Shown: positions 1-21,605 of the stretch, piece by piece
Layout of the letters: each line of letters starts with the position of its first letter
Position numbering within the stretch: position 1 is the stretch's first letter
Virus record (IMG/VR): IMGVR_UViG_2529292836_000015
DNA length: 21,605 bases
Reading direction: 5' to 3' (one strand)
DNA from: a virus
Lineage: Duplodnaviria; Heunggongvirae; Uroviricota; Caudoviricetes
The notes under the pieces: model-generated
Seen by the model: only the letters and a program-made list of their open reading frames with translations
Database searches by the model: none
Told to the model about the DNA's origin: nothing
Program-made: the position numbers and the translations under genes

Positions 1-177
1 AGACGTCTGCTGATTTTGCTGTTTACTGCGCCAGTTGTAGAGCTGTGATTCATACAGGCTGAGTTCACGGGCTGCGGCAGTAACACCGATGCGTTCAGCA
101 AGCTTCAGGGCTTCACTGCGAAATTCAGGCGAATGCTGTTTACGGGGTTTTTTACTGGTTGATACTGTTTTTGTCAT
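1..177 (-). CDS. insE: IS3 transposase OrfA (HTH subunit), N-terminal 59 codons, partial
   Basis: ATG is the complement of 175..177; the frame stays open to the window edge; the translation matches recalled IS3 OrfA. Confidence 0.8.
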   Translation of the reverse strand, partial: MTKTVSTSKKPRKQHSPEFRSEALKLAERIGVTAAARELSLYESQLYNWRSKQQNQQTS

Positions 178-242
178 GTGAGTCACCTCTGACTGAGAGT
201 TTACTCACTTAGCCGCGTGTCCACTATTGCTGGGTAAGATCA
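1..242 (-). mobile_element. IS3-family insertion sequence, left terminal segment (partial; element continues beyond window start)
   Basis: Minus-strand ORF from 177 to 1 translates MTKTVSTSKKPRKQHSPEFRSEALKLAERIGVTAAARELSLYESQLYNWRSKQQNQQTS, which I recognise as the N-terminus of IS3 OrfA. The minus strand reads TGATCTTACCCAGCAATAGTGGACACGCGG from 242 downward, matching the IS3 terminal inverted repeat as I recall it. Confidence 0.85.
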
Positions 243-272
243 GATGAGCAGAAAGGGGATATCACTGCTGGT

Positions 273-650
273 ATGGAGGCTATAACTCCAATTTGGCGTG
301 AATCTTTGCAGGAAGCACTCGACCGAATGACTATTTTTCGTGATAGTTCACCAAATACGGTTAGCTTAAATGTTAAAGTGTTGGCTCTTGACGTTCCTGC
401 TTTTGGTGTTTCAATGACAACTAAAGCAATTGCAAGGTATGAAATAATCAACCGTGCGAATGGTGATATTATATATACGCAGGATATTGAGTCTACCGGT
501 ACTGTTCCAGCCAGTTACGCATTCTACGGTATTGTTCGAGCACGCGAATCTGTTAATCGCGCGGTGCAAAACAACATAACGCAGTTCTTGCAAGCATTAG
601 AAAGTGTTGATCTTTCTCGTCCAATGTTTCCTGTTAGGGTAGCTAAATGA
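273..650 (+). CDS. hypothetical protein, possibly a 5'-truncated remnant of a gene interrupted by IS3
   Basis: 125-codon ORF in the track. Its frame is open upstream of the first ATG back to a TAG at 210..212, i.e. through the IS3 terminus. Its stop overlaps the start of the next gene (ATGA at 647..650). No family recognised. Confidence 0.45.
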   Translation: MEAITPIWRESLQEALDRMTIFRDSSPNTVSLNVKVLALDVPAFGVSMTTKAIARYEIINRANGDIIYTQDIESTGTVPASYAFYGIVRARESVNRAVQNNITQFLQALESVDLSRPMFPVRVAK

Positions 651-1099
651 AGCGATTATTCGTAATTGCTCCACTCTTAGTGTTGGTTGGATGCGCACAA
701 AATATATCGCCAAATAATTATTCTGTTGGCTCTGTGGGCATGGTTAATCGAACTATCGCTGGTACAGTTATTAGTGCCAGGGGGGTTGATATCAGTGGGA
801 CTTCCGCGTTAGGCGGGACTGCTGGGGCTGCCGTGGGGGCAACCGCTGGTTCTGCGCTTGGTGGGGGAGTTCGTTCTAATATCGTTGGTGCCGTTGGTGG
901 TGCAGTCATTGGTGGTATTGCCGGGGCAGCAATCGAATCTTCAGTAACAAAACAAACAGGCATGGAATATGTTGTCGAAACTGAGAATGGGAATTTAATG
1001 ACCATTGTTCAAGGCAAAGATCCGTTATTTACTCAAGGAAGTAAGGTCCTTGTTTTATACGGAAACCCTTCTCGCATAATAACAGACCCGCGTCACTAA
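647..1099 (+). CDS. outer-membrane lipoprotein, SlyB/PcP-like glycine-zipper family
   Basis: Signal peptide with lipobox (LLVLVG-C). Long Gly/Ala zipper stretch (GGTAGAAVGATAGSALGGGV...VGAVGGAVIGGIAGAAI). C-terminal segment (MEYVVETENGNLMTIVQGKDPLFTQGSKVLVLYGNPSRI) resembles the SlyB C-terminus as recalled. Confidence 0.7.
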   Translation: MKRLFVIAPLLVLVGCAQNISPNNYSVGSVGMVNRTIAGTVISARGVDISGTSALGGTAGAAVGATAGSALGGGVRSNIVGAVGGAVIGGIAGAAIESSVTKQTGMEYVVETENGNLMTIVQGKDPLFTQGSKVLVLYGNPSRIITDPRH

Positions 1100-1191
1100 C
1101 ATACCTTTTGATTTTGTAAAATCAATTCGTAATAATAAAGTCATCGGAGCTTGAACAACTCCGGTGACTTCTGCGCTAAACGGGGACGTTT

Positions 1192-1293
1192 ATGCGCACA
1201 TACAATCCAAACTCTCTTCTCCCTTCACAGATGCAGAAATGCACCTGCGATTTTTTGCATCCAGCGTCTGACCTCTGCGGAGGTGAAGCGTGA
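1192..1293 (+). CDS. ylcH: small Cys-rich protein, YlcH-like (33 aa)
   Basis: ATG at 1192 preceded by GGGGA. Translation [33 protein letters not shown]. Stop TGA 1291..1293 overlaps the GTG start of the next gene. Position matches DLP12 ylcH synteny. Too short for the ORF track. Confidence 0.45.
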
Positions 1294-1745
1294 ACCTACC
1301 ACAAGATGGCATCAAACTGCATCGCGGTAACTTCACCGCTATCGGCCAGCAGATCCAGCCTTATCTGGAGGACGGAAAATGCTTTCGCATGGTGCTTAAA
1401 CCGTGGCGTGAGAAACGCAGTCTTTCCCAGAATGCACTCAGCCACATGTGGTACAGCGAAATCAGTGAATACCTCATCAGCAGGGGGAAATCGTTCGCTA
1501 CCGCAGCATGGGTAAAAGATGCTCTCAAACACACATACCTCGGTTATGAAACCAAGGACCTGGTTGATGTCGTAACCGGCGAAATCACTACTATCCAGTC
1601 GTTACGCCATACTTCCGATCTTGATACCGGAGAGATGTATGTCTTCCTGTGTAAGGTTGAAGCCTGGGCGATGAATATTGGCTGCCACCTGACTATTCCG
1701 CAGAGCTGCGAGTTCCAGCTGCTGCGCGACAAGCAGGAGGCGTAA
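1290..1745 (+). CDS. ybcN: YbcN-type nin-region protein (151 aa)
   Basis: GTG start at 1290 with GGAGGTG SD 5 nt upstream. Translation [19 protein letters not shown]... matches recalled DLP12 YbcN in length and sequence. Confidence 0.8.
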
Positions 1746-1915
1746 TGGCTACACCGCTTATTCGTGTCATGAACGGACACATCTACAGAGTACCAAATCG
1801 TCGTAAGCGTAAGCCTGAGCTGAAGCCATCCGAAATACCAACACTGCTCGGATATACCGCTAGCCTGGTTGATAAAAAATGGTTGCGACTGGCAGCAAGG
1901 AGGAATCATGGCTGA
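1745..1915 (+). CDS. ninE: NinE family protein (56 aa)
   Basis: ATG at 1745 overlaps the ybcN stop (TAATG). Translation [56 protein letters not shown]; basic NinE-like protein in the conserved nin position. Below the track length cutoff. Confidence 0.7.
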   Translation: MATPLIRVMNGHIYRVPNRRKRKPELKPSEIPTLLGYTASLVDKKWLRLAARRNHG

Positions 1916-2198
1916 TTTGAGAAAAGCAGCGCGTGGTCGGGAATGCCAGGTAAGAATCACTGGCGTATGTAATGGCAACCCTGAAACGTCTGTACTGGCA
2001 CATATCCGGCTGGCTGGATTGTGCGGCACCGGTATTAAACCGCCAGACCTTATTGCCACCATTGCCTGTTCTGCCTGTCACGACGAAATCGACCGCCGCA
2101 CGCATTTTGTCGATGCTGAGTACGCAAAAGAATGCGCGCTGGAAGGTATGGCGAGAACGCAGGTTACCTGGCTGAAAGAGGGGGTAATCAAGGCGTGA
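1908..2198 (+). CDS. ybcO: YbcO-type putative nuclease (DUF1364, Cys-rich)
   Basis: ATG at 1908 preceded by AAGGAGG. Translation [62 protein letters not shown]... matches recalled DLP12 YbcO. Overlaps the ninE stop by 8 nt. Confidence 0.8.
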
Positions 2199-2557
2199 AT
2201 ACTTACCACATCACACTACCCTGGCCTCCGAGCAATAACCGCTATTACCGCCATAATCGCGGGCGCACACACATCAGCGCAGAAGGGCAGGCATACCGCG
2301 ATAACGTCACCCGAATCATTAAAAACGCAATGCTGGATATCGGCCTGGCTATGCCAGTGAAAATCCGTATTGAGTGCCACATGCCGGATCGCCGTCGCCG
2401 TGACCTGGATAATCTGCAAAAGGCCGCTTTTGACGCACTCACCAAAGCAGGTTTCTGGCTGGATGATGCTCAGGTCGTTGATTACCGCGTTGTGAAGATG
2501 CCTGTTACCAAAGGTGGGAGGCTGGAACTGACCATCACCAAAATGGGGAATGAATGA
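2195..2557 (+). CDS. rusA: RusA Holliday-junction resolvase (120 aa)
   Basis: GTG start at 2195 overlaps the ybcO stop (GTGA). Translation [26 protein letters not shown]...[33 protein letters not shown]... is near-identical to recalled E. coli RusA. Confidence 0.9.
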
Positions 2558-2694
2558 TGTTTGAGTCTTATATGGCAGAGCGTCTTCGCCGCCGCTGGGT
2601 GCGCCTGCGCTTATATCGTTTTCCTGGTTCTGTTTTGACCGATTACCGGATACTGAAGAATTACGCCAAAACCCTGACAGGAGCAGGAGTATGA
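2554..2694 (+). CDS. ylcG: small protein YlcG-like (46 aa)
   Basis: ATG at 2554 overlaps the rusA stop (ATGA). Translation [46 protein letters not shown]. Conserved position after rusA. Below the track cutoff. Confidence 0.6.
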
Positions 2695-2779
2695 AGTCAG
2701 AGATAACAATCAACTAATACTATTTTGTTGATTTTTGCTTGTAATTGGCGTTCTGGTCTGATTTTTGTGGAGTAAGTTG

Positions 2780-3163
2780 ATGCGTGATATTCAGATGGTT
2801 CTTGAGCGTTGGGGAGCGTGGGCGGCTAATAATCATGAAGATGTGACCTGGTCGTCCATTGCCGCCGGTTTTAAGGGATTAATTACTTCAAAAGTAAAAT
2901 CTCGCCCGCAATGTTGTGACGATGACGCGATGATCATTTGCGGGTGCATGGCCCGTCTGAAAAAGAACAACAGCGATTTGCACGATTTATTAGTAGATTA
3001 TTATGTAGTCGGTATGACATTCATGTCACTGGCAGGGAAGCATTGCTGCTCTGATGGTTATATCGGGAAAAGGTTACAGAAGGCTGAGGGTATAATTGAA
3101 GGGATGTTAATGGCATTAGATATCCGGTTAGAGATGGATATCGTTGTTAATAACTCTAATTAA
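2780..3163 (+). CDS. quuD: late-gene antiterminator Q (QuuD-like, 127 aa)
   Basis: ATG at 2780 with GGAGTAAG upstream. Translation [26 protein letters not shown]...[16 protein letters not shown]... matches recalled DLP12 QuuD. Position is right before the porin and lysis genes. Confidence 0.85.
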
Positions 3164-3196
3164 TATGCCAGTTGTTTACTAAAAGTTATTAAAAAT

Positions 3197-3220
3197 GGGG
3201 CGTTGCAACGCCCCCAAAAA
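3197..3220 (-). terminator. intrinsic terminator read on the minus strand (porin / 3'-UTR transcript)
   Basis: Perfect 18-bp palindrome GGGGCGTTGCAACGCCCC (3197..3214). On the minus strand it is followed by ATTTTTAAT. Confidence 0.45.
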
Positions 3221-3352
3221 TAAAGGGTAATATATAACAGAAGGTTTATATAGTTAGAAGCAAGGTTGTGCTCCTAAAGGAAGTGGCTTGAGGGAGCCAC
3301 TTATATGTTGGGGAGGCAAAGCCTCCCGCAACATATCTTTTTCGTAATCAGA
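3221..3352 (-). ncRNA. candidate structured 3'-UTR RNA of the porin gene (IpeX-like sRNA locus)
   Basis: Between the porin stop (3353) and the minus-strand terminator there are two stable hairpins: AGTGGCT-TGAGGG-AGCCACT (3282..3301) and ATATGTTG-GGGAGGC-AAA-GCCTCCC-GCAACATAT (3303..3336). From memory, the DLP12 sRNA IpeX maps to the nmpC 3' region. Confidence 0.3.
3303..3342 (+). terminator. intrinsic terminator-like hairpin on the + strand (candidate tR'-type site downstream of Q)
   Basis: GC-rich stem GGGAGGC/GCCTCCC with extended flanking pairing, followed on the + strand by ATATCTTTTTCG. Confidence 0.4.
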
Positions 3353-4435
3353 TTAGAACTGATACACCAGACCTACAGCGACGATGTCGTCGGTATCAAT
3401 ACCAGCTGTTTTGGTAAACTTACTATCGTCAATTAAGTTGATTTTGTAATCAACAAAAGTGGACATGTTTTTATTAAAGTAGTAAGTAGCACCGACATCG
3501 ACATACTTGACTAAGTCTCGGTCACCATGAACACCAAGGTCTTTACCTTTTGACTGAAGGTAAGCAACAGATGGTCGCAGACCGAAGTCAAACTGATATT
3601 GTGCTACTGCTTCAAAGTTTTGTGCTTTGTTTGCAATATGGTTATTACCAAAAACGGTCATATTCTGAGTTTCAGAATATGTGGTAGCCAGATAGATATT
3701 GTTCGCATCATATTTCAGGCCTGCAGCCCATACTTCCGCATTTTTGCCGGAGGCATTGAATTTGCTCTTACCATAGGCGACCTGACCGTCAGTGCGATCT
3801 GATTTAGCATAGGTTGCACCCACGCCGAATCCTTCATACTCATAAGTAGTGGAGAAACCGAAACCATCACCATTGGCTTCAGTTACGTCAGTGCGGTCAT
3901 TTTTACCCTGATACTGAGCAGCAAAGTTCAGGCCATCGACCAGACCAAAGAAGTCGTTGTTACGATAGGTTGCAACACCAGTGGTGCGACCAGTCATGAA
4001 CACATCTGTTTGGGTCCAGGTATCGCCACCGAATTCTGGCAGAACGTCAGTCCACGCACCGATGTCGTATGCTACACCGTAGTTACGGCCGTAATCGATT
4101 GAGCCGTAGTCACCGAATTTCAGGCCTGCAAATGCAAGACGGGTTTTGTCTTTGGAGGAACCTTGAGATTCAGCGCGGTTGCCTTTGAATTCATATTCCC
4201 ACTGACCGAAACCAGTCAGTTGATCGTTGATTTGGGTTTCACCTTTGAAGCCAAGACGGGCATAAGTAGTATCACCATCATCTGCATCATTAGAGGAGAA
4301 GTAGTGCTTAGCATTAACTTTCCCGTACAGATCCAGCTTGTTACTGTCTTTATTATAAATTTCAGCTGCCTGAGCAGACATCGCCATCAGTACTGATGCA
4401 GCTACAGCAGAAATTGCCACTGTTAATTTTTTCAT
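3353..4435 (-). CDS. nmpC: phage-encoded general porin, NmpC/Lc/OmpD type, intact (360 aa)
   Basis: Signal peptide [23 protein letters not shown], beta-barrel porin sequence ending in the typical ...VGLVYQF. Matches the recalled NmpC/OmpD family. Located between Q and the holin, as in DLP12 and PA-2. Confidence 0.9.
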
Positions 4436-4863
4436 CGTGAGCCCTTTTTTTTGAACTATTATTAAAAAATGATGTCACTGCGCGATAAATATTCATCTAA
4501 TCAATGTGATTATTTCAAGATGTAAGTTTTGGTTTCTCGTTTGATTTGTGAAGTAGATCTCTATTTTTATCTGAACTTTTTTCTATCGAATCCTATTCAT
4601 GGCTCTTGGCTGAATAAAAATAAATCTATTAGCCAATTTATATTAACGGCTATTATTTATAAGTGCTCTATAATTTGAAGGTTCAATTTAAACCAGCTAA
4701 AAATAACACTGGAAATTATTTGTTGGTTATTTGTTGAGATTTGCTTATGTATTTGTAGTGGTGTTTTCAATACTCGGTAGCATTCTCGCAAATATCATTT
4801 AGTGGTTTACGTACGTAAAAAATTGGTTATGCTGTTAAGAGTGGTTACTTCGTCACACAGCTT

Positions 4864-4896
4864 AAACCCGCCGTCGAGCGGGTTTTTCCATTTTTT
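4864..4896 (+). terminator. intrinsic terminator on the + strand about 130 nt upstream of the holin gene
   Basis: Stem AAACCCGC / GCGGGTTT with loop CGTCGA, followed by TTTTTCCATTTTTT. Confidence 0.5.
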
Positions 4897-5024
4897 GAGT
4901 CTCGATATTAGCTGATAACCCAATACCTGAGTTATTCACTGACTCCGAGTCTGTTACGTTTCTGCTTTTTTGCGATACGTTGTATTCCCTCAATTTACAC
5001 CCGCTTTGTCTGCGAGGTGGGGTT

Positions 5025-5240
5025 ATGAAATCCATGGATAAGTTAACAACGGGTGTCGCCTATGGCACCTCAGCAGGTAGTGCCGGGTACTGGTTTTTAC
5101 AGCTGCTAGATAAAGTCACGCCCTCACAGTGGGCGGCAATTGGAGTGCTGGGTAGCCTGGTATTTGGCCTGCTGACGTACCTGACAAACCTTTATTTCAA
5201 GATTAAAGAAGACAAGCGTAAGGCTGCACGGGGAGAGTAA
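5025..5240 (+). CDS. essD: class II pinholin, S21-like, with dual-start motif (71 / 68 aa)
   Basis: ATG at 5025 with GAGGTGG SD and a second in-frame ATG at 5034 (M-K-S-M). Gly/Ala/Ser-rich TMD1 ([16 protein letters not shown]), TMD2 ([18 protein letters not shown]), charged C-terminus. Near-identical to recalled EssD / phage 21 S21. Confidence 0.85.
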
Positions 5241-5244
5241 TTCA

Positions 5245-5589
5245 ATGACTCAAAACTATGAACTGATTGTGAAAGGGATCCGCAATTTTGAGAATAAAGT
5301 TACGGTAACTTTAGCGTTACGGGACAAAAAACGCTTTGACGGTGAAATTTTTGACCTAGACATCTCGCTGGACCGTGTTGAAGGTGCCGCGCTGGAGTTT
5401 TATGAGGCAGCAGCCAGAAGGAGCATCAGACAGGTCTTCCTGGATGTTGCTGCCGGGTTATGTGAAGGGGATGAGCTGTCGCCGGAAAAGCGCCCCATAA
5501 TTTTAGAGGCGCAGAATGTGTGGATAACCTACAAAGGAAAGCTACCGGGAAGAATTACTGGTTCTCTGAAGACTCCGCCGAAATGGTAA
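5245..5589 (+). CDS. hypothetical protein between holin and endolysin; possibly DUF1327/YdfR-like
   Basis: 114-codon ORF starting 5 nt after the holin stop. Soluble, acidic. Its slot matches that of ydfR between essQ and rrrQ in the Qin prophage; the sequence resemblance is my recollection only. Confidence 0.5.
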   Translation: MTQNYELIVKGIRNFENKVTVTLALRDKKRFDGEIFDLDISLDRVEGAALEFYEAAARRSIRQVFLDVAAGLCEGDELSPEKRPIILEAQNVWITYKGKLPGRITGSLKTPPKW

Positions 5590-5833
5590 TTTCACCAGCA
5601 TATTTTTCTTCCAGTAATACCGCCAGCCACTTGAAAGAATTTTGTTGTTGCTGGGACCATTTGGGGTTGAGTGATTCAAGCTGGAGCGATGCCAGTGTTG
5701 GTTGCATTTGTTCCTTGGGAATTGAGAATGCCAGATATGAAAATGCGACAGTAAGGGCATTTACATCATCCCGAAGCCTGGAAATGCAGTCGAGCAACTC
5801 CTGTAGAGAAATGGTGCTATTGTCCATAAACAA
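5555..5833 (-). CDS. hypothetical protein, convergent to and overlapping the 3' end of the preceding ORF
   Basis: 90-92 codon minus-strand ORF. Second ATG (complement of 5825..5827) is preceded by AGAGAGGA at 7 nt spacing. Helical-looking composition. No family recognised. The competing + strand ORF 5520..5852 lacks an SD and looks less protein-like. Confidence 0.4.
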   Translation of the reverse strand: MFMDNSTISLQELLDCISRLRDDVNALTVAFSYLAFSIPKEQMQPTLASLQLESLNPKWSQQQQNSFKWLAVLLEEKYAGEITISAESSENQ

Positions 5834-5932
5834 TCCTCTCTATTGTATTTAACTATTCCTTGCCTGATTCAACAGGCCGGGACAGATAAACATATCCAGG
5901 GTTCAGAAACCGATAAATCCTGATAAATATCC

Positions 5933-6466
5933 ATGAACGCAAAAATCAGATACGGCCTGTCGGCTGCCGTTCTGGCACTGATTGCCGTCGGTGCGCCTGC
6001 GCCTGATATTCTCGACCAGTTTCTGGATGAAAAAGAAGGTAACCACACAACGGCATACCGCGATGGTTCCGGCATCTGGACCATCTGTCGGGGTGCCACG
6101 GTGGTGGATGGAAAACCCGTTTTTCCCGGTATGAAACTGTCGAAGGAAAAATGCGACCAGGTTAACGCCATTGAACGGGATAAGGCGCTGGCATGGGTGG
6201 AGCGCAATATTAAAGTGCCACTGACCGAACCACAGAAAGCGGGTATCGCGTCATTTTGTCCCTATAACATTGGCCCCGGTAAGTGTTTCCCGTCGACGTT
6301 TTATAAGCGGCTGAATGCCGGTGATCGTAAAGGTGCATGCGAGGCGATTCGCTGGTGGATAAAAGATGGTGGGCGCGATTGCCGCATACGTTCAAATAAC
6401 TGCTATGGACAGGTTATTCGTCGTGACCAGGAAAGCGCATTAGCCTGTTGGGGGATAGAGCAGTGA
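5933..6466 (+). CDS. SAR endolysin (T4-lysozyme-like muramidase with N-terminal signal-anchor-release domain)
   Basis: N-terminal weakly hydrophobic Gly/Ala-rich segment [18 protein letters not shown], then catalytic E-x8-D-x5-T ([16 protein letters not shown]). Adjacent to the pinholin and Rz. Confidence 0.85.
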
Positions 6467-6924
6467 GCAGAGTCGCCGCGATTATTTATGCTTTGGTTAT
6501 CTGCATCATCGTCTGCCTGTCGTGGGCGGTCAATCATTACCGTGATAACGCCATCGCCTACAAAGAACAGCGTGATAAAAAAGTCAGTGAGCTGAAGCAG
6601 TCGATCGCCACCATCGCTGACATGCAGCAGCGTCAGCGTGATGTTGCTGCACTCGATGCAAAGTACTCGAGAGAATTAGCCAATGCGAAAGCTGAAAATG
6701 AAACTCTGCGCGCTGATGTTGCCGCTGGTCGTCGTCGGTTGCACATCAAAGCAGTCTGTCAGTCAGTGCGTGAAGCCACCACCGCCTCCGGCGTGGATAA
6801 TGCAACCAGCCCCCGACTGGCAGACACCGCTGAACGGGATTATTTCACCCTCAGAGAGAGGCTGATCACTATGCAAAAACAACTGGAAGGAACCCAGAAG
6901 TATATTAATGAGCAGTGCAGATAG
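6463..6924 (+). CDS. rzpD: Rz i-spanin (inner-membrane spanin subunit)
   Basis: GTG start overlaps the endolysin stop (GTGA). N-terminal [20 protein letters not shown] followed by coiled-coil. Matches recalled RzpD. Confidence 0.85.
6683..6865 (+). CDS. rzoD: Rz1 o-spanin lipoprotein, embedded in the +1 frame of Rz
   Basis: [20 protein letters not shown] lipobox, poly-Pro (PPPPP). Lies entirely inside Rz in another frame. Matches recalled RzoD. Confidence 0.8.
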
Positions 6925-6955
6925 AGCTGCCCATATCGATGGGCAACTCATGCAA

Positions 6956-7249
6956 TTATTGTGAGCAATACACACGCGCTTCCAGTGGAGTATAAATGCC
7001 TAAAGTAATAAAACCGAGAAATCCATTTACGAATGTTTGCTGGGTTTCTGTTTTAACAACATTTTCTGCGCCGCCACAAATTTTGGCTGCATCAACAGTT
7101 TTCTCCTGTCCAATTCCCGAAACGAAGAAATGATGGGTGATGGTTTCCTTTGGTGTTACTGCTGTCGGTTTGTTTCCAACAGTAAACGTCTGTTGAGCAC
7201 ATCCTGTAATAAGCATTGCCAGAGCGGCAGAAAACAACATTTTTTTCAT
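6956..7249 (-). CDS. bor: Bor lipoprotein (serum-resistance/Iss family, 97 aa)
   Basis: ATG at complement of 7247..7249 with AGGA SD. Translation MKKMLFSAALAMLITG-CAQQTFTV...GIYTPLEARVYCSQ matches recalled Bor/BorD. Confidence 0.9.
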   Translation of the reverse strand: MKKMLFSAALAMLITGCAQQTFTVGNKPTAVTPKETITHHFFVSGIGQEKTVDAAKICGGAENVVKTETQQTFVNGFLGFITLGIYTPLEARVYCSQ

Positions 7250-7429
7250 CTTATTATCCTGCATTGTTAAAAACGGCAGAATCCTATGTGACAACAATTA
7301 AACGATAGTTAAATGGATTGATGAAAATTAAAACTATATAGGTGGATGCTCAGCCTATCGGAGGTAGTCAGGATTTGAATGTCAGTCTGTTGTCGGCATT
7401 CTGGCAATGCAATTTGGATAAAGCGGGGA

Positions 7430-7552
7430 TTAAAAAGATAGAGGCGAGCCGGTCAGGTAGAAATGAATCAGGCTCAAAGTGAAGCGGAAAAGGTCTGTGG
7501 CACAAGCTGATGCAGCCATAATTACAGCCTGATGATTTGTGGAATGAAACAT
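7430..7552 (-). CDS. candidate 40-aa small protein with a perfect Shine-Dalgarno
   Basis: Minus strand reads TAAGGAGGT-TCAAC-ATG, then MFHSTNHQAVIMAASACATDLFRFTLSLIHFYLTGSPLSF, stop at complement of 7430..7432. No family recognised. Confidence 0.3.
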   Translation of the reverse strand: MFHSTNHQAVIMAASACATDLFRFTLSLIHFYLTGSPLSF

Positions 7553-7632
7553 GTTGAACCTCCTTAATTGATGTTATTCGAGTGATGAAGGCATTCTGTC
7601 CTTCTATAGTGTCCAGTAAATCAAACAGGAAA

Positions 7633-7654
7633 CTTGTCCAACGTGTTGGACAAG
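7633..7654. promoter_or_regulatory. perfect 10-bp inverted repeat CTTGTCCAAC-GT-GTTGGACAAG (candidate operator or packaging-related protein-binding site)
   Basis: Read directly from the sequence. Lies in the bor-HNH intergenic region, about 120 bp upstream of the HNH ATG and about 80 bp upstream of the minus-strand mini-ORF. Confidence 0.4.
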
Positions 7655-7774
7655 CCTCTCCATTAGTGAGTTGTATTGATCACAACTCTACAAAGAATTC
7701 ATTACTGGGTAGATGAAAATAGTTTCACTATGAATGGAGGAGGCTATGTCGGTGGCTTCTTCATTGGAGTACAT

Positions 7775-8125
7775 ATGCCCCCACGAATCCCACGCGCCTG
7801 CCGTAAGCGTGGATGTGCAGGTACAACCACAGACAGTTCTGGTTACTGCGATAAACATCGTGGCGAAGGATGGGTACAGCATCAACGCGGACTGAGCCGC
7901 CACCAGCGTGGCTATGGCTCGAAATGGGATGCCATACGTGCGCGCATACTGAAGCGTGATAATCATCTGTGTCAGAACTGCCTGCGCAATGGGAGAGCCG
8001 TTGAAGCCAGAACTGTGGACCACATCATTCCGAAAGCTCATGGTGGCACGGATGCAGACAGTAACCTGCAGAGTCTGTGCTGGCCCTGTCATAAAGCAAA
8101 AACAGCGCGCGAACGCATCAATTGA
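7775..8125 (+). CDS. HNH endonuclease (terminase-associated)
   Basis: ATG at 7775 with GGAG SD. Cys pairs (CRKRGC...C..C) and the HNH core (DHIIPKAHGGTDADSNLQSLCWPCH). Immediately upstream of terS/terL, as usual for HK97-type packaging modules. Confidence 0.8.
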   Translation: MPPRIPRACRKRGCAGTTTDSSGYCDKHRGEGWVQHQRGLSRHQRGYGSKWDAIRARILKRDNHLCQNCLRNGRAVEARTVDHIIPKAHGGTDADSNLQSLCWPCHKAKTARERIN

Positions 8126-8272
8126 TAACAGTTCCCATCTGTAGGGGAGGGGCAGGTCAAATCTCTGCAACCCTGGCTGCTCAGTACCGCCGCCTGACCT
8201 TTCCTCGCATCGCCGCAGGTTCGAAAACTTTTTTTTGGAATGTGATTAAATGATTGATAGGTAAAACCGATT

Positions 8273-8755
8273 ATGTCAGGACCCCTGAAAACCCCGCCAC
8301 GCCTGCATTTGATACGAGGCAACCCCTCAAAGCGCCCCGTTAAAGACCCAAAAAAAACCGCTAAAAAGGATGAAAAATGTCTCCCTAAAATTCCGCAACA
8401 TTTAGGGTCGCAGGGGAAGTACTGGTTCAGGCGAATGGCGGAAGAACTGAATGCGGAAGGGATCATTTCTCAGCTTGATGCGCGTGCACTCGAGTTACTG
8501 GTGGAAGCCTACACCGAATACCGGCATCACTGCGAAACACTCGATGTTGAGGGGTATACCTACCGCACGGAAACGCAGAACGGTGATGTGCTGATTAAGG
8601 CACACCCGGCTGCTGCGATGAAAGCGGATGCCTGGAAGCGGATCCGGGCGATGCTTGCAGAATTTGGTATGTCACCGGCAAGCCGGGCGAAAGTAAATAC
8701 CGCCGGACCGGATGATGTTGATCCGCTGGCGGAGCTTTTAAAAGCGAGAGACTGA
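8273..8755 (+). CDS. terminase small subunit (P27 family)
   Basis: 160-aa ORF directly upstream of and overlapping the large terminase (TGATG). Basic N-terminus. Family call by recollection. Confidence 0.7.
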   Translation: MSGPLKTPPRLHLIRGNPSKRPVKDPKKTAKKDEKCLPKIPQHLGSQGKYWFRRMAEELNAEGIISQLDARALELLVEAYTEYRHHCETLDVEGYTYRTETQNGDVLIKAHPAAAMKADAWKRIRAMLAEFGMSPASRAKVNTAGPDDVDPLAELLKARD

Positions 8756-10512
8756 TGGCAAAAGTGGCTGACGGGATCCGCTACGCCGAACGTGTTGTTG
8801 CAGGAGAAATTGTCGCTGGCGAATTTGTCCGTCTGGCCTGTCAGCGTTTTCTTGATGATCTGAAGTACGGCGAAGAGCGGGGGATTTATTTTAGTGAACC
8901 CCGTGCGCAGCACATCCTTAATTTCTACAAATTTGTGCCCCATGTGAAAGGGGCGCTGGCAGGCCAGCCCATTGAACTGATGGACTGGCATGTATTTATC
9001 CTCATTAATATTTTTGGTTTTGTCATTCCGCTGGTGAATGAAGAGACCGGGGAAGTTGTCATGCGCAGCGATGGCAGCGGACGCCCGGTGATGGGGCGCC
9101 GGTTCCGGACGGCGTACAACGAAGTCGCCCGTAAAAACGCAAAATCAACCCTGTCATCGGGTATCGGTCTGTATATGACGGGGGCAGATGGTGAAGGTGG
9201 TGCTGAGGTGTATTCAGCCGCAACCACGCGTGATCAGGCCAGAATCGTGTTTGAAGACGCCAAAAATATGGTCAGAAAAGCCCGGTCGACACTCGGGCGG
9301 TTGTTTGACTTCAACAAGCTGGCGATTTACCAGGAGCAGAGCGCATCAAAATTTGAACCGCTTTCCTCGGATGCAAACAACCTGGACGGTCTGAACATCC
9401 ACTGCGCCATTATTGATGAGCTGCATGCTCATAAAACCCGTGACGTGTGGGACGTTCTGGAAACGGCAACCGGTGCCCGTCTGCAGTCTCTGTTATTTGG
9501 CATCACCACGGCTGGCTTTAACAAGGAAGGGATTTGCTACGAGCAGCGCGATTACGCCATTAAGGTATTGCGAGGCTATAACAGCGACGTGGAGGGCGCG
9601 GTAAAAGACGACTCCTACTTTGCGATCATTTACACGCTCGATGAGGGAGATGATCCGTTTGATGAAACGGTCTGGCAGAAAGCGAATCCTGGCCTGGGCA
9701 TCTGTAAACGCTGGGATGATCTGCGTCGTCTGGCGAAAAAAGCGAAGGAGCAGGTCTCTGCGCGGGGGAATTTTTTTACCAAACACATGAATGTGGGGGT
9801 CACTGCCGAATCTGCCTGGATGGATATGATTAAGTGGGAGAAGTGCGAATACATTGCTCCACAACATGAGCTGAAAACATATCCCATGTGGGTCGGCGTA
9901 GACCTTGCTCATAAGATTGATATCTGTGCGGCGGCAAAACTCTGGCGAACCGATAACGGACATGTTCATGCTGATTTTAAATTCTGGCTTCCGGAAGGAC
10001 GGCTGGAGCGATGCTCGCGGCAGCAGGCAGAACTTTACCGGAAGTGGGCGGAGATGGATAAGCTCATCCTGACGGATGGTGATGTTATCGATCATGCTCA
10101 GATAAAAAGTGACTTACTGGAATGGATTGGCGGTGAAAACCTCAGGGAACTGGGATTTGACCCGTGGAGCGCAATGCAGTTCAGCCTGGCACTGGCTGAA
10201 GAAGGGATACCGCTGGTGGAGGTTCCGCAGACGGTCCGCAATCTGTCAGAGGCCATGAAGGAAACGGAATCACTGGTTTATGCCGGGCGTTTCCATCACA
10301 GCAATCATCCGGTCATGAACTGGATGATGTCTAACGTTACGGTAAAACCGGACAAAAACGACAACATCTTCCCGAATAAATCCACGCCTGAAGCCAAAAT
10401 CGACGGCCCTGTTGCACTTTTTACGGCCATGAGCCGCTTTCTGGTAAATGGCGGGGGCGTGAATGACTTTCTGTCCACGCTTGATCCTGATGAGGACCTG
10501 TTAATTCTGTGA
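8755..10512 (+). CDS. terminase large subunit (ATPase/nuclease)
   Basis: 585-aa ORF with P-loop region RRFRTAYNEVARKNAKST, Walker B-like HCAIIDELH, and a C-terminal nuclease region. Sits between terS and portal. Confidence 0.85.
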   Translation: MAKVADGIRYAERVVAGEIVAGEFVRLACQRFLDDLKYGEERGIYFSEPRAQHILNFYKFVPHVKGALAGQPIELMDWHVFILINIFGFVIPLVNEETGEVVMRSDGSGRPVMGRRFRTAYNEVARKNAKSTLSSGIGLYMTGADGEGGAEVYSAATTRDQARIVFEDAKNMVRKARSTLGRLFDFNKLAIYQEQSASKFEPLSSDANNLDGLNIHCAIIDELHAHKTRDVWDVLETATGARLQSLLFGITTAGFNKEGICYEQRDYAIKVLRGYNSDVEGAVKDDSYFAIIYTLDEGDDPFDETVWQKANPGLGICKRWDDLRRLAKKAKEQVSARGNFFTKHMNVGVTAESAWMDMIKWEKCEYIAPQHELKTYPMWVGVDLAHKIDICAAAKLWRTDNGHVHADFKFWLPEGRLERCSRQQAELYRKWAEMDKLILTDGDVIDHAQIKSDLLEWIGGENLRELGFDPWSAMQFSLALAEEGIPLVEVPQTVRNLSEAMKETESLVYAGRFHHSNHPVMNWMMSNVTVKPDKNDNIFPNKSTPEAKIDGPVALFTAMSRFLVNGGGVNDFLSTLDPDEDLLIL

Positions 10513-10529
10513 AACAGCTTATTACTGAT

Positions 10530-10670
10530 ATGACCGGGCTGATCGGTTTCGGTTTGCTCACTGCTGGCGTTTATCTGTATGCAGGTCTGCCAGCGTCTCT
10601 GATGCTGTCGGGCTGTTTGTTGCTGCTTTATGCACTGGTGGTGTCCATGAGGAGAAAACATGCTTCTTGA
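10530..10670 (+). CDS. candidate small hydrophobic membrane protein between terminase and portal
   Basis: Frame open from GTG 10509 / ATG 10530 to TGA 10668..10670. Translation MTGLIGFGLLTAGVYLYAGLPASLMLSGCLLLLYALVVSMRRKHAS (two hydrophobic stretches). Overlaps the portal start by 11 nt. Below the track cutoff. Confidence 0.3.
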   Translation: MTGLIGFGLLTAGVYLYAGLPASLMLSGCLLLLYALVVSMRRKHAS

Positions 10671-11886
10671 TGCTCTGTTTCGCAGTGAGCCTCTGGAAAA
10701 TCCCTCGGTTCCGGTAACCGGAGAGGCCGCTGAGACGGATAATATTTTTGCCCGGGATGTGTATGTCAGTCCGGAAACATCCATGAAGCTGGCTGCTGTC
10801 TATGCCTGTATTTATGTTATTTCATCCAGTGTGGCTCAGATGCCCCTGCATGTGATGCGAAAAACGAATGAGCATGTTCAGCCTGCACGCGATCATCCGT
10901 TGTTCTGGCTCGTTCATGATGAACCGAATGCCTGGCAGACCAGCTATAAGTGGCGGGAACTGAAGCAGCGTCATGTGCTGGGGTGGGGCAATGGTTATAC
11001 GTGGGTAAAACGTAATCGTCGTGGAGAGGTTACCAGCCTTGAATGCTGTATGCCATGGGAAACTACGTTACTTAACACCGGTGGGCGTCATACTTACGGG
11101 GTGTATAACGAAGAGGGTGCATTTGCGGTAAGTCCGGACGACATGATCCATATCAGGGCGCTGGGAAACAATCAGAAAATGGGACTGAGCCCGATCATGC
11201 AGCATGCTGAAACCATTGGTATGGGAATGAGTGGCCAGCAGTATACCAGCGCCTTTTTTAACGGTAATGCCCGTCCTGCCGGTATTATTTCTGTGAAAAA
11301 TGAACTGAACGAACAAAGCTGGGGCAGGCTTAAAAATATGTGGCAGCGGGCGGTGACAGCGCTTCGCAGCCAGGAAAATAAAACCATGTTGCTGCCTGCG
11401 CAACTGGATTACCGCGCTCTGACAGTTTCTCCGGTGGATGCTCAGATCATTGATATGACCAAGCTGAACCGGTCGATGATTGCCGGGATTTTTAATGTCC
11501 CGGCGCACATGATTAATGACCTGGAAAAAGCCACATTTTCGAATATTACGCAGCAGGCGATTCAGTTTGTTCGCTACACGATGATGCCCTGGGTTGCGAA
11601 CTGGGAGCAGGAGCTTAACCGTCGCCTGTTTACCCGTACAGAACGGGCTGCCGGGTATTACGTTCGTTTCAACCTCACGGGGTTGCTCCGTGGGACCCCA
11701 CAGGAGCGTGCGCAGTTCTATCACTTTGCCATTACAGATGGCTGGATGAGTCGGAATGAAGCCAGGGTATTTGAGGATATGAACCCGGTTGACGGTCTGG
11801 ATGAAATGCTGGTCAGCGTAAATGCAGCAAATCCGTTGAATAACTTTAAAGATACGAAAGGCAAAGAGGAAAAGAACGATGAATGA
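10660..11886 (+). CDS. portal protein (HK97 family)
   Basis: 408-aa ORF with AGGAGA SD, following the terminase and overlapping the prohead protease start. Sequence is typical of HK97-type portals as recalled. Confidence 0.85.
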   Translation: MLLDALFRSEPLENPSVPVTGEAAETDNIFARDVYVSPETSMKLAAVYACIYVISSSVAQMPLHVMRKTNEHVQPARDHPLFWLVHDEPNAWQTSYKWRELKQRHVLGWGNGYTWVKRNRRGEVTSLECCMPWETTLLNTGGRHTYGVYNEEGAFAVSPDDMIHIRALGNNQKMGLSPIMQHAETIGMGMSGQQYTSAFFNGNARPAGIISVKNELNEQSWGRLKNMWQRAVTALRSQENKTMLLPAQLDYRALTVSPVDAQIIDMTKLNRSMIAGIFNVPAHMINDLEKATFSNITQQAIQFVRYTMMPWVANWEQELNRRLFTRTERAAGYYVRFNLTGLLRGTPQERAQFYHFAITDGWMSRNEARVFEDMNPVDGLDEMLVSVNAANPLNNFKDTKGKEEKNDE

Positions 11887-12478
11887 CCGTGAAACGCGCT
11901 GTTACAGCGGGGAGGTGCGGGCGGAACAATATGATAATGCCCCGACCCACATTCTGGGGTATGGCTCGGTATTTAACAGTCGTTCAGAACCTCTGTGGGG
12001 ATTTCGTGAAATCATCAAGCCGGGGGCTTTTGATGATGTACTGAATGATGATGTACGTGGCTTGTTTAATCATGATCCTAATTTCATTCTCGGACGAAGT
12101 TCTGCCGGCACGTTGTCATTGTCGGTGGATGAACGCGGTTTACGTTATGACATTGTTGCACCGGATACTCCGACTATTTGTGACCTGGTGCTGTCTCCAA
12201 TGTTGCGTGGTGACATTAATCAGTCCTCGTTCGCGTTTCGTGTCGCCCGTGACGGAGAGAGCTGGTATGAAGACGACGAGGGGATTGTTATCCGGGAAAT
12301 CACGCGCATTTCTCGTCTGTATGACGTCAGCCCGGTGACATATCCGGCCTATCAGGACGCAGACTCTGGTGTCCGCTCAATGAAAGCCTGGCAGGAAGCG
12401 CGGGCGAGTGGTGCGCTGAAGAAAGCTGTTAACGAACGAATGGCGCGTGAGCGTCTTTTGACCCTTCTTAATGCATAA
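11879..12478 (+). CDS. prohead maturation protease (HK97 family, S78-like)
   Basis: 199-aa ORF between portal and major capsid. Start overlaps the portal stop. Confidence 0.8.
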   Translation: MNDRETRCYSGEVRAEQYDNAPTHILGYGSVFNSRSEPLWGFREIIKPGAFDDVLNDDVRGLFNHDPNFILGRSSAGTLSLSVDERGLRYDIVAPDTPTICDLVLSPMLRGDINQSSFAFRVARDGESWYEDDEGIVIREITRISRLYDVSPVTYPAYQDADSGVRSMKAWQEARASGALKKAVNERMARERLLTLLNA

Positions 12479-12492
12479 GGATACTACTGACG

Positions 12493-13710
12493 ATGAAACT
12501 TCATGAGATGAAGCAAAAACGAAACACCATTGCAAAGGATATGCGTGCACTGCATGAAAAAATTGGTGATAACGCATGGACTGATGAGCAACGGGCAGAG
12601 TGGAACAGGGCGAAAGCTGAGCTGGATGCGCTGGATGAGCAAATCGCCCGTGAAGAAGAGTTGCGCCGTCAGGATCAGGCATATGTGGATGAGTCCGGGC
12701 CGGAAGAGCGCCAGAATAATGAGGCGGAGAACGGGAAAAAGGCGGTGGAAGAGAAGCGCGCTGCGGCATTTAACCGTTTTCTGCGTGCCGGATTTGCAGA
12801 ACTGAATGCTGAAGAGCGTAATCTGATGCGTGAACTGCGGGCTCAGAGTGTAACAACGGATTCTCAGGGCGGATATACGGTGCCCACGCAGATGCGTAAC
12901 AAAATCATTGACACCATGAAGGCTTATGGCGGGATTGCCAGTGTGGCGCAACTTCTGACCACATCAACCGGGCAGGATATCACCTGGTCAACGTCTGATG
13001 GCACGACTGAAGAGGGCGAACTGCTGGCGGAGAATACAGCCGCAACGGAACAGGATGTGACGTTCGGGACCGCTATTCTGGGGGCTAAAAAGCTGTCATC
13101 AAAAATAATTCGTGTGTCCAATGAGCTGCTCCAGGACAGTGGGGTGGATATTGAATCTTATCTGGCAAACCGTATTGCCCAGCGTATTGGTCGTGGAGAG
13201 GCAAAATATCTGGTTCAGGGGACCGGAACGGGATCACCGTTACAGCCAAAAGGGCTGGCAGCGTCGGTGACGGGAACCATCCAGACTGCAGCCTCTGCCG
13301 CTTTCACCTGGAAAGAAATGAATGCCCTGAAACATGCTATTGATCCGGCATATCGTGGTGGGCCGAAATACCGCTGGGCATTCAATGATGCCACATTGCA
13401 GACTATTGAAGAGATGGAGGATGGACAGAAACGCCCGTTATGGCTGCCGGATATTGCAGGCGGTACGCCGGCTACTGTGCTGGGGATCCCTTATGTTATT
13501 GATCAGGCTATTGACGGGATTGGTACCGGAAAAAAATTCATTTTCCTGGGGGATTTCAACCGCTTTATTATTCGCCGCGTTACTTATATGGAACTGAAAC
13601 GTCTGGTTGAGCGTTATGCTGAGTTTGATCAGGTGGCATTTCTGGCTTTCCATCGTTTTGACTGTGTGCTGGAAGATGTGGCAGCCATCAAGGCGCTCAC
13701 TGGCAAATAA
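12493..13710 (+). CDS. major capsid protein (HK97 fold) with N-terminal coiled-coil scaffold (delta) domain
   Basis: 405-aa ORF. N-terminal ~100 aa charged coiled-coil (KAELDALDEQIAREEELRRQDQ...), then capsid domain. Followed by an intrinsic terminator. Confidence 0.85.
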   Translation: MKLHEMKQKRNTIAKDMRALHEKIGDNAWTDEQRAEWNRAKAELDALDEQIAREEELRRQDQAYVDESGPEERQNNEAENGKKAVEEKRAAAFNRFLRAGFAELNAEERNLMRELRAQSVTTDSQGGYTVPTQMRNKIIDTMKAYGGIASVAQLLTTSTGQDITWSTSDGTTEEGELLAENTAATEQDVTFGTAILGAKKLSSKIIRVSNELLQDSGVDIESYLANRIAQRIGRGEAKYLVQGTGTGSPLQPKGLAASVTGTIQTAASAAFTWKEMNALKHAIDPAYRGGPKYRWAFNDATLQTIEEMEDGQKRPLWLPDIAGGTPATVLGIPYVIDQAIDGIGTGKKFIFLGDFNRFIIRRVTYMELKRLVERYAEFDQVAFLAFHRFDCVLEDVAAIKALTGK

Positions 13711-13731
13711 CCACTCGTTGTTCAGTTACAG

Positions 13732-13753
13732 ACCGCGCCGACGCGGTTTTTTT
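13732..13753 (+). terminator. intrinsic terminator after the major capsid gene
   Basis: ACCGCG-CCGA-CGCGGT stem-loop followed by T7. Confidence 0.6.
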
Positions 13754-13786
13754 ATGCCCGCACAGTGTTGCGGGCAGGAGTTTCTG

Positions 13787-14104
13787 ATGGCAGCAATAGT
13801 GGAAAAACTCAGGGCGCAGTGCCGTATTGATACAGATGATGCAACTGATGATGAGTTACTGATGCTGTATTTCCGGGCTGCCTGCCGCAAGGCAGAAAAT
13901 TTTATCAACCGTAAGCTTTATGAGGAGACGGTGCCGGAAGGTGATCCTGAAGGGGTGCTTATAGCTGATGATGTTTTGCTGGCGCTCATGTTGCTGGTCG
14001 GGCACTGGCACGAAAACCGGGAAAATTCCTCAGATGTCAGCAAGGCACCAGTCCCGTTTGGTTTTTCTTCTCTGCTGGAGCCTTATCGTTTTATTCCTTT
14101 GTAG
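13787..14104 (+). CDS. head-tail connector protein (gp6-like)
   Basis: ATG at 13787 preceded by AGGAG. 105 aa. First gene after the capsid gene. Confidence 0.65.
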   Translation: MAAIVEKLRAQCRIDTDDATDDELLMLYFRAACRKAENFINRKLYEETVPEGDPEGVLIADDVLLALMLLVGHWHENRENSSDVSKAPVPFGFSSLLEPYRFIPL

Positions 14105-14112
14105 GAGGAGAG

Positions 14113-14451
14113 ATGCAGGCGGGCAGATTACGTGATCGCGTAATTATTCTGAATGTCACCACCGCCCGCTCTCCGTCAGGGCATCCGGTGGAGACGGTGA
14201 CGGAGGGAGCTACCGTATGGGCAGAAGTTAAGGGTATCAGCGGGAGGGAGATAATCTCAGGCGGAGCAGAAACCGCTCAGGCTACGGTCAGAGTCTGGAT
14301 GAGATTCCGGCGCGATGTGACAGCGACTTCACGTCTGAAAGTGCTGACCGGTGCATTTAAAGGGGCCATTCTGGGTATAGAAGGTCCACCAATACCGGAT
14401 GCACGCGCTACCCGGCTTGAAATACTCTGCAGCCTGAAGGGGAATGTGTGA
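14113..14451 (+). CDS. head closure / head-tail joining protein
   Basis: 112-aa ORF with AGGAGGA SD, in the conserved position. Confidence 0.65.
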   Translation: MQAGRLRDRVIILNVTTARSPSGHPVETVTEGATVWAEVKGISGREIISGGAETAQATVRVWMRFRRDVTATSRLKVLTGAFKGAILGIEGPPIPDARATRLEILCSLKGNV

Positions 14452-14897
14452 TGGATTTCAGTCTTGATTTTTCCGGCCTGGCGGATATTGCACGGGATTT
14501 GGAGACGCTCAGCAGGGCAGAAAACAATAAGGTTCTGCGCGATGCCACCCGTGCCGGTGCTGAAGTTATGCGGGATGCAGTTGTTGAACGTGCGCCGGAG
14601 CGAACCGGGAAACTGAAGAAAAATGTGGTTGTTCTCACTCAGCGTTCAAAGCGTCGGGGGGAAATTATCTCGGGTGTCCACATTCGCGGACGGAACCTGC
14701 GAACCGGAAACAGTGATAACAGCATGAAAGCCAGCGATCCCCGAAATGCATTTTACTGGCGCTTTGTGGAGCTGGGAACGATAAACATGCCCGCGCATCC
14801 ATTCATTCGCCCGGCTTTCGATACGACAGAGGAGCTGGCGGCGCAGGTTGCCATACAGCGAATGAATCAGGCTATTGATGAGGTCTTAAGTAAATGA
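14448..14897 (+). CDS. tail component protein (HK97 gp10-like)
   Basis: 149-aa ORF. Start (GTG 14448 or ATG 14451) overlaps the upstream stop. Conserved order. Confidence 0.65.
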   Translation: MMDFSLDFSGLADIARDLETLSRAENNKVLRDATRAGAEVMRDAVVERAPERTGKLKKNVVVLTQRSKRRGEIISGVHIRGRNLRTGNSDNSMKASDPRNAFYWRFVELGTINMPAHPFIRPAFDTTEELAAQVAIQRMNQAIDEVLSK

Positions 14898-15238
14898 GGG
14901 AGGCCACACTGTATTCCCTGTTGTCTCAGCTGGCCGGAGGACAGGTTTATCCTTATGTGGTCCCGCTGACGGAGGGAAAGCCTGCGGTATCTCCGCCGTG
15001 GCTGGTGTTTTCTGTGGTGTCTGACACGGCATCTGATGTGCTTGATGGGCAGGCTGAATCCAGAATTACCGTGCAGATCGATGTCTGGGCGACAGTACCT
15101 GATGACGCAGATAATATTCGTGAGCAGGCGCTTGATGCGGTAAGGAAACTGGCACCCTCCGTTATTTCTAAAACGCAGGGTTATGATCCTGATTCCCGTC
15201 TGAGCAGAGCCACGCTTGAATTTCAGGTAATAGCCTGA
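14894..15238 (+). CDS. tail completion / tail terminator protein (U-like)
   Basis: 114-aa ORF overlapping the upstream stop (ATGA), immediately before the major tail gene. Confidence 0.6.
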   Translation: MREATLYSLLSQLAGGQVYPYVVPLTEGKPAVSPPWLVFSVVSDTASDVLDGQAESRITVQIDVWATVPDDADNIREQALDAVRKLAPSVISKTQGYDPDSRLSRATLEFQVIA

Positions 15239-15255
15239 GGTCGTTAATGATTTTA

Positions 15256-15285
15256 CCCACCCGCCGCTGGCGGGTTTTTTATTTT
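15256..15285 (+). terminator. intrinsic terminator-like hairpin upstream of the major tail gene
   Basis: CCCGCC-GCT-GGCGGG stem followed by TTTTTTATTTT. Confidence 0.5.
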
Positions 15286-15297
15286 CAGGAGACGAGT

Positions 15298-16002
15298 ATG
15301 TCCTCTAATTTTGAGCGTTCGCAACTGACGAAAATTATGATTTCGTCTGCACCGGTAACAGCAGAAACCCTGGATTCTGCCAGCTATCTTGGCCTGAGCT
15401 GTACAATCAAAGAAGTGCAGTTTACCGCTGGACAAAAGCAGGATATTGATGTCACCACGCTGTGTTCTGTTGAGCAGGAAAATATTAACGGTCTTGGTGC
15501 CGCGTCAGAGATTTCCATGTCAGGCAACTTTTACCTCAATGCTGCCCAGAATGCGTTGCGCAGTGCCTATGACAATGACACCACGTATGGCTTTAAAGTT
15601 ATTTTTCCGTCAGGCAACGGATTTACCTTTATGGCAGAAGTGCGTCAGCATACCTGGTCTGCAGGAACCAATGGTGTTGTGGCTGTAACGTTTTCCCTGC
15701 GTCTGAAAGGCAAACCTGTGCTGACGACAGCTTCGCTGAAAGTGAAGGTTGATTTAAAAAGCACGCTGCGGGTTGCTTCCGGAGCGAAACTTGAAATGGC
15801 GGTTGAGGCTGCGGGTGGTGTGCCGCCTTATTCTTATGTCTGGAAGAAAGGTGGTTCTCCTGTTTCCGGACAGACGGCGGCAACGTTCAGTAAGGCATCA
15901 GCATCATCCGGTGATGCGGGTGCGTATACCTGCGAGATTTCTGATTCAGCGAGCCCGGTTAACAAAGTGACCTCCACTTCCTGCACTGTAACCGTCAGTT
16001 AA
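15298..16002 (+). CDS. major tail tube protein (V-like) with C-terminal Ig-like domain
   Basis: ATG at 15298 preceded by CAGGAGACGAG. N-terminal tube domain, then a C-terminal ~90 aa Ig-like segment (LKVKVDLKSTLRVASGAKLEMAVEAAGGVPPYSYVWKKGG...CTVTVS). Confidence 0.8.
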   Translation: MSSNFERSQLTKIMISSAPVTAETLDSASYLGLSCTIKEVQFTAGQKQDIDVTTLCSVEQENINGLGAASEISMSGNFYLNAAQNALRSAYDNDTTYGFKVIFPSGNGFTFMAEVRQHTWSAGTNGVVAVTFSLRLKGKPVLTTASLKVKVDLKSTLRVASGAKLEMAVEAAGGVPPYSYVWKKGGSPVSGQTAATFSKASASSGDAGAYTCEISDSASPVNKVTSTSCTVTVS

Positions 16003-16388
16003 TGAGGATGGATGTGATGACTAAAAATATCCGTAATCTGGCACTGGCAACGATGTCGGGGTTTCGCCATAAAACCGTTGATGTGCCTGAATGGGAGGGA
16101 GCAACGGTTGTGTTACGGGAACCTTCTGCAGAAGCCTGGTTGCGCTGGCAGGAGATCGTTAAAGCAAAAGATGATGAGACACCGTTATCCGTTGCGGAGC
16201 GCGCCCGCCGAAATCTGGAGGCAGATGTTGAACTGTTCATTGATGTTCTGTGTGATACCGGACTGCAACCCGTATTTTCAGAGGATGATCGTGAACAGGT
16301 GATTGCCGTGTATGGCCCGGTGCATGCGCGGCTTCTTCGGCAGTCTCTGGAACTGATCAGTGATGCCGGCGAGGTTAAAAAAAAGTAG
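16002..16388 (+). CDS. G: tail assembly chaperone G (zero-frame product)
   Basis: ORF ends ...GEVKKK-TAG with the slippery run at its 3' end. Likely start ATG 16017 (GAGGATGG upstream) or 16002. Precedes the T-frame ORF and the tape measure gene. Confidence 0.75.
   Translation: MRMDVMTKNIRNLALATMSGFRHKTVDVPEWEGATVVLREPSAEAWLRWQEIVKAKDDETPLSVAERARRNLEADVELFIDVLCDTGLQPVFSEDDREQVIAVYGPVHARLLRQSLELISDAGEVKKK
16379..16385 (+). other. programmed -1 ribosomal frameshift slippery heptamer A_AAA_AAG (G/G-T)
   Basis: Zero-frame codons AAA(16377) AAA(16380) AAG(16383) TAG(16386). A -1 slip enters the frame of ORF 16400..16690. Confidence 0.75.
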
Positions 16389-16690
16389 CGCTTCCGGGGA
16401 TGCGTTTTCTGATGATGCTGGCGCTCAGGATGGGGCGCACATTGTCAGAGTTACGCCGGGAAATGTCCGCATCAGAAATCATGATGTGGGCAGAATTTGA
16501 CAGGTTCAGCCCGCTGGGGGACGAACGGGCTGATTTCCGGGCTGCCCAGATTGTTTCAGCTGTTTACGGTGCGCAGGGGGTCAAAGTGTCACTGAATGAT
16601 GCGCTTCTTCAGTGGGAGAAGGAGCAGACAGAAGGCGCTTCAGATCCATTTGCCGGACTGGAAAACGCGCTTTTAATAGTGTCTCAGTGA
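16385..16690 (+). CDS. T: T-frame extension of tail assembly chaperone G-T (made only by -1 frameshift from G)
   Basis: The -1 frame is open from the slippery site (…KK-VALPGMRFLMMLALRMGR…) to the stop at 16688..16690, with no independent SD. Canonical position before the tape measure gene. Confidence 0.7.
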   Translation, partial: VALPGMRFLMMLALRMGRTLSELRREMSASEIMMWAEFDRFSPLGDERADFRAAQIVSAVYGAQGVKVSLNDALLQWEKEQTEGASDPFAGLENALLIVSQ

Positions 16691-16698
16691 GTCAACAT

Positions 16699-16720
16699 AA
16701 CCGCTTCGGCGGTTTTTTTT
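16699..16720 (+). terminator. intrinsic terminator-like hairpin between G-T and the tape measure gene
   Basis: AACCGC-TTCG-GCGGTT (UUCG tetraloop) followed by T8. Confidence 0.5.
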
Positions 16721-16730
16721 CGTCCGGAGA

Positions 16731-19700
16731 ATGAGTGTGGCGACATTACGTGAACTGATTATTAAAATCTCGGCAAATTCCCGGTCATTCCAGTCAGAGA
16801 TCTCCCGGGCTTCGCGTATGGGGCAGGATTACTACCGTACCATGCAGAACGGAGGCCGGCAGTCCGCTGCTGCATCCCGTGAAATGCGGCGTGCACTGGC
16901 AGAAGTGACGGATCAGATAAATACAGCTAAATCTTCGGCACTGAATATGGCGGGGGCATTTGCCGGGGCTTTTGCTACCGGTCATCTTATTTCTCTCGCC
17001 GATGAGTGGAATTCAGTAAATGCCCGTCTGAAGCAGGCCTCACAGTCCAGTGATGATTTTCAGGTATCACAACGTGAATTAATGGCGATCAGCCAGAGAA
17101 CGGGGACGGCGTTTTCTGATAACGCCAGGCTTTTTGCCCGTTCTGCAGCTTCCATGCGGGAGTATGGTTACAGTTCTGAGGAGGTACTGAAAGTCACCGA
17201 GGCGATCTCCACGGGCCTGAAATTATCCGGTGCCAGTACAGCAGAAGCCAGTTCGGTGATCACGCAGTTCAGTCAGGCACTGGCGCAGGGAGTGCTGCGC
17301 GGTGAAGAGTTTAACTCGGTGAATGAGAGCGGTGATCGTGTTATTCGTGCGCTGGCTGCGGGAATGGGCGTTGCCCGTAAGGATCTGAAGGCCATGGCGG
17401 ATAACGGAAAACTAACCGCCGATAAGGTTGTTCCTGCACTGATTAGTCAGCTTGGGGCGTTGCGTGATGAATATGCAGCAATGCCTGATACGGTTTCATC
17501 CTCTGCAACCAAAGTTGAAAACGCCTTTATGGCCTGGGTTGGTGGTGCGAACGAGGCAAGCGGAGTGACGAAGACGCTCTCCGGGGTGCTGAATGGTCTT
17601 GCAGGCAATATTGATACCGTGGCAACCGCTGCCAGTGCTCTGGTTGCCGTCGGGGTAGCCCGATATTTTGGCAATATGGCGTCTTCTGCTGGATCTGCAA
17701 CTGCCGGATTAATTACTGCAGCCAGAAACGAAGTGGCTCTTGCTGAAGCGCAACTTCGGGGGACACAGATAGCAACCGCCAGGGCGCGTGCGGCGGGTTA
17801 TCGTGCGCAACAGGCGGTTGTTGCTGCTCGCGGTACCGAAAGGCAGGCCGCAGCAGAAGCGAAGCTGACAGCTGCTCAGGCGTCACTTACCCGTAATATT
17901 GCGGCCAGAACAGCGGCACAGACAACGCTGAATACTGTCACGTCAGTGGGGAGTCGTCTGTTAAGTGGTGCGCTGGGGTTGGTTGGTGGTGTGCCGGGAC
18001 TCGTCATGCTGGGGGCGACGGCCTGGTACACGATGTATCAGAATCAGGAGCAGGCCAGAGAATCTGCACGCCAGTATGCCGCAACAATCGACGAAATTCG
18101 CCAGAAAACGTCGGCAATGTCGCTTCCTGAAGCGTCAGATAATGAGGAAAAGACGCGGCAGGCACTTGATGAGCAAAACAGGTTAATTGACGAGCAGAAA
18201 AGTAAGATTAAATCCTTACAGGAAAAAATTGCTGGCTATCAGTATGTGCTGGCAAACCAGGGCTGGACAACCGATAACGGTTTTATGATTAACCACATGA
18301 CGTCGGTAAAAACTGTCACAGAAGGGCTTGCAGAAGCAACAAATCAACTGGCAGTTGAACAGTCCCGTCTCACACAAATGCAGGGCAAAGCGCAATCCAT
18401 TCAGGATGTGCTTGCCGGGCTGGAGGAGCGACGGGTGGCGTTGATCCGTCAACAGGCCGCGGAACAAAACAAAGCGTATCAGTCCCTGTTGATCATGAAT
18501 GGGCAGCATACCGAGTTTAATCGCCTTCTCGGGCTCGGTAATGAATTACTTCAGCAGCGACAGGGGCTGGTGAATGTACCGTTACGGCTACCACAGGCAA
18601 CCCTGGATGATAAACAGCAGACTGCACTGAATAACAGCGAGCGCGAACTGGCTCTGTCCCGCCTGAAGGGGGAAGCCCGTGAGCGTGCCCGCCTGGGTTA
18701 TGCTGCGGATGATCTCGGCTTTGTGGGAGAGGCGTATCAGACAGCCAGACAGAATTATATCAATAACTCACTGGATGCCTGGCGAAATAACCAGGCAAAT
18801 AAACCCAAAGCGCATAAAAAGACCGAAGCGGAAAAAACAGAAGATATTTATAAACGGCTGATTAAACAGCAAAAAGAACAAATAGCACTGGCAGGGCAGA
18901 ATACTGAACTGGCTAAGATGAAATATCAGGTCAGTCAGGGCGAATTATCAACCCTGTCAGAAGCGCAGAAAAAAACGCTTTTGCAGAATGCAGCACTCAT
19001 CGACCAGAAAAAGATTCGTGAGCAGCTTGCTGCGTATGAAAGCAGCCTGGCGGACAGTAATGCCAGTGCCCGGGCATCTGACGACGCGCAGTTACTGGGA
19101 TATGGTGAAGGCTCACGGATGCGTGAACGACTCCAGGAAATGTGGAGTATCCGGCATGAGTTTGAGCAGAAAAATAACGAGCTGCTGAGACAGTATCAGG
19201 CCGGAGAAATTGAAGAAGCCCTGTGGAAACAGGAGAAAGAACTGAATAAAAAATATCTGGAAGAGCGTCTCAGCGATCAGCAGGATTATTATGCAAAGGC
19301 CGATGCTTTACGTAATAACTGGAATGCAGGACTCCAGGAGGGGCTGACCAACTGGGCAGACAGTGCCACCGATTATGCTTCGCAGGCGGCAGATGCTGTC
19401 GTTTCCACTATGGACGGACTGGTATCAAATATTTCCGATGCACTGGCCGGAAATGTTGTGGACTGGAGAAACTGGGGGAGTTCAGTTCTCCGGGAAGTTT
19501 CAAAAATTCTGATGAATGCGGCCATTGTTAACGGACTGAAGTCACTCTCCGGTGCCGGAGGGTGGCTTGGTACGGTCGGCGGATGGATTTCGGGGGCGGT
19601 GGCAAACGCAAAAGGTGGTGTTTACACATCGGCAAATCTGAGTGCTTACAGTAACACTATTGTGGATACACCGACGTATTTTGCTTTTGCGAAAGGTGCC

Positions 19701-19964
19701 GGGCTGATGGGCGAGGCCGGGCCTGAAGCTATCATGCCACTGACACGGGCAGCGGACGGCTCTCTTGGGGTCAGAGCCATTGGCAATGTGAATAGTGGCG
19801 GGGGGGGTGTTTATTCTCCCGTGTATCACATCAGCATTCAGAATCAAGGGAGCAATGGCGAGATAGATGCGCGCTCAGCCAGGGGACTGGTGGATCTGAT
19901 CGACAGCAGGGTTGTGTCAATTATGCAGTCATCGCGTCGGGATGGAGGATTGTACAGTGCCTGA
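16731..19964 (+). CDS. tail tape measure protein (1077 aa)
   Basis: Very long, Ala/Gln-rich, coiled-coil-rich ORF after G/G-T with GGAG SD. Typical tape-measure composition. Confidence 0.85.
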   Translation: MSVATLRELIIKISANSRSFQSEISRASRMGQDYYRTMQNGGRQSAAASREMRRALAEVTDQINTAKSSALNMAGAFAGAFATGHLISLADEWNSVNARLKQASQSSDDFQVSQRELMAISQRTGTAFSDNARLFARSAASMREYGYSSEEVLKVTEAISTGLKLSGASTAEASSVITQFSQALAQGVLRGEEFNSVNESGDRVIRALAAGMGVARKDLKAMADNGKLTADKVVPALISQLGALRDEYAAMPDTVSSSATKVENAFMAWVGGANEASGVTKTLSGVLNGLAGNIDTVATAASALVAVGVARYFGNMASSAGSATAGLITAARNEVALAEAQLRGTQIATARARAAGYRAQQAVVAARGTERQAAAEAKLTAAQASLTRNIAARTAAQTTLNTVTSVGSRLLSGALGLVGGVPGLVMLGATAWYTMYQNQEQARESARQYAATIDEIRQKTSAMSLPEASDNEEKTRQALDEQNRLIDEQKSKIKSLQEKIAGYQYVLANQGWTTDNGFMINHMTSVKTVTEGLAEATNQLAVEQSRLTQMQGKAQSIQDVLAGLEERRVALIRQQAAEQNKAYQSLLIMNGQHTEFNRLLGLGNELLQQRQGLVNVPLRLPQATLDDKQQTALNNSERELALSRLKGEARERARLGYAADDLGFVGEAYQTARQNYINNSLDAWRNNQANKPKAHKKTEAEKTEDIYKRLIKQQKEQIALAGQNTELAKMKYQVSQGELSTLSEAQKKTLLQNAALIDQKKIREQLAAYESSLADSNASARASDDAQLLGYGEGSRMRERLQEMWSIRHEFEQKNNELLRQYQAGEIEEALWKQEKELNKKYLEERLSDQQDYYAKADALRNNWNAGLQEGLTNWADSATDYASQAADAVVSTMDGLVSNISDALAGNVVDWRNWGSSVLREVSKILMNAAIVNGLKSLSGAGGWLGTVGGWISGAVANAKGGVYTSANLSAYSNTIVDTPTYFAFAKGAGLMGEAGPEAIMPLTRAADGSLGVRAIGNVNSGGGGVYSPVYHISIQNQGSNGEIDARSARGLVDLIDSRVVSIMQSSRRDGGLYSA

Positions 19965-20298
19965 GCCTGAAGTTTTTAACTGGATCCCCCGTGAGGGGAT
20001 GGAGACGACACGAAAGCCATCAGTTATTACGGTAAAGTTTGGTGACGGATATGAACAGCGACGGGCTGGTGGTCTGAATGCGGATCTGAAAACGTTTAAA
20101 CCGGTATTTCGTGTCACAGATGAATATTCCCGTGCCGCGCTGGACAGTTCTTTATCCCGTCATGCCGGGATTCGTGCTTTTTTGTGGCGTCCGCCAAAAC
20201 ACAACAGGACTGTCCGGGTTGTCTGCAGGGAGTGGAGCATTTCGGATAATGCCATGTATACCGATTTTAACTGTACCTTTGAAGAGGTCACTCACTGA
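19957..20298 (+). CDS. M: minor tail protein M
   Basis: Translation ...VRFGDGYEQRRAGGLNADLKT...FLWRPP... resembles lambda gpM. Start is GTG 19957 (GGAGG upstream, overlapping the tape-measure stop) or ATG 19942. Confidence 0.75.
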   Translation: MPEPEVFNWIPREGMETTRKPSVITVKFGDGYEQRRAGGLNADLKTFKPVFRVTDEYSRAALDSSLSRHAGIRAFLWRPPKHNRTVRVVCREWSISDNAMYTDFNCTFEEVTH

Positions 20299-20996
20299 TG
20301 CAGGATATACAGCAGGAAACACTCAATGAGTGCACTAAAACGGAGCAATCCGCGCTGATCGTGCTCTGGGAAGTCGATCTGACAGAGGTCGGCGGAGAAC
20401 GTTATTTTTTCTGTAATGAGCAGAACGAAAAAGGTGAGTCGGTCACCTGGCAGGGGCGACAGTATCAGGCGTACCCTATTCAGGGAAGCGGCTTTGAGAT
20501 GAACGGCAAAGGAGCCAGTGCAAGACCAACGCTGAAAGTCTCTAACCTGCACGGCATGGTCACCGGGATGGCGGAAGACCTGCAGAGTCTGGTCGGCGGA
20601 ACGGTGGTCAGGCGTAAGGTTTACGCCCGTTTTCTGGATGCGGTGAACTTCGTCAACGGAAACAGTGACGCCGATCCGGAGCAGGAGGTGATCAGCCGCT
20701 GGCGCATCGAGCAGTGCAGCGAACTGAGCGCGGTCAGTGCCTCCTTTGTGTTGTCCACACCGACGGAAACGGACGGTGCCGTTTTTCCGGGGCGCATCAT
20801 GCTGGCCAACACCTGCACCTGGATCTACCGCGGCGATGAGTGCGGTTATGATGGCCCGGCTGTCGCGGATGAATATGACCAGCCAACGTCCGATATCACG
20901 AAGGATAAGTGCAGCAAATGCCTGAGTGGTTGCAAGTTCCGCAATAACGTCGGCAATTTTGGCGGCTACCTTTCCATTAACAAACTTTCGCAGTAA
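20298..20996 (+). CDS. L: minor tail protein L
   Basis: Translation MQDIQQETLNECTKTEQSALIVLWEVDLTEVGGERYFFCNEQNEKGE... is near-identical to recalled lambda gpL, including the C-terminal Cys cluster. Confidence 0.9.
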   Translation: MQDIQQETLNECTKTEQSALIVLWEVDLTEVGGERYFFCNEQNEKGESVTWQGRQYQAYPIQGSGFEMNGKGASARPTLKVSNLHGMVTGMAEDLQSLVGGTVVRRKVYARFLDAVNFVNGNSDADPEQEVISRWRIEQCSELSAVSASFVLSTPTETDGAVFPGRIMLANTCTWIYRGDECGYDGPAVADEYDQPTSDITKDKCSKCLSGCKFRNNVGNFGGYLSINKLSQ

Positions 20997-21001
20997 ATCC
21001 C

Positions 21002-21605
21002 ATGACAGAGACAGAATCAGCGATTCTGGCGCACGCCCGGCGATGTGCGCCAGCGGAGTCGTGCGGCTTCGTGGTGAGAACGCCGGAAGGGGAAAGATAT
21101 TTTCCCTGCGTGAATATCTCCGGTGAGCCGGAGGAGTATTTCCGGATGTCGCCGGAGGACTGGCTGCGGGCAGAGATGCAGGGTGAGATTGTGGCGCTGG
21201 TCCACAGCCACCCCGGTGGTCTGCCCTGGCTGAGTGAGGCCGACCGGCGGCTGCAGGTGCATAGTGATTTGCCGTGGTGGCTGGTCTGCCGGGGTGAGAT
21301 TCATAAATTCCGCTGTGTGCCGCATCTCACCGGGCGGCGCTTTGAGCACGGGGTGACGGACTGTTACACGCTGTTCCGGGATGCTTACCATCTGGCGGGG
21401 ATTGAGATGCCGGATTTTCATCGCGGGGATGACTGGTGGCGTAACGGTCAGAATCTCTATCTGGATAATCTGGAGGCCACAGGGCTGTATCAGGTGCCGT
21501 TGTCAGCGGCGCAGCCGGGCGATGTGCTGCTGTGCTGTTTTGGTTCATCGGTGCCGAATCATGCCGCTATTTACTGCGGCGACGGCGAGCTGCTGCACCA
21601 TATTC
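21002..21605 (+). CDS. K: tail tip assembly protein K (JAMM/MPN plus NlpC/P60 domains), partial; continues past window end
   Basis: ATG at 21002. Translation ...ESCGFVVRTPEGERYF...EIVALVHSHPGGLPWLSEADRR...GVTDCYTLFRDAYHLAG... matches recalled lambda gpK. No stop before 21605, which is why it is absent from the ORF track. Confidence 0.85.
   Translation, partial: MTETESAILAHARRCAPAESCGFVVRTPEGERYFPCVNISGEPEEYFRMSPEDWLRAEMQGEIVALVHSHPGGLPWLSEADRRLQVHSDLPWWLVCRGEIHKFRCVPHLTGRRFEHGVTDCYTLFRDAYHLAGIEMPDFHRGDDWWRNGQNLYLDNLEATGLYQVPLSAAQPGDVLLCCFGSSVPNHAAIYCGDGELLHHI

Follow-up and report, generated by a model that had tools for sequence, protein, structure and literature searches.

The part that SlyB plays in protecting the stressed outer membrane has recently been explained. 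Temperate phages carry small envelope proteins of their own: Cor and Llp, two phage lipoproteins, mask the FhuA receptor, and their genes adjoin tail or receptor-binding genes; Bor is encoded by a lipoprotein cargo gene of lambda. The surface-exclusion lipoprotein TraT unites, in a single chain, an LptE-like core and two transmembrane helices (PMC12658005).

Here we analyse a window of 21,605 nucleotides (the whole stretch of DNA under study; IMG/VR virus record IMGVR_UViG_2529292836_000015, Caudoviricetes) in which two overlapping genes, ORF1 and ORF2, belong to families of predicted outer-membrane lipoproteins, one with an LptE-type fold and one related to SlyB. Like Cor, Llp and Bor, the predicted products are small outer-membrane lipoproteins borne as prophage cargo, and some ORF1 homologues resemble cor and llp in lying beside tail genes (loci L101, L115, L119 and L126), but the pair, unlike these three, is a two-protein system. 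Sequence similarity to these proteins was not found: the Cor family (PHROG 1119) gives E 0.26 over residues 1–19, the signal peptide only, and no Llp family appears among the PHROG matches. TraT is one chain and ORF1 and ORF2 are two, and the likeness is by analogy rather than membership: Pfam TraT (PF05818) scores E 0.55 and Foldseek E 0.16. PADLOC defence models match neither ORF. The literature that we searched on SlyB with prophages, SlyB-like proteins, and superinfection exclusion with glycine zippers does not describe the pair and yielded no published description of the ORF1 partner family; one paper on EHEC phages cites the SlyB paper, and the gene is absent from its discussion.

A coupled gene pair in a prophage cargo slot

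The host prophage is DLP12-like and lambdoid. Both ORFs lie on the plus strand, ORF1 at 273–650 (125 aa) and ORF2 at 647–1099 (150 aa), and both are annotated as CDSs in the RefSeq record of an identical genome (NZ_CP025913.1). The ORF2 ATG (647–649) overlaps the ORF1 TGA (648–650), implying from sequence that the two are translationally coupled, as a previous sequence-only reading had called them. Of 63 homologous pairs that could be evaluated, 49 have the same 4-nt overlap as this ATGA (647–650, plus strand) and 8 more overlap by 1 nt (57/63 in total). The two are not chance ORFs, because hundreds of homologues at 45–87% identity occur in three proteobacterial classes.

The pair has ren on one side and ylcH-like/ybcN on the other. 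This ren–ninB placement agrees with the same reading's proposal of prophage cargo in a nin-region slot, which in the DLP12 of K-12 is occupied by emrE-ylcJ-ybcK-ybcL-ybcM. Between ORF2 and the ylcH-like ORF, the plus-strand stretch at 1095–1200 is predicted by RNA folding to form three hairpins (−36.7 kcal/mol, z −6.5 against shuffles); it contains no T-run and is unflagged by a simple terminator scan, and it may be the 3′ boundary of the cassette or a terminator.

An IS3 element interrupts the first gene

Positions 1–242 hold, on the minus strand, the left end of an IS3 element (the terminal inverted repeat and the start of transposase orfA; an IS3 family transposase is annotated in the identical record). 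The IS3 terminus (...TGGGTAAGATCA) stops at base 242, and 243 is the first non-IS base. Comparing both junctions with intact sequence identifies GAT at 243–245 (plus strand) as the right-hand copy of a 3-bp target-site duplication. With a slash marking each junction, the uninterrupted target reads CGTCCAGATGAGCAG, the left junction ...CCAGAT/TGATCC and the right junction ...AAGATCA/GATGAGCAG; the far junction in NZ_CP025913.1, ...CGTCCAGAT/TGATCC..., gives the 3-bp GAT duplication. The ORF1 frame runs open back to base 213, within IS3, and PHROG 12521 matches ORF1 at profile positions 54–178 of 178 only. In the IS-free phage PhiR30_1 the gene encodes 186 aa and starts MKKIILLAMIIGSLTGC..., which places the 1.26-kb element after codon 51 and makes 243–650 (plus strand) a remnant comprising codons 52–186 of an outer-membrane lipoprotein gene with a predicted LptE/PqiC-type fold. 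The annotated CDS at 273–650 begins at an internal ATG and has neither signal peptide nor lipobox; these features, along with a promoter-like site, lie beyond the far side of the element.

The suspicion that IS3 had decapitated ORF1 was well founded, in that the first 51 codons are missing, and comparison with IS3-free relatives, including PhiR30_1, recovers the intact gene as that of a 186-aa lipoprotein. The earlier description of the pair as lying beside an IS3 end is right about adjacency and incomplete otherwise, for IS3 in fact breaks the operon, whose promoter-proximal part is lost. Because of that loss, the copy in this window is probably inactive: deprived of its signal peptide, lipobox and native promoter, gene 1 would be dead, and gene 2 would be intact and orphaned.

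We think it rather probable that in this window the feature is a pseudogenised remnant only, with gene 1 destroyed by IS3, gene 2 silenced by it and nothing functional made in the strain. Besides the severed signals, we find no promoter-like site from base 242 to base 647, where ORF2 starts, and the prophage has decayed elsewhere (IS1 in the O gene, an IS66 insertion and an internal stop in the portal gene). The identical IS3 junction is present in 6 of 5426 E. coli genomes, which is 6 of the 280 that carry the pair. On the other hand, the ORF2 frame is unbroken by frameshift or stop, with 2 residues differing from the PhiR30_1 allele, a weak AGGG Shine-Dalgarno-like sequence precedes it, and transcription could reach it by read-through from pR upon induction or from within IS3. 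This particular copy matters less because it is disrupted, and the arguments below concern the intact pair.

ORF2 and the SlyB family

Sequence and model together indicate that ORF2 (647–1099, plus strand), an intact gene of 150 aa, is a SlyB-family lipoprotein and a paralogue of SlyB. Its N-terminus, MKRLFVIAPLLVLVGC followed by AQ, contains an L-V-G-C lipobox with Ala at +2, Cys16 is invariant across 74 homologues, and a Gly/Ala-rich segment at residues 51–97 precedes the C-terminal domain. BLASTP aligns the whole of ORF2 with K-12 SlyB (33% identity, E 1e-12), phmmer aligns residues 2–149 with 3–155 of PDB 7ojf_A (E 1e-14), and the same chain is the top Foldseek match (E 1.7e-8, TM 0.66/0.71), with no other PDB match significant. 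The AF2 model, of moderate confidence (pLDDT 71.5), places helices at 55–70 and 75–101 as a predicted glycine-zipper hairpin and strands at 36–49 and 103–146. SlyB, as seen in the SlyB13–BamA complex (7ojf), has the same elements in the same order, namely a lipobox, an N-terminal strand, a two-helix glycine-zipper hairpin and a C-terminal beta domain, in 155 aa versus 150 for ORF2. PHROG 13877 covers ORF2 in full, and the ORF2 profile is related to that of the glycine-zipper lipoprotein YfgH with 96.6% probability.

These results bear out both the SlyB resemblance and the lipoprotein assignment made earlier from the letters. The Pfam glycine-zipper models, of which Rick_17kDa_Anti had been put forward as a check, were less favourable, and in the Pfam and NCBIfam scans ORF2 reaches threshold with none of them: 21.1 against 24.2 bits for PF05433 (Rick_17kDa_Anti), 17.8 against 25 for PF13488 (Gly-zipper_Omp) and 10.6 against 28.9 for PF13441 (Gly-zipper_YMGG). 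Precomputed PF13488 or PF05433 matches exist on some close ORF2 homologues.

ORF2 nonetheless represents a distinct subfamily, whose members are 65–75% identical to one another across classes and ~33% identical to SlyB. K-12 slyB is by annotation a single gene without a same-strand neighbour, whereas ORF2 always has a coupled partner gene upstream, is not beside slyA, and is horizontally mobile and prophage-borne. We also considered E. coli yfgH–yfgI as a parallel operon of a zipper lipoprotein plus partner and rejected it, YfgI being unrelated (0.6% probability); the YfgI translation is rich in charged residues.

ORF1 and the LptE-type lipoprotein fold

Full-length ORF1 yields a high-scoring AF2 model (pLDDT 94.6) of a small alpha/beta lipoprotein domain with the outer-membrane lipoprotein fold of LptE, PqiC, PelC and CsgG. 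The sequence-only reading had found no recognisable family for ORF1, which holds for Pfam and does not extend to the fold, the lipoprotein nature of the intact protein or its conserved ORF2 partner. Pfam and NCBIfam scans of the truncated and full-length proteins assign no family, a PDB sequence search with the full-length protein returns nothing meaningful, and Foldseek against the BFVD viral structures gives low TM scores and no informative relatives. LptE, PqiC (DUF330), PelC, CsgG and HpaA have the fold in common with ORF1 at a sequence identity of 7–14%, and none of these families matches it in Pfam or NCBIfam. Nor are MCE, Lpt, Pel or curli genes associated with ORF1-family loci: ORF1 has neither the sequence profile nor the MCE/Pqi transporter linkage of DUF330/PqiC, and neither the profile nor the LptD partner of LptE.

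Judged by profile comparison, ORF1 is probably a distant relative of E. coli YajG (hhalign of the ORF1 family profile: 82% probability, E 1e-5, 116 columns). YajG has a similar length and a lipobox, and recent PGAP annotations name ORF1 'YajG family lipoprotein', but the NCBIfam YajG model NF008637 reaches E 0.21 on ORF1 and covers residues 1–61, with the signal peptide only. In K-12, yajG is directly followed on its own strand by ampG and, unlike ORF1, has no SlyB paralogue beside it. YajG and SlyB are both among the lipoproteins recovered along with LptDE during its purification (PMC12065857). Database labels for the ORF1 family range from hypothetical protein and lipoprotein to YajG family lipoprotein and UDP-N-acetylglucosamine acyltransferase. 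We rejected the last, which appears to be a propagated misannotation: no hexapeptide-repeat Pfam model matches, and the predicted structure is a small alpha/beta lipoprotein domain.

The family signature consists of PPLNF after the lipid anchor, an invariant Tyr117, NRxVQNNIxxFLQ in the last helix and a C-terminal (K/R)PMFP tail that is short, conserved and unstructured. Of 64 distinct paired ORF1 proteins, 62 have a tail of the form P[ML][FSY]P, and of 12 solo ones none does; the contrast is confounded by phylogeny, as the solo proteins form more divergent clades.

Co-inheritance as one mobile cassette

The two genes are inherited together as one mobile cassette. In a locus search seeded with the closer alignment A2 (the diverse alignment A1 being too variable as a seed), an ORF2 homologue lies directly downstream of ORF1 on the same strand at 64 of 69 species-level loci, and the pair is conserved in alpha-, beta- and gamma-Proteobacteria. 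Across pairs of loci, the identities of ORF1 and ORF2 are tightly correlated (r 0.875, Mantel p 0.001). DNA homology between loci is confined to the ~1.03-kb cassette, a low-GC island (32–41% GC versus ~52% in the flanks), and the flanks are unrelated, with 108 Pfam families among 130 flanking proteins and no conserved third gene or functional neighbourhood. A promoter-like site stands just upstream of intact ORF1; inspection by eye reveals no convincing PhoP box upstream of the cassette. Solo ORF1 genes occur at 5 of 69 genome loci and 13 of 48 viral loci.

The possibility that the lipoprotein gene is a chromosomal core gene, which would have counted against a prophage origin, is ruled out by the presence of the pair in 280 of 5426 complete E. 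coli genomes (~5%). The isolated phage PhiR30_1 carries an intact pair and is the sole carrier of the family among 50,697 isolated phage records, and an ORF1-family gene is present at 48 IMG/VR loci. Within prophages, the cassette or a solo ORF1 homologue occupies cargo slots in the nin region, beside cI or inside tail modules. For example, in L101 the pair lies between the genes for the tape measure and a minor tail protein, and in L104 it adjoins a cI-like repressor. In L119 a solo homologue separates a lambda K-like minor tail gene from an I-like tail assembly gene, and those of L115 and L126 lie just upstream of the tape-measure gene. Carriage on plasmids is essentially absent (one weak match among 72,556). 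Many loci are accessory regions of non-phage character, such as those by umuDC/SRAP in K. oxytoca and by toxin–antitoxin genes in Bordetella, suggesting that the native role of the pair may be in envelope physiology and not directed against phages.

Discussion

Our preferred reading, to which we give about an even chance, is that ORF1 and ORF2 form a mobile two-gene outer-membrane lipoprotein cassette that serves as prophage cargo and makes a receptor- or envelope-shielding complex in lysogens. Both proteins are expected to be sorted to the outer membrane because neither has Asp at +2. The SlyB-like protein would insert its hairpin into the outer membrane and, as SlyB does, assemble oligomeric rings around outer-membrane proteins and LPS, and the LptE-fold partner would dock on the periplasmic face of this assembly, probably via its PMFP tail. 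Together the two would constitute a two-component outer-membrane complex that could shield or immobilise outer-membrane proteins in lysogens. Receptor shielding, in the form of superinfection or surface exclusion, would be the likeliest benefit, with general envelope hardening close behind. Identities, folds, coupling, co-inheritance and prophage contexts are observed; from there we infer complex formation, ring formation and an exclusion phenotype. SlyB rings enclose outer-membrane proteins laterally, a geometry that does not readily explain a block to adsorption.

A possible but less probable reading is that the pair is an envelope-fitness module only, a SlyB-type stress device that keeps outer-membrane proteins and LPS stable in nanodomains when cations are depleted or antimicrobial peptides or detergent are present, while its LptE-fold partner modulates contacts with lipid or LPS, and that it is generic lysogen cargo, like bor, with no specific anti-phage role. 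The homology of ORF2 to SlyB is consistent with such a device, as are the many loci without a visible prophage, the handling of LPS or lipids by the fold relatives LptE and PqiC, and the reported outer-membrane-stabilising activity of the related glycine-zipper lipoprotein YfgH (preprint 10.64898/2025.12.22.696046). It accounts less well for the recurrence of ORF1-family genes in tail modules, by tape-measure and tail-tip genes, a placement more typical of receptor-masking genes such as cor and llp than of general fitness genes; moreover, E. coli already possesses slyB, and we identified no PhoP-type regulation.

The two lipoproteins could also be functionally independent and merely share an operon, one acting as an exclusion or receptor-masking protein and the other riding as a passenger, with the SlyB paralogue in either role. 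Solo ORF1 homologues occur in prophages, which indicates that ORF1 can work without ORF2, and K-12 SlyB does without an operon partner, but independence is distinctly unlikely given that the start/stop overlap is kept in nearly all evaluable pairs, that both proteins diverge in step, that the cassette boundaries are exact and that the C-terminal motif is restricted to partnered ORF1. Two small overlapping genes for envelope proteins in a phage, one encoding an outer-membrane lipoprotein, might further suggest a spanin-like lysis pair or a toxin/immunity pair. We regard either as very improbable and set both aside on topology and context. Both products are predicted outer-membrane lipoproteins, whereas one member of a spanin pair resides in the inner membrane, and separate holin, lysozyme and Rz-type lysis genes exist elsewhere in the prophage. 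Toxin and immunity families gave no match, and the cassette resides in early/nin regions or tail modules and is common outside phages.

A further and quite unlikely reading would make the pair a 'split TraT', a two-component exclusion device in which a SlyB-like ring surrounds a beta-barrel (for example BamA, LptD or a porin) and the LptE-fold partner uses its PMFP tail as a tether while it caps or plugs the periplasmic face. Such a complex could block a post-adsorption step, for example passage of the tape measure or DNA, or keep out bacteriocins or conjugative DNA, and the solo ORF1 genes of tail modules would be a minimal version using host SlyB. If true, superinfection exclusion encoded by prophages would gain a new class, one that is spread across Proteobacteria.

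More broadly, the SlyB paralogue described here is divergent and comes with an obligate partner, translationally coupled and of LptE/PqiC-type fold, whose family has no Pfam model, and the two travel as a tight 1-kb mobile cassette through many Proteobacteria, captured repeatedly by temperate phages, including in their tail modules. Should the proposed outer-membrane complex form, ORF1 would be the first dedicated partner protein in SlyB biology; should it shield receptors, it would represent a new mechanism of phage-encoded exclusion. The E. coli carriers include human, animal, food and sewage isolates, and with ~5% of complete genomes carrying the pair, any influence it has on susceptibility to phages or on the permeability of the envelope could be of practical interest.

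The disrupted copy and its intact relatives

The window is 100% identical, in all stretches queried, to a segment of E. coli strain 203740, a human stool isolate from Mali (NZ_CP025913.1, 2750722-2772326), and represents the right half of a DLP12-like lambdoid prophage. The sequence-only reading placed a coupled gene pair beside an IS3 end, and its description is accurate, as the ORF coordinates, the ATGA overlap and the open frame running into the element were all confirmed. The IS3 end occupies 1-242 (transposase read on the minus strand), ORF1 273-650 (125 aa) and ORF2 647-1099 (150 aa), both on the plus strand, and the ORF1 frame stays open upstream to base 213, within IS3. Next, 3' of ORF2, come a ylcH-like ORF, ybcN, ninE, ybcO, rusA, ylcG, the antiterminator gene quuD and, just downstream of it, an ompC/nmpC-type porin gene (3353-4435, minus strand, 360 aa), followed by lysis genes, an IS66 element, and head and tail genes. 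The porin gene, a second outer-membrane cargo gene in this prophage, is intact, whereas the equivalent nmpC of K-12 DLP12 is split by IS5. Between ORF2 and the ylcH-like ORF (1095-1200), three strong hairpins (-36.7 kcal/mol, z -6.5 versus shuffles), with no T-run and not flagged by a simple terminator scan, could mark a nin-region terminator or a cassette boundary.

The suspicion that ORF1 is decapitated was borne out. The PHROG 12521 profile, 178 positions long, matches window ORF1 only from position 54 to its end, and an IS3-free relative, the isolated temperate phage PhiR30_1 (PV340558.1; 99.7% identical to window 243-1150), supplies the intact upstream gene: 561 bp at the same place, encoding a 186-aa protein with N-terminus MKKIILLAMIIGSLTGC, a lipoprotein signal and the lipobox L-T-G-C. 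Set against both IS3 junctions in strain 203740, the intact sequence CGTCCAGATGAGCAG shows that the element entered behind codon 51 and duplicated 3 bp (GAT). The signal peptide, lipobox and AT-rich upstream region of ORF1 lie on the far side of IS3, and this AT-rich region holds the sole promoter-like site facing the operon (GTGATA-16-TATAAT, some 30 bp upstream of the ATG); none was found from base 242 to the ORF2 start. The window thus has a pseudogene as gene 1 and an intact gene 2 that IS3 separates from its predicted promoter, a disruption that lowers the value of this copy. PhiR30_1 has an IS-free allele, as do many ST410-type genomes. Of 5426 complete E. coli genomes surveyed, 280 have the locus, always on the chromosome; the insertion site is uninterrupted in 273, and 6 have the exact window junction.

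K-12 DLP12 also has an IS3 (L129, 1778-3035), at a different site in renD, the gene adjoining the same cargo slot, which suggests that IS3 targets this region repeatedly. Just past the window's IS3, outside the window and in the same low-GC island, a 63-aa hydrophobic ORF (hypothetical protein; locus L001, 6400-6591, minus strand) diverges from the lipoprotein operon. The prophage itself is decaying: in addition to IS3, the IS66 element (tnpA/B/C, 7528-10143) lies after a KilA-N gene, the portal gene (14322-15923) has an internal stop and is annotated as a pseudogene, and outside the window an IS1 splits replication gene O (locus L002, 4155-4852). These four disruptions make an inducible phage unlikely.

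ORF2 as a SlyB paralogue

Pfam glycine-zipper models, which the sequence-only reading had suggested as a check, match ORF2 only below threshold. Its proposed likeness to SlyB held up in direct comparison, which we regard as decisive: phmmer against the PDB retrieves SlyB (7ojf) over the whole length (E 1e-14), and BLASTP aligns ORF2 with K-12 SlyB at 33% identity (E 1e-12). In the ORF2 AF2 model (pLDDT 71.5), an N-terminal strand precedes a two-helix hairpin (residues 55-101), and further strands make up the C-terminal part; SlyB is the model's sole significant PDB match (E 1.7e-8, TM 0.66/0.71). By sequence and predicted structure, then, ORF2 is a SlyB paralogue. It belongs to a well-defined subfamily, with homologues in Pantoea, Salmonella, Edaphovirga, Pusillimonas, Rugosibacter and many metagenomes at 63-75% identity, as against only 33% for SlyB itself. 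An ORF2 profile also matches the glycine-zipper lipoprotein YfgH (96.6% probability). SlyB-family membership is ordinary, and JGI already labels relatives SlyB. A weak, non-significant similarity to the lambda tail tip assembly protein I (8iyk_I, E 0.068) spans the Gly/Ala-rich segment and the next domain of ORF2 and is probably compositional; an ORF1 homologue immediately precedes a gpI-like gene at locus L119.

Fold and family of ORF1

Intact ORF1 has no sequence match in Pfam, NCBIfam, PADLOC or the PDB. The earlier view that it lacks a recognizable family thus stands for Pfam and NCBIfam, but exhaustive searching gathered a large family (465 clusters at 50% identity) with a predicted fold of the LptE/PqiC type. 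From 107 diverse sequences, AF2 gave a model of very high confidence (pLDDT 94.6, pTM 0.88) with beta-alpha-beta-beta-beta-alpha topology. In the fold comparison, the DUF330 protein XCC0632 stands highest (13.2), followed by HpaA and PelC (both 10.3), LptE (9.9), PqiC (9.6), CsgG (9.1), LpoB (7.2) and the TraT core (7.0). Intact ORF1 is a second outer-membrane-type lipoprotein. The family is marked by PPLNF directly behind the lipid anchor, by Tyr117, which is invariant, by NRxVQNNIxxFLQ in its last helix and by a (K/R)PMFP tail at the C-terminus.

A profile match to E. coli YajG (82% probability, E 1e-5) fits the recent PGAP name ‘YajG family lipoprotein’, membership not being established by the match. 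The family name ‘UDP-N-acetylglucosamine acyltransferase’ is widespread in NCBI and UniRef and appears in the PhiR30_1 record, at L001 6848-7408 and on homologues P0001, P0003, P0021 and P0041. Neither sequence nor predicted fold backs such an enzyme, and the label therefore looks like a propagated misannotation.

A mobile two-gene cassette

When one genome was scanned for each bacterial species, 69 loci emerged, distributed over Xanthomonadales, Burkholderiales, Rhodospirillales, Sphingomonadales, Micavibrio, Enterobacterales and others, and in 64 of them an ORF2 homologue follows immediately downstream on the same strand. Where starts could be assigned (63 pairs), the genes overlap by 4 nt in 49 and by 1 nt in 8, the remainder lying 2-26 nt apart. 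Pairwise identities of the two proteins are correlated (r 0.875, Mantel p 0.001; 48 distinct pairs). Between loci from different hosts and prophages (L009-L077 versus L080-L127), DNA similarity typically runs from ~14 nt before the first start codon to the second stop (about positions 5987-7015), and these sharp limits indicate that the pair moves as a bounded ~1.03-kb unit. The flanks hold no conserved third gene; the 130 closest neighbouring proteins represent 108 Pfam families, each seen at most five times. The cassette is practically absent from the plasmids searched. The pair is thus strictly coupled and co-inherited, a single conserved mobile cassette.

Lipoproteins without Asp at +2 go to the outer membrane under the E. 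coli sorting rule; neither protein has Asp there, and both are therefore predicted to be sorted to that membrane. A P[ML][FSY]P tail is present in 62/64 distinct partnered ORF1 proteins and 0/12 solo homologues (Fisher p 3e-12, phylogeny not corrected for), making it a candidate docking motif for ORF2. In the model, the tail lacks regular secondary structure and has the chain's lowest, still moderate, confidence (block means 89 and 68). In the literature searched, we found no description of an LptE-fold partner family dedicated to a SlyB-like protein, of the tight two-gene cassette or of its recurrent prophage carriage.

Phage and non-phage settings

In E. coli, the cassette lies in a low-GC island (32-41% versus ~52%) between ren and ylcH/ybcN, a slot that it occupies in two lambdoid prophages with different immunity regions. 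K-12 DLP12 instead has emrE, ylcJ, ybcK, ybcL and ybcM there, in agreement with the ybcL/ybcM placement proposed earlier. Strains with the intact cassette (genomes H10-H26 and locus L130) include isolates of clinical, animal and sewage origin, such as the WCHEC series, AMA1167, YD786 and UK_Dog_Liverpool; the WCHEC020031 prophage differs in its immunity region and has a lipocalin gene following Q.

An ORF1-family gene occurs at 48 IMG/VR loci, of which 35 have the pair and 13 a solo gene; the settings that follow were confirmed with PHROGs. At L101, the pair (6001-7013) lies between the tape-measure and minor tail protein genes, upstream of I-like and J-like tail genes, and at L104 it is one ORF away from a cI-like repressor. 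Solo homologues lie between K-like minor tail and I-like tail assembly genes, with a J-like ORF downstream (L119, 5968-6549), directly upstream of the tape measure (L115, 5986-6549; L126, 6001-6534) or near a Q-like antiterminator (L114). The tail modules of L101, L115, L119 and L126 are of siphovirus type, and at L126 the ORF1 homologue is followed by another lipoprotein, unrelated to it (167 aa, PHROG 8179). Many other loci are ordinary accessory regions: the pair adjoins umuDC and SRAP in K. oxytoca and toxin-antitoxin genes in Bordetella.

Proposed function

The cassette encodes two outer-membrane-type lipoproteins, one a SlyB homologue, and is repeatedly prophage-borne. SlyB forms membrane rings around outer-membrane proteins and LPS, as described by Janssens et al. 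2024, and the SlyB-like ORF2 may do the same. The predicted ORF1 fold is typical of lipoproteins under or inside outer-membrane assemblies; the two proteins could form a complex on or in the outer membrane that would protect the lysogen. In the solved structure of TraT (PMC12658005), an LptE-like core and two transmembrane helices share one chain, which forms an exclusion ring, whereas the cassette has the same two elements on two chains; the likeness is an analogy only, as there is no significant sequence link.

Such protection might amount to pure envelope hardening, which we rank second, or to shielding of receptors and other outer-membrane proteins, that is, superinfection or surface exclusion, which we rank first. 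Genes for receptor-masking lipoproteins, cor and llp, are found in the tail-tip neighbourhood. Independent capture in several cargo slots, this neighbourhood included, is the contextual observation that hints most strongly at a function relevant to phages.

Follow-up and report, generated by a model that had tools for sequence, protein, structure and literature searches.

The quuD-porin locus

The stretch of DNA analysed here, 21,605 nucleotides in length and hereafter called the window, carries two genes facing each other. The quuD gene (2780-3163, plus strand), which is present in the RefSeq annotation of an identical prophage, codes for the Q antiterminator, and its product is 100% identical to K-12 QuuD. 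The gene converging on it from the minus strand (3353-4435) codes for a lambdoid prophage porin of the NmpC/Lc type. The spacer in between measures 189 bp (3164-3352), as good as the interval of about 190 bp given in the original prediction for this DNA. The prediction had also taken the porin to be intact, unlike that of K-12, and the gene indeed consists of an uninterrupted frame of 360 codons, whereas the K-12 porin is split by IS5. The 360-aa protein matches the porin OmpC subfamily of NCBIfam; it is 63% identical to K-12 OmpC and 91% identical to Lc, the porin of phage PA-2, from which it differs in surface loops. This porin gene is the parental gene of the 3' untranslated region (UTR) called ipeX, which directly follows this nmpC/lc-type lambdoid porin on its 3' side, is carried by the same strand, and falls between Q and the lysis genes.

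The prophage in the window is identical to one residing in E. coli strain 203740, and has relatives in many other strains. According to the RefSeq annotation of the identical prophage, an IS66-family element (tnpA, tnpB, tnpC) follows a KilA-N gene at approximately 7528-10143 on the plus strand, the portal gene, which starts at approximately 14322, has an internal stop, and copies of IS1 and IS3 flank the window immediately on its upstream side. The prophage is likely to be defective. On the other side of the porin gene, a terminator-like hairpin with a T-rich tail (AAACCCGCCGTCGAGCGGGTTT; 4864-4895, plus strand) stands upstream of essD, the holin gene, at a distance of about 130 bp. The segment 4810-4887 is the sole part of the porin-holin spacer common to the porin-less phages SfII, SfIV and cdtI, and its counterpart in SfII is located upstream of the holin, after a gene in reverse orientation. 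The hairpin may correspond to the late-operon terminator tR'. The late promoter PR' was sought, and was not located.

Identity with ipeX

The interval 3189-3355, read on the minus strand, aligns end to end and without gaps with the 167-nt ipeX sequence of K-12, and 163 of 167 residues (97.6%) are identical. The K-12 reference is the reverse strand of NC_000913 574365-574531, 167 nt (4366-4532 of the K-12 locus L001), and its coordinates were taken from supplement file 1 of PMC8313858. Nucleotide 1 of the RNA coincides with the T (3355) of TAA, where translation of the porin ends, and the 3' end falls just past the U-run of the terminator. In K-12, the interval similarly opens with the stop codon of nmpC, at its first base. 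Similarity extends outside the element, as spacer and flanks match the quuD-nmpC region of the K-12 prophage DLP12 at 96% over 324 columns. In turn, K-12 and PA-2 (GenBank J02580) do not differ at any of 192 nt when the 3' UTR of lc is compared. The four substitutions found relative to K-12 ipeX map to the loop of hairpin 1 (one), to hairpin 3 (one, changing an A-U pair into G.U), and to the terminator loop (two); the latter render an 18-nt palindrome perfect. The position from stop codon to terminator, the strand, the length of 167 nt and the flanking Q gene are all as in K-12 and PA-2; the intact porin is shared with PA-2, while the K-12 porin is split.

On sequence grounds, the region is almost certainly the ipeX locus. 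The original prediction had spoken of an IpeX-like sRNA candidate, had placed IpeX in the nmpC 3' region, and had suggested alignment to K-12 ipeX as a check. The placement agrees with the start of the K-12 interval at the nmpC stop codon, the alignment matches base for base, and the candidate is best described as the ipeX orthologue itself. The feature is thus already known, and the analysis re-finds ipeX. Likewise, an intact porin and a 3' UTR-derived regulator coexisting in one transcript is not a new arrangement but the published PA-2 situation, given that K-12 ipeX and the region 3' of lc in PA-2 have the same sequence.

IpeX was described by Castillo-Keller, Vuong and Misra in 2006 (J Bacteriol 188:576) in K-12 DLP12 and phage PA-2; in that work, OmpC and OmpF reportedly fall, OmpA does not, and Hfq is needed only for the effect on ompF. 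Published accounts present IpeX as a 167-nt RNA of DLP12 and PA-2 repressing both OmpC and OmpF (PMC5069750, PMC12197685, PMC10690425, PMC3333887), made from the phage porin promoter within the porin transcript and then processed (PMC12197685, PMC10690425), and termed Hfq-independent (PMC8313858). Base-pairing of IpeX with ompC or ompF is flatly denied in reviews (PMC3617542, PMC10690425).

Two CRP-binding sites are annotated upstream of lc in the PA-2 record J02580, and map to 4559-4579 and 4855-4875 of the window. According to a supplement table of PMC8313858, the level of K-12 ipeX RNA is flagged as lower in crp mutants, and on fructose it is also lower, by a log2 fold change of -4.9, when cra is mutated. 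There are hints that ipeX levels are under catabolite control, but in K-12 the IS5 element parts ipeX from the porin promoter.

Automated annotation has missed ipeX. The RNA appears to have no Rfam family; a search of the whole window against Rfam gave no match at the gathering score, and matches obtained in the region 3000-3600 at E values up to 10 were terminator-like and at chance level. Similarly, RefSeq/PGAP annotation has no ipeX feature in K-12 MG1655 (574340-574528) or in the other genomes listed, and the spacer is either devoid of features or covered by the neighbouring porin only. A coding role was considered for an ORF of 26 codons that opens at nt 22 of IpeX, and rejected, as the frame hits a stop at codon 6 in E. 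albertii, and is frameshifted in E. coli AR_0077.

Folding and termination

The minus strand of the spacer is predicted to fold at -65.8 kcal/mol, while dinucleotide shuffles fold at -36.9 +/- 3.8 kcal/mol (z = -7.7), and none of 200 shuffles did as well. Shuffles are outdone by the plus strand as well, but less exceptionally (z = -4.4). The difference between strands, together with a G.U pair in hairpin 3 possible only on the minus strand, is as expected if the functional RNA is that of the minus strand.

Moving from the porin stop codon toward Q, the minus-strand RNA is predicted to form hairpin 1 (3303-3336; 8 + 7 bp separated by a one-base bulge, -22.2 kcal/mol), hairpin 2 (3281-3302; 8 bp, loop CCCUCA, -10.4 kcal/mol), hairpin 3 (3254-3277; 9 bp including one G.U, -9.5 kcal/mol), and hairpin 4 (3231-3252; 7 A-U pairs, -1.3 kcal/mol). 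The latter is marginal and effectively open, and its loop and 3' arm are part of the predicted seed discussed below. A U-rich stretch, UUUAUUUUU, precedes the predicted intrinsic terminator of the porin/IpeX transcript (3191-3214, minus strand). This consists of a stem-loop (3197-3214; GGGGCGUUGCAACGCCCC, -12.5 kcal/mol) followed by AUUUUUAAU; the 7-bp G+C stem GGGGCGU/ACGCCCC encloses a 4-nt loop, and is followed by A (3196) and UUUUU (3195-3191).

The original prediction had anticipated a strongly structured minus strand, to be checked by folding, and the figures above bear it out. The three strong hairpins that it had placed in the spacer were recovered, with one marginal hairpin in addition. 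Its alternative description of the minus strand, two stem-loops followed by a terminator, was right as to the terminator and wrong as to the count, as three strong hairpins and a marginal one come before it. The perfect 18-bp palindrome does exist in this allele, to which it is peculiar, the K-12 and PA-2 loop being CUCA, but pairing through its centre is impossible, and what forms is a stem of 7 bp capped by 4 unpaired nt.

A promoter specific to IpeX was not predicted. On the plus strand, hairpin 1 (-22.2 kcal/mol on this strand as well) is followed by CUUUUUCG, and the resulting unit (3303-3344), which sits just before the point where transcripts leaving Q would enter the porin gene in antisense orientation, is a candidate terminator for such transcripts. 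A scan for terminator patterns did not flag hairpin 1 on the plus strand, probably because of the bulge in the stem.

Distribution and allelic variation

The ipeX element is found in about 2,500 of 5,426 complete E. coli genomes (about 46%). Genomes hosting ipeX have a median of one copy and a maximum of three, and 2937 of 2939 places are chromosomal. Every instance examined adjoins a prophage porin or quuD. Phage records with the element number 36, those of PA-2 and 434 among them, and a more sensitive search of the phage records returned the same 36. When the 80 porin loci most similar to this one were taken from species-representative genomes, the ipeX UTR was limited to E. coli and E. albertii, and was absent from the loci obtained for Salmonella, Citrobacter, Enterobacter, Klebsiella and Serratia. 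In E. albertii, homology stops right after the U-run of the terminator, so that porin and UTR behave as one module.

Alleles are 88-100% identical to each other. The terminator stem is unchanged in 13 of 13 distinct alleles, and the loop varies. The sole compensatory change in the data set is found in hairpin 1, where a C-G pair is replaced by U-A in E. albertii. The top two pairs of hairpin 2 are lost in the commonest IMG/VR allele, the G.U pair of hairpin 3 is A-U in K-12, and variant substitutions in hairpin 4 fall in the 5' arm and break pairs. Altogether, one compensatory pair was counted among 46, along with some one-sided changes and several broken pairs, and 195 of 500 shuffles did as well. 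Comparative support for the fold is thin, as the 13 distinct alleles are too alike, and support for the predicted IpeX structure is thermodynamic.

Some loci depart from the common organization. The most divergent E. coli allele (89%) is that of strain AR_0077 (NZ_CP026755), in which porin and ipeX adjoin ybcM rather than quuD; here an inserted A turns the bulge of hairpin 1 into a U-A pair, yielding a perfect 16-bp stem. In the IMG/VR record IMGVR_UViG_2563366891_000011 the same porin protein is encoded, and ipeX is replaced from about 16 nt past the stop codon by unrelated DNA, which opens with a simple terminator, CCUCCGGCAUAGCCGGAGG plus UUUUU; this is a natural porin module without ipeX. 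Insertions of IS5-family elements recur at the locus, and have been found in K-12, in phage 434B and in E. coli JB2 (NZ_CP182203). In K-12 and 434B, IS5 is inserted in the porin gene 58 bp before the stop (after codon 346 in the 434B annotation). In JB2 an ISKpn26 element takes the place of the porin, and the match is reduced to the 64 nt of the spacer nearest to quuD.

Complementarity to porin mRNAs

A segment of IpeX located past hairpin 3 and ahead of the terminator (nt 105-139; 3217-3251, minus strand) is predicted, from computation only, to be antisense to the -32 to -2 region of the ompC mRNA. The core of the match, IpeX nt 110-124 (3232-3246; AACCUUCUGUUAUAU), can form 15 contiguous pairs with ompC -21 to -7 (AUAUAACAGAGGGUU), 14 of which are Watson-Crick and one G.U, and covers the ompC Shine-Dalgarno sequence. 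Past a 5-nt bulge, the duplex runs on through CCUUUAUUU to ompC -31 to -23. The longest stretch of perfect Watson-Crick pairing is 10 nt. The extended duplex comprises 27 bp, and has a predicted energy of -26.7 kcal/mol, to be compared with -22.8 kcal/mol for the validated MicC-ompC duplex computed alike.

Folding full-length IpeX with mRNA leaders produced one giant artificial duplex, and was uninformative; windowed, accessibility-corrected scores were used in its place. The background was made of windows from 200 kb of K-12 sequence, plus 87 annotated translation-initiation regions. A run of at least 15 pairs with ompC was found in 14 of 2000 dinucleotide shuffles. The accessibility-corrected helix score was -20.2 for ompC and -16.6 for the best of 1800 K-12 background windows of 111 nt, and the cost of opening the IpeX segment was estimated at 3.4 kcal/mol. 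The energy of -26.7 kcal/mol was reached by none of 7400 background windows, a figure to be read bearing in mind that the seed segment had been picked after the match to ompC was seen. When the whole window was searched on both strands for helices with the ompC translation-initiation region, the best one was contributed by IpeX itself (3232-3246, minus strand; -23.6 versus -17.9 for the next). In full folds of the two RNAs, the gain was -17.3 for ompC, -6 to -13.6 for non-cognate partners, and -26.4 for MicC-ompC.

Of 5371 E. coli genomes, 5365 have the same sequence at the ompC site; on the IpeX side, identity over a 36-nt segment is 99% or more in 2291 records, and about 2505 genomes hold at least 80% of it. 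Conservation of the seed does not significantly exceed that of the other IpeX positions, with 7 variable positions counted in its 35 nt and 36 in the 167 nt of the RNA.

Next to the core, UAUUACCCUU is complementary to ompF -14 to -5. The predicted IpeX-ompF duplex (-18.8 kcal/mol) was equalled by 33 of 7400 background windows (top 0.5%), and its score beats all of the 87 annotated translation-initiation regions sampled. The run of 10 pairs is not unusual alone, as 981 of 2000 shuffles did as well, and the gain in the full two-RNA fold (-12.3) is within noise. With the same IpeX segment, ompA ranks as average (-11.4 kcal/mol; 1368 of 7400 windows as good), and so does the phage's own porin mRNA (-10.4 kcal/mol; 1963 of 7400 as good). 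The predicted ranking ompC > ompF > ompA is consistent with the reported phenotype, in which OmpC and OmpF are down and OmpA is not.

Mode of action and alternative explanations

The data can be arranged in a simple scheme. IpeX would be, according to the literature, the tail of the porin transcript, synthesized from the porin promoter and accumulating as an RNA of about 167 nt, and would act post-transcriptionally to lower OmpC and OmpF, so that the lysogen may swap host porins for the phage porin. The receptor of PA-2 is OmpC, and a decrease in OmpC might block superinfection as well. The weakly structured nt 105-139 would pair with the -32 to -2 region of the ompC mRNA, cover the Shine-Dalgarno sequence, overlap the site used by MicC, and plausibly hinder ribosome binding. 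The neighbouring UAUUACCCUU may pair, more weakly, with the ompF Shine-Dalgarno region. The U-rich stretch and the terminator may work as an Hfq-binding module, and the 5' hairpins may shield the processed RNA. According to this scheme, IpeX would be an ordinary antisense RNA, in which a composite seed, partly MicC-like and partly MicF-like, occludes the ribosome-binding sites of ompC (27 bp) and ompF (10-19 bp), and spares the phage porin mRNA. We give this reading, which is derived from modelled duplexes, somewhat better than even chances. The statement as a whole that the region is the ipeX of a lambdoid prophage of the DLP12/PA-2 type, lying in the 3' UTR of an intact NmpC/Lc-type porin gene and pairing with ompC, seems likely.

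The main alternative is that IpeX represses porins without pairing to ompC or ompF, by titrating a protein or in an indirect way, and that the complementarity is a relic or due to chance. Absence of pairing is stated in the literature (PMC3617542, PMC10690425, PMC12197685), and would be in line with the reported independence of Hfq (PMC8313858), with a seed that shows no significant excess of conservation over the remaining RNA, and with the weak ompF signal in the full two-RNA fold. Yet, the match to ompC outdoes 7400 of 7400 and 1800 of 1800 background windows, is the best in the whole window, and falls exactly on the Shine-Dalgarno sequence, overlapping the MicC site; moreover, with perfect Watson-Crick pairing limited to 10 nt, it may have been missed by word-based searches. 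On balance, we consider this alternative rather unlikely, and lean toward base-pairing, contrary to the reviews, as the probable mechanism of IpeX, though by models and with modest confidence. Hairpins could also function purely in cis, in porin termination and protection of the mRNA 3' end, with no trans-acting RNA made in this strain. A clear intrinsic terminator and stable hairpins right after the stop codon would suit such a role, and the natural module in which the same porin protein is served by a simple terminator implies that the porin can do without ipeX. But one terminator suffices, and nonetheless 140 nt of upstream sequence are conserved in about 2,500 genomes; in addition, trans activity has been published (PMC12197685, PMC5069750) for an RNA of 97.6% identical sequence, which makes a function restricted to cis very improbable.

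A role of the spacer mainly on the plus strand, where hairpin 1 followed by CUUUUU would stop Q transcripts before they run antisense into the porin gene, is compatible with the presence of IpeX. The stability of hairpin 1, the CUUUUUCG tail and a plus-strand fold better than that of shuffles speak for it. The fold of the minus strand is, however, more exceptional, the G.U pair of hairpin 3 works on that strand only, the pattern scan called no plus-strand terminator at hairpin 1, and early lambdoid transcripts are usually antiterminated; as the main role of the spacer, plus-strand termination appears improbable. Finally, ipeX has been listed as REP-containing by RepRanger (PMC12306157), and might be taken for a repeated extragenic palindrome. 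REPs occur in hundreds of dispersed copies, whereas ipeX occupies one to three places per genome, in all examined instances beside a prophage porin or quuD, and copy number rules out that the region is a REP element.

The identification of ipeX is a correct annotation and not new biology. The annotation is nonetheless useful, because ipeX is missing both from Rfam and from RefSeq in the genomes inspected, K-12 MG1655 included, and yet nearly half of complete E. coli genomes carry it. The predicted IpeX-ompC complementarity is one new lead on a known RNA. IpeX is cited as an odd porin regulator which does not base-pair, and complementarity to the ompC ribosome-binding site offers a simple, testable mechanism; the no-pairing claim of the reviews thereby becomes directly testable. 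If pairing is true, the view, repeated by reviews since 2006, of IpeX as a regulator working in the absence of complementarity would be contradicted, and one prophage transcript would both encode a new porin and silence the host porins.

Relationship to known porin regulators

The ompC site predicted for IpeX (-32 to -2) has positions in common with the predicted MicC duplex, which extends to ompC -14; unlike MicC, IpeX would also cover the ompC Shine-Dalgarno sequence. The 5' end of MicC has GUUAUAU and CCUUUAUU in common with IpeX, and the two blocks are 5 nt apart in IpeX and 1 nt apart in MicC. Both genes adjoin a porin gene, but MicC, a repressor of ompC, is a chromosomal, Hfq-dependent, free-standing gene, whereas IpeX is a 3' UTR. 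Collinear homology to MicC was looked for by local alignment, which returned an 11-nt identity and the split seed motifs only, and the Rfam gathering score was not reached. The 11-nt identity, CCAACAUAUAA, corresponds to IpeX nt 44-54 (3302-3312, minus strand), in the 3' arm of hairpin 1, and to nt 63-73 in the body of MicC. The pieces shared by IpeX and MicC stand in permuted order.

The resemblance to MicF, the ompF repressor, is confined to one motif, UUAUAUAUUACC in IpeX and UUAUUUAUUACC at MicF nt 16-27, which agree at 11 of 12 positions. Both would face the same ompF segment, GGUAAUA; the MicF-ompF duplex is the stronger of the two (-27.4 versus -18.8 kcal/mol), and the RNAs are otherwise dissimilar.

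CpxQ and SroC are 3' UTR-derived sRNAs released by mRNA processing. As in these RNAs, the terminator of IpeX is shared with the parental mRNA, and IpeX is reportedly processed from a longer transcript. In contrast to CpxQ and SroC, the parent of IpeX is an accessory ("moron") gene of a phage, and its targets are the host paralogues of that very gene.

Follow-up and report, generated by a model that had tools for sequence, protein, structure and literature searches.

A backward small gene beside ydfR in the lysis cassette of an Escherichia coli lambdoid prophage, read as a probable moron

What are two further genes, one of them backward, doing between the pinholin gene (S) and the SAR endolysin gene (R) of a prophage lysis cassette? 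The question is raised by a stretch of viral DNA of 21,605 nucleotides (IMG/VR record IMGVR_UViG_2529292836_000015), referred to here at its full length as the window. The whole window is the late region of a DLP12/Qin-like lambdoid prophage of Escherichia coli.

A preliminary description of this DNA, made from the sequence alone, took as its premise that S and R are adjacent in phage 21-type cassettes. The premise is right: S21 and R21 abut in phage 21, and many Stx phages fit S and R into only 738 bp. The 692 bp that separate S from R in the window (5241-5932), with two genes inside, thus truly set this cassette apart from the minimal form.

The lysis cassette and its YdfR gene

A re-reading of the ORFs left the coordinates previously given for the holin, the plus-strand ORF, the minus-strand ORF, their overlap and the endolysin unchanged, all being correct. 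On the plus strand, the cassette comprises:

5025..5240, plus strand: class II (phage-21-type) pinholin/antiholin gene, essD-like (Pfam Phage_holin_2_1, 2e-35; dual start MKSMDK; essD annotation in near-identical genomes)
5245..5589, plus strand: YdfR/DUF1327 gene, 114-aa variant (Pfam DUF1327 (PF07041), phrog_406 and Qin alignments)
5451..5589, plus strand: variant C-terminal segment of the 114-aa YdfR (Qin homology breaks at ~5450; tail ...KGKLPGRITGSLKTPPKW)
5933..6466, plus strand: SAR endolysin gene, an rrrD/rrrQ-like lysozyme (Pfam Phage_lysozyme, 1.4e-24; ATG at 5933)
6463..6924, plus strand: Rz-like i-spanin gene (from ORFs; ‘lysis protein’ or rzpD annotation in matching genomes)
6683-6865, plus strand: Rz1-like ORF embedded in the i-spanin gene (from ORF reading)

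As read from its translation, the endolysin has a Gly/Ala-rich N-terminal segment and an E-8-D-5-T motif. Only 4 nt separate the pinholin stop from the start of the ydfR-like gene, and the 3' end of the latter overlaps that of the minus-strand gene, here called X, by 35 nt (5555-5589). Positions 4980-6470 are nearly identical (99.9%) in ETEC and other strains, and the RefSeq gene order in matching genomes is quuD, a backward porin gene (OmpC), essD, ‘YdfR family protein’, ‘hypothetical protein’ (minus strand), lysozyme and ‘lysis protein’. At a coverage of at least 80%, the 1491-bp S-to-R segment occurs in 1036 of 5426 complete E. coli genomes; the form of the cassette that contains X occurs in 1130 of the 5426 (~21%), and the strains bearing it include BL21(DE3) and ETEC. 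The S-YdfR-X-R of BL21(DE3), at 98% identity, is found within Rac, beside trkG. An Rfam scan of 4400-7400 returned nothing meaningful. The S-YdfR-X-R arrangement is real, common in E. coli and already annotated, with X as ‘hypothetical’.

The plus-strand ORF had been assigned, by position, to a probable DUF1327/YdfR-like protein, and profile searches bear this out. Residues 1-112 match DUF1327 (PF07041) with 142.8 bits (gathering cutoff 25; E = 4.1e-42), and the match to phrog_406 covers residues 1-114 of 114; the gene is flanked by a class II holin gene and a lysozyme gene, like ydfR in Qin. Judged from these matches, there is nothing unusual about this late-strand gene, a YdfR/DUF1327 gene of the 114-aa subtype. 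Its first 69 residues are ~84% identical to Qin YdfR, and the other 45, at the C-terminus, bear no relation to the Qin sequence. In Qin YdfR, residues 1-72 are reported to bind the catalytic (N-terminal) half of RNase E, and the protein is reported to co-purify with RNA (PMC13232886, 2026). By alignment, this RNase E-binding N-domain is the part that is conserved (~84%) in the YdfR of the window. Searches of the literature found DUF1327 in only one paper, which is unrelated, and none on ydfR together with a holin.

Gene X and its protein family

The minus-strand ORF was the more doubtful of the two. The preliminary description would have dismissed it as a chance ORF had the plus-strand ORF turned out to be an ordinary full-length DUF1327 protein and the minus-strand ORF to lack conserved homologues, a transcript and a ribosome footprint; the plus-strand ORF is indeed ordinary, but conserved homologues of the minus-strand ORF were found. 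Its features are:

5827..5555, minus strand: gene X, 90 aa (phrog_2411; RefSeq ‘hypothetical protein’ WP_000370550.1; selection tests; AlphaFold)
5841-5834, minus strand: Shine-Dalgarno sequence AGAGAGGA, 6 nt before the ATG of X (read from the sequence)

Translation could start at a TTG (5833; 92 aa) or at an ATG (5827; 90 aa), and PGAP and all homologues take the ATG. In its 92-aa form, X matches phrog_2411 over the full length of that family (1.7e-59; residues 3-92 against 1-90 of 90), and its relatives form 64 homologous clusters of 68-97% identity in Escherichia and Shigella. Selection was assessed on 90 fetched loci, the divergent copy linked to iha being taken separately. Pairwise dN/dS (Nei-Gojobori, over the 78 codons outside the overlap with ydfR) is 0.14-0.33 in pairs with dS of at least 0.2 and 0.25 when pooled, which indicates purifying selection. 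Variable sites are distributed over codon positions 1, 2 and 3 as 16, 9 and 35, and the frame stays open down to ~75% DNA identity (60% protein identity). Broken alleles are a minority (three nonsense alleles, some frameshifted 94-aa forms and IS3 insertions), as is expected for decaying prophages.

The value of dN/dS alone is uninformative on the coding strand, as it is 0.20 for the antisense frame against 0.25 for the minus frame. The minus strand is taken as the coding strand because of stop-codon occupancy (the minus frame is open in 10 of 10 lineages, whereas the plus-strand shadow frame has one to three stops in five of them), because codon position 2 is the least variable, and because remote homologues (30-40% identity) are known for the minus-frame protein only. 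That X is a chance or shadow ORF, the true feature being a plus-strand ORF at 5520-5852 or a non-coding spacer, is very improbable and already contradicted by these data, to which a confident, helical AlphaFold model of X may be added: the plus-strand ORF (110 aa) does cover the DNA of X, and an ATG in it, at 5583, overlaps the stop codon of ydfR, but its low pN/pS (0.20) arises because the antisense frame shares wobble positions with X. The existence of a minus-strand gene, as first proposed, is upheld by the phrog_2411 match, the 64 clusters, the codon-position bias and the gene's own Shine-Dalgarno sequence. X is a genuine, selected and conserved gene.

Beyond Escherichia and Shigella the family is sparse. 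Only 20 X-family clusters reached E <=0.001 when 1.84 billion representative proteins were searched with a profile, a second profile search returned 125 proteins, and a search of genome contigs with the single X protein found E. ruysiae only. Almost every named source belongs to the Enterobacterales: Escherichia, Shigella, Citrobacter, many Serratia species, Chania, Gibbsiella, Chimaeribacter, Sodalis and Acerihabitans. Two records of the family bear Pseudomonas names. Every member is labelled ‘hypothetical’, with no Pfam domain in any of them. The conserved core reads ...ELL..I..L....N.L.VAFSYLAFS......L..L..ES.N, in which Y31, L32 and E51 are invariant in 50 members of the family; remote homologues of 30-40% identity retain AFSYLAFS...FES.N.

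Helices are predicted at residues 8-35, 38-52 and 59-77, followed by a disordered tail, with an AlphaFold pLDDT of ~81 from shallow and deep alignments alike. The protein is acidic (pI 4.3), and its maximum 19-residue Kyte-Doolittle hydropathy is 0.88, so that it has no membrane segment. X is thus predicted to be a small, acidic, soluble three-helix protein of an unnamed Enterobacterales family. Pfam and NCBIfam searches gave no match to X, PADLOC (PADLOC-DB) profiles gave none to X or YdfR at E <=1, structure searches with the model gave generic helical matches only and no functional clue, and literature searches on the RefSeq accessions of X and on ybl58 found nothing.

A variable slot at the ydfR-R junction and the wider distribution of X

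The preliminary description had surmised that the minus-strand gene was inserted into the 3' end of the YdfR-like gene. This is indeed how it looks beside genomes that have the same cassette minus X, and these genomes delimit the insert:

5585..5872, no strand assigned: present/absent segment of ~290 bp that carries X (alignment with O157 FRIK2069 and AR_0014)

O157 FRIK2069 and AR_0014 have a YdfR of 114/116 aa and no X, and are otherwise collinear with the window, minus 5585-~5872; many genomes match the window from 5451 to 5580/5584, where the match ends, and the empty form is also that of phage BP-4795 and of Stx1a phages. The insert has a GC content of 42%, against 47-53% in its flanks. 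Its left junction falls within codon 113 of ydfR, which places the final 10 X codons antisense to ydfR; they form the disordered, non-conserved tail.

Other backward ORFs occupy the same place. In the form of phage 2H10 (294 genomes), YdfR is extended to 183 aa and is accompanied by an unannotated backward ORF of 86-88 aa (phrog_2572), and in the form of FDAARGOS_1262 and LF82 (102 genomes) a backward 79-aa ORF (phrog_21218) is present. Comparison of the X family with the 79-aa and 86-aa occupants by hhalign gave a probability below 1%, and the three occupants are therefore treated as unrelated. Since the junction holds one of three unrelated backward ORF families or nothing, it is a variable slot for small backward genes. 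The alignments establish both the boundaries of the insert and the polymorphism of the slot. Among the options first listed for the pair was a moron, and this fits, X being of low GC content, present or absent between otherwise adjacent genes, and backward. A moron in a variable slot is the best reading of X that the sequence comparisons offer.

In E. coli lysis cassettes, X is always backward. The deposited complete genome of phage Chlobot has S-YdfR-X-R in identical layout and with 99.9% identity; because Chlobot carries this form, X appears compatible with lytic growth. In phiSTEC1575-Stx2k, an S21-YdfR-X unit precedes another pair of holin genes and a gene for an M15 peptidase. A relic adjacent to iha (one lineage of 60 clonal genomes) has an intact X that is 60% identical to that of the window, beside decayed ydfR and R genes, of which it retains only a hairpin of the ydfR 3' region and the first ~30 nt of R.

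Outside these cassettes, remote homologues lie backward between tail genes M and L, one is divergent from a terminase module, one adjoins an AIDA autotransporter gene, and one, in a Citrobacter freundii prophage, is backward just upstream of a holin-lysozyme pair. Stand-alone chromosomal copies occur in Sodalis, in another, metagenomic chromosomal context and in Serratia-like genomes. The locus order in the last is pyrC-dinI-X-bssS-solA, and X is a transcription unit of its own there because it lies behind the strong dinI terminator. Since the Serratia homologue adjoins dinI, a LexA box was looked for upstream of X, and none was seen by eye. Such a spread, over tail, terminase, island and chromosomal surroundings, speaks against a function devoted to lysis; as judged from these neighbourhoods, it fits a self-contained accessory gene.

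Proposed role and comparison with known systems

A promoter and a terminator of its own are expected of a moron. Besides the Shine-Dalgarno sequence, two candidate signals are present:

5842..5872, minus strand: candidate promoter of X, TTGAAT (5872-5867), a 19-nt spacer and TACAAT (5847-5842), read by eye
5512-5486, minus strand: terminator-like hairpin GCGCCUC-N9-GGGGCGC followed by UUUU, from folding, ~45 nt past the stop of X, within the coding sequence of ydfR

GAGGA of the Shine-Dalgarno sequence is kept in the aligned lysis-cassette variants; the iha relic shows GAGGAG in a shifted position, and only AAGATGA is present in the AIDA-linked copy. The -35-like TTGAAT lies at the edge of the insert, where the insert begins on the minus strand, and the -10-like element reads TACAAT, GACAAT, TATAAT (iha relic) or TAAATT (AIDA-linked copy) across lineages. 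With TACAAT as the -10 element, the 5' leader of X would be only ~8 nt. A scan for consensus sigma-70 promoters with spacers of 16-18 nt upstream of X gave no match. The promoter of the preliminary description, TTGAAT and TAAATA with a 15-nt spacer, is unconvincing in view of its poor spacing, its poor -10 element and this negative scan; it was rejected, TTGAAT-19-TACAAT being the better candidate by eye.

The hairpin is conserved in all variants of the slot (in one of them with diverged flanks) and in the iha relic; a G.U pair of the window is A-U in the relic, and this pair forms only on minus-strand RNA. Folding of the region is not better than that of shuffled sequences (z = -0.76), and only four U residues follow, so the hairpin is a weak candidate for the terminator of X.

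The reading that we prefer, and to which we assign a probability of roughly 0.6, is that the gap holds a YdfR gene and a moron, X, which is made in the lysogen, silenced at induction and placed outside the lysis pathway. YdfR would be a cytoplasmic protein carried on the late transcript. X would be made from the resident prophage while the late operon is off, and would bind some host or phage partner in the cytoplasm; at induction, Q-modified late transcription would run head-on through X and turn it off, and X would be no component of the pinholin/SAR-endolysin lysis pathway. From the arrangement of the sequence we infer the use of the promoter and terminator, the expression in the lysogen and the protein-binding action of X. 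In general, prophages often express their accessory loci in lysogeny (PMC7067206). X is probably expressed from the prophage, and a defence or regulatory role for it is possible.

X may have a partner. In six of six phage contexts, it converges on, and overlaps by 7-35 nt, a small late-strand ORF, and four of these partner ORFs end alike: ...RITGSLKTPPKW (the YdfR of the window), ...KITGSLRAPIKL (Citrobacter), ...RLTGDILIPLES and ...QIFGDLKKPPSY, with the tails ITGSLKTPPKW, ITGSLRAPIKL, LTGDILIPLES and IFGDLKKPPSY. The likeness is weak (29% over 41 aa; pairwise E-values of 0.006-0.04 in a tiny database), and the tail motif, which has no other match among 4295 ORFs, was defined post hoc. A PHROGs search with the partner ORFs returned no informative family. 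The tails suggest that the foreign C-terminus of the 114-aa YdfR arrived together with X as a convergent pair, and the presence of a convergent partner in every phage context hints that X may not act alone.

One rival reading is a convergent module of two genes, X and the C-terminal part of the late-strand ORF, in which X made by the lysogen would be neutralised at induction by the partner tail and by head-on transcription, for example in defence or exclusion with self-immunity or in a toxin/antitoxin-like manner. The overlap in all six contexts, the specificity of the motif shared by four partners and the loss of Qin homology at about ydfR codon 69, as if the foreign C-terminus had come with X, speak for this reading, which is a minor possibility; set against them are the definition of the motif after the sequences had been seen, the weak pairwise E-values, the commonness of the 114-aa YdfR tail in cassettes that have no X, the partnerless copies of X on chromosomes and in the iha relic, and the absence of a PADLOC match to X or YdfR. 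A broader form, in which the ydfR-R junction would serve as a dedicated slot for accessory cargo, exchanging one small backward gene for another, with X and the partner tail as a lysogeny-to-lysis switch module, is speculative and has only a small chance of being right. X would then act in the lysogen, for instance to keep incoming phage out or to modulate RNase E via the YdfR domain that is fused to the partner tail, and induction would turn it off through head-on late transcription and the late-made partner.

The preliminary description had also thought of the pair as a modulator of lysis timing. Spelled out, X would be a lysis regulator that tunes the triggering of the pinholin or the release or expression of the SAR endolysin, either as a protein or as an antisense transcript over S-ydfR-R. 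X does lie within the lysis cassette, but in the orientation opposite to S and R and with no co-transcription; a transcript of X would run antisense to the late mRNA immediately before R, but selection acts on the X protein and not on the RNA alone. The protein has no transmembrane or SAR segment, and its model consists entirely of soluble helices. X travels with the S21-YdfR unit in phiSTEC1575-Stx2k, and its Citrobacter homologue is directly upstream of a holin-lysozyme pair; yet homologues in tail, terminase, iha-linked and stand-alone chromosomal contexts mean that the family is not restricted to lysis cassettes. Cassettes of the same kind that have no X are widespread, including those of sequenced phages, and phage 21 achieves lysis with nothing between S and R. 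Because X adjoins lysis genes in both E. coli and Citrobacter, some lysis-related role stays conceivable; as a factor in lysis timing, X is unlikely, and the regulator just described has a slim chance at best. The timing role is not supported.

The locus matters because lysis cassettes tend to be regarded as tight functional units, and about one-fifth of complete E. coli genomes carry in theirs a backward, selected small gene, at a junction where other, unrelated small genes are housed as well. Should X have a phenotype in the lysogen, such as phage exclusion, stress or the regulation of RNA turnover, it would be one more widespread prophage accessory function, and the ydfR-R junction would be a new place to look for such genes; should it have none, X would be just one more hypothetical moron.

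Temperate phages have variable accessory and defence hot spots, such as those of P2 and P4. The ydfR-R junction resembles these in being a fixed site with unrelated cargo in different strains, and differs in that its cargo consists of single ORFs of 79-90 aa and includes no recognisable defence system (the PADLOC scan covered X alone of the three occupants). The classical lambdoid morons, in the concept of Hendrix and Juhala, are bor and lom. Like X, these and the backward iraM and ompC/nmpC-like genes of such late regions are extra units between genes that are adjacent in relatives; they too have a lower GC content, often run against the late operon and are polymorphic in presence and absence. 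The products of bor and lom are envelope proteins with known lysogen phenotypes, whereas X is a predicted cytoplasmic three-helix protein with a candidate promoter and terminator.

Aligned with the window, as the preliminary description had proposed, Qin and phage 21 place the cassette itself. In the essQ-ydfR-rrrQ cassette of Qin (E. coli K-12), the pinholin, the YdfR N-domain, the SAR lysozyme and the gene order are the same, and homology spans S and the first ~69 ydfR codons; it is lost over 5451-~5922 and resumes 10 nt before the start of R, so that 472 bp of the window (5451-5922) stand against ~110 bp in Qin, where YdfR has 103 aa and another C-terminus, ydfR abuts rrrQ and there is no minus-strand gene. 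The S21-R21-Rz/Rz1-bor region of phage 21 has, like the window, a class II dual-start pinholin, a SAR endolysin, spanins with an embedded Rz1 and a backward bor-like gene downstream; its S and R genes share a stop/start junction, where the window has 692 bp and two genes.

The strand converging on X

Late-strand open reading frames (ORFs) that converge on homologues of X, the 90-aa minus-strand gene between ydfR and the SAR endolysin gene R, are alike at the C-terminus, where the tail reads (I/L)(T/F)G(S/D)(L/I)..P... up to the stop. The variant C-terminus that the 114-aa YdfR carries may therefore have been acquired jointly with X, as a convergent two-gene module. The tail and two other features lie at:

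Window 5451-5589, and comparison loci L112 4239-4430, L105 5248-5436 and L096 5261-5476, late strand: ORFs or segment bearing the tail
Window 5486-5512, minus strand: hairpin GCGCCUC-N9-GGGGCGC-UUUU within the ydfR coding sequence
Window 5520-5852, plus strand: shadow ORF of 110 aa, antisense to X

The hairpin is kept in all variants of the ydfR/R junction and in a relic beside iha (described below), even where the flanks have diverged. The shadow ORF has an ATG at 5583, overlapping the ydfR stop, and is broken by stops in five of ten lineages; its dN/dS of 0.20 looks low because its wobble positions are common to it and X.

Other cargo at the ydfR/R junction

Different cargo is found at the same junction in phage 2H10, FDAARGOS_1262, and LF82:

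Phage 2H10 (L110) 521-1286: extended YdfR of 183 aa and an unannotated backward ORF of 86-88 aa (phrog_2572)
FDAARGOS_1262 (L009) 1295-1845, and likewise LF82: backward ORF of 79 aa (phrog_21218)

Among 5426 complete E. coli genomes, the phage 2H10-type filling is present in 294 and the FDAARGOS_1262/LF82-type filling in 102. No homology to X was found for the junction ORFs of either phrog_2572 or phrog_21218.

X in Rac remnants, beside iha, and in broken form

The order S-YdfR-X-R (S being the pinholin gene) recurs at 98% identity in BL21(DE3)-type strains (e.g. BL21 Star(DE3), L109 2078-3977), where it lies within a Rac remnant with ydaF and trkG on either side. A relic adjoining iha and IS fragments is carried by E. 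coli PKF4 (L008 1093-2045), SMS-3-5, and 58 others; its X is intact, at 60% amino acid identity. All that remains of the lysis cassette around this X is the ydfR-3' hairpin and an initial stretch of ~30 nt of R. In some strains, IS3-family elements lie between X and R or in the 5' end of X (L094 1979-3148; L095 1897-3110), and frameshifted 94-aa forms and nonsense forms of X are also found.

Neighbouring features of the lysis cassette

Three further features adjoin the cassette in the window:

3353-4435, minus strand: OmpC/NmpC-like porin gene, with the gene for the Q antiterminator on one side and that for the pinholin on the other
4864-4885, plus strand: hairpin and T-run resembling a terminator, in the gap from the porin gene to S
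6956-7297, minus strand: Bor/Iss-like lipoprotein gene, directly after Rz/Rz1

The backward porin gene looks like another moron (extra accessory gene) in the path of the late transcript, and about 140 nt separate the terminator-like hairpin from the start of the pinholin gene downstream. The anti-adaptor gene iraM, a further small backward regulator gene adjoining lysis cassettes of this kind, is found just upstream of the pinholin gene in an Stx2k phage (L004 4069-4392) and in AR_0014 (L007 1-318). The place of the lipoprotein gene is occupied by an annotated iss in AR_0014, FDAARGOS_1262, and L092, and by a bor-like gene in phage 21.

Follow-up and report, generated by a model that had tools for sequence, protein, structure and literature searches.

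The lytic podoviruses related to SP6 and K1-5 (Autographiviridae, Molineuxvirinae) carry promoters for a single-subunit RNA polymerase of their own. This class of promoters is well known. The K1-5 genome has 10 such sites, all on the coding (plus) strand and 8 of them intergenic; that of SP6 has 11, with the consensus ATTTAGGTGACACTATAGAAG. One of the places where they occur is the junction of genes 17 and 18 in K1-5, which corresponds to that of gp19 and gp20 in SP6. There, the stop codon is followed by a hairpin, about 15 nt, the promoter, a leader of about 48-50 nt, AAGGAG and the ATG of a protein starting with MFKIETIV... or MFTIETIV....

Other described systems are of interest for comparison. 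The morons of lambdoid phages, for example bor and lom, are autonomous transcription units inserted between the late genes, a concept that goes back to work of the Hendrix laboratory. In Lactococcus, phage-triggered suicide systems were engineered in the 1990s, in which a phage-specific promoter drives a lethal gene. Finally, there are the toxins of type I toxin-antitoxin systems, such as Hok, TisB, ZorO and Ldr. The locus described here is compared with them below.

The stretch of DNA analysed, in the following called the window, comprises 21.6 kb and is the late region of a lambdoid/HK97-like E. coli prophage. Its genes are arranged as follows.

Upstream genes of the window: NinB, RusA and a Q-like antiterminator
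3353-4435, minus strand: porin gene
Lysis cassette: DUF1327 protein, endolysin (5933-6466) and Rz (6448-6924) with embedded Rz1
6956-7249, minus strand: bor/iss
7342-7482, plus strand: ORF representing the truncated 3' remnant of a LysC/Rz1-type o-spanin gene, with homology from about 7365
7775-8125: HNH gene
8273-8755: P27-type small terminase, followed by the large terminase and the head and tail genes

The gap between bor/iss and the HNH gene (7250-7774) measures 525 bp, the size given in the first-pass annotation. The latter had pointed out a palindrome in this gap, seen as a possible operator of a dimeric protein or a packaging element, and a small minus-strand ORF behind a strong Shine-Dalgarno (SD) sequence, seen as a possible gene of a regulator or toxin. 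Both features exist, exceed the chance expectation and are conserved; the functions proposed for them are not supported. Palindrome and SD-ATG are very probably the two ends of one expression signal that an E. coli prophage has captured from a podovirus. The promoter, 21 nt long and located between the two, had been missed. The unit extends from 7654 to 7550 on the minus strand (about 105 bp) and consists of the hairpin, a 14-nt spacer, the promoter, a 52-nt leader, TAAGGAGGT and ATG. The features of the gap are:

7633..7654, minus strand: hairpin (palindrome), counterpart of the podovirus hairpin that lies behind the stop codon of gene 17 (K1-5) or gp19 (SP6) and in front of the promoter
7601..7621, minus strand: SP6/K1-5-type single-subunit RNA-polymerase promoter ATTTACTGGACACTATAGAAG, predicted +1 at G7604
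7553..7604, minus strand: predicted leader (5' UTR) of the phage-polymerase transcript, 52 nt
7430..7552, minus strand: 40-codon ORF, its start codon being the counterpart of the podovirus gene 18/gp20 start (MF...)
7668..7688, plus strand: second conserved hairpin GAGTTGT-N7-ACAACTC, outside the podovirus-homologous segment

The promoter is the central piece of evidence. It agrees with the K1-5 consensus, ATTTACTGGACACTATAGAAG as built from 10 genomic sites, in 21 of 21 positions and with the K1-5 promoter at 12579 in 23 of 23, and the minus-strand sequence 5'-GATTTACTGGACACTATAGAAGGA-3' (7622..7599) is identical with that same K1-5 site over 24 of 24 nt. The window contains a single match, as compared to 0.00 expected. 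The core from -7 to +1, CACTATAG, and the specificity bases from -12 to -8 were tested and are present. The promoter is oriented in sense to leader, SD and start codon, as it is in the podovirus genomes. From its sequence, recognition by a podovirus polymerase would be expected; a near-identical promoter, TATTTACTGGACACTATAGGAGGA, has been listed as the one employed for in-vitro transcription with an SP6-promoter-active phage RNA polymerase (PMC13029058, Table 2). The genes of the window are lambdoid or HK97-like, and no single-subunit RNA polymerase is encoded among them. With a single copy of the promoter and no polymerase, the window thus harbours an orphan promoter and not a part of a podovirus genome.

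Variation was studied in 45 distinct haplotypes of the segment 7365-7760, which were obtained from complete E. coli genomes, phage records, public assemblies and IMG/VR. The prophage alleles of the promoter carry either K1-5-type or SP6-type bases, and they differ exactly at -12 to -10, the positions that separate the two types. The major allele, found at 62 of 99 loci, is the perfect K1-5 consensus; the allele of Shigella phage SfIV matches the SP6 consensus in 20 of 21 positions. Among the haplotypes 11 of 23 promoter positions are polymorphic. Changes between -5 and -1, which probably weaken the promoter, occur in several of the minor alleles. One IMG/VR record (IMGVR_UViG_2778261354_000001, positions 1-100) displays a rearrangement breakpoint at the K1-5-type transcription start: the homology to the window stops exactly at promoter position +4/+5 and unrelated sequence lies beyond.

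The first lead to the podoviruses was a weak blastn match of 7601-7651 to the lytic Klebsiella phage KpnP_VR702. The homologous site proved to be the gene 17/gene 18 junction described above. When the minus-strand unit was submitted to a relaxed blastn search, matches covering hairpin plus promoter were obtained in SP6, BP12B, UAB_Phi78, the Kenya phages and numerous Klebsiella phages of the SP6 type; the genomes of K1-5, K1E and Vectrevirus yielded matches at 4-6 promoter sites each, with 93-97% identity. Local alignments from the hairpin to +10 reached scores of 48-65, the maximum of shuffled sequences being 24-28 (0 of 300 shuffles). With strict gap penalties the podovirus homology ends near +10, and 3' of the ATG no similarity to gene 18 or gp20 was detected.

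The palindrome is indeed perfect. Its arms, CTTGTCCAAC and GTTGGACAAG, are complementary in 10 of 10 positions around a GT spacer of 2 nt (7633-7654). For perfect inverted repeats of this kind (arms of 10 nt or more, spacer between 0 and 6 nt), chance predicts 0.16 occurrences in a window of 21.6 kb and 0.004 in 525 bp; two are observed in the window. The other one, CATATTCTGA-GTT-TCAGAATATG at 3659-3681, is situated within the porin gene of the minus strand. The minus-strand sequence of the palindrome, GTCCAACACGTTGGACAAG, agrees in 19 of 19 positions with the hairpin of KpnP_VR702, the O157-type variant GTCTCACACGTGAGACAA is identical with a K1-5-like contig, and the SfIV allele has the GCG loop in common with SP6. 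The palindrome persists in the relatives, where it occurs in nine variants with the inner 7 bp paired in nearly all of them. In 13 of 35 haplotypes, GTCCAAC/GTTGGAC has become GTCTCAC/GTGAGAC by a double compensatory change, and each of these two stems is also found in podoviruses. Template switching can produce symmetric changes of a palindrome without any selection; a compensatory change alone is therefore no proof of function. The idea of an operator is not supported: further half-sites were not found in the window with up to 1 mismatch, and the palindrome corresponds to the hairpin that precedes SP6/K1-5-like phage-RNA-polymerase promoters.

The other end of the unit is equally conspicuous. 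The SD sequence TAAGGAGGT is located at 7566..7558 on the minus strand; TCAAC follows and then, with this spacing of 5 nt, the ATG at 7552..7550. The 9-mer TAAGGAGGT occurs once in the window (0.06 expected), and the same numbers hold for AAGGAGGT-N3-8-ATG. AAGGAGG is present in 44 of the 45 haplotypes. Of all non-coding stretches, the one made up of leader, SD and ATG is conserved best; in the leader, the window and SfIV alleles differ at 2 of about 48 nt. The leader is predicted to be unstructured (z = +1.1), its SD being unpaired in the centroid structure. Similarity to the leader of K1-5 gene 18 is weak (p about 0.015, in a weak test), and a search of IMG/VR for a podovirus donor with the same leader retrieved prophage copies only. 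The major-capsid leader of K1-5-like podoviruses has TAAGGAGGT as its SD, too, as seen in IMG/VR contigs of this type (our loci L184-L213; compare L172, 22851-22935); K1-5 itself has TAAGGAGAT there. ATCAATT precedes the SD in the podovirus capsid leader and in the prophage leader. The prophage leader may thus be a chimera of podovirus leaders. A pairing on the plus strand of CCTCCTTAA (7559-7567), as an anti-SD, with GGAGGAGG (7736-7743) was considered and discarded; it is not conserved, because the partner reads GAAGGCAG in the SfIV and EC28 alleles.

What follows the ATG is of a different nature. The minus-strand ORF from 7552 to 7430 has, as claimed, 40 codons plus stop (MFHSTNHQAVIMAASACATDLFRFTLSLIHFYLTGSPLSF), and it is intact in 45 of 45 haplotypes. 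Neither a broken ORF nor a missing palindrome was thus encountered among the relatives. Codon-level analysis, however, disclosed no sign of purifying selection, which would be expected of a gene. In the part outside the spanin remnant, the polymorphic sites are distributed over codon positions 1/2/3 as 9/12/8, i.e., without an excess at the third position. For codons 2-20, pN/pS in the frame of the ORF ranges from 0.58 to 4.37, and the five remaining frames do not show higher values. Twenty-four DNA haplotypes give rise to 20 peptide variants. The differences are all within residues 1-20 except for one P37L variant; the 20 C-terminal residues are otherwise invariant. This invariance of the C-terminal half is accounted for by the opposite strand: the last 17 codons and the stop run antisense to the truncated o-spanin gene. 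Pfam, PHROGs and NCBIfam yielded no family match for the peptide. Its best 19-residue hydropathy is 1.40 in the window allele and 0.90 in that of SfIV, both below a typical membrane helix. The proposal of a small regulator or toxin gene finds no backing in these data.

It is improbable that the 40-codon ORF is a conserved protein gene. Most likely, it is an accidental frame behind a genuine translation-initiation region. Its body differs from the podovirus gene, shows no purifying selection and terminates within the antisense of the o-spanin remnant. We interpret the strong SD and the ATG as the site where translation of a podovirus gene was initiated, the body of which is now gone. To see in the ORF a truncated gp18 or gp20 did not work out; the similarity does not exceed that of shuffled sequence, and tblastn gave no match. 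Similarly, the lipoprotein signal AASAC in the peptide is missing from other alleles. In a large protein collection the peptide appears as 'hypothetical' only, in 16 small clusters, and a few singleton database entries have shifted C-termini. The NCBI annotation pipeline has not annotated the ORF in the E. coli genome records listed.

In summary of its architecture, the unit shares with the SP6-like podoviruses a promoter of 21-23 nt, a hairpin with stems identical to those of KpnP_VR702 or K1-5-like contigs, a distance of 14-15 nt between hairpin and promoter, a leader of about 50 nt, a strong SD of the AAGGAG type, and a Phe codon right behind the ATG. It differs from them by residing in a temperate HK97-like prophage, as a single copy, antisense to the surrounding operon and without a polymerase of its own. 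The gene that should be driven, which encodes a 122-residue protein with an acidic tail, is missing in the window.

How the gap itself came about can be read from its homologies. The segment 7250-7364 is 99% identical to the sequence upstream of bor in phage lambda; from 7365 onward the homology is to SfIV, at 85%. In SfIV the counterpart of the latter segment lies directly between the spanin genes and HNH, without any bor. The joint between lambda-like and SfIV-like sequence in the window is accordingly seen at about 7364/7365. The plus-strand frame that ends at the equivalent of 7482 is, in SfIV, the end of a full lipoprotein o-spanin with the lipobox LLTGC, and the fragment in the window (7342-7482) matches the Rz-like spanin families phrog_3001 (E = 8e-8) and phrog_456 (3e-4). 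The stretch 7365-7482 is therefore regarded as a truncated o-spanin remnant, left over after an SfIV-like lysis cassette had given way to a lambda-like R-Rz/Rz1-bor block. In the spanin frame pN/pS is 0.2-0.5 in 6 of 7 comparisons.

The relatives differ in what they carry at this place. An insert is absent in Edwardsiella, where only 26 bp separate o-spanin and HNH; an ORF of 162 aa is present in a prophage of Shigella flexneri, other E. coli alleles have ORFs of 65 or 100 aa after about 7745, and mEp235 has a terminator, KilA-N and another ORF. The slot between lysis cassette and HNH-terminase is for this reason considered variable and of the moron type. The plus-strand ORFs between the conserved core and HNH (about 7745-7775) vary among our loci L068, L071, L073, L074, L020 and L167, and the ORFs of the relatives are inserted immediately behind GGAGGAGG (7736-7743), a strong SD-like run. 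The ATG at 7746 that follows this run in the window is out of frame. In GTDB species genomes of other genera, 58 loci upstream of HNH genes showed no conservation beyond the o-spanin. As these genera have close HNH genes and an upstream region without homology, the region is specific to E. coli and Shigella.

Like the lambdoid morons, the unit thus occupies a slot with different inserts in relatives and, like the adjoining bor, is oriented against the late operon and has expression signals of its own. Unlike them, it depends on a phage-polymerase promoter instead of a sigma-70 promoter, no downstream terminator was seen, and its ORF shows no sign of a selected protein. The search for sigma-70 promoters on both strands, with a promoter tool and a weight matrix of our own, revealed sites at background level only. 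The best one on the minus strand, TTTACT-16-CAGAAT, has a score of 7.2, for which the chance expectation is 1.3 sites per 400 nt.

The following scheme would account for the observations. The unit would have been copied from a lytic Molineuxvirinae podovirus into the moron slot of an HK97-like prophage, where it points against the late operon. Since host RNA polymerase finds no evident promoter, the unit should be silent in an ordinary lysogen, and expression would be predicted only if an SP6/K1-5-like polymerase is present. If such a phage superinfects, or if the polymerase is otherwise supplied, transcription would start at G7604; the resulting mRNA, with its consensus ribosome-binding site, would be translated into the 40-residue peptide, and transcription would continue into bor/iss and then antisense through the lysis genes.

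Is the captured signal of any use to its carrier? On balance, it is probably a tolerated relic of recombination with podoviruses. The unconstrained peptide favours a relic. The 11 polymorphic promoter positions and the changes at -5 to -1 also fit decay and argue against a strongly selected function. A pure relic does not predict an ORF that is open in every haplotype nor the superior conservation of leader, SD and ATG. That the unit has been kept because it responds to superinfection is less likely.

The most attractive version of a function is a superinfection sensor or defence cassette: the promoter would be readable solely by the invader's polymerase and would work after host transcription has been shut off, and its product would harm the invader or kill the cell. 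As such a product one may think of the peptide, which is small and partly hydrophobic, of bor/iss at high level together with minus-strand genes downstream, or of an antisense RNA. The perfect consensus of the major allele, the allele differences precisely at the discriminating positions, the unstructured and well-conserved leader, the unbroken ORF and the spread over several mosaic backgrounds (see below) speak in its favour. We consider such a cassette unlikely, because the N-terminal half of the peptide evolves unconstrained, the constancy of its C-terminal half is due to the o-spanin gene, the hydropathy is low, minor alleles have damaged promoters, and no defence or toxin family is matched. 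Also, the searchable literature, screened by sequences and by concept, did not reveal an orphan promoter with hairpin, leader and ribosome-binding site in temperate prophages, and the genome paper of SfIV does not mention the element. It is unlikely that the HK97-like prophages of E. coli and Shigella possess, in this orphan promoter with a consensus ribosome-binding site and read only by an invading SP6/K1-5-like polymerase, a natural, invader-powered sensor. Its alleles would track the K1-5-type and SP6-type specificities, and its output, be it the peptide, bor/iss or antisense RNA, would serve defence or benefit the prophage.

If functional, the unit would share with the engineered suicide systems that expression occurs only when the invader brings the transcription factor or polymerase; these, however, are man-made and have a defined toxin, whereas function and effector of the prophage cassette are putative. 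With type I toxins it has in common a small ORF (below 60 aa) that is partly hydrophobic and located in a prophage. It deviates from them by lacking a family match, a convincing membrane helix, a host promoter and a conserved peptide, and a search for an antisense RNA partner found none.

A role of the hairpins as RNA structures was also taken into account. The palindrome could act as a weak intrinsic terminator on the minus strand and thereby as an insulator, or it could, together with the hairpin at 7668-7688, affect stability or processing of the late mRNA upstream of HNH. A terminator scan flagged the minus strand of the window and of the O157 alleles (a 13-bp stem, then CTGTTTGATT), and on either strand the predicted fold of the region is better than that of shuffled sequence (z = -2.5 and -2.9). 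The second hairpin exhibits plus-strand-specific G-U intermediates: its pairs change from UA via UG to CG, and they are paired to 99.2% as plus-strand RNA versus 88.2% as minus-strand RNA. This hairpin may be a separate structural element of the late mRNA ahead of the HNH gene. For the palindrome, such a role is unlikely. The terminator pattern, a G+C-rich stem followed directly by a U-tract, is seen on the minus strand of the window and O157 alleles and is not conserved: it does not extend to the SfIV and EC28 alleles, nor to the plus strand, which has no U-tract. The palindrome is paired to about 92% on either strand and thus provides no strand signal, and it is already accounted for by the homology to the podovirus hairpin. 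Rfam had no match at gathering score in the window, and between 7200 and 7800 chance-level matches only at E up to 10.

That the palindrome is a protein operator or packaging element and the ORF a regulator or toxin transcribed by the host is very unlikely: the palindrome is perfect, symmetric and conserved, and a consensus-like SD and ATG precede an ORF that is open in all relatives, but the site is single, the joint change of both arms fits base pairing better than protein contact, the same hairpin stands before promoters of lytic podoviruses, the SfIV record, which is ordered to end at the cos site, ends 58 bp after HNH and thus several hundred bp downstream of the palindrome position, and neither host promoters above background nor coding constraint nor a protein family could be found.

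The captured podovirus signal, in contrast, offers one coherent explanation for two puzzling features. It also removes what is likely a false small-gene call, which automated annotators had already made ('hypothetical protein'). It further implies that regulatory signals are exchanged between strictly lytic SP6/K1-5-like podoviruses and temperate lambdoid prophages, the alleles matching different podovirus types. The cassette is by no means rare: it is present in 632 of 5426 complete E. coli genomes (about 12%), in several mosaic backgrounds. Should the promoter be active, infection by K1-5/K1E/SP6-like phages, as employed in phage therapy and biocontrol, would elicit a transcriptional response in about one of every eight sequenced E. 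coli strains. If true, this would be a natural counterpart of the engineered phage-triggered circuits.

Some minor observations may be added. In E. coli MEI008 (NZ_CP074680.1, 1083-1795) the region equivalent to about 7552-7790 is partially duplicated in tandem; SD, ATG and hairpin of the second copy are decayed, and the HNH gene there is a pseudogene. In the window, the cos site is expected at 8126-8272, in the gap that separates HNH from the small terminase. Two G+C-rich hairpins, GGGGCGTTGCAACGCCCC and TGTTGGGGAGGCAAAGCCTCCCGCAACA (3196-3215 and 3299-3333), are situated downstream of the Q-like gene, before the 3' end of the porin gene is reached; they look like terminators, possibly the late terminator and that of the porin gene.
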